Origin: an uncultured bacterium | GTDB taxonomy: Bacteria; Auribacterota; JACPWU01 | Direction: 5' to 3' | DNA: 32,000 nt | NCBI GenBank assembly: GCA_964640155.1 | Contig: CAZXEQ010000005.1 | Coordinates: 154,353 to 186,352, forward strand | Shown here: positions 1 through 32,000 of the stretch, one piece after another | How positions within the stretch are numbered: position 1 is the stretch's first letter | Layout: the number at the start of each line of letters is the position of its first letter | Translations under genes and position numbers: made by a program | The notes under the pieces: generated by a model | The model's input: only the letters and a program-made list of their open reading frames with translations | The model's database searches: none | What the model was told of the DNA's origin: nothing

Positions 1-1828
1 GTTTTACTTCTTCCATTGCTTCATGAATCAATAAAGAGAGCAAAAATTCTACCCTGTCATGAAAAAGATTTTCCCCTATAGCTTCGTTATAATCATGAAT
101 CGTTTCGTAATCCTCTTGATTCACAATAATATGTAAAATACCGTTCTCAACATAGCGTCTGGCTTGAACATCCTTCACATCCTTCGAACGATAAAATTTT
201 ATTCTTCCTTCAGCCAAAGCTCTTTGAATACGCTTAAGGGCTTCTTCATATTTTGAATGTTGAGACAGACCAGGTGGGGTTCGATCACGAGACAATTGAT
301 CCAATTCTTTTCGCTTTAAAATTTCTTCTATTGCTGCCTGTATTTCCGTCTCTTTCTCTATCGGTTCTGCTTGAGATAAATCAATTTCATCAGATACAGT
401 ACAATGTCCTTCTACAGGAGAACCCACATATTTTGCTGCTCCTGAAATTGATCGTTCCGATTCTTTTGCTCGTGCGACCAACGAATCAGATGTTCTTTGA
501 ATCGCAGAAATACTGCGAGAGGGATCTTGCATATTAGAGATAAGAAGTTCTTTATATTGTTCCACCCAATAATCATTAAATCCTGCTTTTCTTAATCTTT
601 CTAAAATCCTACTTAAGAGTTGATTTCTCTGATTATAATCTCCCATTCTCTTCAATACTTCATCCAAAACTTCATGCCTTTCTTCCTCTGAGTTAAAACT
701 TAAATAAGGGTAAACTAGTTTGAAATATTCTTTAATTTCATCTACATCTCCTCCATCAAACACTGCTAACTCTTTTAGCGCTTTTTCAAATCTATCCTCC
801 TTAGTTTCGATCTTTGAAAGATCTATCAAACTAACTCTTCCAGAACCATCCACATGAAATAAAAGATGTTTCGGTTTAACATCTATAAGGCTTGTCATCA
901 ACATGAGCATTGCTAATTCTATTTTTTGTTCTCTCGTCATCATTTCACATGGATTACTGCTTGTTTCAGATTCCTGATATTCTGTAACCATATAAACTTC
1001 AGGTACTATCCCCCACCAAAGATCTCTCATTTGATATGTGACAGCAGGGGGAGATTGAATAACCGAAAGACCTAATTTCTCCATTACAATTCTGACGAAA
1101 ATTTCATTATAAAGAGCGTCGAACCCCTTCTCCATTCCGGAAAGAAAGCCTGTATCAGAATCTCGCTTCACAACATACTTCTTCCCATTAATTTCAACAA
1201 CTCTCGCATCCCCAACGGTTCCTCCTAGTCGTTCACCATTTAAAGTATGAGGGAACACCCCGTCAAAAAGCACTCTCACTTGATCCTCATTTAAAATGGC
1301 ATTGTGGAGCTTTGACACTACAACTTCTTTAGTTTTAGCAAAATAATCTCTAACCATTTGAGTTAATACAGAGTCTTTGCCAAAAGCTTTTTCCATCGAG
1401 GTTATCCAAAGTTGAACTTGAGCAGGATTTGAGCCATCTGCTTCTGGAAAATTAATAAAAAGAGATAACAACCGAAAGAGAGCATTTTGCTCTCTTTCAT
1501 CGAGCTCTGACCAAATCTTCGAAAGCCAAGATTCAAAAATATCTCGCGGAGATAGTCCTTTCCTAAGACCCTCTCTAAACTCACGAATCATGATATCTTC
1601 AAGAACAGAACGCTTATCTGCTGCAATATCTGACCATCTGTCTCCTGTGACAAGAGGAGTCTGTAAGGTTTCTTTAGATACTTGCGGATCAAATATTATC
1701 TGATCAATTGAAGAGTCTGCAAAAGCGTTTTTGAGGTCAATTCCCGAAAAGTCGAAAAAGAAGGTTAAAGAAAGACATATGGACAATGCCTTCGTCATAA
1801 AAGGTTTTAAACTATATTGAAATAACAT
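1..1828 (-). CDS. Exported hypothetical protein, 3' end cut by the window edge (at least 609 aa). It has a signal-like N-terminus, a 99-aa module paralogous to the giant ORF, and a protein-kinase-like core.
   Basis: Absent from the ORF track because no stop codon lies in the window. My manual minus-strand translation from ATG 1828 stays open for 609 codons down to nt 2. It starts MLFQYSLKPFMTKALSICLSLTFFFDFSGIDLKNAFADSS. A purine-rich GGAAGAAGG tract lies just upstream of the ATG, and the gene has its own promoter. Confidence 0.75.
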   Translation of the reverse strand, partial: MLFQYSLKPFMTKALSICLSLTFFFDFSGIDLKNAFADSSIDQIIFDPQVSKETLQTPLVTGDRWSDIAADKRSVLEDIMIREFREGLRKGLSPRDIFESWLSKIWSELDEREQNALFRLLSLFINFPEADGSNPAQVQLWITSMEKAFGKDSVLTQMVRDYFAKTKEVVVSKLHNAILNEDQVRVLFDGVFPHTLNGERLGGTVGDARVVEINGKKYVVKRDSDTGFLSGMEKGFDALYNEIFVRIVMEKLGLSVIQSPPAVTYQMRDLWWGIVPEVYMVTEYQESETSSNPCEMMTREQKIELAMLMLMTSLIDVKPKHLLFHVDGSGRVSLIDLSKIETKEDRFEKALKELAVFDGGDVDEIKEYFKLVYPYLSFNSEEERHEVLDEVLKRMGDYNQRNQLLSRILERLRKAGFNDYWVEQYKELLISNMQDPSRSISAIQRTSDSLVARAKESERSISGAAKYVGSPVEGHCTVSDEIDLSQAEPIEKETEIQAAIEEILKRKELDQLSRDRTPPGLSQHSKYEEALKRIQRALAEGRIKFYRSKDVKDVQARRYVENGILHIIVNQEDYETIHDYNEAIGENLFHDRVEFLLSLLIHEAMEEVK

Positions 1829-1867
1829 CCCCATTACCTTCTTCCTAAGTCCGCTTACAGCGTATAT

Positions 1868-1896
1868 ATTATACCACTTTTATCATCACTTTTCAA
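1868..1896 (-). promoter_or_regulatory. sigma-70-type promoter for the 1..1828 gene
   Basis: The minus strand reads TTGAAA, a 17-nt spacer ending in TGg (extended -10), then TATAAT. The -10 element is about 40 nt upstream of ATG 1828. Confidence 0.5.
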
Positions 1897-1978
1897 ATTT
1901 TAAATAATTTCTTAATTGCAAGCAAGAGAATGTATTGGGAATACAAAAATAGGATTAAATATAGAAGAAGATATCCTT

Positions 1979-4900
1979 TTAAGCTGCAACCTCAATTTCA
2001 GCCGGAGATCTTAAAACATGAGGAACACTTCGTGGCAACCCTGAAACTGCCTTTAAAACAGATTTTTTTAGAGAAATAGCGGTATCCGAAAGAGGTTGAT
2101 ACGCTTCCAACGCACGATCAAGCGCTTCTACAGAAGCTTGTGCAGAATCTAATTTTGACTTCAAAATCTCTGCTAATTGATGTGTTAACTCTTTTAAGAA
2201 TTGATCCCTTACTGATCCATCTAATATTGCATCTGCCCGTCTGGCACCTTCGGCTATCGCTCCTGCAAAATCGAAAGAATTACTAGCTTGTCGATAAGAA
2301 GCTAAAAAAGTTCTTATTTCTCCTTTTAGGACTTCTAAAGAATTCATCGTACTGAGAGGCGTCGCTTCGGTCCCTTTTTCCTCTTTCAACTCAATCTGAT
2401 TCAATTCAAGTTCTACACTCTGTCCACTTTCATCTTTTAACCAATGGATTTGAAGTGTCCCCTTCTCTTCATCGTAACTTAACAACTCTGGGAATGTATT
2501 CGATAACTCATTGAGATCTCTTAAGTAATATTCATAATCTCCTTCCGTTAAGTCTATTCTCCTTTGCCCTCTTAACACTCTCTCATGCAGTTCTTCTAAC
2601 AAATGATAATCCTCTTCACCCATCGCCTTCTCTTTACTTCGATCCTTCATTATTAAATATTCTTCTATTTTCTTAATTTTCTCTGCATCCAATGTCAGTT
2701 TTGTTCCTTGCCCTATTTCTCTTTCAAGGCTCTTGTTTTTCTTTTGTATGGCTTCTCTTAAGGTGTAGTAACCTTGTACTACTTGCTCTGTCCAAAATCT
2801 ATCAAAGGCCTCCAACCCTTCTGCCTCTAGTTTTTCTTTGAACAGTATGGCAAAAGAGCGATCCTGTTCTGTATGTTTTGCATTTCTTAATGTCTTCATA
2901 TCTCCAACTAAGATGAGTCGATCTGAAGCTCGACTCAATGCTACATTCAGCCGATTGATATTGGCGACAAAGCCTACTTTGCTTGGATCTGGGTTACTTC
3001 TTACAAAGCTATAGATGACTACTGCATTTTCTCTTCCCTGATAACTATCTACAGTCCCTATCTGGCTTTCTACGATAGCTTGTGCCTCATCTTTCTTCAT
3101 CTTTCTTTCTCTTATTAGATAGTCTCTTATCTTTTCTCTGATTAACTCTACCTGCGATTGATACGCTGATAATATACTTATCTGTTCTGATCTATACCCA
3201 GATGCCAATGCCCTTTTGTATTCTTCTAAGCATTTGTTTGCTTCTTCTGTGTTTTGATAGCTTGTACCCCTAGCTTCTTCATTGCCTGAAGCTTTTTTCA
3301 TAGGGACATCAACTCTTCTTACTGTGTCTTCTTCCATCATTCGCCATGTCTTAGGAACCATCATTTTGTTATAAATGAGTCGGCCTATCATGACGGATAT
3401 CACAGGATGGCTTCTATAGTTACGAGCTAAAAATGTTTGGGCTTGTCCTTTGTTCCATCTTCTTGCCATTCCACTTTCTTGGATCATTGCCCGATAGATG
3501 TCTGTTTGACCTTTCATCGCAGCTTCATCTATAAATGGCTCTAATTGTAAATGGTCTCCTGCTAAGATGATCTTTTCTTTTGCTTTTGCTCCTGCCAATA
3601 CCGTATCTATCTCATTGACGGTTCCTGCTTCATCTATAATGACAACATCATATTCTTGATCTGCCGTCTCCGGCACTCGATACATGGAGTCTGTTGTGAC
3701 TCCAACCACATATCCCTTTCCATTTGTTTTCCTTTTCTTAAACTCTTTCATTCCTTCCCCGTTATAGCCATCCTCCCTTGCTTGATTCCACACTTGATAT
3801 TTTCTTAGAGACTCTATAACTCGATCATCTCCTCTTCCTTCTTCTCCTCGACTATACGCTCTTAAAATAGGAACTTTATTTCGATCCAGTCGCTCTAATA
3901 CATTGTCTACGGCCAGATTTGTCCGACTGACCACCAATACTCTCTTGCCTTGCTTCACCAGCTGCTGTGCTATTTCTACCACTGTTGCGGTCTTCCCACT
4001 TCCTGCTCCTCCTTGTATCAACGCTACTTTTGTCCTAGGATGTAAGGCCATCCTTACAGCATTGGATTGGAATGGATCTTGAGCTACTCTTTCATCTTGG
4101 ATCTGAATCTTACTTTTCTCTTCGCTGATTTCTTCTTTATTGATTGTCTCTGGTTTTTCAAGCCCTAAAAGTTCTCTCGTTGCTCGACTTAAACCATTTC
4201 TTACTTGAGCTTTTCCTCCGATTGCTCTGAGCCTCTCTATTTGTATAGCTCTTAAGGCAACATTATTGCCTAGCTCTTTTTCTTTGCCTTCAACCATCTC
4301 TTTTAATTCTCCCAAAACGTTTTTCAGCTCCTTACTCTGAGAGCTATGTCCTACCTCTCCGGGTAGTTTTAATGATGTTACTTTGGCTTCTCTGTTATAT
4401 TCTTCATCTAAGATGCTTATTTCTGGTAATGCAATTCCAAATCGCCGGGCTGCTTCTAGAAGCGATTCATTGGGCTCTTTTCCATTGAGCAATGCCCAGC
4501 TGTCATTCGTTAGTCCTCTCCTTACTCTATCCTCTAACGCTTGCTCTACCAGACCGGGACTGGAATACCCTTGCGCTTTCATCACCCGCAACATCCAATG
4601 TCCATGTATAGGTGATTTAATCAGTCGACTTAATCGCGTGATCATTCTACCTTCAACTTCTCTTTGCGTCTCATAAATCCATTCTTCTAATGTTTCATCA
4701 TAAAATCGTCTCACTTTTACTTTGCCAGGTTTTCCAATTCCTGTGGAAAGTATAGCTTTCTTGTGCTTTCCATCATCAGTCCAAGAAAAATGGACTCTAC
4801 CACCGCTATACACTTCTGTTTTCCATTCCAAAGGTTCAAACCCATCCTTATTTTGGACATCTTGAGCCTTAAGCTGTTGAATAACTTTTTCTTTATTGCG

Positions 4901-7900
4901 ATCAAATATTTCAAGCTTCCAGAAATTTTTGCCCTCTTCCTTAACCAATCTAGATTGTTTTACAATTTCTTTTTGATTTTCTCCCTTCCCTTCTACTCGA
5001 CGCGTCTCATATACCCACTCTTTCAGATCTTCATCATAAAATCGGCTCGCCTGAACTCTTCCCTTTTTCATAGTGCCCGTAGCAAGACGAGCTCTCTTTT
5101 TCTGTCCATTGTCTATCAAAGAAAAATTAATTTGTCCGTAATTGTCTGATTCTGTTTCCCACTGCAGGGGCTCAAACTTATCCTTATTTTGGGCATCTTG
5201 GGCCTTAAGATGTTGAATAACTTTTTCTTTATTGCGATCAAACATTTCAAGCTTCCAGAAATTTTTGCCCTCTTCCTTAACCAATCTAGATTGCTTTACA
5301 ATTTCTTTTTGATTTTCTCCCTTCCCTTCTACTCGACGCGTCTCATATACCCACTCTTTCAGATCTTCATCATAAAAACGCCTCACTTTCACTTGTCCTT
5401 TTTTATTAACTCCTGTGGAAAGACGAACTTTTTCTATGTGTGCATTGTCCCTCCAAAAAAAGCCAACTAATCCAGCACTATCTGTATCTACAGTCCACTC
5501 CATAACCTCAAACGCATCCTTATTCTTGGCATCTTGGGCCTTAAGTTGTTGAATAACCTTCTCTTTATATCTATCAAATATTTCAAACTTCCAGAAATTT
5601 TTACCCTCTTCCTTAACCAGTCGTGATTGTCTAATTATCTCTTGCTTATTTTCCCCTTTCCCCTCTACACGCTGAGTCTCATACACCCATTCTTTAAGAT
5701 CTCTATCATAAAAACGCCTTACTTGAACTTGGCCTTTTTTCCCAGTCCCTGTAGAAAGATAGACCTCGTTTCTCTGTTCATTATCGGTCCAAAAAAAACC
5801 AACTAATCCAGCACTATTTGTCTCTACAGTCCACTCTAAGGGTTCAAATGTATCTTCATTTTGAGCATCTTGGGTCTTAAGCTGTTGAATAACCTTTTCT
5901 CTATAACGATCAAAGACTTCGAATTGCCAATAACCTTGGCCTTCTTCCTTAACCAGTCGTGATTGTCTAACGATCTCTTCTTGTTTTTCTCCATCTCCTT
6001 CTACACGTCGCGTCTCATAAATCCATTCTTTGAGCTCTTCATCATAAAATCGTCTTACTTGTACTCGGCCTTCTTTAGCAATGCCTGTGGAAAGATTCAC
6101 TGTCTTTTGCTGTTCCTTATCCGTCCAAGTAAAACTGATTAATCCTTTACTATCCGTATCTACAGTCAACTCTAGAGACTTAAATACATCCTTATTCCGA
6201 GCATCTTGAGTTTTAAGTTGCTGAATAATTTTCTCTTTATTGCGATCAAACCTTTCAAAATGCCAGTGATTTTGACCTTCTTCCTTAACCAGTCGTGATT
6301 GTCTAACGATCTCTTCTGCTTTTCCTTCTACACGTCGAGTCTCATAAATCCATTCTTTGAGCTCTTCATCATAAAATCGTCTCACCTGAGCTCTGCCGGT
6401 TTTAGCAATCCCCGTAGAAAGAATAACTGTCTTTTTCTGTTTATTGTCCGTCAAAAAAAATTTGACTTGACCATAAGCACTTGTATCTGTGATCCATTCA
6501 ATGGGCTCAAATGCAGTAGGTGACTGATCATCCAATTGTCGAAGTTGGCGCAAAACATCTACTCTTGCTTCTTTAGCTTCTAGCTTGCGATATTGCACTT
6601 CTTTCATCAAAGCTCCAGGTTTTATAACTCCATACAGATCAAATAAAAATGGATTTAATTGTTTTATTTCTCTCTGTAATATTCTCGCATCTTCTTCTGC
6701 AAGCTCTTTTTCTAATATCTCTTCATCAGGTTGCTCTCCAATTGGTGATTTCTTCAAAAATTCATGTACGGTTTCATGAGACATTCCAGTTAAAAACGAT
6801 GCTCTACGATGGGTTTTATCTTTGATATTCAAAAAGGCAAGGATATTGATGTAGTATTGGCCATCTGTTTTATGATTACCAAAAAGGGTTCGGTATTCTT
6901 TTTGGGTTCGATCCGATCCAAAATGAAGGGTAAATGGCCCAGCTGTTAATTCTATTCCCTGTAATCTATGTCGACTTCGAATAATTTTCCCCAATTCTGC
7001 ATAAAACTCATCACGACTCATGTCTGTTCCCACACCCATGGCCTTTTCCAAGCGTTTTAATTCTGGACTTTCATCAAATTTAATATCTCCATTCGTTACA
7101 GTAAACGTGACGTTTTTCCCATCCAATGCCTGATACGTTTCTGCATCTTCTGCCTCCGTTGGAGCAGCAAGGCCTTCGTTAACTTCAGCACTAAAATGGG
7201 CAATCTTTATCGTTTTATTTTCTTCGTATGTTCCCTTTCGCATATCATTCTTAAATTGTAAATATCCCCATAGGGTTAATCTACGTTCTTTCCAAATCTT
7301 ATTTCTATTATCTAATTGCTCCAAATGCTGTTTATATCTGGGCGTCTTTATATCATCCCTAGTTGCAAGTAATCGAGATAATTGACGATCTTGAGCTTCT
7401 TTTGTTAACTGGACAATTAATTCTTCATTAGCCTCACCTTGTTTATATTCTCTCTTCACCCCTTCAAAAAAATCACGATCCAAATATCCATGCAAAGCTT
7501 GAAAATAGTAATTTGTCTCTACTTTTCTCAACTCTTCTATAGAGGCTTGAATAGATGTTATAATATTTTCTAATTCTGATTCATCAGCCCTTCCCTTTAC
7601 AACTTGATTTAATAACTCAAAAAGTTTTTCTTCTTCTTTGCGTTCGATCTCTTGTCTCCTCTGAATATCAGCAAGAAGTCCCAAAACGCTTCTTTCTTCT
7701 AAAAGATAAATTTGCTTACGGGTATATTGGGGAATTGCATTTTCATAACTAAACGCTACAGAAACCCCTCGATCAACTTTTTTGTCGTTTCTTCCTTCAT
7801 AATTCATTAATACATAATCAACTTCATGTAATGCTTTATTTCCGATTGCTACTACCTCTTCATCGCCTTTCGTTGCCGCCGCTTCTCCACCTTTTCTTCC

Positions 7901-10900
7901 ATAGTGACATAAGGCCGTCGTTACAGCATGCGTTACATATTTGGCTTCTTGACTATCTACTTCTAAAGAGCCACGATAAATCGTCGTTACCAGTTGAATC
8001 GTAGTAATAATGAAACCTTTATCATCTACTCGATATCCTATTTCTTCCATTAAAGCTAGAACTTCGATTTTGTAACTTTCATCTACTTTTAAATCTTTCA
8101 ATAAATCGCTAAAAGCGTATCTCCCTTCATTTTCCTTAAGTCTAAGTTTTGACCGCAGGGAAATCATTCCAGGCAATAAATAAGGATTTGTAGTTTGATC
8201 AGCTAATTCTTGAATTAAATCGCTGCTATATGAAACAATAGCGTTCGCATGATTCAAAAGCAAAGCCCTGACACGATCTTTAAGTGAGTATGCATCACTT
8301 ACTTCTTCTTCCTTAAGATAAGCGATTCTGAGATGTAAAAACGGATTTTGGGAAACACTAGTCCATGTCTTATCCTGAATGCCTTCTACACGCGCAAAAT
8401 CTTGATATCCAAAACTGTCACTCATCACAAGCAGGCCTATATCCACGAGATTCTCCTGGGAGATACTTTGAATTTCTTTCTCATTTTCCAGTCTAATAAT
8501 ATCGCCTAAAAGCAAAGCTTCTAAACCCTGATAAACCAATGGAGCATCCTTGCCCTTTAAATCAAAGCGGTTCATCACTCGGCTTAAAATCTGTATATCT
8601 TCTTCTTTCTGGAGTACCCCTTTAGAAAATAATACCGCAAAAAACTGAGGCCCCCATAGAGAACCTAGCCATTCCTGATCAATCACGTCTTTCAATAACT
8701 CTCTCATCTTAGGAATATTCTCCGCTGTCAATGCTCCTTGAGTCACCAAGCGGTTTATAACGCGATAACGATTCATCGTTTTTCTGCTTACAGGTTTTGA
8801 CAATCCTTGAAACCAATTTCGAGAATTTTCTAAATTCTCTTCGGTCTTTGCACCGCTTTCAAGAAGAGAAGAAAATGCATCTAGAGCCAAAGGACCGCTA
8901 ATCCATGGTTCACGACTAATGACTTCAACAACATGCAAAAACCAATCTTTGTTGCCGGGGTTTATATCTTCTGGAAGGCTGCCCAAAACCTCAAAACGCT
9001 TATCTTTAAATGAGTCATGATTGGCATCAATCTGGTCTATCACTTCTACAATAAGATCAAGATTTAATGTTCTAGAGTATAAAACCTGCGCTACGATGCC
9101 TCTTGCGACCAATAGACTAAAAACACGTTTGGTTTTCCAATTATTTGTCCAGCTTCTGTCCGCTATTTTTTCTAAAGTTTCCAATAAAGAATTCTGCATT
9201 TGTTCAGGATAGCTATCAAAGGTAACAGATATAAACTGCAACATTTCAATAACAGCACTTGAAGATGCCGGCCTCAGTTGAGCAATCCTATCCATCCAAT
9301 TTAAAAACTCTGCAAGGTTTTTTTCTGTTATTACACCCGATTTCACCAAACCGATAAAAACTTCTTTTCCCCTAGGAATTCTTAACCACTTATCGTTTTT
9401 AAAGGTTTCCAAAAAATCACTGATGGTTTGAACAATATCTTTTAATTTTTCATCTTCTGCAGCAGCACTTTCTAAATCACGAATAAGCGCTCTTGTTAAA
9501 TCAGACATAACAACTAGAGGGACAACTACTGAAGCAAGCTCATCTTTTTTCTGCCCCTCTAAACTTTCAAAATATTCTCTTACAATCTGAGTTAAAACAG
9601 AATCTTCTCCAAAAGCCTTGTTCATCATGTCTAACCAAATTTTAGCTTGTGTTGGATTTGAAGCATTCGCTTCAGGGAAATTCACAAATTGTGACAACAA
9701 AGTTCGCAAAGATGTATGTTCTTGTTCATCTAAACCATCCCAAATCCTAGAAAGCCAACCTTCAAATATTTGGCGCGGGGATCGGCCTTGTGCTAAACCT
9801 TCCCGTAAATCATCTGCCATCATATTCTCAAGAACAGGTCGTTTTGGCTCTCCAATTTGAGCCCAAATATTTCCTGTAGGAGCAGGATTTTGAAGCATTT
9901 TCTGAATTTCACTTGAGCTATGCCCCACTAAACGTTTTTCAGAAAATTCTACATTTTCTAAATCATAGGCCTCGTCCATCATGATTCTTTCATATAAATC
10001 AGAAGAAATATCTCCATTCACTTGAGGGGTCCATGTGGTATACGAAATCCCCTTTGCCTCTAAAAGCTTTTGAATTCCTTCGGTGTGAAAGCCACCGGTG
10101 ATTAAAATGATTGTACGCTGTGCAGCTTTGTTCATATTTTTTAAAGCATTCTCCAAAAGAATTTGGTCTCGTTTTTGAGCTAATTCATAAAAATGTTGGG
10201 CTTCTTGAATGAGTAAATCCCAATCTTTAGAGAAAGAAGGAGATTTTAGAGAAGTAAGCATGAAACCTAACTGTCGAAACAATTCTTGAGGAGATTTTTC
10301 AACTGTTTCTACAAGTTCTTTTCTTGAAAGTTCTAAATTGATCCATTTCTGCAATAAATGCCATTGTTCATTTATTTTTACAATATTTTCTACCTTTTCT
10401 TGATCCGCTTGTTTCTTGATTTGTTCATCTATCAATTGCGATAAATTTAAATGTGCTTTATCAAAATCAATTTTCCCCTGCTGCTGAAGAAAATCAATCC
10501 AAATTTCCAGTGTGGGGTATTGTCGCTTAAAAGAGTTTTTACTGATCTTTTCTTCAAAAATATTTTTCAAGAAAGAAAAGTGTTTTACAGTGGATAATTT
10601 GCCTAAACGATATTCCAAGCTACTTCTTACAACATTTTGAAGTTCTTCTCTAGAGAGTCTGTTCTGAAAGGATTGCAACAACTCATTATATTCTTTTTGT
10701 ACCTTTGCAGAATCAATCTCTTTTTGCAAAGTATTTAACTGCCATAACTCATTTGTTTTTAATAATTTATCTAAATCCGCTTTTTCGAGCAAAGCAATGA
10801 TCTTTTCCAAAGAAAATTTATTGCTGCTCATTCCTTTTTGAGCTTGATCTAAAAGCAGTAACTTTTTTGAATATGATTTCTTTTTAATACTTTCTAACCA

Positions 10901-11473
10901 CTGATTGAAATTTTCTATTTCGTCTTTAAGCTTTTGATAAAGCAACCGTGTTTGTCTGAAGGCCTTAAAATTTTCAAGATAAATTTCAGAATTTTCTACA
11001 CCCATCAAATCAATTTTGCTTTCAGGGCCTTCTGAAATCACTGCAAATTCTGCACCTGTTAAATACCCTTCATTCAAAAATTTCTTAGCTACATTTTTGC
11101 GAATATTCGAATCTGGAAAAGATTGATAGAGAAGTGTTCTTAGGGGCCCTTCAGCACCTTCTACAAAAACCTGATCAATTCCTTTTTGATTCAAAGCTAA
11201 AATACTTTGAGCAATTTTTTCTTGAGCCTCAGGCTGGCAATGTAAATCTCGTATTAGAAAAATATTATTCTTCGAATTACTTTGATAGTTTTTGCCTTGT
11301 ATCATTCCAGGCAATGAAAGATCTTTAAAAGAGATTGGTAAAGAGGCAGAAAAAGAAGGACTGGCTTCTAATGTAGAAACTACTCCGACATTTAAAATAA
11401 GATTAAAAACGAGAAATGGAACAAGAACCATTTTCAACCATCGATAGCTTTGTGAGGGACACAAAAATGACAT
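1979..11473 (-). CDS. Giant multidomain protein, 3164 aa. Contains a signal/anchor, TraB/Tiki-like halves, an HExxH region, two repeat arrays and an SF1 helicase.
   Basis: An uninterrupted 9.5-kb frame in an AT-rich genome, with an ATG start. The helicase motifs are unambiguous, and the internal repeats are in frame. All overlapping plus-strand ORFs are short shadow ORFs. Confidence 0.9.
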   Translation of the reverse strand: MSFLCPSQSYRWLKMVLVPFLVFNLILNVGVVSTLEASPSFSASLPISFKDLSLPGMIQGKNYQSNSKNNIFLIRDLHCQPEAQEKIAQSILALNQKGIDQVFVEGAEGPLRTLLYQSFPDSNIRKNVAKKFLNEGYLTGAEFAVISEGPESKIDLMGVENSEIYLENFKAFRQTRLLYQKLKDEIENFNQWLESIKKKSYSKKLLLLDQAQKGMSSNKFSLEKIIALLEKADLDKLLKTNELWQLNTLQKEIDSAKVQKEYNELLQSFQNRLSREELQNVVRSSLEYRLGKLSTVKHFSFLKNIFEEKISKNSFKRQYPTLEIWIDFLQQQGKIDFDKAHLNLSQLIDEQIKKQADQEKVENIVKINEQWHLLQKWINLELSRKELVETVEKSPQELFRQLGFMLTSLKSPSFSKDWDLLIQEAQHFYELAQKRDQILLENALKNMNKAAQRTIILITGGFHTEGIQKLLEAKGISYTTWTPQVNGDISSDLYERIMMDEAYDLENVEFSEKRLVGHSSSEIQKMLQNPAPTGNIWAQIGEPKRPVLENMMADDLREGLAQGRSPRQIFEGWLSRIWDGLDEQEHTSLRTLLSQFVNFPEANASNPTQAKIWLDMMNKAFGEDSVLTQIVREYFESLEGQKKDELASVVVPLVVMSDLTRALIRDLESAAAEDEKLKDIVQTISDFLETFKNDKWLRIPRGKEVFIGLVKSGVITEKNLAEFLNWMDRIAQLRPASSSAVIEMLQFISVTFDSYPEQMQNSLLETLEKIADRSWTNNWKTKRVFSLLVARGIVAQVLYSRTLNLDLIVEVIDQIDANHDSFKDKRFEVLGSLPEDINPGNKDWFLHVVEVISREPWISGPLALDAFSSLLESGAKTEENLENSRNWFQGLSKPVSRKTMNRYRVINRLVTQGALTAENIPKMRELLKDVIDQEWLGSLWGPQFFAVLFSKGVLQKEEDIQILSRVMNRFDLKGKDAPLVYQGLEALLLGDIIRLENEKEIQSISQENLVDIGLLVMSDSFGYQDFARVEGIQDKTWTSVSQNPFLHLRIAYLKEEEVSDAYSLKDRVRALLLNHANAIVSYSSDLIQELADQTTNPYLLPGMISLRSKLRLKENEGRYAFSDLLKDLKVDESYKIEVLALMEEIGYRVDDKGFIITTIQLVTTIYRGSLEVDSQEAKYVTHAVTTALCHYGRKGGEAAATKGDEEVVAIGNKALHEVDYVLMNYEGRNDKKVDRGVSVAFSYENAIPQYTRKQIYLLEERSVLGLLADIQRRQEIERKEEEKLFELLNQVVKGRADESELENIITSIQASIEELRKVETNYYFQALHGYLDRDFFEGVKREYKQGEANEELIVQLTKEAQDRQLSRLLATRDDIKTPRYKQHLEQLDNRNKIWKERRLTLWGYLQFKNDMRKGTYEENKTIKIAHFSAEVNEGLAAPTEAEDAETYQALDGKNVTFTVTNGDIKFDESPELKRLEKAMGVGTDMSRDEFYAELGKIIRSRHRLQGIELTAGPFTLHFGSDRTQKEYRTLFGNHKTDGQYYINILAFLNIKDKTHRRASFLTGMSHETVHEFLKKSPIGEQPDEEILEKELAEEDARILQREIKQLNPFLFDLYGVIKPGALMKEVQYRKLEAKEARVDVLRQLRQLDDQSPTAFEPIEWITDTSAYGQVKFFLTDNKQKKTVILSTGIAKTGRAQVRRFYDEELKEWIYETRRVEGKAEEIVRQSRLVKEEGQNHWHFERFDRNKEKIIQQLKTQDARNKDVFKSLELTVDTDSKGLISFTWTDKEQQKTVNLSTGIAKEGRVQVRRFYDEELKEWIYETRRVEGDGEKQEEIVRQSRLVKEEGQGYWQFEVFDRYREKVIQQLKTQDAQNEDTFEPLEWTVETNSAGLVGFFWTDNEQRNEVYLSTGTGKKGQVQVRRFYDRDLKEWVYETQRVEGKGENKQEIIRQSRLVKEEGKNFWKFEIFDRYKEKVIQQLKAQDAKNKDAFEVMEWTVDTDSAGLVGFFWRDNAHIEKVRLSTGVNKKGQVKVRRFYDEDLKEWVYETRRVEGKGENQKEIVKQSRLVKEEGKNFWKLEMFDRNKEKVIQHLKAQDAQNKDKFEPLQWETESDNYGQINFSLIDNGQKKRARLATGTMKKGRVQASRFYDEDLKEWVYETRRVEGKGENQKEIVKQSRLVKEEGKNFWKLEIFDRNKEKVIQQLKAQDVQNKDGFEPLEWKTEVYSGGRVHFSWTDDGKHKKAILSTGIGKPGKVKVRRFYDETLEEWIYETQREVEGRMITRLSRLIKSPIHGHWMLRVMKAQGYSSPGLVEQALEDRVRRGLTNDSWALLNGKEPNESLLEAARRFGIALPEISILDEEYNREAKVTSLKLPGEVGHSSQSKELKNVLGELKEMVEGKEKELGNNVALRAIQIERLRAIGGKAQVRNGLSRATRELLGLEKPETINKEEISEEKSKIQIQDERVAQDPFQSNAVRMALHPRTKVALIQGGAGSGKTATVVEIAQQLVKQGKRVLVVSRTNLAVDNVLERLDRNKVPILRAYSRGEEGRGDDRVIESLRKYQVWNQAREDGYNGEGMKEFKKRKTNGKGYVVGVTTDSMYRVPETADQEYDVVIIDEAGTVNEIDTVLAGAKAKEKIILAGDHLQLEPFIDEAAMKGQTDIYRAMIQESGMARRWNKGQAQTFLARNYRSHPVISVMIGRLIYNKMMVPKTWRMMEEDTVRRVDVPMKKASGNEEARGTSYQNTEEANKCLEEYKRALASGYRSEQISILSAYQSQVELIREKIRDYLIRERKMKKDEAQAIVESQIGTVDSYQGRENAVVIYSFVRSNPDPSKVGFVANINRLNVALSRASDRLILVGDMKTLRNAKHTEQDRSFAILFKEKLEAEGLEAFDRFWTEQVVQGYYTLREAIQKKNKSLEREIGQGTKLTLDAEKIKKIEEYLIMKDRSKEKAMGEEDYHLLEELHERVLRGQRRIDLTEGDYEYYLRDLNELSNTFPELLSYDEEKGTLQIHWLKDESGQSVELELNQIELKEEKGTEATPLSTMNSLEVLKGEIRTFLASYRQASNSFDFAGAIAEGARRADAILDGSVRDQFLKELTHQLAEILKSKLDSAQASVEALDRALEAYQPLSDTAISLKKSVLKAVSGLPRSVPHVLRSPAEIEVAA
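2894..4066 (-). other. Upf1/DNA2-like superfamily-1 helicase module of the giant ORF (aa ~2470-2860)
   Basis: Ordered motif set:
- Walker A GGAGSGKT (nt 3989-4012, checked against the DNA)
- motif Ia SRTNLAVDNVLERL
- motif II VIIDEAG
- motif III ILAGDHLQLEP
- motif IV NYRSHPVI
- motif V TVDSYQGRE
- motif VI RLNVALSRA
This matches the AAA_11/AAA_12-type Upf1/Sen1/DNA2 pattern. Confidence 0.85.
4574..6511 (-). repeat. In-frame tandem coding repeat: five full units of ~112 aa (336 nt) plus one degenerate unit (aa 1655 to ~2300 of the giant ORF)
   Basis: Unit starts (FEPxEW-like) fall at aa 1655, 1764, 1876, 1988, 2100 and 2212, giving periods of 109 then 112 x4. The consensus core is LSTGxxKxGxVxVRRFYDExLKEWxYETRRVEGxGExxxEIVxQSRLVKEEGxNxWxFExFDRxKEKVIQQLKxQDAxNKD. 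Confidence 0.9.
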
Positions 11474-11539
11474 ATTTTTAGCCTACACTTAACTTCTTTT
11501 GATTTCAAACTATGTAGATATAGATAACACCAACACGTT

Positions 11540-11568
11540 AATATAGCATTTTTATGAAGAGTTTTCAA
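11540..11568 (-). promoter_or_regulatory. Candidate sigma-70-type promoter for the giant ORF
   Basis: The minus strand reads TTGAAA, a 17-nt spacer ending in TGc, then TATATT. This is the same architecture as the 1868-1896 promoter. It lies about 65 nt upstream of ATG 11473. Confidence 0.4.
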
Positions 11569-11623
11569 ATATGAAGTGGATTTATACTCATAACTAACTC
11601 TTTAAGAAATAGTTATAAATAAA

Positions 11624-12481
11624 TTAAAAATATTTTTTAATAAGAATCTGAAGCTTTTTCTTAGTCAATGGAGGAATTTTATCGGAAGAGGTAATCATTG
11701 CAGATTTAAGAGCTTGCCGACAGCCAGACTGACATTTTTTAGGTAAGGTTCGAATTAACCGTTTAATAACATTTTGAGCTTTTTGGGCATTGATTTTAAG
11801 ATTTTCAATCACCGTTTCCACACTTACATCAGCTTCAACGCTATGCCAACAATCATAGTCTGTGACCATAGATAATGTCGCATAACAAATTTCGGCTTCA
11901 CGAGCGAGTTTTGCTTCTATTAAATTAGTCATACCTATAATATCCATTCCCCAACTTCTATAAAGTTGAGACTCCGCTCGTGTCGAAAAAGCAGGCCCTT
12001 CCATATTAAGGTAAGTTCCCCTGGGGTGAACCCTTAACCCTTCATTCTGACAAACTTGAATCAAAATTTTTCTCAAATCTTCACAAAAAGGATCGGCAAA
12101 TGAAATATGTGCGGCCAATCCTTCTCCAAAAAACGTGTTTTTGCGCTGCGTTGTTCGATCTACAAATTGATCCGGCACTACAAAATCAAGAGGATGAATA
12201 TCTTCCTTAAGACTTCCCACCGCACTGGCAGATATAATCGAAGTCACTCCCAATTTTTTCATGCCATAAATATTGGCCTGATAATTAATTTCGGAAGGAA
12301 GCAATGTATGTCCTCGTCCATGCCGGGCCAGGAAAACAACTTCATGACCTTCTAATTTTCCTAAAAGATATGCATCCGAAGGATTCCCAAAAGGGGTTTC
12401 AACGTTTTCCCATTTTTTACTTTTTAACCCCTTCATCTCATAAAATCCGCTACCACCAATAATTCCTAACTTTTCACGCAT
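11624..12481 (-). CDS. mtnP: S-methyl-5'-thioadenosine phosphorylase (MTAP/PNP family)
   Basis: The 285-aa product starts REKLGIIGGSGFYE, and its length and overall pattern are typical of the MTAP family. Its ATG lies 2 nt after the tilS stop, so the two are probably co-transcribed. Confidence 0.8.
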   Translation of the reverse strand: MREKLGIIGGSGFYEMKGLKSKKWENVETPFGNPSDAYLLGKLEGHEVVFLARHGRGHTLLPSEINYQANIYGMKKLGVTSIISASAVGSLKEDIHPLDFVVPDQFVDRTTQRKNTFFGEGLAAHISFADPFCEDLRKILIQVCQNEGLRVHPRGTYLNMEGPAFSTRAESQLYRSWGMDIIGMTNLIEAKLAREAEICYATLSMVTDYDCWHSVEADVSVETVIENLKINAQKAQNVIKRLIRTLPKKCQSGCRQALKSAMITSSDKIPPLTKKKLQILIKKYF

Positions 12482-12483
12482 TT

Positions 12484-13947
12484 CTAATCCTCTTTTTCTT
12501 TAGGAATAAAACTTAAAGTTACTTTCAACACTTTTTTTGTATTCTCTGTCACCTTAAAATCTTCAGAAATTCGATATCCCCCAACCCAAAAAATCTTTCC
12601 CTTGGAGACAAATAACGGAATCTGATCTCGCCAGCTTGATGGAATTTTTTCATCAATCAAAATTTGTTTAACTTTTTTGGTTCCACCCAAACCTATTGGC
12701 CGATATCGATCCCCATCTTTTTTAGAACGAACTACGATCTCGTCTTGCATTTTATCTGCAGAGAAGTATTCCACCCATGTCACAGATTGCCCTTGATCTA
12801 TCGACAACAAATACTTTCTCAAAACTTCTGACTTCTTCCTAAAATTAAAGGGTTTCTGCCCACATTCTAGTGAAATCTGAATATCGAACCTTGAGAAACT
12901 CAATGTCTTTTGCGTAGGAATTTTCAAAAGACCATAGATTTTCTTCAAAGAAGTTTTCTTCTTGAGAACTTTTATCCCGTTATGTTCAATTAAAAATTGA
13001 ATCCCTCCTGGCAAAATAATTTTTCGTCCCAATTGAGCCTTTTGAATAAGAGATAAAACTCTTTCTGTGTTTTCAAAAGACAAACTTGACCCTTCCCTCA
13101 ATAAATTAAATATTCTACGAACCAAGTATCTTTGAAGGGACAACTCTAATTTTAAAAAAAGATTTTTTGAAAAACGAAAACCTTCTTCTGTTTCAACAAC
13201 CATTTTTTGAAAAAGCTTGTTTGTCTGAGTTTCAAAATATGATTCGTCAGCTTTTAAAATCTCTGACAAACGACATAATTCCTCAATAACACTAGGATTA
13301 AACTCTTTTTTCAAAAGAGGAATAAGGGTTTTTCGAATACGATTTCTAGTGAATGTTAAGTCTTTATTAGAAGAATCTTCTCGCCATAAAATTTTATTTT
13401 TTTTCAAATATTCTTTCAAATCAGCTTTTTCTACGCTTAAAAGAGGTCGAATTAAAGTTACTTTCCCTAATGTTCTTTTTTCTCTCATTCCTCCTAGTCC
13501 ACCCGTTCCTGTTCCCCTTAAAATGCGCATCAAAATGGTTTCAGCTTGATCCTCTTTCGTATGCGCCACACATACTTTGTTTGCCTTCCACTGCAAAGCG
13601 ACACGTTCAAAAAAGTCATACCGTAAGTCACGGGCTGCTTCTTCAATAGAAAGTTTCTTTTGCTTGGAAAATTTTTTTACATTCTTAGATTCCAAAACAA
13701 AGGGGAGAGATAGTTTTTGAGCAACTTTTTTAACAAACTGTGCATCTAAAGCTGAATTAACTCTTAACTGATGATCAAAATGGGCAATAACAAGTTTGAT
13801 TTTGAGTTTATCTTGAAGCTCATGTAATAGATGTAGCATCCCCATAGAATCAGCTCCTCCCGAAACAGCACAGACAACCGTTTCCCCGGCTAAAATCAAT
13901 TTTTGCTCTAAAATTTTTTGATAAATCAAAAGTGAAAGTTTTGTCAT
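12484..13947 (-). CDS. tilS: tRNA(Ile)-lysidine synthetase
   Basis: PP-loop motif SGGADS near the N-terminus (VCAVSGGADSMGMLHLL). The C-terminus is TilS-type (GGTKKVKQILIDEKIP...WVGGYRI). Confidence 0.85.
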   Translation of the reverse strand: MTKLSLLIYQKILEQKLILAGETVVCAVSGGADSMGMLHLLHELQDKLKIKLVIAHFDHQLRVNSALDAQFVKKVAQKLSLPFVLESKNVKKFSKQKKLSIEEAARDLRYDFFERVALQWKANKVCVAHTKEDQAETILMRILRGTGTGGLGGMREKRTLGKVTLIRPLLSVEKADLKEYLKKNKILWREDSSNKDLTFTRNRIRKTLIPLLKKEFNPSVIEELCRLSEILKADESYFETQTNKLFQKMVVETEEGFRFSKNLFLKLELSLQRYLVRRIFNLLREGSSLSFENTERVLSLIQKAQLGRKIILPGGIQFLIEHNGIKVLKKKTSLKKIYGLLKIPTQKTLSFSRFDIQISLECGQKPFNFRKKSEVLRKYLLSIDQGQSVTWVEYFSADKMQDEIVVRSKKDGDRYRPIGLGGTKKVKQILIDEKIPSSWRDQIPLFVSKGKIFWVGGYRISEDFKVTENTKKVLKVTLSFIPKEKED

Positions 13948-14056
13948 ATTAAATAATCGTATCTCGTATTTCGTGAAGCGTGAAGCGTTAAAAATAATAT
14001 TTCAAAAAAACGAGAGACGACTCACGAACGACGAACCCCGATTTTTAATTTCCATC

Positions 14057-14085
14057 TTGCTATGAATGCCTAATCTCACTATACT
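14057..14085 (+). promoter_or_regulatory. Candidate sigma-70-type promoter
   Basis: TTGCTA, 17 nt, TATACT, located 30 nt upstream of ATG 14115. Confidence 0.4.
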
Positions 14086-14114
14086 GATGAAAATTTCTCA
14101 AGGCCTATCATCTC

Positions 14115-14450
14115 ATGACTAAAGTCAAATCGATGCTCAGAATTCAGCAGATAGAAGAATCCCTTCGTAAAGAAGCTTTAGAGGGACATCTGGAGCTTAT
14201 TCAAGAGCTTGCCGATAATCGTATGGGAATTCCTTTAGATTTGATTCGCGCTTATGATCGAGCTAAAAAGCGTTATCCAAATGCCATTGTAAGGCTTGAC
14301 AAAGGTATTTGCCAAGGATGTCATATGGCAGCTTCCACAGGAGTTGCCTTAATTGCCAAAGCTGGTAAGTCAGTCCATGTTTGTGAATATTGCAGCCGCT
14401 TGGTTTACTGCGACACCCCTCCACCAACTCCTGCAGCACCTACCCTTTAA
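14115..14450 (+). CDS. Small zinc-ribbon domain protein (C4-type, DUF164-like C-terminal half)
   Basis: The 111-aa product has a CQGC...CEYC pair of CxxC knuckles after a helical N-terminal part. Confidence 0.5.
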   Translation: MTKVKSMLRIQQIEESLRKEALEGHLELIQELADNRMGIPLDLIRAYDRAKKRYPNAIVRLDKGICQGCHMAASTGVALIAKAGKSVHVCEYCSRLVYCDTPPPTPAAPTL

Positions 14451-14539
14451 TCGCCAGAATCAATAAAAATAAAAAAAATCTGGTATAGACAGCAAAACTA
14501 AGTATAATGATGTCTCATTTTTTAAAATTATTGAACTAC

Positions 14540-14613
<74 letters not shown>

Positions 14614-14634
14614 GATATTAGGCTTACAAATCAG

Positions 14635-14668
14635 GGGCTAAAGGCCACAAGCCTTTAGTCCTATTTTT
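14635..14668 (+). terminator. Intrinsic terminator after tRNA-fMet
   Basis: GGGCTAAAGGC, loop cacaa, GCCTTTAGTCC (one G-U pair), followed by TATTTTTA. Confidence 0.6.
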
Positions 14669-14710
14669 ATAGGCTCAAAAAACAAGATTCTTCAAGAATT
14701 TTGCAACAAC

Positions 14711-14782
14711 GCCAGGGTAGCTCAGAGGTAGAGCGGGGCTCTCATAAGGCCTAGGTCGTGGGTTCGATTCCCCCCTCTGGCA
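14711..14782 (+). tRNA. tRNA with CAU anticodon: either elongator Met or tRNA-Ile2 (the lysidine substrate)
   Basis: Manual cloverleaf: acceptor GCCAGGG/CTCTGGC, D arm GCTC-AGAGGTA-GAGC, anticodon loop CTCATAA, T loop TTCGATT. There is one U50-C64 mismatch in the T stem. Met versus Ile2 identity cannot be decided by eye. Confidence 0.75.
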
Positions 14783-14926
14783 AACTGTTTGTTACAAACT
14801 CTAAGCCTTTCCCAAAACTTCACTTCTTCAGGAAACTTCTAAAACTCTTGAGGAGGAATTGAAGGGAAATACGAAGTAAACCGTCTTCACAATCCACTAT
14901 CATCTACACACAAACCATTTATTTTA

Positions 14927-15637
14927 CTAAAATTTCGTGAACCTTGTCCGTAAAGCAACTTTGAGATATTGCCAGGTATGATTAAAAACATGCGTCTTGG
15001 TGGGGCCTCCCAACCTTTGAGAATAAAGCACTGGAATTTCAATCTCTGCGATTCCCCTTTGTTTAAGAGCATAATGAAATCTGATTCCAAAATCTCCATG
15101 CCCTGTAAAAATCTTATCCAGAGGAAGAGTCTGCAAATGTTGTTTTTTAGCAAGAATAAATCCACTTAAAACATCTGTTGTACGAAGACCTAATATCTTT
15201 CTAAATAAAAAATTGAGAAATCGACTTCCAAAATATCTTAAGCCTCCCTTTTTCATTCCTCCACCTCTTAAGAATCTGGATCCATTCACCACATCGGCCA
15301 AATCTCGACTGGTGAGAAAGCGAGGGATGTCGGCAGGCGCATGCTTGAAATCAGAGTCCATGATTAAAACCCAATCTTTCGTCGCAGCTTGAATCCCGTC
15401 ACAGACAGATCCTCCCAAACTTCTGGTGGCATTCCTTGAAATGATTTTTACATTGGGATGATCGGAAAATACTTTCTGAATCACTTGCGCTGTTCCATCT
15501 GTACTAGAATCATCCACAACACAAATTTCAAAATCTATTTTGATATTTGAAAGAATCTCTAGAATTCTTTTAACCAAAAGACAAATGACTTGTTTTTCGT
15601 TGTAGGTGGGTAAGATAACTGAAACAGATTCTTTCAT
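14927..15637 (-). CDS. Family-2 glycosyltransferase (polyprenol-phosphate mannose/glucose synthase-like)
   Basis: VSVILPTYNE near the N-terminus and VVDDSSTDGT (DxD-type region). Length 236 aa. Confidence 0.75.
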   Translation of the reverse strand: MKESVSVILPTYNEKQVICLLVKRILEILSNIKIDFEICVVDDSSTDGTAQVIQKVFSDHPNVKIISRNATRSLGGSVCDGIQAATKDWVLIMDSDFKHAPADIPRFLTSRDLADVVNGSRFLRGGGMKKGGLRYFGSRFLNFLFRKILGLRTTDVLSGFILAKKQHLQTLPLDKIFTGHGDFGIRFHYALKQRGIAEIEIPVLYSQRLGGPTKTHVFNHTWQYLKVALRTRFTKF

Positions 15638-15749
15638 AGGCTGTCTAGATTCTAGTTTTTCAATGTTTAATCGAAAAGGTAGAAAATTTTAACTTAAAAA
15701 ACCAAAGAGTTCCATAGAATTGCCCGTCTATCCTAAAAATAAACCCCTA

Positions 15750-15780
15750 TAAAAAAAGAGGACCCTCTACGGGTCCTCTT
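15750..15780 (-). terminator. Intrinsic terminator after glnK
   Basis: The minus strand reads AAGAGGACCC, loop gtaga, GGGTCCTCTT, then TTTTTTA, about 30 nt after the P-II stop codon. Confidence 0.7.
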
Positions 15781-15808
15781 TTCTTGAAACACGATAAAAA
15801 AGGAAGAA

Positions 15809-16162
<354 letters not shown>

Positions 16163-16168
16163 TTAGCT

Positions 16169-17623
16169 TTATTCCAATGTTGCGTAACCAACTTCACCAT
16201 GTTCTGCCAAATCTAATCCCTGACGTTCAACATCAGGAGTAGGTCGCAACCCAATGGTCAACTTCACCACATAAGCAATGACAGTTGTTCCCACAATAGC
16301 CAAAACAATGGTTAACCCCATTGCTTTTAATTGTTCAATCCAAAGAGTCTTGCCTAGAAAATCTTTGAGATTCACAAGAAGGTTAGGATTAGAAGTTCCA
16401 TTTGCAAAGACGCCAGTCAAAAATGCACCCAGCGTTCCACCTATGGCATGAACACCAAACGTATCCAAAGCATCATCATATCCCAACCAATGCTTCAGTT
16501 TGTAACATGCAAAGAAAGGAATTAAACCTGCAAGAACACCAATGATCATGGCCGAAGAGGCATTGATAAAACCGCAAGCCGGTGTAACCACAACCAATCC
16601 AGCGACAGCTCCAGAGCAAAATCCCAACACACTGGGTTTACCCTTTAGAATATATTCTGCAAGAGCCCAAGAGAAAGAAGCGACTGCGGCTGCAAGCGTG
16701 GTTGTCATAAAAGCATTGGCAGCAACGCCATCAGCTGCTACTGCACTTCCCGCATTGAAACCATACCAACCCACCCAAAGCATTCCCGTTCCAACCATAC
16801 AAAGAACCATGCTATGAGGAGCCATATTCTCTTTACCAAAACCCAAACGTTTACCTAAAATCATACATAAAACCAAAGCAGACCATCCTGAAGACATGTG
16901 AACCACAGTACCACCAGCAAAATCAATGGCTTTAACTTTTGCCGCAGCATTCCACACACCGTTCATCAGGCCATCAATACCCCAGACCATATGAGCCAAT
17001 GGGAAATAAATAACAAACATCCACAAAGCCATGAACACCATTAAAGCACTAAATTTCATACGTTCTGCAATCGCACCGATGATTAATGCGGGTGTAATAA
17101 TGGCAAACATCATTTGATACATCGAAAACACATTTTGAGAAACCCAATAGGAATAATTGGTATTGGGGGCAGAATCCACTCCCTTTAAAAAGGCAAAACT
17201 TAGATCTCCCAAAATGGGGCCTCCTGTTGAGAATACAAAACTATATCCAACAGCCCACCAAAGAATGGTGACTAAACCTGCCAAGCCCAAACATTGAGCT
17301 AAAACTGACAAAATGTTTTTTGCTCGAACCAAACCTCCGTAAAAAAGTGCTAACCCCGGCAAGGTCATGAAAAGAACCAAGAGAGCTGAAGTCATCATCC
17401 AGCCATTATGTCCAGGACCTGCTACGGCAATTTTAGAAGAAACTTGAGCATCTACTGCATCCGAACCTCTTGCCGTATTATTAACATATGCTTCAATATC
17501 TGCCACCCGTTGTTCCAAGGATGGTTCCTCTTTATCTGCAAAAGCTAAAGAGGAAACTTTTAACAAGCTTACCCCCAATATTAAAAACATCATTAATTTT
17601 AGAAAAACTGACTTCTTGCCCAT
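16169..17623 (-). CDS. amtB: Ammonium transporter (Amt family) with signal peptide
   Basis: Multi-pass membrane protein with typical Amt blocks (AIDFAGGTVVHMSSG, WFGFNAGS-like WYGFNAGSA, GVHAIGG). I place the start at ATG 17623 (MGKKSVF) because AAGGAGG lies 7 nt upstream. The track start at 17689 has no ribosome-binding site. Confidence 0.85.
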   Translation of the reverse strand: MGKKSVFLKLMMFLILGVSLLKVSSLAFADKEEPSLEQRVADIEAYVNNTARGSDAVDAQVSSKIAVAGPGHNGWMMTSALLVLFMTLPGLALFYGGLVRAKNILSVLAQCLGLAGLVTILWWAVGYSFVFSTGGPILGDLSFAFLKGVDSAPNTNYSYWVSQNVFSMYQMMFAIITPALIIGAIAERMKFSALMVFMALWMFVIYFPLAHMVWGIDGLMNGVWNAAAKVKAIDFAGGTVVHMSSGWSALVLCMILGKRLGFGKENMAPHSMVLCMVGTGMLWVGWYGFNAGSAVAADGVAANAFMTTTLAAAVASFSWALAEYILKGKPSVLGFCSGAVAGLVVVTPACGFINASSAMIIGVLAGLIPFFACYKLKHWLGYDDALDTFGVHAIGGTLGAFLTGVFANGTSNPNLLVNLKDFLGKTLWIEQLKAMGLTIVLAIVGTTVIAYVVKLTIGLRPTPDVERQGLDLAEHGEVGYATLE

Positions 17624-17677
17624 TTTTACTCCTCCTTGGTGATTTTTAAACGTTAGAAAAATAGATATGATGGATAA

Positions 17678-17693
17678 AGCAAATACCATGCCA
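17678..17693 (-). promoter_or_regulatory. sigma-54 (-24/-12) promoter of amtB-glnK
   Basis: The minus strand reads TGGCATggtatTTGCT, against the consensus TGGCAC-N5-TTGCW. It lies about 55 nt upstream of ATG 17623. Confidence 0.6.
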
Positions 17694-17950
17694 ATGGTTC
17701 AAACAAAGAATATTGTCTTTAAATGATGCGCGTGAAATGAGCTTGGGAATGAGAAAGGTTGAGGATTCTTTTTAGTTTTTTTATTTTCAAATTTTTTTAG
17801 AACATCCTGGCGAGATTTCAACCACGTGATTAAAAAAGATCACCTACTAAAAACGATCGCATTCTTTTCCAATTAAAGAATAAAGATAGTCTGTATAAAA
17901 TCAGGATAAATAATAGTAGAAAAAAATAAAGTAATACTGAGGTATTAGTT

Positions 17951-19657
17951 TTAGGATGCATTCTTAATGGGCAATTCAATCGCAAAAGTACTTCCTTTTC
18001 CTACTTCGCTCTGAACATAAATCCCACCCGAATGAGCTTCAACAATTCTTTGAACAATCGCAAGACCTAAACCCGTGCCTCCCTTTTTAGAAGTAAAAAA
18101 GGGCTGGAATAACCGCTCTAAATGTTCTTCTGGAATACCGACTCCTGTATCTTGAAATTGAATATAGATTTTATCAAGGCTTCTTTTTAAAGAAAGAGTT
18201 AAGGTTCCACCCTGAGGCATGGCTTGAATCGCATTAAGCATAACATTAAGAAAAACTTGGGACATTTGCCCTTTATCTAAAAAAAGAGGCGGTACTTGCT
18301 TATCATAATCTGTTTTCAACTGTACTTTTTGCTGGGCAAGTCTAAACCGCATAAATGAAACAATTTCTTCCAAGCAGTCTTTAACGTCAGTCAAAGCCAA
18401 TGACATTTCACCCGGTCGTCCCATGGAAAGGACTTGATTAATAATTCTTTCCATTTGTCGAATTTTTTCCCCCATCATCTCTGCATCTTTTTCTAGAAAA
18501 ATAGCTTCTCCTTTTTGAGCTTTTGTTTGCAGAGACTGCATCAACATCTTAATCACCGTCAAAGGATTACGTATCTCATGAGCAATTTCAGCTGCAACTT
18601 CTCCTAAAACAGCTAGGCGCTCTTGCTGACGCAAATACTCTTCAGCCCCAATCATGCGTGAATATAGTTTTGAATTTTCAATGGCTACAGCAGCAAGAAT
18701 GGCCAAAGCAGAAAGAACATCCACTTCTTCTTGAGCAAAGTGGCGGGGCAAAATGCTGTAAACATTTAAAAGGCCTATACACTTCTCTTGAAAAATCATG
18801 GGGACAGAAAGCAAAGAACAAAGCCCTTCTTCTTGAGCAATTTCAGGATAGCGATACAACTCACTTTTTTTCACATCCAATACCTGAAGAGGTTGTCTCT
18901 TCAACACCACTTGTCCTAACAAACTCTGTTTAATCGTTAAATTAGGTTTGCGCGAATATTTTTCAGAAGCACCATAAAAACTGCGCAGAATCAGCTCCTT
19001 TCCCGTTTCATCTAAAAGCATGAGCGAGCATAATTTTGTTTCAGTTAGTTTTGTCGCCTCTTCTGTAACTTTTGCAAGAATCTGTTCCAAATCCAAATTG
19101 GAAATAATGGTCTGTCCAATTTTAAAAAGAGAGGCCAACTTTCTGGCCTCACGTTTTGACTCCGCATAAAGTCTTGCATTATGAATAATCTGAGCTGAAT
19201 GCGCCGCCAAACTTGCCAATAATTTTTGATCGGATGAAGTAAATGCATGGAGTCTGGTGCTATCTACATTGATCACACCGATGACCTTGCCTTTGATAAT
19301 TAAAGGGACTGCTAATTCTGAACGAATATTTTTACTCACCTGTACATATTTAGGTTCTTTCAAAACATTGGGAATTAAAAGAGATTTTCCCGTCTTCGCC
19401 ACCCACCCCGTAATTCCCTCTCCTACCTTTAAACCAAGGGAACGAATCTTTTTTTCACTGATATTTTGTGCTACTTCAACTTTTAAGAGATGAGTTTTAG
19501 GCTCAATGAGTAAAATCGACCCCCCCGTTGCCTTCATCATAATGACAGCTTCTCTGAGCAAGAATTTCAAAATTTTGCGTGGTTCCTGAGTGGAAGCCAT
19601 CACATGACTGATATTATAAAGAAGCTTAATTTTTTTGAGTTCGGTGTTTAGTTTCAA
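17951..19657 (-). CDS. Soluble GAF-GAF sensor histidine kinase
   Basis: Two GAF-like regions, the HisKA H-box EIAHEIRNPL, and HATPase N/G boxes (NVMLNAIQAM, DTGVGIP, GGTGLGLAI). No transmembrane segment. The track start is TTG and is uncertain. Confidence 0.8.
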   Translation of the reverse strand: MKLNTELKKIKLLYNISHVMASTQEPRKILKFLLREAVIMMKATGGSILLIEPKTHLLKVEVAQNISEKKIRSLGLKVGEGITGWVAKTGKSLLIPNVLKEPKYVQVSKNIRSELAVPLIIKGKVIGVINVDSTRLHAFTSSDQKLLASLAAHSAQIIHNARLYAESKREARKLASLFKIGQTIISNLDLEQILAKVTEEATKLTETKLCSLMLLDETGKELILRSFYGASEKYSRKPNLTIKQSLLGQVVLKRQPLQVLDVKKSELYRYPEIAQEEGLCSLLSVPMIFQEKCIGLLNVYSILPRHFAQEEVDVLSALAILAAVAIENSKLYSRMIGAEEYLRQQERLAVLGEVAAEIAHEIRNPLTVIKMLMQSLQTKAQKGEAIFLEKDAEMMGEKIRQMERIINQVLSMGRPGEMSLALTDVKDCLEEIVSFMRFRLAQQKVQLKTDYDKQVPPLFLDKGQMSQVFLNVMLNAIQAMPQGGTLTLSLKRSLDKIYIQFQDTGVGIPEEHLERLFQPFFTSKKGGTGLGLAIVQRIVEAHSGGIYVQSEVGKGSTFAIELPIKNAS

Positions 19658-19735
19658 GTTCTCAAGCCTCGCATCTCAAGTTTTAAACTGAATGCTCTTA
19701 CACACAACGCATTCCCGTATAACGATCGACGAATC

Positions 19736-20242
19736 TTAATGCAAATAGGTTTTTCTTCGAAACACATCTGTTTTAAGAGAGCCTACTCGATCTAAAAATA
19801 ACATCCCATTCAAATGATCTATTTCATGTTGAAGAACAATGGCTTCAAAGCCCTCTGCTTGAATTTGTATAGATTGACCTTGTGCATTCAAACCCTCTAC
19901 AACAACCTTATGAAAACGCGTCACATTACCCGTATAGTCCGAAACACTTAAACAGCCTTCTCTACTCATTAAAATTTCTTGAGTTTCAATCAATCGAGGA
20001 TTCATCAGCACAATAAGACCATGATTGGGAACCACTTTACGATATCGGCGAACATCAACCACTAAAAGTTGAATCAAAAGTCCCACCTGACAAGCTGCCA
20101 ACCCCACACACCCTGGGAAACTTTCCATAGTCTCAATCAAATTATTAATAGAAGCAGAAACTGTGCCATCTATCTTATCTACTGGCAAAGATTTCTTTTT
20201 TAATCTTGGATCTGGGAAATGAACAATCGGAAGAATCGCCAT
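19736..20242 (-). CDS. def: Peptide deformylase
   Basis: The three PDF motifs are present: GLAACQVG, EGCLS and QHEIDHLNG. Confidence 0.9.
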   Translation of the reverse strand: MAILPIVHFPDPRLKKKSLPVDKIDGTVSASINNLIETMESFPGCVGLAACQVGLLIQLLVVDVRRYRKVVPNHGLIVLMNPRLIETQEILMSREGCLSVSDYTGNVTRFHKVVVEGLNAQGQSIQIQAEGFEAIVLQHEIDHLNGMLFLDRVGSLKTDVFRRKTYLH

Positions 20243-20244
20243 AT

Positions 20245-20790
20245 TTATAGTGTGGAAGTTTCTATTGGATGCATTGTAATCGTTACAGAAAGCTTACGCC
20301 CCAAATCTTCCAAATCTCTTTGAAGACTTGAAAGATCTATTCCTGAAGGAGGTTCTACCTCTAACATCATCATGTAAAGAGAGGATTTACTTTCTACAAC
20401 CCTTCGTGTATTTACATCCGTAATATTTACTTTTTTCTTGGATAAAAGCTCTGCCACCTGGTAAACAATTCCCGGTTGATCAACACCATAGACACTGATC
20501 ATTTGTGGGCAAACTGCTTCTTTTTTCTTCTGACTTTCTTCAGAAGTTAATTTTCTTAAAAAAACGGACAAATGCAAAGATTCTCTTACAGAATTAAATC
20601 TTTGATCCAATACTTCCAGCGTCAGATTTTCTGGAAGAGAAGCAATTAAAATCATGGCGAATTCTCTTTCCAAAATCGTCATGCTAGAATCTTCTAAATT
20701 GCAACCTGTCTCATAAAGAACTTTTGTTACTCCAGCCACAATACCGGGACAATCTTGACCTAATGCAGTAATGACTATTTTTGATTTCAT
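20245..20790 (-). CDS. Tandem ACT-domain protein (GcvR-like)
   Basis: Two ACT-like halves (ITALGQDCPGIVAGVT and SVYGVDQPGIVYQVA). An AAGGAG ribosome-binding site precedes the ATG. The stop lies 2 nt before the def start. Confidence 0.65.
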   Translation of the reverse strand: MKSKIVITALGQDCPGIVAGVTKVLYETGCNLEDSSMTILEREFAMILIASLPENLTLEVLDQRFNSVRESLHLSVFLRKLTSEESQKKKEAVCPQMISVYGVDQPGIVYQVAELLSKKKVNITDVNTRRVVESKSSLYMMMLEVEPPSGIDLSSLQRDLEDLGRKLSVTITMHPIETSTL

Positions 20791-20951
20791 GATATTCTCC
20801 TTCGTTCCACGTCATGCGGAGCGTGTTGTGCGTCATGCGAAAAGACAAGAACGCTAAAAACGCATCTCTCATAACGCACAACGGTTTTTAAAGTATACAA
20901 AAAGCAAGCCCTTTTTAGTAGAATTTCAAAAAATGAAAGAAACGGGAGAAA

Positions 20952-21290
20952 ATGATGAATGAATTCACAAAGAAAAAATGTCGACCTTGCGAAGGAGGTA
21001 TTCCTCCTCTTTCTCAAGAAGAAATTCAAAAGAGTCTTTTTCAATTAAAAGGTTGGGAATTATCAAGTGACACAAAAACCATTATTAAAAATCTTAAACT
21101 CAAAGATTTTAAATCTGCTCTTAAATTAGTGAACGAGATTGGTGTAATAGCAGAATCTGAAGGGCATCATCCTAATCTATATATCCACAGATACAAATTG
21201 CTTCGCATCGAGTTAAACACCCACGCCATCGATGGACTTTCTGAGAATGATTTCATCTTAGCCGCAAAGATCGATGAGTTAATCGGCTAA
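20952..21290 (+). CDS. phhB: Pterin-4a-carbinolamine dehydratase
   Basis: The EGHHPN core motif, and a length of about 110 aa. The second ATG (20955) has better spacing to the GGGAG tract. Confidence 0.8.
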   Translation: MMNEFTKKKCRPCEGGIPPLSQEEIQKSLFQLKGWELSSDTKTIIKNLKLKDFKSALKLVNEIGVIAESEGHHPNLYIHRYKLLRIELNTHAIDGLSENDFILAAKIDELIG

Positions 21291-21297
21291 GCAGCTT

Positions 21298-21573
21298 TTA
21301 TCCTTTAACTCTTTTTTTGCTATGCCATTTCTTAAATACCTTCGAGTCAAATTTTGAGAGTTCTAGATGGAAAGTCCACGGCAAAAAAATCACTAAAGTC
21401 ACATAAGCTAAATCTTCTCGGTGAGAATAATAAGTCTCAGCAAGAATCTTTTGCTTACGAAAAACCTTTGCTAAGCCTTCAAGATGGTTCACATCCTCTG
21501 TTGAGGAAGCATAGAGTTCCAGAACTTCTTTGCAACGATATGGAAGCTTTGTAATCTCATTAGTTTTTTTCAT
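21298..21573 (-). CDS. Possible small hypothetical protein (91 aa)
   Basis: This is the track ORF 21298..21645, trimmed to the internal ATG at 21573 (MKKTNEITKL). The upstream 24 codons run through the GC-rich repeat element. There is no recognisable family, and it may not be coding. Confidence 0.3.
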   Translation of the reverse strand: MKKTNEITKLPYRCKEVLELYASSTEDVNHLEGLAKVFRKQKILAETYYSHREDLAYVTLVIFLPWTFHLELSKFDSKVFKKWHSKKRVKG

Positions 21574-21699
21574 AAAAGTGTGTCCTTCCCAGATGCGGGT
21601 GATACTCGGCGGGGCGCCCCGCCGAGCGCAACGTTTACTGAGCACGGTGGGGCTGACAAGTAGCAGGACCCGCTACTTTTTCAAAGGACACACTTTTAT
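21572..21699 (+). repeat. GC-rich palindrome-ended element, copy A (candidate structured RNA or MITE-like)
   Basis: Perfect 16-nt terminal inverted arms ATAAAAGTGTGTCCTT / AAGGACACACTTTTAT enclose a GC-rich core. The 84-nt core aligns without gaps to copy B at 70/84 identity (hand count). Confidence 0.7.
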
Positions 21700-21734
21700 A
21701 AATGTAATCTTATAAAACATAAAGTGTGTTCACA

Positions 21735-21762
21735 TTGACAAAGCACTTAAGTCTACTATAAT
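21735..21762 (+). promoter_or_regulatory. Strong sigma-70-type promoter of the HAD gene
   Basis: TTGACA, 16 nt, TATAAT. Only 9 nt (ttccccact, no Shine-Dalgarno sequence) separate the -10 element from ATG 21772. Confidence 0.6.
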
Positions 21763-21771
21763 TTCCCCACT

Positions 21772-22470
21772 ATGAAAAAGCCCAAAGCCCTTCTTTTTGA
21801 TGTGGATGGCACACTGATCCGAACAGGCGGAGCAGGGATTCGATCCCTCTTAAGATCATTTAAACTTATCTATAATTTAGAAAATCCTCTCGAAGGAGTG
21901 ACCATTGCAGGGAATACCGATCCTTGCATTTTTAGAGATATCATGGTTTATCAGACGAATAAAAGCCCATCCCTTGAAGAAGAAAAAAAATTTCTCAATC
22001 AATACCTTCAATTCCTTCAAGAAGAAATTTCTGTATCCGAAGGATATAAAGTTCTTCCTGGAATTGTCGAAATTCTCAAGCAGGCTTTTGACATGCCTCA
22101 TCTTTTAATAGGACTCGGAACCGGGAATTTAGAAGAAGGAGCCAAAATTAAACTGGAAAGAGGAGGTTTAAATTCTTATTTCAGTTTTGGAGGTTTCAGT
22201 TCAGATTCTCATCATCGACCTGAAATACTTAAAATGGCCGTTAAAAAAGCCGAAAAGAAATTTGGAGTACAACTTTCGCCAGAAGAAGTGATTGTGATTG
22301 GAGATACACCCCGAGATTTAAGTGCTGCTCGAGCCATTGGAGCAAAAGCAATATGTGTTGCTACAGGAGGCTACACTTTCGAAGACCTGAAAGCTTGTAA
22401 TCCTGATCATCTGATGAAAGATTTCGAAAATGTGGACGAGTTTTTTGAGTTTGTGAATCAGTCCTCTTAA
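21772..22470 (+). CDS. HAD-superfamily hydrolase (phosphoglycolate phosphatase-like)
   Basis: Motif I is LLFDVDGTLI, and a downstream GDTPRD matches motif IV. Length 232 aa. Confidence 0.75.
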   Translation: MKKPKALLFDVDGTLIRTGGAGIRSLLRSFKLIYNLENPLEGVTIAGNTDPCIFRDIMVYQTNKSPSLEEEKKFLNQYLQFLQEEISVSEGYKVLPGIVEILKQAFDMPHLLIGLGTGNLEEGAKIKLERGGLNSYFSFGGFSSDSHHRPEILKMAVKKAEKKFGVQLSPEEVIVIGDTPRDLSAARAIGAKAICVATGGYTFEDLKACNPDHLMKDFENVDEFFEFVNQSS

Positions 22471-24227
22471 TTCTTTTTTCTTTTCTTCAAGAATTTTTCC
22501 ATCTCCTTTACAGAAAGTGTATTCACAATATCTTTAGGTTCAAGCCAGCCTTTGCGAGCAATCCCAATCCCAAATTTGACAACATCTAATCCTACAACGC
22601 TATGAGCATCAGGATTAATGCTTAATTTAGTTCCTTTTGATTTGGCGTAAGGGCAATGTCTCCAATCCAAATCAAAGCGATGGGGACTTGCATTTAGTTC
22701 CATCACCACACCTAATCGACTTGCTGCGTCAATGACTTCATGCATATTGAGAGCATAAGGCTCTCGCTCTAAAATCAAACGTCCTGTTGGATGCCCTAGA
22801 AAAGTTACATAAGGATTTTCCATCGCTTTGATAATACGCTGTGTCATTTCTTTTTCAGCCATTCCAAATCGGCTGTGAACCGAAGCAATGATAAAGTCAA
22901 ATTTTGGCCAAACCTTTTCATCATAATCAATAGCTCCATCACCCAAAATATCTGCTTCAATCCCTTTAAAAATTCGAATCTCTTTAAATTCTTTTGCAAG
23001 TTTTTCTAATTCTTCATGTTGTTTAAAAACTTCATCTTCTTTCAACCCCTTGGCATAAAAAGCGGATTTACTATGATCTGAAATCCCCACATATTCATAA
23101 CCCAAATCAATACACCCTTGAATCATCTCTCGCAAAGTTGCATTCCCATCGCTCCAATTGCTATGGACATGAAAAACTCCTCGAATATCTTTTTCAGAAA
23201 TAAGTGTCGGAATTTTTCCCTTTTCAGCCGCTTCAATCTCCCCTTGATTTTCACGAAGCTCCGGTGGAATTTCAGACAAACCGAGGGCCTTGAAAATAGC
23301 AGCTTCGTCCTTACATTTGACAAGCATATCATCTTCTTTAAAGAGGCCATATTCATTGAGCTTCATGTTCATCTTTTTTGCCCGACTGCGCATCGCTGTA
23401 TTGTGTTCTGCACTGCCTGTAAAATGATGCAGTGCGTAGGGAAACTGAGAATCTTCAACAACACGTAAATCCACATTAATGCCCGATTTTAAAAGAACAC
23501 TGGTTTTGGTTTCCCCTTTTGCAATAATGCGTTCTACTTCAGGAAGAGAAGCAAAGGTATCCATCAGGGCAACTGCATCTTTAGATTTGGCGCTCACCAA
23601 AAGATCAATATCTTTAATCAATTCTTTATGCCGACGCAAACTTCCAGCAAGACTCGAGCGAATGATTTTGGGATGTTTTCCAAACGCTTGTAAAATGAGT
23701 TGAGCTTGTGCATCTACTTCATCATAACGATGACGCTCTTCATTTTTACGAATAAACTCTATGCCCTGCAAAATTTTGGTTTGAGTCTTTTCTCCAAAAC
23801 CTTCTAATTTTAAAAGAAGATTCTCACGGCAGGCTTTTTCTAATTGATGAATACTTGTTATTTTTAAATTTTTGTAAAGGGCTTGAATTTTTTTGGGTCC
23901 TAATCCCGGGATACTCAACATTTCAAGCAATCCTTCGGGAACAGATTTTTTCAAATCCTCATAATAAGTAAGCCGACCTGTGGTCACAAGCTCAGTAATT
24001 TTTTCGGAGAGGGCTTCACCAATCCCTTTAATCTCTTGAAGAGATTTCTGTTTCACCAATGTGACAAGATCTTCTTCGAGGGCTTCAATGATACGTGCTC
24101 CATTTGAATAGGCACGTGACTTGAAAGGATTTTCGCCTTTAAGTTCCAGGAGAACAGCAATTTCTTCTAGAATATGTGCAACTTCGTGTTTATCCATAAA
24201 TACAGGAAATAGGATTTTGTGAATCAT
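22467..24227 (-). CDS. polX: Family X DNA polymerase with C-terminal PHP domain (PolX)
   Basis: - N-terminal ENPFKSRAY.
- HhH motifs (IKGIGEALSEKI, IPGLGPKKIQ).
- Catalytic DIDLLV region.
- PHP motif HVHSNWSDG.
The true start could be the internal ATG at 24197. Confidence 0.85.
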   Translation of the reverse strand: MIHKILFPVFMDKHEVAHILEEIAVLLELKGENPFKSRAYSNGARIIEALEEDLVTLVKQKSLQEIKGIGEALSEKITELVTTGRLTYYEDLKKSVPEGLLEMLSIPGLGPKKIQALYKNLKITSIHQLEKACRENLLLKLEGFGEKTQTKILQGIEFIRKNEERHRYDEVDAQAQLILQAFGKHPKIIRSSLAGSLRRHKELIKDIDLLVSAKSKDAVALMDTFASLPEVERIIAKGETKTSVLLKSGINVDLRVVEDSQFPYALHHFTGSAEHNTAMRSRAKKMNMKLNEYGLFKEDDMLVKCKDEAAIFKALGLSEIPPELRENQGEIEAAEKGKIPTLISEKDIRGVFHVHSNWSDGNATLREMIQGCIDLGYEYVGISDHSKSAFYAKGLKEDEVFKQHEELEKLAKEFKEIRIFKGIEADILGDGAIDYDEKVWPKFDFIIASVHSRFGMAEKEMTQRIIKAMENPYVTFLGHPTGRLILEREPYALNMHEVIDAASRLGVVMELNASPHRFDLDWRHCPYAKSKGTKLSINPDAHSVVGLDVVKFGIGIARKGWLEPKDIVNTLSVKEMEKFLKKRKKN

Positions 24228-24289
24228 CTTTCACGATTCTATTCTAATACATTATGAGTCTTTTATCACTATTCACTATGATAGTATGC

Positions 24290-24418
24290 ATAAAAGTGTG
24301 TACTTTATACATGCGGGTGACACTCGGCGGGGGGCCCCATCGAGCGGGACTTTTGTTGAGCACGATGGGGCTGACGAGTGGCAGGCCCTGCTACATTTTT
24401 TAAAGTACACACTTTTAA
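24290..24418 (+). repeat. GC-rich palindrome-ended element, copy B
   Basis: Perfect 17-nt arms TAAAAGTGTGTACTTTA / TAAAGTACACACTTTTA. Same orientation and same core length as copy A. Confidence 0.7.
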
Positions 24419-24454
24419 TTGCATGATCTTCACTATACCCTATCCCCTTTTTAT

Positions 24455-24483
24455 TTGACCTTTTCAGACACCTTTTGTACACT
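24455..24483 (+). promoter_or_regulatory. Candidate sigma-70-type promoter of the ferredoxin gene
   Basis: TTGACC, 17 nt, TACACT, about 60 nt upstream of ATG 24547. Confidence 0.45.
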
Positions 24484-24546
24484 ATCTAAAATTTTAGTTT
24501 TTAACTGTTAGAAACCAATAGATCAATTATATATACGGAGGAAACA

Positions 24547-24861
24547 ATGTCTTACGTCATTACAGAAAAATGTTTGGGTGAACGCTACGCATCTTGCGCT
24601 TCTGTTTGTCCTGTAGAATGTATTCATCCTGGAGATTATCAGGGTAAAGAATTCATGATCATTGATCCAGAAGTTTGCATCAGCTGCGGACTTTGCTTAC
24701 CTGAATGTCCTATTAATGCAATTGTGGATTCCGAGGATCAAGATCCTGTTTGGGCAAAAATCAATTTAGAACTTACACCTTCTTACAAAGGTAATCCTCC
24801 TGCGGCTGAGAGACCCAGAAACGATCCTCCTCGCAGAGCGGATAATAAATTGGTTCAGTAA
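24547..24861 (+). CDS. Ferredoxin, 7Fe-type cysteine spacing ([3Fe-4S][4Fe-4S]-like)
   Basis: The first cluster region is C-x7-C-x3-CP (CLGERYASCASVCP) and the second is CISCGLCLPECP. A GGAGG ribosome-binding site precedes the gene. Confidence 0.85.
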   Translation: MSYVITEKCLGERYASCASVCPVECIHPGDYQGKEFMIIDPEVCISCGLCLPECPINAIVDSEDQDPVWAKINLELTPSYKGNPPAAERPRNDPPRRADNKLVQ

Positions 24862-24884
24862 AAGTAAAAAAGTTCTTCCGCTTT

Positions 24885-24919
24885 AAAAAGCTCCGTGGTT
24901 AAAACACGGAGCTTTTTTA
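24885..24919. terminator. Bidirectional intrinsic terminator between the ferredoxin and MFS genes
   Basis: AAAAAGCTCCGTG, loop gttaaaa, CACGGAGCTTTTTT. The stem is flanked by an A-run and a T-run, and it sits between two convergent stop codons. Confidence 0.8.
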
Positions 24920-24922
24920 TTC

Positions 24923-26167
24923 CTAGTCCCGTAGAGAGGCTTCTTCTGATAAAATAATTTCTTTTTTAGAATGTGTAGGGACGGGATCTTTTACAAAAAT
25001 AGTAAAGAACAAAACGCCTATCACCATGATTCCTGCAATCACGCTAAAAGCTGGTAAATACCCTAATGACCCAATCAAAATTCCTGCAAGAATAGGCCCT
25101 GCTGCTTCCCCCATATCCCAAATCGTTCCAAAAACCCCCATCGCTGATCCATACCGACGATTATGACAAAGATCCGCAACCAAAGCTGTTGTGGATGGAG
25201 TTACAATGGCCATTCCAAAACCAAAAAATAAACACAGCAAAAGCAAAGGCCAAAAAGAATGAACCATCGCAATCAAGGTCAATGTTGAAGCACAAAGCAA
25301 AAGGCCAAATATAATCATGGGTTTTCGACCCAAACGATCTGAGAGTTTTCCCGTTAAAGGTTTCCCAGCCATCCCTGCAACAAATTGAATTCCCAGTAAA
25401 ACTCCAGCCTGGGCTTCATTCATTCCATGGGCCCTCGAATATAAAGGAAGGAATGCAATCAAAACAGCAATTCCGAGAAAGAGACATGCTTCCATCATTC
25501 CAGCAATCAAAATAGACCGATGCCAAACAATTTCTTTGACCCCTTTTACAAAAAGAGTGTGTGCTTGTTTCCAAGAAGGATTCTCTTTGTGTCCATTAGC
25601 CAACGTCTCCCACTGAGATCCTAATTTCCATAGAACCAGTAAAGGCAACAATCCCCAAAAAGCTACAGATAAATAAGTGATTGAGAAACTCGAACTCCAG
25701 AAAAGAATAAGACCTCCAAGAAGAGGCCCCGCCGTACTCCCCAACTCATTGACTGCCGCAAACCATCCAATTTTTTCTCCTCTACTCTTTTCAAAGAGTT
25801 CCACCACAAAAGCACTTGCCACAGGGCTAAAAATGGCTGTGGCAAAACCATGTAAAAAACGTAAAAACAAAAGTTGACTTGGTGTATGGACTGATAAATA
25901 TAGAAAAGGGGTCAGTGCAAAAAAGAAGGACGAGACAATAATCATCTTACGACGTCCAAAAATATCAGACAAAACTCCGGCAGGAACTTTAATGAAAATA
26001 CCTGTAATTGTAGAAGCTGCCACAATCCAACCAATCCATTCAGGACTGGAACCTAAATCTTGGGCAAAATGGGGCAACACAGGGGTACGTCCCATCTGAT
26101 AGCTCAGACGGGCTAAAAAAGCTACCAAGCAAAGTTTGAAGAATGCTTTTGAGTTTTCTGAGTTCAA
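24923..26167 (-). CDS. MFS transporter
   Basis: About 12 hydrophobic segments and an MFS loop motif (SDIFGRRKM / SDRLGRKPM). The track start is TTG, but the first transmembrane segment requires a start near there. Confidence 0.8.
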   Translation of the reverse strand: MNSENSKAFFKLCLVAFLARLSYQMGRTPVLPHFAQDLGSSPEWIGWIVAASTITGIFIKVPAGVLSDIFGRRKMIIVSSFFFALTPFLYLSVHTPSQLLFLRFLHGFATAIFSPVASAFVVELFEKSRGEKIGWFAAVNELGSTAGPLLGGLILFWSSSFSITYLSVAFWGLLPLLVLWKLGSQWETLANGHKENPSWKQAHTLFVKGVKEIVWHRSILIAGMMEACLFLGIAVLIAFLPLYSRAHGMNEAQAGVLLGIQFVAGMAGKPLTGKLSDRLGRKPMIIFGLLLCASTLTLIAMVHSFWPLLLLCLFFGFGMAIVTPSTTALVADLCHNRRYGSAMGVFGTIWDMGEAAGPILAGILIGSLGYLPAFSVIAGIMVIGVLFFTIFVKDPVPTHSKKEIILSEEASLRD

Positions 26168-26278
26168 GTCTTCTTCTTTATCTTGAATTCACTGCACTCC
26201 TAGATTTTAACATATATTTCTCCTCGCAAAGTACTTGACGTAGTCATCGAGTTATGAGACCATTTTGAGAATATAGTA

Positions 26279-26402
26279 CTCTTATCCAGAGTGGCTGAGG
26301 GAAAGGCCCGATGATGCCACGGCAACCGCTCCGATAATAATCGGGGGCCAGGTGCTAACTCCTCTATTCAAAGGAATTAAGCTTTGAATGGAAAGATAAG
26401 AA
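26279..26402 (+). promoter_or_regulatory. SAM-I (S-box) riboswitch aptamer
   Basis: CTCTTATCcAGAGtGGctGAGGGAaaGGCCCGATGAtgCCacGGCAACC...GGTGCTAAcTCC...aGATAAGA matches the conserved S-box core and P1 helix. Confidence 0.9.
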
Positions 26403-26414
26403 AAGGTCCATTTC

Positions 26415-26444
26415 AACCTCTTCTTATCGAAGAGGTTTTTTTTT
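26415..26444 (+). terminator. Riboswitch expression-platform terminator
   Basis: AACCTCTTC, loop ttatc, GAAGAGGTT, then T9. The terminator 5' half contains CTTATC, which can pair instead with the P1 3' strand GATAAG as an antiterminator. Confidence 0.8.
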
Positions 26445-26487
26445 GGATGGATGGAGTAAAGTTTTAAGATCGTAAAGGGGAAAAACC

Positions 26488-27738
26488 GTGAAAGTAACCA
26501 CTGAAAAGAAATCTTATGTTTTAGGCCTGCGTTGTCGAGAATGTAATAAAGAATATACTCAGCAACCACTTCATGTGTGTGAAGATTGCTTTGGTCCTTT
26601 AGAAGCAGTTTATGATTATCCAGCCATTAAAAAAGTTCTTTCAAGAGAAAAAATTCTTTCTCGACGTCCTACGATGTGGCGTTATCGCGAATTGCTTCCT
26701 ATTGATGGAGATCCAACAGTCGGACTCGAAGTTGGTTTCACCCCCTTCTTTCGCTCAAAACGCTTAGCCGAAGCACTTGGACTTCAAGAACTTTATATTA
26801 AAAATGATGCAGTTAATCACCCTACTCTTTCTTTTAAAGATCGTGTTGTAGCTGTAGCACTTTCTAAAGCAAAAGAATTTGGATTTAAAACCGTGGCTTG
26901 TGCTTCCACAGGAAATTTAGCCAATTCCGTCGCCGCCAATGCATCTCAGGCAGGGCTTGAAAGCTATATTTTTATTCCTGCTGATTTAGAGCAAGGCAAA
27001 GTTCTAGGAACCTTAGTGTTTGGAACAAATCTCATTGGCATTCATGGAACATATGATGAAGTCAATCGCCTTTGCAGTGAGATTGCAGATAAATATGGTT
27101 GGGCCTTTGTAAATATTAATATCCGTCCCTTTTATGGAGAAGGCTCTAAGACCTATACCTTCGAAATTATGGAACAAATGGGCTGGCGAGTTCCACAAAA
27201 TATCGTGGTGCCTATGGCAGGAGGCTCTTTGATCACAAAAGTTCGAAAAGCGATGAAAGAGTTTTACGATTTGGGTTTGGTCGAAGATCATTCAACCAAA
27301 ATTCATGGAGCTCAAGCCGAAGGATGCGGTCCTATAGTTCATGCGGTTCTTGCGGGTCATGAATTTTTTAAGCCTGAAAAGCCCAATACTATTGCAAAAT
27401 CTTTGGCCATTGGAAATCCCGCTGATGGTTTTTATGCCATTAAGACAATTCGAGAAACGGGAGGTTGGGCCAATGGAGCAACTGACGAAGAAATCGTAGA
27501 CGCGATAAAACTCTTAGCCTCTACCGAAGGGATCTTTACAGAAACCGCCGGAGGTGTTACGCTTGCTGTCTTAAAAAAATTGATTGCATCAGGGCATATC
27601 CCTAAAGATGAATCTGTTGTTTTATGTATCACGGGGAATGGTCTCAAAACTCAGGAAGCACTTGTGGGTAAAGTGGGCCAGCCCACATTGATTGAAGCAA
27701 AACTTTCAGAGTTTGATAAAATATATAAGAAACCGTAA
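26488..27738 (+). CDS. Threonine-synthase-family PLP enzyme with N-terminal zinc ribbon
   Basis: PLP-lysine motif HPTLSFKDR, and an N-terminal CRECN...CEDC. GTG start with AAGGGG upstream. Confidence 0.85.
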   Translation: MKVTTEKKSYVLGLRCRECNKEYTQQPLHVCEDCFGPLEAVYDYPAIKKVLSREKILSRRPTMWRYRELLPIDGDPTVGLEVGFTPFFRSKRLAEALGLQELYIKNDAVNHPTLSFKDRVVAVALSKAKEFGFKTVACASTGNLANSVAANASQAGLESYIFIPADLEQGKVLGTLVFGTNLIGIHGTYDEVNRLCSEIADKYGWAFVNINIRPFYGEGSKTYTFEIMEQMGWRVPQNIVVPMAGGSLITKVRKAMKEFYDLGLVEDHSTKIHGAQAEGCGPIVHAVLAGHEFFKPEKPNTIAKSLAIGNPADGFYAIKTIRETGGWANGATDEEIVDAIKLLASTEGIFTETAGGVTLAVLKKLIASGHIPKDESVVLCITGNGLKTQEALVGKVGQPTLIEAKLSEFDKIYKKP

Positions 27739-27810
27739 TGCGTACCGCGTAATAGTTAAAAGCAAAACACTAACGTATAACGCATGACGATTAAGAAATG
27801 GAGAAAATTT

Positions 27811-28089
27811 ATGTCAACAATCGTAAGAATCCCGACCCCTTTGAGGAAACTAACAAATGGAAAAGGGGAAATACCTGTCACAGCTAAAAACGTTCAAGAA
27901 ATGATTGAACAACTTGAGAAAGATTTTCCAGGTATGAAATCTCGACTTTGTGATGAATCTGGAAGTGTTCGAAAATTTATTAATATTTTCATCAATGAAG
28001 AAGATATTCGTTTTAAGCAGAATATGGGGACAACCCTCAAAGACGGAGATGATGTCTCTATTGTTCCAGCCATTGCTGGAGGAAAGTAA
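27811..28089 (+). CDS. MoaD/ThiS-family sulfur-carrier protein
   Basis: The 92-aa product runs from ATG 27811 (GGAG 8 nt upstream). It has beta-grasp-like length and pattern and ends ...DDVSIVPAIAGGK. Confidence 0.7.
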   Translation: MSTIVRIPTPLRKLTNGKGEIPVTAKNVQEMIEQLEKDFPGMKSRLCDESGSVRKFINIFINEEDIRFKQNMGTTLKDGDDVSIVPAIAGGK

Positions 28090-28119
28090 AAACAGTCTAC
28101 AAATTACGGTTTTAAAACT

Positions 28120-28356
28120 ATGAAAGCTCGTTTTTATCTTACATTTACAGAAAAACTCATTCAAGAACCTGTAGTCTATCAATTAGGGCACAAGTTCAAA
28201 GTTGTAACTAATATTCGTAGTGCAGGAGTGAATTCTGGTGTGGGTCTTGTCGCTCTTGAGATGGATGGAGAAAATGCTGAAATTGATAAGGCCATCAAGT
28301 ACATGAAAGATCTTGGAGTCAAAGTTAAACCCATTGAGCAGGATGTGATGGAATAA
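28120..28356 (+). CDS. Stand-alone NIL-domain protein
   Basis: The 78-aa product has the pattern VVTNIRSAGVNSGVGLVALEMDGENAEIDKAIKYMKDLGVKV, which resembles the NIL domain at the C-terminus of MetN. Confidence 0.6.
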   Translation: MKARFYLTFTEKLIQEPVVYQLGHKFKVVTNIRSAGVNSGVGLVALEMDGENAEIDKAIKYMKDLGVKVKPIEQDVME

Positions 28357-28362
28357 TAAATC

Positions 28363-28947
28363 ATGTCAAAAGGCTTTACCCTCTGGTTTACAGGTCTTTC
28401 CGGTGCAGGAAAATCAACCTTGGCTTCTCTTTTTAATGAAGCGTTCAAAACCATCGAAAGAAAAGTAGAGCTTTTAGATGGAGATGAAGTTCGAACCCAT
28501 TTAAGCAAAGGCTTAAGCTTTAGCAAAGAAGACCGTGATATTAATATCCGCCGTATTGGTTTTGTCTGCAAACTCCTTACCCGAAATGATGTGATTGCTA
28601 TTACCGCTGCTATTTCACCTTATCGAGAAGTTCGAGAAGAAATTCGTAAAGACATCAAAAACTTTGTAGAAGTGTATGTCCAATGCCCGATCAAAGCCTT
28701 AGCCAAACGTGACGTCAAAGGACTTTATAAAAAAGCGTTGGCAGGAGAAGTGAAAAATTTTACAGGGATTTCGGATCCTTATGAAGAACCTCTCCACCCC
28801 GAAGTCACTGTGCATTCTGACAAAGAAACCGTAGAAGAAAGTGCTTCAAAAGTCATTACTAAACTTCTTGAACTTCGCTATCTTTCTAAAGATGAATTCA
28901 GTCGCATCAAAGACACTTTTAAAAAGTCCTCAAAAACATTAAAATAA
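28363..28947 (+). CDS. cysC: Adenylyl-sulfate (APS) kinase
   Basis: P-loop GLSGAGKST, then LDGDEVR and FSKEDRDINIRR, all typical of CysC. Confidence 0.85.
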   Translation: MSKGFTLWFTGLSGAGKSTLASLFNEAFKTIERKVELLDGDEVRTHLSKGLSFSKEDRDINIRRIGFVCKLLTRNDVIAITAAISPYREVREEIRKDIKNFVEVYVQCPIKALAKRDVKGLYKKALAGEVKNFTGISDPYEEPLHPEVTVHSDKETVEESASKVITKLLELRYLSKDEFSRIKDTFKKSSKTLK

Positions 28948-28956
28948 CGTTTAGAC

Positions 28957-29961
28957 ATGAAAATCATCTTTTTTGAATTAACAAAACAAGAAAAAGCTTT
29001 CCTTAAAAAAAATTCTTTTCTAAAAAATAACGAAACTGAAATGCTTCTTGAAGAGATTTCATTAGAAACTCTTCAAGAAAATAAGAATTGCGAAATTCTC
29101 TCTGTTTTTATCCACTCAAAAGTCCAAAGAAAACACTTAGATCTACTTCCTAAACTTCGTCTCATTGCGACAAGATCAACAGGCTTTGATCATATTGATT
29201 TAGCTGCCTGCAAGGAACGAAACATCAAAGTAGCCAATGTTCCCCATTATGGAGAAAACACGGTTGCTGAACATACGTTCGCCCTCATCCTTTCTTTATC
29301 TAGGAATGTTCATAAAGCCTATATTCGAACCACACGTGGAGATTTTTCGATGGAAGGGCTGCAAGGATTTGATCTTAAAGGAAAAACCATTGGCATTATT
29401 GGATCAGGCCGCATTGGCCTGCATGTGATTCAAATGGCAAAAGGTTTTGGAATGAATGTGCTTGCTTATGACATCAAGCAAGATTCATTTTTAGCTGAAG
29501 TTCTTAATTTTAAATATGTTTCTCTAGAAGAACTCCTTCAGTCTTCAGATATCATTAGTCTTCATTGCCCTTATAATGAGAAGACACATCATTTGATCAA
29601 TAGAGAAAAGATTCAACTTATTAAAAAAGGGGCTCTTCTTATCAATACAGCTCGCGGGGGTTTGGTCGACACCAATGCCCTTACAGAAGCTTTAGACAAA
29701 GGGATTCTTGCAGGAGCAGGACTTGATGTTCTGGAAGAAGAAGAAATGATCAAAGAGGAAAAAGAACTTTTATCAAAAAAATATCCGGAGGAAAAACTTC
29801 GTTTGCTGGTGCAAAATCATATTCTTCTTCATCGCGAAAATGTGGTGATCACCCCTCATATGGCCTTCAACAGTCGTGAAGCTTTAAATCGAATTTTAGA
29901 AACGACGCTTTCAAATATTGAAAATTTTGGGAATGGAAATTCTCAAAATTTTGTTAATTAA
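28957..29961 (+). CDS. D-isomer-specific 2-hydroxyacid dehydrogenase (NAD-binding)
   Basis: Rossmann motif GIIGSGRIG and catalytic-region motifs NTARGGLVD, LDVLEEE and ITPHMAF. Confidence 0.8.
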   Translation: MKIIFFELTKQEKAFLKKNSFLKNNETEMLLEEISLETLQENKNCEILSVFIHSKVQRKHLDLLPKLRLIATRSTGFDHIDLAACKERNIKVANVPHYGENTVAEHTFALILSLSRNVHKAYIRTTRGDFSMEGLQGFDLKGKTIGIIGSGRIGLHVIQMAKGFGMNVLAYDIKQDSFLAEVLNFKYVSLEELLQSSDIISLHCPYNEKTHHLINREKIQLIKKGALLINTARGGLVDTNALTEALDKGILAGAGLDVLEEEEMIKEEKELLSKKYPEEKLRLLVQNHILLHRENVVITPHMAFNSREALNRILETTLSNIENFGNGNSQNFVN

Positions 29962-30081
29962 AGACAGTAATAGTAGTTCGCAATTTGTATTTCGTAAAAA
30001 CGAACTACGAATTACCAACTACGAATTGCGGTTTTTAACGTTTTTCTTTACATTGCAATACCTAAATGTTAAAGATTTTTT

Positions 30082-31002
30082 ATGTTCTATCCACGGTTTC
30101 TTGATCGTAATATACAAAAAGAACTTATTCAGTCCTTTTCTGGACACGGAATCTTTTTAGTCGGACTTTTCATATTTATGATTGCGACCTCGCAAACGAC
30201 TTATCGACATGACAAATTTGTAACGGTTCAATTAAAAAGTTTAGGAGGAACAAATGGATCTGGCGGAGGACAAGCAGGATCTTTAACACCTAAAACAATT
30301 CCTTCACCTGTTAAACCCGTTGTCAAAACACCGACTATTCCCACTCCTAAAAAAGAAACTCCACCCCAACCCAAAGTCGAAAAAGCTCCTCCTAAAACAC
30401 CCGCTCCTTCCAAACCACAAAATGCAAAGCCTAATATCACACCTGCACCCAAACCCTCTGCATCTCAAAATAAAATGCCCAGTCTTTCGGATCGTTTAAA
30501 GAATCGTTTAACGGAGGTCAAATCTGCCTCCAATAATGCAAAATTTGTAGAACCTCAAAAATGGGCCCCTGCTAGCCAACCCACTTCCAATCAACGTTTT
30601 GTTGAACCACAAGAATGGACCGGAGCTCAAAAAGCAGGACCCGGTACTTCAGCCCAAACTCAACTTGCTGTAGGTACAGGATCTGGACAAGGAGGATCGA
30701 GCTTTGGAAAAGAATTTCCTTTTGCATGGTATTTAGATCTTGTTCAGAATAAAATCACTATGAATTGGAAGGAACCGGCAAAGCCTTTGATTAAAGAAGG
30801 GAGTTTATCGGCCATTGTTTCTTTTGTTATTCGAAAGGATGGAAGTGTGAGCAAGGTAACACTTGTTGAGAGATCTACATTCGATGTTCTTAATCAATCT
30901 GTCATGGATGCTGTTCAGGCCTCCATTCCCCTTCCCCCTTTGCCTCAAAATTTTCAAGATGATGAACTGACTATTAAAATTAAATTCGAGCTAACCCAAT
31001 GA
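30082..31002 (+). CDS. TolA/TonB-family energy-transducer protein
   Basis: An N-terminal membrane anchor, a long Pro/Lys-rich spacer (PKPSASQ, PTPKKETPPQPK) and a TonB_C-like C-terminal domain. The stop overlaps the tolB start (ATGA). No tolQ/tolR lies immediately upstream. Confidence 0.7.
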   Translation: MFYPRFLDRNIQKELIQSFSGHGIFLVGLFIFMIATSQTTYRHDKFVTVQLKSLGGTNGSGGGQAGSLTPKTIPSPVKPVVKTPTIPTPKKETPPQPKVEKAPPKTPAPSKPQNAKPNITPAPKPSASQNKMPSLSDRLKNRLTEVKSASNNAKFVEPQKWAPASQPTSNQRFVEPQEWTGAQKAGPGTSAQTQLAVGTGSGQGGSSFGKEFPFAWYLDLVQNKITMNWKEPAKPLIKEGSLSAIVSFVIRKDGSVSKVTLVERSTFDVLNQSVMDAVQASIPLPPLPQNFQDDELTIKIKFELTQ

Positions 31003-32000
31003 GAAAAAATTTCTTTATCATGAGTATTTTTTTTATCGCTATTTTTTATTCAATTTTTGTTGAAGCTGCCCAAGTTGAACTTCAAATCACTAAACAAATC
31101 GCAAGAAGAACGCGAACTGCCATTCCCCTTTTTAAAGCAGTTGAGGGAAAAGCCCCTGCTGGATTTGAAGAAACACTGAGCTTTGATCTCAATCAATCTA
31201 GCTTTTTTGAAATTCTAAAAAATAAAAATGCAGTTCAAGCGGTTTCTGATACAGAATCACCAGATACGCTTACGCAAGGACCCAGATGGCGTAGTTTGGG
31301 AGCAGAAATTGTTGTTAAAGGAATTGCCAAATGGAATGGACAACAAGGAAGTATGGATGTTTATGCTTTTGATGTTGCAAGTCAAAACCGTATTTTTGCA
31401 AAAAGATATTCTTTTGATGCAAATACTCTAAGAAAAACAGCTCACACCTGCGCAAATGATTTGGTATATCGACTGACAGGAGAACAAGGCATTGCTGGAA
31501 CACGCATTGCCTATGTTGCAGGAGGCCCTCGAGGAAAGGAACTTTTTATCTGTGATGCCGATGGCAAAAATGTAAGACAACTCACACAAGACAGAAGCAT
31601 TATTTTAGGTGTCAGCTGGAACCCTGGGGGAGATAAACTCCTCTATACTTCATTTAAAGAAGGACAACCTCGCCTTTACATTCATGATTTGGCAAAGGGA
31701 CAACGCCAACGTCTTGCGGCTTACCCAGGACTCAATGCAGCTGCAAAATTTTCTCCGGATGGGAACCGCGTCGCAATGGTTTTATCCAAGGATGGGAATC
31801 CAGAAATTTATGTAGGAGATTTAGCTGGACGCAATCTTCAAAGACTCACTCAACATGCAGGGGTTGATAGTTCCCCTTGTTGGGCGCCTGATGGACAAAA
31901 AATTGCTTTTGTGTCAGATCGCAGTGGCAAACCTCACATTTATATTTTAGACTTAAAAGGTGGTCCATTAAGACGCGCCACACGTCAAGGACGTTACAAT
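30999..32000 (+). CDS. tolB: Tol-Pal system beta-propeller protein TolB, 3' end cut by the window edge
   Basis: Absent from the ORF track because there is no stop in the window. My manual translation is open for 334 codons: MRKNFFIMSIFFIAIF (signal), then IAYVAGGPRGKELFICDADGKNVRQLT, FSPDGNRVAMVLSKDGNPEIYV and WAPDGQKIAFVSDRSGKPHIYI propeller blades. Confidence 0.85.
   Translation, partial: MRKNFFIMSIFFIAIFYSIFVEAAQVELQITKQIARRTRTAIPLFKAVEGKAPAGFEETLSFDLNQSSFFEILKNKNAVQAVSDTESPDTLTQGPRWRSLGAEIVVKGIAKWNGQQGSMDVYAFDVASQNRIFAKRYSFDANTLRKTAHTCANDLVYRLTGEQGIAGTRIAYVAGGPRGKELFICDADGKNVRQLTQDRSIILGVSWNPGGDKLLYTSFKEGQPRLYIHDLAKGQRQRLAAYPGLNAAAKFSPDGNRVAMVLSKDGNPEIYVGDLAGRNLQRLTQHAGVDSSPCWAPDGQKIAFVSDRSGKPHIYILDLKGGPLRRATRQGRYN

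Follow-up and report, generated by a model that had tools for sequence, protein, structure and literature searches.

What kind of protein is encoded by an uninterrupted frame of 9.5 kb in an uncultured bacterium, and on which side of the cell membrane its modules would work, is the question raised by this locus. The stretch of 32,000 nucleotides analysed here is referred to as the window throughout; the giant ORF begins with ATG and its product has 3164 amino acids (ORF listing). The frame is real, it is coding over its full length and its codon usage is native. It contains no in-frame stop, against a density of 30-60 stops per 1.5 kb in the two remaining frames; the order GC1>GC2>GC3 is found in each block of 500 codons, and the correlation of RSCU with the housekeeping genes of the window is r = 0.82. 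The genes directly upstream code for TilS and for a PNP_UDP_1 (MTAP-like) protein, and no mobile-element genes are present across the 32 kb. A sequence-only reading had described a single continuous chromosomal gene made of several modules and placed right after tilS-mtnP, and this description is borne out in both respects. The TilS/PNP context is not kept in the 3-kb flanks of 80 related loci. The window carries TonB, which indicates a diderm envelope; it also encodes PolX.

That the giant ORF is an assembly artefact, or a decaying pseudogene read through by chance, is hardly credible. The source is a contig of metagenome type, the gene includes a tandem repeat and an independent assembly of it was not found; against this, the 3164 stop-free codons compare with a maximum of 160 across 50 shuffles of the window, codon usage is native with a uniform codon-position bias, and the repeat units, 72-83% identical in DNA, are too divergent for collapse. 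In addition, dN/dS is 0.14-0.22 in five of the six repeat-unit pairs compared, and every module either is conserved in homologues elsewhere or retains its catalytic motifs intact. The features of the gene and of its surroundings are collected in Table 1.

Table 1. Features of the giant gene and of its flanks; positions are those of the window, and residues (aa) those of the giant protein.
Feature	Position	Strand	Basis or remark
Match to a sigma-70-like promoter (TTGAAA-17-TATATT, TG present) within the 150 bp that precede the giant gene	11540..11568	-	consensus match only
Whole gene, 3164 codons and stop	1979..11473	-	ORF listing; absence of in-frame stops; coding periodicity
aa 1-37, predicted signal peptide or anchor, with R11/K14 as n-region and aa 15-33 as h-region, followed by TLEA|SP	11363..11473	-	hydropathy
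aa 45-500, family-defining head, predicted TIKI/TraB-superfamily-like alpha/beta hydrolase core	9974..11341	-	alignment, AlphaFold2, Foldseek, motif comparison
aa 162-449, all-helical insertion splitting the head core	10127..10990	-	secondary structure of the model
aa 537-640, neck module	9554..9865	-	a copy directly follows the signal peptide in P0098; present in the closest relatives as well
aa 690-1000, degenerate helical repeats, motif L-x-x-G-[VA]-x-T-x-E-N-[LI] at aa 709, 870, 909, 948	8474..9406	-	weak
aa 1050-1430, modA, alpha+beta	7184..8326	-	exhaustive search, alignment, AlphaFold2
aa 1420-1640, modB, putative zinc hydrolase	6554..7216	-	HExxHE at aa 1566-1571 (window 6761-6781)
aa 1655-2310, tandem array of five full units of ~112 aa plus a sixth that is divergent and shortened	4544..6511	-	TRF, self-comparison
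aa 2469-2860, Upf1/IGHMBP2-like SF1B helicase core	2894..4069	-	Pfam, motifs, PDB homology
aa 3049-3125, C-terminal tail element	2099..2329	-	48% identity to the downstream giant
Match to a sigma-70-like promoter (TTGAAA-17-TATAAT, 11/12, TG present) in the spacer from the first giant gene to the second	1868..1896	-	consensus match only
First part of the downstream gene, which runs past the edge of the window	1..1834	-	full product P0098, 2,843 aa

The N-terminus is indeed of the signal peptide or signal anchor type, as had been proposed: its hydrophobic stretch (aa 15-33) has a Kyte-Doolittle mean of 2.24, with R11 and K14 preceding it, and signal-peptide-like N-termini are found in nearly all relatives of the protein. 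The region that follows had been read as TraB/GumN/Tiki-like halves. Its AlphaFold2 model (pLDDT 86, pTM 0.78) predicts an alpha/beta core interrupted by ~290 helical residues, whose best fold match in the PDB by Foldseek is HopBA1 (5T09; prob 0.96, E 0.07, low TM-score), a member of the TIKI superfamily (PMC6254334). In 25 diverse aligned members the residues D76, H78, Q84, E105, R435 and G460-G461-F462-H463 are invariant. The TIKI catalytic residues are given as E3900-x-H3902...E3930...H4030, with H85/E113 in Bcr135 and a spacing of 28 from His to Glu (PMC6254334); D76-x-H78, E105 and H463 of the head correspond to this (E)xH...E...H pattern, with 27 residues from H78 to E105, and provide the 2His/2Glu catalytic set with Asp, not Glu, as the first acidic residue. 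At the level of sequence profiles, TraB (PF01963), Cofac_haem_bdg (PF04187) and Erythro_esteras (PF05139) gave no Pfam match at E<=10 for the 25 head sequences, Pfam and NCBIfam gave no match on the head of the giant protein itself, and head profiles run against PDB sequences, both at full length and for the core only, returned noise and no TIKI member. The head is thus probably TIKI/TraB-like by modelled fold and catalytic motif, with no sequence-profile link; the earlier assignment stands on the first two grounds but not as a match to a Pfam or NCBIfam family.

The likeness to the TIKI/TraB/PrgY/erythromycin-esterase/ChaN superfamily, whose solved members include RRSP of MARTX toxins, PMT C1/C2, HopBA1, Bcr135 and ChaN, would consist in an alpha/beta core whose catalytic residues sit where strands end, in the succession of (D/E)xH, a Glu 27-28 residues on and then a His, together with a conserved Arg, and, as regards Tiki and PrgY, in the placement of the domain right after a signal peptide. 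Conversely, the head of the giant protein differs from the known members in having no HMMER-level similarity to any of those in Pfam or the PDB, in the Asp that replaces the first Glu, in the all-helical insertion that divides its core and in its position at the head of proteins of ~2-6 kaa, the known ones being small enzymes or effectors internal to toxins.

The same head is found in many other proteins, and the giant protein, with the anatomy described here, very probably belongs to a large family of head-sharing paralogues that has not been described so far. About 74 retrieved proteins of 1.7-5.5 kaa share with it only aa ~50-500, always at the N-terminus (subject start 1-169), and differ in their Pfam cargo; on contigs representing one genome per species, the head matches at least 578 loci, several per genome, so that the protein is no isolated oddity. 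Members of the family have 1.7-6.4 kaa and come from uncultivated lineages of PVC type and their neighbours, in MAGs mostly of Omnitrophota, Auribacterota and Elusimicrobia, and the cargo behind the head, different in each paralogue, consists mostly of cytoplasmic-type enzymes.

Two earlier suggestions, that the architecture matches no characterised family and that it might belong with the giant ORFs of Omnitrophota, hold in part. Pfam, NCBIfam and PADLOC families do not cover the architecture, but the kind of protein is already known: giant exported multi-enzyme proteins have been described for Omnitrophota (bioRxiv 10.1101/2023.11.21.568195; 10.64898/2026.06.07.730766; PMC10066038), and that literature faces the same puzzle of cytoplasmic-type enzymes on proteins bearing a signal peptide or transmembrane (TM) segments. 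Likewise, the general phenomenon is that of Omnitrophota, but the nearest relatives of the head are in Auribacterota (Ca. Theseobacter exili, 38%) and in a MAG labelled Chlamydiota, not in Omnitrophota. With the Omnitrophota giants, among them the 'Archaeovorins' and the 'multi-enzyme metabolic cluster' class of Nielsen & Lui 2026, the protein shares an origin in uncultivated PVC-related lineages, targeting to the membrane (by signal peptide, TM helices or both) of a chain of unrelated cytoplasmic-type enzymes, helical-repeat scaffolds and poor sequence conservation outside domains. The catalogues of those proteins, however, begin at 10-30 kaa, and their entries have TM helices by the tens as well as SecA-DEAD or C39 domains, while the present one has 3.2 kaa, no convincing TM segment after the signal segment and no SecA or C39 match (Pfam E<=1); moreover, the TIKI-like head does not figure in the accounts of those papers. 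Neither the shared head nor the cargo combination of the giant protein is described in that literature.

A second comparison is with MARTX and polymorphic toxins, where a conserved part for trafficking and processing is likewise joined to a variable enzymatic cassette, and where TIKI-fold and HExxH modules also occur; the resemblance is one of analogy. Differently from these toxins, the giant protein lacks repeats of the RTX, RHS or filamentous types, a CPD and any recognised translocation domain, it is accompanied by no immunity gene, and its cargo is made of housekeeping-type enzymes, not of known toxins; in Pfam searches of the protein and its neighbours no translocation repeats, CPD/HINT domain or immunity gene were detected.

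Behind the head, the neck module is 59% identical to its copy in P0098, in agreement with the duplication noticed earlier for aa 537-635. The degenerate helical repeats that had been placed at aa ~695-975 are weakly supported by the recurrence of their motif and not by self-similarity, since no significant self-alignment was obtained for the region, nor any Pfam match. The stretch from aa 1000 to 1650, regarded before as one unassigned region, consists instead of two separable recurrent modules, modA and modB. These are rare, with 60 matches among 1.84 billion proteins, and their joint AlphaFold2 model has a pLDDT of 88; by Foldseek against the PDB nothing better than E ~0.65 was found for it, and known zincins were not matched. 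About 45 relatives of modA emerged from an exhaustive search, with the conserved motifs YRGSxExD, THxxTTAxxHYAxxGGE, FHE[FV]D and RKRT, and neither a fold nor a sequence match to it was found in the PDB. The HETVH motif pointed out earlier belongs to modB, where G-x-[ST]-H-E-x-[VM]-H-E is kept in all 11 aligned copies, along with GN[H/C] at aa 1532-1534 and [EQ]D at aa 1594-1595. In the model the HExxH would lie on a helix (504-524, alignment numbering) beside a 4-stranded sheet, as in zincins; GN[H/C]1534, E1571 and D1595 are candidates for the third metal ligand, and modB has no sequence match in the PDB or Pfam. It occurs in up to 3-4 copies in P0096 and in two in P0002, and also as stand-alone proteins of 173-205 aa (P0105 and P0137). 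Two further searches yielded unreliable negatives: aa 640-2460 used as query retrieved only itself and missed P0002, a true relative, and a chimeric query of repeat unit, linker and C-terminus retrieved nothing, itself included.

What had been called the downstream gene does carry the duplicated module but is itself a second giant with three modules in common with the first, namely the neck, modB and the tail. The part of it that falls in the window is identical to P0098 over 599 of 599 residues, and the order along P0098 is signal peptide, neck module, CheR-like methyltransferase, modB, His_Phos_1, second methyltransferase and shared tail. Both giants end in E-[VT]-A-A, and the C-terminus of the first, previously left unassigned, remains so for the most part, except for the tail element shared with P0098. 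A kinase-like appearance of P0098 at aa 150-480, noted by eye, was discarded as it has no Pfam or PDB support.

The six tandem repeats of 112 aa reported from the letters were recovered by Tandem Repeats Finder (TRF), with a period of 336 bp, 4.9 copies and 78% matches, and by the spacing of the protein units (109/112/112/112/112 aa). The repeats are under purifying selection: the low dN/dS values given above come from pairs among units 2-5, with dS ~1, while the youngest pair gives 0.58. Homologues of the repeats are absent from the PDB and from JGI metagenome contigs, and metagenome scans with the whole giant protein and with a repeat profile found no relatives. A Pfam hit to Pcf11_C (46.5 bits, E 3.5e-12) was rejected as a sign of homology: it arises from a single short motif, RRFYDEELKEW[IV]YE, which scores once in each of six near-identical units and of which one stretch alone passes by itself, and the zinc-binding cysteines are missing from the repeats.

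As for the helicase in the cargo, with its Upf1-like 5'-3' core, the earlier description as a full Upf1/DNA2-like SF1 enzyme proved correct. AAA_11 (77.2 bits, E 2e-21) and AAA_12 (120.6 bits, E 8e-35) both exceed the cut-off of 27, and all seven motifs are intact: I (GGAGSGKT 2488), Ia (SRTNLAVDN 2516), II (IIDEAG 2612), III (LAGDHLQLEP 2637), IV (ARNYRSHP 2683), V (TVDSYQGRE 2807) and VI (NVALSRA 2843). Its closest solved relatives are IGHMBP2 and Upf1 chains (E ~1e-26), while the IGHMBP2 equivalog model TIGR00376 scores 163.4 bits against a cut-off of 348.9, so that the protein does not count as such an equivalog. The core thus resembles the Upf1-like SF1B helicases (IGHMBP2, Upf1/NAM7, ZNFX1, DNA2, Sen1; in bacteria COG1112 and Mokosh MkoA), but it is devoid of their CH, R3H and nuclease accessory domains and is embedded in a giant protein with a signal peptide. 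A role in anti-phage defence, as a relative of the Mokosh MkoA helicases, was considered and is very improbable. PADLOC MkoA models do match aa 2438-2878 with E 1.4e-57, and the NCBIfam model for a PLuB system helicase-like protein matches with E 6e-26, far under its cut-off; the similarity is nevertheless limited to the generic Upf1-like core, no other Mokosh component was found, P0098 has no PADLOC match, the genomic context is of the housekeeping type, and the family is defined by its secreted head, most paralogues carrying metabolic enzymes and not a helicase. The Mokosh-type reading was rejected, the helicase core alone being matched.

An intact helicase behind an export signal brings back the question of where the protein works. 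The reading tentatively preferred here, that it is exported and acts outside the cytoplasm of its producer, is possible and stops short of being probable. The gene product would be a native, Sec-targeted modular 'polyenzyme', whose N-terminus would carry it across the cytoplasmic membrane and whose head would be a peptidase or esterase working on the outer side of this membrane, like Tiki and PrgY; the head and modB would be candidates for processing or release. ATP-dependent cargo, that is the helicase here and the methyltransferases, the phosphatase and the by-eye kinase-like region in P0098, would be active only where nucleotides are available, hence inside another cell after delivery. In favour of it, TIKI-fold domains are present in delivered toxins and effectors (RRSP of MARTX, PMT, HopBA1; PMC6254334). 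Against it, a free-living, fermenting life has been deduced for Auribacterota, the nearest relatives (PMC9324843), and neither a module for translocation or pore formation nor a gene for a secretion system or for immunity was identified. The wider proposal, that the signal peptide and the split TIKI-like head mark a phylum-spanning superfamily of exported polyenzymes whose nucleotide-dependent cargo is delivered to another cell and works there, the head serving in processing or tethering, is clearly unlikely; such proteins would be inter-cellular effectors of lineages otherwise regarded as partly free-living. As part of it, the notion that the three modules in common would let the two adjacent giants cooperate is doubtful to the same degree.

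Hydropathy offers a different topology, with export incomplete, in which the protein would be a receptor-like membrane tether, with head and neck in the periplasm, a weak TM segment at aa 646-664 or a retained N-terminal anchor, and aa ~665-3164 in the cytoplasm of the producer, where the helicase, modA and modB would act at the membrane on its own RNA or DNA, possibly regulated by whatever the head senses or cleaves outside. The requirement of a helicase with all motifs intact for cytoplasmic ATP speaks for this arrangement, which is on the unlikely side. The stretch at aa 646-664 has a marginal Kyte-Doolittle score of 1.81 and aligns with the start of TM1 of P0007 and P0008 (VVVPLVV vs MVFPLIV and LVLPFVV), but it contains D and R, only 11 of its hydrophobic residues are uninterrupted and the flank after it is net negative. 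Hydrophobic segments follow the head in about half of the family members, mostly in odd number (one in 10 proteins, three in 13, two in 2), but this parity is sensitive to a crude cut-off for hydropathy. P0011 and P0059, which bear a helicase, each contain one strict TM segment between head and helicase, while by the same analysis none follows the head in the giant protein and its closest relatives (P0002-P0006), nor in the neighbour P0098. Several clear signal-peptide-only paralogues still hold ATP- or UTP-dependent enzymes, which also weighs against a tether. Tiki and PrgY reportedly have the order signal peptide, TIKI domain, TM, a topology that Bazan et al. are said to have described in 2013 and that would suit a tether.

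The two putative hydrolase modules, whose catalytic-type residues are fully conserved, raise the additional possibility of a polyprotein precursor, the giant chain being only a vehicle for synthesis and export, cut into separate proteins that act independently by the head and/or the HExxHE module. The repetition of modB in P0096 and P0002, as might be expected of a spacing or processing element, and its stand-alone copies are consistent with it; West-Roberts et al. propose proteolytic processing of giant proteins, and MARTX autoprocessing and the C39/S8 peptidases suggested for giants of Omnitrophota offer analogies. This reading is quite improbable: the chain is not known to have cleavage sites or to yield processed products, the peptidase activity is deduced from motifs, and TIKI-family enzymes also include esterases (PMC6254334). 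It would fit either topology, as an addition to export or tethering and not as an exclusive alternative.

Giant multi-enzyme proteins of Omnitrophota and other uncultivated bacteria related to them are a recognised puzzle, being a large investment for small genomes and combining export signals with enzymes that use cytoplasmic cofactors, and almost nothing in them is conserved enough for testing. The head, with its ~450 aa, its clear catalytic-type motif and its occurrence in hundreds of mid-sized members from several phyla, is a small and expressible handle, and the HExxHE module modB, available also as a small stand-alone protein, is a comparable one. If the cargo does work outside the producer, lineages such as Auribacterota would need to be re-evaluated as cell-cell interactors; if it is cytoplasmic, these proteins would be a new type of receptor-like enzyme scaffold. 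For the roughly half of the paralogues with hydrophobic segments after the head, P0011 and P0059 included, these would place the cargo in the cytoplasm, which counts against export as the general rule.

The reading frame of the giant gene contains no in-frame stop; on the same strand, the other two frames have 30-60 stops per 1.5 kb, and in 50 shuffled versions of the window no stop-free run exceeds 160 codons. In each 500-codon block, GC content decreases from the first to the second to the third codon position; relative synonymous codon usage correlates with that of the window's 15 housekeeping genes (r = 0.82), and GC3 is the same (0.29 versus 0.30). The open frame, the codon-position GC and the matching codon usage therefore show that the gene is real, coding over its full length and native to the genome. 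Its setting is chromosomal, with no transposase or integrase in the surroundings; other genes of the window code for a GT2 glycosyltransferase, P-II/Amt, a GAF histidine kinase, peptide deformylase, PolX, an MFS transporter, APS kinase and TonB, the last indicating a diderm envelope.

Features of the giant gene, its product and its surroundings (residues refer to the giant protein, nucleotides to the window)
Feature	Residues	Nucleotides	Strand	Remarks
Giant gene		1979..11473	minus	single open frame, 3,164 codons, ATG start
TilS and PNP_UDP_1 (MTAP-like) phosphorylase				directly upstream of the giant gene
Two tRNA-Met (CAT)		14540-14613, 14711-14782	plus	~100 bp apart, between zinc-ribbon ORF and GT2 gene
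Antisense ORF, 128 aa		4763-5149	plus	GTG start; within the repeat region of the giant gene
Downstream gene		1-1834, extends past window start	minus	first 599 residues identical to the related protein P0098 (2,843 aa)
Signal-peptide-like N-terminus	1-37			n-region with R11 and K14; hydrophobic stretch of 19-21 residues; then TLEA|SP
All-helical insertion splitting the head core	162-449			predicted (AlphaFold2 model)
Neck module	537-640			59% identical to the segment directly after the downstream protein's signal peptide
modA	~1050-1430			~45 relatives, most of them large and with a signal-peptide-like N-terminus
modB	~1420-1640			putative zinc-hydrolase module
Six repeat units of ~112 aa	1655-2310			protein spacing 109/112/112/112/112
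Upf1-like SF1B helicase	2469-2860			AAA_11 and AAA_12 above threshold
Shared tail element	3049-3125	2099-2329	minus	48% identical to the downstream protein's C-terminal tail

No model in Pfam or NCBIfam matches the N-terminal head (aa 45-500). About 74 other proteins can be aligned with precisely these residues at 20-38% identity, always through their own N-terminus, and the preceding signal-peptide-like segment is conserved across the family. In an alignment of 25 diverse members D76, H78, Q84, E105, G106, G158, Y165, R435, G460-G461-F462-H463 and P483 are invariant. The AlphaFold2 model derived from this alignment is confident (pLDDT 86, pTM 0.78) and predicts a small alpha/beta core, with strands at aa 57-63, 70-76, 101-104, 155-159, 454-460 and 477-483. 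Foldseek against the PDB gave HopBA1 (5T09) as top match, with a probability of 0.96 and no match below E 1e-3. HopBA1 belongs to the TIKI-superfamily structures together with Bcr135, ChaN, PMT and RRSP, and the catalytic set of these enzymes comprises E3900-x-H3902, E3930 and H4030 in RRSP and H85/E113 in Bcr135 (PMC6254334). D76-x-H78, E105 and H463 of the head reproduce this pattern, with a His-to-Glu spacing of 27 residues instead of 28; the head thus carries a TIKI-type catalytic constellation. The sequence-only reading had proposed TraB/GumN/Tiki-like halves here: the four active-site residues bear this out for the active site and the HopBA1 match suggests the same for the fold, but a link by sequence profile was not demonstrable, either with Pfam on the 25 members or against PDB sequences.

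Head-bearing proteins measure 1.7-5.5 kaa in the main retrieval and up to 6.4 kaa overall, and the Pfam set differs in each member, indicating a modular exchange of cargo between paralogues. The cargo includes enzymes (PGK, FBPase, phosphoglucomutase, RelA/SpoT, AceK, cytidylate kinase, HD, UbiB/ABC1 kinases, M48 peptidase, metallophosphoesterases, glycosyltransferases, radical SAM, RNase III and Lon) and HEAT and TPR scaffolds; a helicase of the same type as in the giant is found in the relatives P0011, P0059 and P0122, the last without a recognisable head. A scan for the head pattern in one genome per species returned at least 578 loci. The best 80 of these are labelled Omnitrophota (33), Elusimicrobia (13), "uncultured Planctomycetia" (11), Auribacterota (7), unclassified (11) and a few others; among these 80, several genomes have three or four copies each, and the closest loci, with 36-38% identity, belong to Ca. 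Theseobacter exili (Auribacterota). The genome of the window is not itself one of the representatives scanned. When queried with a repeat-containing or a chimeric sequence, word-indexed homology searching overlooked relatives already known, and the chimeric query did not even recover its source protein; the negatives from these two queries are unreliable.

Giant proteins have been described before. Omnitrophota giant ORFs have few annotated domains, poor conservation and no known function (PMC10066038). West-Roberts et al. reported proteins of at least 30 kaa that combine numerous TM helices with SecA-DEAD and C39 domains; these proteins also contain domains of metabolic enzymes, and the authors were puzzled that such domains are predicted to lie outside the cell. 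Nielsen & Lui listed 916 proteins of at least 10 kaa, defined a "multi-enzyme metabolic cluster" class and found topologies of 39% SP+TM, 46% TM-only and 9% SP-only. Thus, the giant is the same kind of object as the Omnitrophota giants, on a smaller scale. In the passages compared, none of the three papers mentions a conserved TIKI-like head and "TraB" does not occur in West-Roberts et al., nor does "giant" or "large protein" in the Auribacterota description (PMC9324843); no paper among the 10 full-text matches listed, of 180, pairs Omnitrophota with TraB, GumN or TIKI terms. As far as found in these sources, the family-defining head and the cargo combination of the giant are undescribed so far.

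The neck module is present also in the closest relatives of the giant. In aa 690-1000 one motif recurs at positions 709, 870, 909 and 948, which suggests a helical repeat some 39 aa long; no significant self-similarity was detected within this segment. An exhaustive HMMER search with aa 1000-1660 yielded just 60 relatives among 1.84 billion representative proteins and divided the region into two independent modules. modA has the conserved motifs YRGSxExD, THxxTTAxxHYAxxGGE, FHE[FV]D and RKRT. For modB, BLAST gave 14 related segments in 10 other proteins; it occurs in three to four copies within one giant, P0096 (5,912 aa), and also as small stand-alone proteins (P0105, 205 aa; P0137, 173 aa). 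All 11 aligned copies, from 9 proteins including the giant itself, keep G-x-[ST]-H-E-x-[VM]-H-E, a GN[H/C] some 30 residues before the HExxHE motif and an [EQ]D some 25 residues after it. The joint modA+modB model is confident (pLDDT 88) and places the HExxH of modB on a predicted helix beside a four-stranded sheet. Foldseek with this model found no PDB structure at an E-value better than 0.65, and neither module had a hit when profiles were run against PDB sequences; the zinc-hydrolase function is therefore deduced from motif and local architecture, and is not a demonstrated family membership.

TRF describes the following repeats as a 336-bp period with 4.9 copies and 78% matches. Units 2-5 share 72-83% DNA identity; dS is about 0.9-1.4 and dN/dS 0.14-0.22 for five of the six pairs among these units, while the youngest pair, units 4 and 5, has dS 0.30 and dN/dS 0.58. 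The duplications are therefore old, selection on the protein maintains the units, and their divergence is too great for an assembly collapse; that the giant is an artefact is unlikely. Neither the PDB nor the JGI metagenome contigs yielded a relative of the repeats. The Pfam model Pcf11_C scores 46.5 bits (E 3.5e-12) over the region (4574-6511, minus strand), but this homology was rejected, the score being one short motif counted six times in near-identical units, and the scores of several further Pfam families are inflated in the same way. The antisense ORF in this region is most likely a by-product of repeat composition.

The helicase has all motifs I-VI intact; its nearest solved structures are IGHMBP2 (E 1e-26), Upf1/NAM7, ZNFX1, DNA2 and Sen1, and it scores below the IGHMBP2 equivalog cut-off. 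A role of the giant in defence is unlikely, and the PADLOC match to MkoA is limited to the helicase core. Codons 2501-3000 (2974-4473, minus strand), covering most of the helicase, deviate in codon usage (r 0.35 versus housekeeping genes; 0.65-0.81 in other blocks) and have a slightly higher GC3 (0.34), which could reflect a different module history or merely amino-acid composition.

By hydropathy, no convincing further transmembrane helix is present in the giant, in its closest relatives or in P0098, which, taken literally, would mean export of the entire chain from the cytoplasm. The giant would be threaded through Sec, and on the outside of the cytoplasmic membrane, the location that Bazan et al. 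(2013) reportedly assign to Tiki and PrgY, the head may cleave peptides or esters. The ATP-dependent helicase of a wholly exported chain would be able to work only in another cell, and we hold this reading tentatively, as possible yet short of probable. The main rival is a receptor-like topology with cytoplasmic cargo. In half of the head family, hydrophobic segments follow the head, and their number is mostly one or three: among P0001-P0064 and P0098, a strict hydropathy rule, whose counts shift with the threshold, gives none in 32, one in 10, two in 2, three in 13 and at least four in 8, and the excess of odd counts would put head and cargo on opposite membrane sides in those paralogues. In the giant itself, a marginal hydrophobic stretch (aa 646-664) aligns with the first TM of the relatives P0007 and P0008, but it includes Asp and Arg residues and the flank behind it is acidic; the receptor-like topology is rather unlikely for this protein. 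Both export and the receptor-like arrangement would be consistent with proteolytic cleavage by the head or modB.

The downstream product, P0098, consists, from N- to C-terminus, of a signal peptide, the neck, a kinase-like region read by eye that has no database support, a CheR-like methyltransferase, modB (40% identical to the giant's copy), a His_Phos_1 phosphatase, a second methyltransferase and the shared tail. Two giants with three common modules (neck, modB and tail) thus lie in tandem at this locus. The tail element, of about 75 aa (SFDFAGAIAEGA..FLKEL.HQLA), was not found in the other 142 proteins compared and could be a sorting, docking or degradation signal; both proteins terminate in E-[VT]-A-A. 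A sigma-70-like promoter match lies in the upstream gap of each of the two giant genes.

Follow-up and report, generated by a model that had tools for sequence, protein, structure and literature searches.

Giant proteins have been described in the Omnitrophota and related candidate phyla of the PVC group (bioRxiv 10.1101/2023.11.21.568195, West-Roberts et al. 2023; preprint 10.64898/2026.06.07.730766) and in the Auribacterota (PMC12057145), and their N-terminal regions were reported to 'generally lack identifiable domains' (10.1101/2023.11.21.568195; 10.64898/2026.06.07.730766; PMC12057145). The two proteins analysed here, which are encoded by neighbouring genes in a stretch of 32,000 nucleotides of DNA from an uncultured PVC-group bacterium (the window), share with the Omnitrophota-type giants a multi-kiloresidue length, an N-terminal signal peptide or transmembrane segment, an affiliation with this group of uncultured phyla and a mosaic of unrelated enzymes (methyltransferases, kinases/phosphatases, sugar-metabolism enzymes, helicases) combined with internal tandem repeats. 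They are, however, considerably shorter, with about 3 kaa compared to more than 10-100 kaa. The papers on those giants contain neither the head domain nor the module described below, nor tandem paralogues that share scaffold segments.

The arrangement may also be likened to that of MARTX and polymorphic toxins, in which conserved N-proximal and C-terminal segments enclose differing enzymes. In contrast to these toxins, the giants contain no RTX repeats, cysteine-protease domain or Rhs/YD repeats in Pfam searches, no T1SS, T6SS or immunity genes adjoin them, and their cargo includes housekeeping-type folds (PGK, GlpX FBPase, histidine phosphatase) instead of recognised toxins. Unlike MARTX proteins, they carry a putative Sec-type N-terminus and not a C-terminal T1SS signal. 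Membership in the MARTX/RTX multi-effector toxins was rejected in view of the missing Pfam domains and of the housekeeping genes that neighbour the giant genes in the window, and Pfam equally finds no SecA-DEAD, C39 or dockerin domains in the giants. A different precedent is provided by the docking or communication domains of modular PKS and NRPS megasynthases, which occupy the very C- and N-terminal ends and complement each other without being homologous. As small helical units through which giants encoded by adjacent genes associate specifically, these domains might offer an analogy to the function proposed below for the module, which, however, is internal in six of the seven proteins, is homologous in the two partners and finds no sequence or fold match in Foldseek and PDB profile searches.

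The first giant gene of the window (P0001, 3,164 aa; 1979..11473, minus strand) encodes, in this order, a signal or anchor segment, the head, a linker, the module, a helical region, a segment with an HExxH motif, six tandem repeats of about 112 aa each, an SF1 helicase and a C-terminal tail. Only the 5' part of the second gene, corresponding to about its first 610 codons, is contained in the window (1..1834, minus strand), past whose left edge it continues. A previous sequence-only reading had taken its product for a smaller protein, yet it is a giant cut by the window edge, with a full length of 2,843 aa (P0002, Logan contig L001) or 2,855 aa (NCBI model P0016, starting at window position 1834; the candidate starts are 1834, 1828 and 1798). 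By eye, a possible protein-kinase-like stretch (GxGxxG-like ... VVK ... DVKPKH ... IDL) follows the module in P0002, but this impression finds no support in Pfam or in phmmer searches of the PDB.

The same reading had noted a gapless match of 99 residues with 58 identities between the two proteins, and this count is exact: translation of 9569-9865 and 1340-1636 on the minus strand returns precisely the two peptides that had been quoted, the former corresponding to P0001 aa 537-635. In BLASTP the similarity is significant and starts 13 residues further upstream (P0001 aa 524-635; 63 of 112 residues identical, 82 positive, no gaps, E 3e-38, or 5e-36 with the full-length downstream protein as target); the hand count is correct because five of the 63 identities fall into the added residues. 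The first copy of the module (9569..9904, minus strand; BLASTP, AF2) starts with a conserved ML(Q/S)xP lead-in and continues as a bundle of five helices. The second (P0002 aa 42-153; 1340..1675, minus strand; BLASTP, tblastn, HMMER), which an exhaustive HMMER search places at aa 42-158 of the 2,843-residue protein, lies directly behind the signal-peptide-like N-terminus. A six-frame tblastn search of the whole window finds these two copies and no third, which, together with the E-value of 3e-38 and the absence of gaps, rules out a chance or low-complexity similarity.

At the DNA level the copies are 67% identical, with 50% identity at third codon positions, and for the module we obtain a dN of ~0.34 and a dS of ~1.33. 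The resulting dN/dS of ~0.26 shows purifying selection and, with the 63 identities among 112 residues, is in line with the earlier description of the module as well conserved. A recent repeat or gene conversion is ruled out by the divergence at third positions and a dS of 0.8-2.0, and an assembly artefact by the same divergence and the dS of ~1.33, which instead imply an old duplication that was kept by selection at the protein level. Besides the module, P0001 and P0002 share two further collinear segments. One of them (P0001 aa 1423-1630 and P0002 aa 1607-1836; 6584..7207, minus strand; 40% identity, E 3e-42) contains the sequence HETVH at P0001 aa 1566; it was seen only in these two proteins among the sequences compared and has no relative in PDB or Pfam. 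The other (P0001 aa 3049-3119 and P0002 aa 2725-2792; 2117..2329, minus strand; 48% identity, E 3e-11) is located near the C-terminus, where both proteins terminate in -AA. Outside of the three segments the proteins are unalignable, with different enzyme domains placed between them. This pattern identifies both genes as tandem paralogues of old origin, and common descent therefore already explains why the module is shared.

For residues 1-640 of P0001, AF2 predicts module helices at positions 544-561, 566-574, 583-597, 607-621 and 626-638 (pLDDT 72-90), preceded by a disordered linker (aa 502-533; 9875..9970, minus strand; pLDDT < 50), and a model of the module alone, built on a three-sequence alignment, reaches a pLDDT of 81 and a pTM of 0.72. 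In these predictions the module appears as an independently folding five-helix unit of about 110 residues behind a disordered linker. Across six aligned members the invariant residues are exclusively L, W, F and G, and no invariant polar or catalytic residue is found, which argues for a non-catalytic module. A short motif in the otherwise disordered linker, [KE]xML[SQ]xP, is kept in seven of seven members including P0002, which has no head. The resulting family signature combines an HMM match of ~110-140 aa with the ML(S/Q)xP lead-in, an invariant Trp and an end of the form (A/L/V)FG(E/K)xS ... (Y/F)(F/C). In jackhmmer and hmmsearch runs, the family HMM matches six members with E-values of 1e-36 to 1e-55 and also detects L004, which is absent from the model, at E 2e-10. 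The module had not been recognised in the earlier reading, and no library tried contains a relative: Pfam and NCBIfam have no match overlapping aa 524-640 of P0001 or aa 42-158 of P0002, PADLOC and single-sequence and profile searches of PDB sequences are negative, and Foldseek returns best E-values of 1.1 in the PDB (probability <= 0.13; criterion E <= 0.001) and 0.81 in BFVD. The best profile match among PDB sequences, the Phytophthora LWY-repeat effector PSR2 (E 0.09), is not significant and most likely due to chance, and a relation to it was discarded.

Considering its origin by duplication, the module could be a passive relic, a stable spacer devoid of pair-specific binding or targeting whose conservation reflects the requirements of helical packing. 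We regard this as unlikely, though as deserving serious consideration, since the paralogy is proven by the three collinear segments, the invariant residues are all of a core type, no fold or family match points to a specific activity and fold constraints alone can hold a well-packed small domain at 56% identity. Moreover, divergence among paralogues is faster in the module than in the head (24-32% compared to 31-45% identity), which is not as a universal shared partner would predict. A mere spacer is nevertheless difficult to reconcile with the fact that the module is the best conserved of the three shared segments (56% vs 40-48%), despite the near saturation of synonymous sites in all of them, and that in the two window copies loops are as conserved as helices (56%) and polar positions are identical in 48% of cases. 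None of the six head-bearing giants of Auribacterota type that are sequenced far enough lacks it, and it was kept in P0002 after loss of the head. The higher identity within genomes (56% for P0001/P0002 and 50% for L003/L006, compared to 24-32% in other pairs) would fit partners that still need to match.

In P0001 the linker and module are preceded by the head, a domain of about 450 residues (aa ~57-500; 9974..11305, minus strand; defined by homologues and by an AF2 pLDDT of mostly 80-92), in agreement with the separate region that had been noted before the module. Its alpha/beta core carries a large helical insert, its motifs are IRDLHCQ..AQ, VEGAEG and ITGGFHTEGI, and its identity to the heads of five further giants is 31-45%. 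Six further homologues belong to Omnitrophica, and the only named ones are hypothetical proteins of 'Candidatus Omnitrophica'. The description of this region as TraB-like receives faint support from one of nine head-family members, which matches the Pfam family Cofac_haem_bdg (PF04187; Tiki superfamily, ChaN) at E 0.009, below the cut-off, but it is not sustained at the level of the Pfam gathering score, which is reached by no member for any family including TraB (PF01963), and P0001 itself has no hit. A search of PDB sequences with a head profile finds nothing, and the top Foldseek match of the head is HopBA1 (5t09; probability 0.80, target TM 0.30 over 121 columns) with an E-value of 0.39 that is below significance. 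HopBA1 has been described as EreA/ChaN-like, and the alpha/beta core and the GGFH sequence of the head are reminiscent of the Tiki/TraB/ChaN/EreA-like superfamily with its GxxH motif.

These faint Tiki/ChaN-superfamily signals bear on the idea that the ML(S/Q)xP lead-in and the module together form a recognition or cleavage site for a protease that separates head from body, the protease being either the head, possibly a Tiki/TraB-type metalloprotease, or another enzyme, with P0002 processed in trans. Conservation of the linker motif in all seven members, the head-less P0002 included, would be in line with such a role. We still consider it very unlikely, as the head has no Pfam match at threshold and a Foldseek E-value of only 0.39, and as heads exist in Omnitrophota without linker and module. 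The continuous conserved block of head and module in L002-L006 (30-38% identity, E 1e-81 to 1e-101) could alternatively suggest that the module is a C-terminal subdomain of the head enzyme and that P0002 carries a fragment of this enzyme. This is hardly credible, and the module as tail of the head was rejected, since the six full-length Omnitrophica homologues of the head end or diverge earlier (best E 0.15 with the module HMM), AF2 places a disordered linker between two units of which the module folds confidently on its own, and P0002 contains the module without any head sequence.

A survey of 1.84 billion proteins by exhaustive search, complemented by genome scans, brings the known copies of the module to seven, one each in P0001, P0002 and L002-L006, and every one of these giants comes from a Candidatus Auribacterota-type MAG. 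Convincing matches in the exhaustive HMMER search were P0001, P0002 and P0003 only; P0004-P0009 were discarded as internally repetitive proteins with summed weak matches. Word-indexed searches revealed no further copies, two metagenome scans and a first genome scan found none, and three Omnitrophota or uncultured giants with a head have no module. The module directly follows the head in six of the seven proteins (P0001, L002-L006) and a signal-peptide-like segment without head only in P0002; it resides within the first ~25% of every member besides P0002, and the enzyme content of the body behind it differs completely among proteins. It marks a small related family, but not one of co-located cargo proteins as had been proposed, since the five copies outside the window lie dispersed, each amid housekeeping genes of no common kind. 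On the upstream side, to which the comparison refers as the giants run off their contigs downstream, the genes next to L003, L004, L006 and L010 are unrelated and include a capsule glycosyltransferase, an Fe-S protein, a thioredoxin-reductase-like protein, an AI-2E transporter, saccharopine dehydrogenase, MnmA and a NifS-like protein. No conserved neighbour or partner gene was found there or in the window.

The N-termini were assessed by eye and in a Kyte-Doolittle hydropathy scan. P0001 contains a hydrophobic segment at aa 15-33 (11375..11431, minus strand; mean 2.24 over 19 aa) that overlaps a helix predicted by AF2 for residues 7-30 and that could serve as a signal peptide or as a signal anchor. 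In the second giant, the sequence MGMLFQYSLKPFMTKALSICLSLTFFFDFSGIDLKNAFA|DSS (1718..1834, minus strand) reads as a signal-peptide-like N-terminus right before the module, as had been stated, with a short h-region that stays under the transmembrane threshold of the scan. By eye, P0001, P0016 and all head homologues fit the pattern expected of Sec signal peptides (basic n-region, hydrophobic core of 7-15 residues, small-x-small cleavage site), with AxA-type sites (AFA|D, IYA|E, AQA|D, VFA|D and others). Each of the two genes is preceded by its own promoter-like site, TTGAAA-17-TATATT for P0001 (11540..11568, minus strand; TG-extended, 10/12) and TTGAAA-17-TATAAT for the second giant (1868..1896, minus strand; TG-extended, 11/12), which are similar to each other; as regards a homology of the two upstream regions, only these promoter cores are alike in the AT-rich DNA.

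Sec-type N-termini, observed by eye in all family members, also speak for viewing the module as an export or sorting element, comparable to the modules by which other giant surface proteins are retained or targeted at their N-terminus. Once Sec translocation has occurred, a machinery for secretion, outer-membrane anchoring or surface display would recognize it, and for this reason it would be placed as N-terminal as the architecture allows. Its location behind the signal-peptide-like segment of P0002 and in the first ~25% of other members and the cluster of strongly hydrophobic segments that starts ~16 residues past the module in L005 would be compatible with this assignment. It appears doubtful in light of the 450-residue domain that separates N-terminus and module in six of seven proteins, of Omnitrophota giants that share head and signal peptide but lack the module, and of the absence of conserved secretion-system genes next to the loci, in the window and upstream of the relatives. 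Likewise, Foldseek detects no known domain for retention, sorting or secretion signalling that has a similar fold.

The reading that we favour, with a probability of roughly one half, is that the module constitutes a non-catalytic docking or assembly domain, a neck, in a lineage-restricted family of Sec-exported mosaic giants. The typical member, as seen in six of the seven copies, consists of a signal-peptide-like N-terminus, a head of ~450 residues, a disordered linker, the neck and a variable body. In the tandem paralogues of the window, neck, HExxH segment and C-terminal tail have been preserved as three scaffold segments between which the bodies diverged or were exchanged, and P0002 would have lost its head, leaving the neck right behind the signal peptide. 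The neck may have been retained at the junction between head and body as a handle for protein-protein docking or assembly, whose partner would be one that all giants have in common, the simplest candidates being the head and the paralogous neck. Head binding would then occur in cis in P0001-type proteins and in trans for P0002, and docking of this kind would physically couple both proteins of the window outside of the cytoplasm. The docking or targeting role and the joint working of both genes that had been suggested earlier remain plausible, with indirect support from the dN/dS of ~0.26 and from the conservation of polar and loop residues. Enzyme domains in the bodies that depend on ATP or SAM (helicase, PGK, methyltransferases) are awkward to reconcile with an extracytoplasmic location.

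On its own, the module is an orphan domain from a rarely sampled lineage and thus of moderate immediate significance. Its HMM, however, offers a sequence handle to catalogue the family, and a small foldable domain with a natural pair of proteins with and without head provides material for hypotheses on binding, processing and localisation. In a bolder proposal, to which we assign a low probability, head, linker motif and neck might form the 'loading dock' of an unrecognised class of exported mosaic enzyme carriers, where a Tiki/TraB-like head binds or cleaves at the handle formed by ML(S/Q)xP and neck, and P0002 is a client that its neighbour P0001 tethers or processes in trans. If true, this would constitute a two-gene system by which different enzyme-laden giant bodies are coupled at the envelope and perhaps delivered to another cell. 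The mosaic giants of Omnitrophota, Auribacterota and related uncultured phyla are a recognised puzzle, with cytoplasm-type enzymes placed behind export signals. One sub-family of these giants has a definable conserved front end, composed of signal peptide, head, linker motif and neck, that precedes varying bodies, and P0002 illustrates that a tandem paralogue can retain the neck without the head.

Translation of the minus strand at window 9569-9865 and 1340-1636 yields exactly the two peptides in which the sequence-only reading had counted 58 of 99 residues as identical. In BLASTP, residues 524-635 of the giant ORF (P0001, 3,164 aa; window 1979..11473, minus strand) align without gaps to the downstream ORF, with 63 of 112 residues identical, 82 similar and an E-value of 3e-38, which bears out the proposed similarity and extends it by 13 residues (window 9569..9904 and 1340..1675, minus strand); because five of the identities fall into this extension, the hand count is exact. 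These two are the only copies detected in the 32-kb window by six-frame tblastn. At the DNA level they are 67% identical, with only 50% identity at third codon positions. With dN 0.34 and dS 1.33 (Nei-Gojobori), the pair goes back to an old duplication maintained by purifying selection; neither recent repetition or gene conversion nor faulty assembly accounts for it. That the module would be an inert structural relic of this duplication appears rather unlikely to us; between the window copies its polar positions are 48% identical, and its loops (56%) are as conserved as its helices.

The downstream gene is cut by the window edge after about 610 codons. Its product, previously taken to be the smaller of the two proteins, is itself a giant, since the full-length protein retrieved in an exhaustive protein search (P0002) comprises 2,843 aa, and the NCBI model starting at window 1834 (P0016) 2,855 aa; the gene is also found on an independent Logan contig overlapping the window (L001). 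The comparison of full-length P0001 and P0002 reveals three collinear shared segments, the best conserved of which is the module (P0001 aa 524-635, P0002 aa 42-153; 56% identity, E 5e-36), followed by an HExxH-containing region (aa 1423-1630 and 1607-1836; 40%, E 3e-42) and a near-C-terminal segment (aa 3049-3119 and 2725-2792; 48%, E 3e-11). The intervening parts of the two proteins show no relationship, and the genes are thus tandem paralogues that have kept a common scaffold with different enzyme cargo. In P0001, six tandem repeats of ~112 aa (aa 1637-2298, window 4580-6565, minus strand), which are 45-78% mutually identical and match no family except for sub-threshold Pcf11_C matches in Pfam, separate the HExxH segment from an SF1 Upf1/IGHMBP2-type helicase (AAA_11/AAA_12, aa ~2467-2867), whereas P0002 carries a methyltransferase region of CheR type together with a histidine phosphatase of the phosphoglycerate-mutase superfamily. 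The helicase region (aa ~2438-2878, window 2873-4075, minus strand) strongly matches models of the Mokosh defence helicase MkoA (E 1e-57 and 3e-47) and the NCBIfam 'PLuB system helicase-like' family (E 6e-26), which probably reflects generic Upf1-like similarity; a defence-type helicase inside a putatively exported giant would be odd.

The second shared segment, for which no family or PDB relative was detectable, contains a conserved, zincin-like (M/F)SHE(T/M)VHEFL motif, with the HExxH at P0001 aa 1566-1570 (window 6776-6790, minus strand) and P0002 aa 1773-1777. Both giants end in -AA (EIEVAA, window 1982-1987; EVETAA, L001 11630-11635), an ending shared by no other of the 117 ORFs with 150 aa or more among the sequences compared, and it is also seen in two of the six Omnitrophica head homologues (P0013 and P0014, with the ends LESAA and FLQAA). 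It could serve as an ssrA-like C-terminal recognition or degradation tag or as a sorting cue. A strong promoter-like site of one common type (TTGAAA, a 17-nt spacer and a TG-extended TATAAT or TATATT) precedes each giant gene separately; the cores of the two sites (window 1868-1896 and 11540-11568, minus strand) are near-identical (ATTTGAAAA … ATAAAA-TG-TATAAT/TATATT) within upstream regions that otherwise align poorly, hinting at co-regulation or at a promoter duplicated along with the gene. No terminator-like site was found between the two genes. On the 3' side of the second giant, L001 15690-21638 (plus strand) holds a phosphonate-type cluster with a PEP mutase-nucleotidyltransferase fusion, a split TPP-dependent decarboxylase, a class-V aminotransferase and a fusion of NTP-transferase and CDP-alcohol phosphatidyltransferase. 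An LPG-synthase-TM protein comes next, and this gene set points to the synthesis of a phosphonolipid or phosphonoglycan.

When 1.84 billion representative proteins were searched exhaustively by HMMER with a profile of both copies, only P0001, P0002 and the fragment P0003 (E 3e-10) emerged as convincing module proteins; six weaker hits were discarded as internally repetitive. P0003 covers the rear of a P0001 homologue on contig L002, from a MAG labelled 'Chlamydiota bacterium' by NCBI, where the reading frame matches giant aa 8-635 (36% identity, E 2e-98) and the similarity ends exactly at the module end. A single in-frame TAG (L002 2315-2317), within a ~25-codon insertion (2230-2330) containing short direct repeats (ccgcattccgcattccgaattccg; SPITDN*SPIT), divides this gene between a head ORF of 512 aa and P0003 (853 aa). 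It could mark a pseudogene, stem from an assembly error or reflect a real split. P0003 also has two unrelated-looking HELxHEAG motifs. A genome scan with the head and module block added five giants, from Candidatus Theseobacter exili (L003, L004, L006) and a Candidatus Auribacterota MAG (L005, L010), and three further ones from Omnitrophota or uncultured organisms (L007-L009). In L002-L006 one module per protein directly follows the head; it is absent from L007-L009 and from the six head homologues that the protein search returned from 'Candidatus Omnitrophica', and contig L010 stops short of its position. Metagenome scans and word-indexed searches gave no further copies. The module thus defines a small family of seven known copies, all located in giant ORFs from PVC-group MAGs of Auribacterota type with about 38% GC, as in the window, with P0002 as the sole head-less member. 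Family-wide, the module (24-32% identity) diverges faster than the head (31-45%), with the within-genome pairs P0001/P0002 (56%) and L003/L006 (50%) as exceptions.

In an AlphaFold2 model of giant aa 1-640 (nine aligned sequences, mean pLDDT 77.6), the head (aa ~57-500) forms a confident α/β domain with a large helical insert and is connected by a linker of pLDDT <50 (aa 502-533) to the module, which forms a five-helix unit of its own (544-561, 566-574, 583-597, 607-621, 626-638; pLDDT 72-90); the same helices are recovered when the module is predicted alone (pLDDT 81, pTM 0.72; from only three sequences). The module is separable from the head, as evident from heads without module, a module without head and the disordered linker between them; the module-free homologues, the linker and the stand-alone fold contradict its assignment as subdomain of a head enzyme. 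The sequence-only reading did not recognise the module, and we found no match in Pfam, NCBIfam or PDB sequences (single sequence and six-member profile) and nothing significant by Foldseek against the PDB (best E 1.1) or viral models (best E 0.81). Only Leu, Trp, Phe and Gly are invariant in six aligned members, and there is therefore no catalytic signature, while a short lead-in motif [K/E]xML[S/Q]xP ahead of the helices is kept in all seven copies, including P0002. These data show the module to be a non-catalytic helical domain that folds autonomously at the junction of head and body and that purifying selection has long preserved in both of the tandem genes. The 'TraB-like' label of the preceding region fared less well: one of nine head-family members matches PF04187 (E 0.009), the best Foldseek match is the effector HopBA1 (E 0.39, probability 0.80) and a GGFH motif is visible, but no curated family threshold is reached, leaving the Tiki/TraB/ChaN relationship a faint lead rather than a finding. 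A role of the module as processing handle for a protease-like head is very improbable.

At each related locus a giant ORF begins that runs to the end of the contig or fetched DNA, with 2,067 to 4,063 aa visible so far; the exceptions are L009 (846 aa) and L010 (550 aa), both shortened by contig ends. No similarity is detectable among the bodies behind the module. L004 (9932-17083, plus strand) continues immediately with a phosphoglycerate kinase domain (aa 733-950, E 1e-48) and has a GlpX-type fructose-1,6-bisphosphatase domain further along (aa 1238-1395), L005 (113-6313, plus strand) has four or five strongly hydrophobic segments from ~16 residues after the module (aa 764-854) and a transglutaminase-like core (aa 1606-1668), and L003 and L006 have no recognisable domain; the place equivalent to the L005 cluster is taken in P0001 by a weaker hydrophobic stretch (aa 646-664). 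At every locus, unrelated housekeeping genes lie upstream, and no secretion or partner gene was found to recur, which does not bear out the proposed family of co-located cargo proteins. As read from sequence, all heads and P0002 begin with a classic Sec-like pattern of basic n-region, hydrophobic core and small-x-small site. A function of the module in post-Sec sorting or retention is distinctly unlikely. Any exported reading has to contend with bodies that carry ATP- and SAM-dependent enzymes, a paradox also pointed out for Omnitrophota giants (10.64898/2026.06.07.730766). Central-carbon-type folds (the L004 kinase and bisphosphatase, the P0002 histidine phosphatase) sit in giants with putative signal peptides. 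Our tentatively preferred function, with a chance of roughly one in three, is that of a docking or assembly 'neck', which would bind the head in cis or, for P0002, in trans. Alternatively, its partner would be the neck of the paralogue or some other extracytoplasmic component shared by the giants; in each case, giants made in the same cell would be coupled.

The shared module observed in the sequence-only reading is thus confirmed, its interpretation only in part. The most fitting description is that of an orphan domain, as yet undescribed, which marks the neck in a small family of mosaic giants and is present here in two old tandem paralogues, and we assign a probability of about 0.85 to this descriptive and evolutionary account. 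Giant mosaic proteins of PVC-group candidate phyla are already known; for Omnitrophota and their relatives, multi-enzyme giants equipped with signal or TM segments have been described (10.1101/2023.11.21.568195; 10.64898/2026.06.07.730766; PMC12057145), whose N-terminal regions generally lack identifiable domains; we found no description of head or module in this literature. The module provides such proteins with a definable front-end architecture, and P0001 and P0002 constitute a natural experimental pair, with and without head.

Follow-up and report, generated by a model that had tools for sequence, protein, structure and literature searches.

Two copies of a GC-rich palindromic element, copies A and B, are located in the window studied here, a 32,000-nt stretch of DNA from an uncultured bacterium of the Auribacterota. 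They probably arose by insertion of a mobile repeat that is small, non-autonomous and able to form a hairpin, of the same kind as the bacterial MITEs and closest to the Rickettsia palindromic elements (RPEs). The element is a discrete unit of 128 nt, in which terminal inverted repeats of 16–21 bp (lineage consensus TATAAAAGTGTGTCCTTT) surround a GC-rich core. Several copies are dispersed in a genome. Orthologous sites can be filled or empty, and either orientation is seen at one site that is shared.

Structure of the element

Copy A covers positions 21572–21699 (128 nt) and copy B positions 24290–24418 (129 nt), both on the plus strand. The boundaries of similarity between the two copies are sharp, with CATAAAAGTGTGT at the start and ACACACTTTTA at the end, and the flanks are unrelated. 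The cores (21593–21676 and 24311–24394) can be aligned without gaps, and 70 of 84 positions are identical. The GC content is 0.55 for copy A, 0.50 for copy B and 0.67 for the cores, compared to 0.38 for the window and 0.29–0.37 for the flanks. An earlier note on this DNA had described two GC-rich copies on the same strand, and their coordinates, sequences and core identity are as it gave them. A covariance model search of the window finds only these two copies, with scores of 149.5 bits for copy A (model R1) and 142.6 bits for copy B. The open reading frames that span the copies are read-through frames only.

Both copies are predicted to fold into very stable structures. The folding energies are −61 kcal/mol for copy A and −63 kcal/mol for copy B, compared to −39 and −35 kcal/mol for shuffled sequences (z-scores of −6.6 and −7.3), and none of 200 shuffles folds equally well. 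The element folds equally well with DNA parameters and with RNA parameters.

The left arm of copy A, ATAAAAGTGTGTCCTT (21572–21587, plus strand), is the exact reverse complement of the right arm, AAGGACACACTTTTAT (21684–21699, plus strand), with a chance expectation of 0.03 matches. In copy B, a C to A change in one arm is compensated in the other, and there is one terminal mismatch. The pairing and the compensation reported in the earlier note are therefore correct, but the perfectly paired arms are longer than it had claimed, 16–17 bp in the two copies, with the mismatch at the end of copy B. Perfect arms of 21 bp are found in the element of a related sequence, L028. The same arm sequence is shared by copies A and B, L002, L028 and P0001 (judged from the peptide for P0001), and across the loci examined the arm motif is found solely as element arms.

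The core of copy A (21595–21673, plus strand) contains three helices, P2 (21595–21600 with 21668–21673), P3 (21603–21608 with 21657–21662) and P4 (21617–21627 with 21642–21652), and the segments GA, CGGGGC, CUGA and GCAGG are unpaired. The same helices are located in the core of copy B (24313–24391, plus strand) at 24313–24318/24386–24391 (P2), 24321–24326/24375–24380 (P3) and 24335–24345/24360–24370 (P4). The inner helix is formed by CCCCGCCG (21617–21624) and CGGTGGGG (21645–21652) in copy A, and by CCCCATCG (24335–24342) and CGATGGGG (24363–24370) in copy B. The compensatory switch noted earlier in this helix is found at these positions and with these sequences. One pair of the inner helix, R-U, is conserved and would become an A·C mismatch on the opposite strand, which agrees with the earlier proposal that the pairing favors the plus strand. 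There is also an alternative partner, CGGCGGGG (21607–21614 and 24325–24332), whose pairing is perfect in copy A and has one mismatch and one wobble in copy B. This pairing had been taken as a sign of two exclusive folds, as in a switch. The partner is present as described, but the pairing follows from an internal near-repeat (ACTCGGCGGGG / GCACGGTGGGG), and the switch reading is not supported by it.

The proposed structure is conserved among the copies. Pairs are formed in 91.5% of the cells, compared to 38–49% when the partners are slid, and five pairs have changes on both sides. The compensatory changes in P2 and P3 include four pairs in L006b, one in L031 and one in copy A. Such a conserved structure, with covariation behind it, is what any hairpin element under selection would be expected to show.

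A 41-nt core, with the helices GCGGGU/ACCCGC and CACUCGG/CCGAGUG and the conserved unpaired segments GA, CGGGGC and GCAGG, is also found in MAGs of Saccharibacteria, with different arms or without arms. Twenty nucleotides of this core are identical between the Auribacterota and Saccharibacteria MAGs, a conservation that is partly ascertainment because the cross-phylum copies were retrieved with an exact 20-mer; the arms are different or absent (L008, L020 and L006b). Copy L020 is the minimal 41-nt form, without arms. The length of the terminal structure varies widely: L020 has none, and in L028 the two blocks of the core, 5′ and 3′, are separated by about 100 nt. The minus-strand core opens with GTAG in the Auribacterota-type copies only, and this motif is missing from the Saccharibacteria-type copies. 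Arms that vary around an identical stretch of core suggest that the core has a function of its own. A protein probably contacts the unpaired GA, CGGGGC and GCAGG segments, which are conserved.

The right-hand part of the element also contains a terminator-like hairpin, GTAGCAGGACCCGCTAC followed by TTTTT (21660–21681, plus strand), which is an alternative to P2 and is read from the sequence. A terminator-like hairpin at the equivalent site of copy B is flagged by a scan, and the inner terminator-like stem covaries in L028 (GAGGAGG/CCTCCTC).

Occupied and empty sites

The gene order ACT, PCD, hyp, HAD and PolX is kept in three relatives, L027, L028 and L030, with PolX identities to the window of 83%, 75% and 72%, respectively. 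The adjacency of the ferredoxin gene is also kept in L027 and L030. The site of copy A is empty in L027 and L028. The spacer between the hyp and HAD genes is 65 nt in L027 and 74 nt in L028, compared to 199 nt in the window; 71 nt of the latter would remain without the 128-nt element. The site of copy B is empty in L027 and L030, in which the element is absent from the spacer between the PolX and ferredoxin genes. L028 is not comparable at this site, as its neighboring gene differs; it carries a copy of the family elsewhere, with the same arms. Loss from three relatives would be less parsimonious than gain at the sites in the window.

Copy B is flanked by a candidate target-site duplication, TGCAT, at 24287–24291 on the left (extended ATGCATA) and at 24420–24424 on the right (extended TTGCATG). 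If one mismatch per copy is allowed, the repeat can be extended to 7 bp. In L027, where the site is empty, the sequence is ATAGTTTGCATATCT, and TGCAT is found there once. At copy A, at the site shared by L026 and L004 and at the other copies, no target duplication can be separated from the AT-rich palindrome. The earlier note had named target-site duplications and empty sites as the footprint of a MITE. Most of that footprint is seen here: both sites are empty in relatives, and a plausible duplication is present, at copy B only.

The further copies for which the earlier note had suggested a search are found in other genomes. The Auribacterota MAG JAYRIK01 has three copies, and an 8-kb stretch of one Saccharimonadales contig contains two. 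In L026 and L004, from two nearly identical genomes, flanks that are 94–98% identical surround the element in opposite orientations at one locus. A 9-mer beside the element in this pair matches at 8 of 9 positions as the reverse complement and at 6 of 9 directly, an apparent flip that is too weak to interpret. Three Logan contigs from independent short-read assemblies (L024, L025 and L032) begin within copy B.

Copies A and B are both located between divergent gene starts. Over all the copies, the contexts are divergent, convergent at gene ends, co-directional or inside open reading frames, and the adjoining genes are unrelated. Copies L002, L020, L006a and L031 directly follow stop codons, where the neighboring genes converge or run in the same direction. 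No transposase is encoded in the window or adjoining any copy, no parent insertion sequence or transposase was found in the approximately 250 kb examined, and the sequence examined also showed neither a RAYT nor an integrase gene.

On the left of copy A is a conserved gene for a protein of 91 amino acids with no Pfam match (21298–21573, minus strand), with orthologues of 91–104 amino acids in L027, L028 and L030. Its start codon abuts copy A, and its leader must therefore now cross the element. On the other side, downstream of copy A, the HAD gene has a perfect match to a sigma-70-type promoter (TTGACA, 16 nt, TATAAT; 21735–21762, plus strand), a promoter that L027 also has at its empty site. 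Promoter-like sites are located between each copy in the window and its downstream plus-strand gene, and the copies are therefore not the leaders of those genes. A solitary arm-like sequence, CATAAAGTGTGTT (21718–21730, plus strand), is found 19 nt past copy A, shortly before the −35 box of the HAD promoter. A remnant and a preferred target are both possible origins for this sequence.

Copies are also found within protein genes, where the element survives when it lands in its own stop-free frame. The peptide encoded in frame 0 reads AGDTRRGAP..ATF.EHGGADEWQDP. It is present in P0001 (PBP1, 733 amino acids), where the Pfam transpeptidase match ends at residue 490 and the peptide starts there. 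In P0003 (PabB/TrpE-like) it is located in a variable linker that is about 24 amino acids longer than in solved homologues, and in P0002 it is fused to the N-terminus. The intragenic copies are known from protein sequences alone. P0001 and P0003 apparently belong to the genome of the window.

Mobility and alternative explanations

The element DNA would be moved by an enzyme acting in trans. The preferred candidate is a transposase with the arms as its binding sites, which would leave a short duplication of the target like that at copy B. Alternatively, by analogy with RAYT/REP or IntI/attC, the enzyme may read the folded core on one strand. In either case, compensatory changes would keep the pairing because the enzyme needs the folded or paired form and because transcripts tolerate a compact hairpin. 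The host may be affected as well. Copy A would form the whole leader of the 91-amino-acid gene. A Shine-Dalgarno-like AAGGA motif, which the right arm provides when read as the minus strand and which is located 9 nt before the ATG of this gene, would be buried in the 16-bp stem. The ends of both copies, each a hairpin with a T-run, may act as terminators.

A stand-alone structured small RNA gene or a cis-acting RNA switch is an unlikely explanation for the two copies. The core of such an RNA would bind a ligand or protein, and transcription would start from the −10-like TATAAA of the left arm and end either at the inner hairpin and its U-run or at the arms and UUUUAU. The unpaired segments conserved across phyla, the compensatory changes in P2 and P3, the G-U pairs that favor the plus strand, the covariation of the terminator-like 3′ hairpin between subfamilies and the armless 41-nt form of L020 are all in its favor. 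The RNA would be new, being absent from Rfam. However, the sites are empty in relatives, copies are found inside open reading frames and in either orientation relative to their neighbors, and the neighboring genes share nothing. Because of the empty sites and the in-frame copies in protein genes elsewhere, a riboswitch or a fixed small RNA gene fits poorly. A switch or attenuator, as suggested earlier, or a fixed non-coding RNA gene is not supported in view of the empty syntenic sites, the plausible duplication at copy B, the mixed contexts and the downstream promoter-like sites. The promoter-like sites part both copies in the window from the downstream genes, copy B has no convincing −35 box upstream, and the fold is equally good as single-stranded DNA. 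Moreover, a transcription stop at the inner hairpin would leave the perfectly conserved right arm outside the RNA.

The core can also be considered by itself, and it is a candidate new hairpin motif because it is conserved across phyla, has covarying helices and conserved bulges, and is absent from Rfam. We tentatively consider, with low confidence, that Saccharibacteria (CPR) and Auribacterota have a new structured nucleic-acid motif in common, the 41-nt core (GCGGGU-GA-CACUCGG-CGGGGC..GA-CCGAGUG-GCAGG-ACCCGC), whose conserved unpaired bases would bind a specific protein or ligand. It might then be a self-contained, structure-specific mobility signal that drives its own spread, independent of the terminal repeats, or a multi-copy regulatory RNA taken up as cargo by mobile elements.

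It is improbable that the element is a REP/REPIN-like or attC-like site. At such a site, a structure-specific enzyme, either a RAYT-type HUH transposase or a tyrosine recombinase, would act on the core as a folded single strand, with conserved extrahelical bases and a terminal hairpin that varies from 0 to 100 nt, and the arms would be secondary. This would be consistent with the GC-rich core, a palindrome that is imperfect and keeps its bulges, with the widely differing lengths of the terminal structure, with the armless copies in Saccharibacteria and with the in-place inversion between L026 and L004. The GTAG that begins the minus-strand core of the Auribacterota-type copies is a hallmark of REPs, but the Saccharibacteria-type copies do not have it. 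By definition, REPs lie outside genes, whereas the element is also intragenic, and the sequence examined has no RAYT or integrase gene. The attC boxes R″ (RYYYAAC) and R′ (GTTRRRY) are absent from the copies and there is no cassette organization. Copies A and B enclose two genes that are syntenic in relatives without the element and are therefore not cassettes. A host terminator or mRNA-stabilizing hairpin that is spread by recombination, without mobility machinery of its own, is highly improbable. The A-tract, stem and T-tract can be read on both strands, and four copies are located directly after stop codons. On the other hand, no terminator is needed between the divergent gene starts at copies A and B, some copies are within open reading frames, and a conserved core of 41 nt, conserved bulges included, is more than an ordinary terminator needs. 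The mobile hairpin repeat is therefore preferred here.

Several other identities were considered and rejected. With the window, the region and the minimal core as queries, the covariance models of Rfam 15 leave the element unmatched at the gathering score and at E ≤ 10, in agreement with the earlier note, which could not match it to RNase P, SRP, 6S, tmRNA or a riboswitch class. The best match to the minimal core is DicF, with 15 bits compared to a gathering score of 48. Searches with blastn against PLSDB plasmids and INPHARED phages gave no match, pattern scans of IMG/VR gave only a chance coding match or single chance matches to the AT-rich arm, and a literature search with strings of the core sequence returned only unrelated primers and similar items. 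A hammerhead ribozyme is suggested by CUGACGA in some copies, but there is no GAAA after stem II and the motif is absent from the Saccharibacteria-type. A K-turn at the P2/P3 loop would have A at position 2b, where G is found. The spacing is short by 2 nt for a sigma-54 promoter in TGGCAGGCCCTGCT, and it is 13 nt rather than 9 for a CIRCE-like operator (CACTC/GAGTG), both halves of which covary away in L006b. A small protein gene that starts at the conserved ATG does not fit, as this ATG is missing in L011 and L020 and there are few synonymous substitutions. The 5′ flanks of the copies have no common tetranucleotide, as an IS200/IS605-type target rule would have. A riboswitch or cis-acting leader is not supported either, since the copies are not in the same-strand 5′ UTR of a coherent gene set, their neighbors are unrelated and their contexts are mixed.

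Comparison with known repeats

If the mobile-repeat explanation is correct, RPE-style behavior reaches far past Rickettsia, to uncultured bacteria of the PVC group and, in related form, to CPR, and a palindromic repeat can be tolerated in essential genes through being translated. Elements of this type break short-read assemblies, add spurious N-terminal extensions and small open reading frames to gene calls (P0002 and P0004–P0007), and can rewire the leaders and terminators of their neighbors. The core would be a candidate for a new hairpin motif recognized by a protein, as RNA or as single-stranded DNA.

The element would share with integron attC sites a folded single-strand substrate, along with conserved extrahelical bases and a very variable terminal structure, but it is without the R-box consensus, cassettes or a nearby integrase. 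The RAYT-mobilized REP/REPIN repeats are also GC-rich imperfect palindromes with conserved asymmetry and many intergenic copies, and on one strand the hairpin of the Auribacterota-type element also has GTAG at its foot. In comparison, the element is also intragenic, has long AT-rich arms in the Auribacterota form and apparently has a low copy number. The mobile GC clusters and double-hairpin elements of fungal mitochondria are GC-rich palindromic islands in AT-rich DNA, which insert in spacers and in-frame in genes. However, they are organellar and much shorter, and their sequences are unrelated.

The MITEs (Correia/NEMIS, ERIC, BOX, RUP and SPRITE) are, like the element, small (below roughly 300–500 bp), non-coding and dispersed, with terminal inverted repeats and presence/absence differences, and they can give their neighbors terminators, promoters or leader structures. 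On the other hand, the target duplication here is ambiguous, and no parent insertion sequence is found in the approximately 250 kb examined. Ordinary MITEs keep their arms while the interior drifts. The element shows the reverse, with a conserved and structured interior and arms that vary by lineage.

The closest likeness is to the RPEs, a likeness in kind. The hosts here are uncultured Auribacterota (PVC group) and Saccharibacteria, the GC-rich element stands out from an AT-rich genome, and its core is common to two phyla, which is not reported for RPEs. In-frame insertion of RPEs in unrelated housekeeping genes, with a conserved peptide in tolerated loop regions, has been reviewed (PMC10969869). 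The element and the RPEs are both palindromic repeats of about 100–150 bp that fold into a long hairpin, with tens of copies or fewer per genome, and both are found in intergenic DNA as well as in-frame in protein genes (here P0001 and P0003, at the protein level).

Fold of the two copies in the window

Copies A (21572-21699) and B (24290-24418) are both located on the plus strand. The similarity between them starts sharply at CATAAAAGTGTGT and stops at ACACACTTTTA (repeat family D6), with no alignable similarity between the flanks. The cores are identical at 70 of 84 positions without gaps. The GC content of A (0.55), B (0.50) and the cores (0.67) exceeds that of the window (0.38) and of the spacers next to the copies (about 0.30). 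The arms are perfect inverted repeats of 16-17 bp (0.03 matches expected by chance), and a C-to-A difference between the arms of A and B is matched by a compensating change on the opposite arm. The two-copy element described in an earlier note is confirmed, as are its coordinates and strand, its helix segments, the core identity (by recount) and its GC-rich islands. The arms are perfect and compensated as claimed there, but their length had been understated. A covariance model scan of the window finds copies A and B only.

The element folds as a single long nested hairpin, with z scores against shuffled sequence of -6.6 (A) and -7.3 (B). The arms pair together in P1, followed by P2 (GCGGGU with ACCCGC), P3 (YACUCG with CRAGUR) and P4 (CCCCRYCGAGC with GCACGRUGGGG). 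The unpaired segments are GA on the 5' side between P2 and P3, CGGGGC(N) and CUGA around P4, and GCAGG on the 3' side between P3 and P2. In an alignment of six copies of the same type (A, B and those at database loci L002, L004, L026 and L031), standard pairs are found in 91.5% of the cells, compared to 38-49% with the 3' partners slid by 1-3 columns. Five pairs are changed on both sides, and the observed pairing values are matched in just 1-2 of 500 column shuffles. The compensatory changes noted earlier in the conserved hairpin are thus borne out by covariation across further copies.

One position in P4 is G-U or A-U in every aligned copy, with an invariant U. This pair would be an A.C mismatch on the opposite strand, and therefore the plus strand is the folding strand, in agreement with the preference stated earlier. 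With DNA parameters the fold is equally good (z -7.3 and -9.0), and the folded species could be RNA or single-stranded DNA, which are not separable from sequence alone.

A near-repeat is present within the element (ACTCGGCGGGG resembles GCACGGTGGGG), and as a result CCCCGCCGAG has two possible partners. The alternative pairing proposed for this segment is real, and the near-repeat explains it. At the 3' end there is a second alternative: GTAGC..GCTAC and the T5 after it make up a local terminator-like hairpin, in competition with P2. This hairpin is flagged by a scan in copy B, and its stem covaries to GAGGAGG/CCTCCTC in the variant copy at L028.

No match to Rfam 15 is found on the element, either at the gathering score or at E<=10 over the 3-kb region. 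DicF is the best match to the minimal form of the element, scoring 15 bits where the gathering score is 48. By the measure of Rfam 15, the element is not a known RNA family.

Elsewhere in the window, Rfam identifies two tRNA genes about 100 nt apart (14540-14613 and 14711-14782, plus strand; 64 and 63 bits) and a SAM-I riboswitch (26279-26402, plus strand; RF00162, 77 bits). The riboswitch is upstream of a PALP-family gene (26488-27738), and genes for ThiS, a NIL-domain protein, APS kinase and 2-hydroxyacid dehydrogenase come next, an arrangement also present in L024 and L027. In a giant 3164-aa ORF (1979-11473, minus strand), a 336-nt (112-aa) unit is repeated in tandem six or seven times at 4643-6515, with 67-85% identity, and the C-terminal part is an SF1 helicase region (Pfam AAA_11, AAA_12, AAA_19, AAA_30).

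Copies at other loci and inside genes

An exact-pattern scan with the 20-mer GCGGGTGAYACTCGGCGGGG finds further copies on three contigs of one Candidatus Auribacterota MAG (L002, L004, L009), in two Saccharibacteria/Saccharimonadales MAGs (L008, L006) and on two metagenome contigs (L011, L020). Its other matches are chance occurrences in high-GC coding DNA. Conservation of the 20-mer is not independent evidence in the core-bearing DNA copies from other organisms, as they were ascertained with it, except for L006b. L026 and L031 were retrieved with a peptide profile that includes the translated 20-mer, and the L028 variant lacks it.

The L020 copy is a minimal 41-nt form, GCGGGUGACACUCGGCGGGGCUGACCGAGUGGCAGGACCCGC, without arms or P4. 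The P4 hairpins of L008, L006b and L011 are unrelated, and the perfect 19-bp arms of L011 have a wholly different sequence. L006b, the second copy on L006, was detected independently of the 20-mer. Its P2 (ACGGGU/ACCCGU) and P3 (CACCUGA/UCAGGUG) show four pairs changed on both sides, and its unpaired GA, CGGGGC and GCAGG are the same as in the other copies. In P3 of L031, C-G is replaced by U-A. These compensated pairs indicate that the core helices are under selection across phyla. The covariance model also detects a subfamily copy at L028 (437-610, minus strand), and this genome is not free of the element family. Its perfect 21-bp arms are identical in sequence to those in the window, P2 and CAGGACCCGC are maintained, and the interior is different and longer (about 100 nt).

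Two further variants were observed. In L009 (112-245, minus strand), a new hairpin, CCCCGAUGUGACAUCGGGG, takes the place of the P3 3' strand, CUGA and GCAGG. In L006 (about 640-700, minus strand), a truncated variant about 30 nt past the pnp stop codon has an 18-bp stem around the loop GACACUCGGCGGGGCGUUAGG, with the 5' core kept and the P3 3' strand missing.

Divergent gene starts flank A, B, L004/L026 and L011. L002, L020 and L006b are at convergent ends, and the flanking genes run in the same direction at L006a (downstream of pnp), L008 (upstream of groES and the CIRCE operator of that gene), L028 and L031. At the protein level, copies are also located inside genes. The neighbors include PolX, ferredoxin, HAD hydrolase, P-type ATPase, TPP enzyme, MetK, PNPase, HolA, S20 and GroES, and have no function in common. 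No transposase or recombinase was seen adjoining any copy. Copy A directly adjoins the start codon (21573, minus strand) of a conserved 91-aa gene, and the leader of this gene must therefore run through the entire element. The gene's AAGGA Shine-Dalgarno-like motif would be sequestered in the 16-bp arm helix, with translation expected to be depressed or conditional as a result. Copies A and B would also add hairpin-plus-T-run ends facing the plus-strand genes, a predicted effect on the host.

As the GC-rich element is open in several frames, the protein collection was searched with its translations. The sense frame-0 peptide, AGDTRRGAP..ATF.EHGGADEWQDP, is present in three larger proteins. In a 733-aa PBP1 (P0001), the Pfam transpeptidase match ends at residue 490, exactly at the start of the peptide, and the C-terminal PBP domain is normal after it. 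In a 472-aa PabB/TrpE-like enzyme (P0003), the peptide is in a variable linker, about 24 residues longer than in solved homologues. In a GT2 glycosyltransferase (P0002), it is a spurious N-terminal extension. P0001 encodes the arm sequence of the window (KSVSF...KGPHFY), database protein P0008 is a 100% match to the PolX of the window, and the copies in P0001-P0003 very probably belong to the genome of the window. Frame 0 is stop-free in four of seven typical copies, and thus only some insertions can survive in an ORF. In-frame insertion is thus demonstrated at the protein level only. A focused profile search finds four more small ORF calls (P0004-P0007) that are merely translated elements. 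These, P0002 and window ORFs 21298-21645 (minus) and 21530-21715 (plus) are spurious gene calls, and such small ORFs and N-terminal extensions are an annotation artefact to be expected wherever the element occurs.

Occupied and empty sites

Three syntenic loci were reached through homologues of the window's PolX: L027 (83% identity), L028 (75%; GCA_016178005.1, labelled 'Chlamydiae bacterium') and L030 (72%). The gene order ACT, PCD, 91-104-aa gene, HAD, PolX is kept in all three. The ferredoxin gene beside PolX is kept in L027 and L030, with a different gene there in L028. At site A, the small gene and HAD are separated by 65 nt in L027, 74 nt in L028 and 199 nt in the window, the last of which corresponds to 71 nt plus the 128-nt element. 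The HAD promoter (TTGACA, 16 nt, TATAAT) occurs in the window as well as in L027. At site B, the PolX-ferredoxin spacer, the element is absent in L027 and L030. The sequence there is ATAGTTTGCATATCT in L027 and ATAGTATGCATA, the element and TTGCATGATCT in the window. TGCAT is duplicated around copy B, over 5 bp or, counting one mismatch in each copy, over 7 bp. The flanks of copy A show no comparable duplication, and TA/AT duplications are undecidable at every other copy because the element ends are AT-rich and palindromic.

L026 (2066-2209, plus strand) and L004 (527-664, minus strand) have the element in the same spacer, in opposite orientations. Their flanks are 94-98% identical, from near-identical genomes, and the arms are degenerate in both. 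This arrangement could stem from two separate insertions or from an inversion that took place between the arms. In addition, copy B contains the start points of three short-read contigs from two samples, a pattern that repeats usually leave.

A single stretch resembling an arm, CATAAAGTGTGTT, is located at 21718-21730 (plus strand), 19 nt past copy A and immediately before the -35 box of the HAD promoter. In L027, the empty site has AAAACAAGTGGAATACAC, with a weaker likeness to it. The solitary stretch could be what is left of an older copy, or a favored target. In L030, the equivalent of site A (about 8520-8682) contains a different, unrelated palindromic insert, in which a GC-rich hairpin, CCCTCCTTCGCCAAAGCTTCGAAGGGC, is flanked by the arms CGTATTTCG and CGAAATACG. 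Hairpin elements may have a hot spot in this spacer.

Nature of the element and comparison with known repeats

The simplest reading is a dispersed, non-autonomous, hairpin-forming mobile repeat. The element is a discrete unit with terminal inverted repeats, has several copies per genome, is present or absent at orthologous sites, occurs in either orientation at one site and is tolerated inside ORFs, with selection on its pairing. The earlier note was correct that a conserved structure exists, that it is outside Rfam and that the plus strand is favored, but its interpretation as a switch or a fixed non-coding RNA locus is not borne out. The transposition footprint it had named as the mark of a MITE (target-site duplications, empty sites) is largely what we observed.

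A trans-acting enzyme would move the DNA of such a mobile repeat. An arm-binding transposase, leaving a short duplication as at copy B, is a tentative candidate, with somewhat less than an even chance. A structure-specific enzyme reading the folded core (RAYT/REP-like or attC-like), or a process like that of the Rickettsia palindromic elements (RPE), is rather unlikely to be the mover. The conserved unpaired bases might be the contact surface of the mobilizing enzyme or of an RNA-binding protein. It is improbable that the 41-nt core is itself a functional RNA or single-stranded DNA motif common to CPR and PVC bacteria.

Bacterial MITEs (Correia, ERIC, BOX, RUP, SPRITE) have arms, small size and effects on neighboring transcription in common with this mobile repeat. 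Unlike in a plain MITE, however, its interior is the conserved part, and the arms vary by lineage or are absent. The L028 variant is the converse, with the same arms and a different interior. A modular build is suggested, in which the core is portable and the arms are specific to each lineage. The closest precedent is RPE, palindromic repeats of about 100-150 bp that are found, like the present element, in spacers and in-frame in genes. RPE are unusually often located inside housekeeping genes, with the encoded peptide conserved (PMC10969869).
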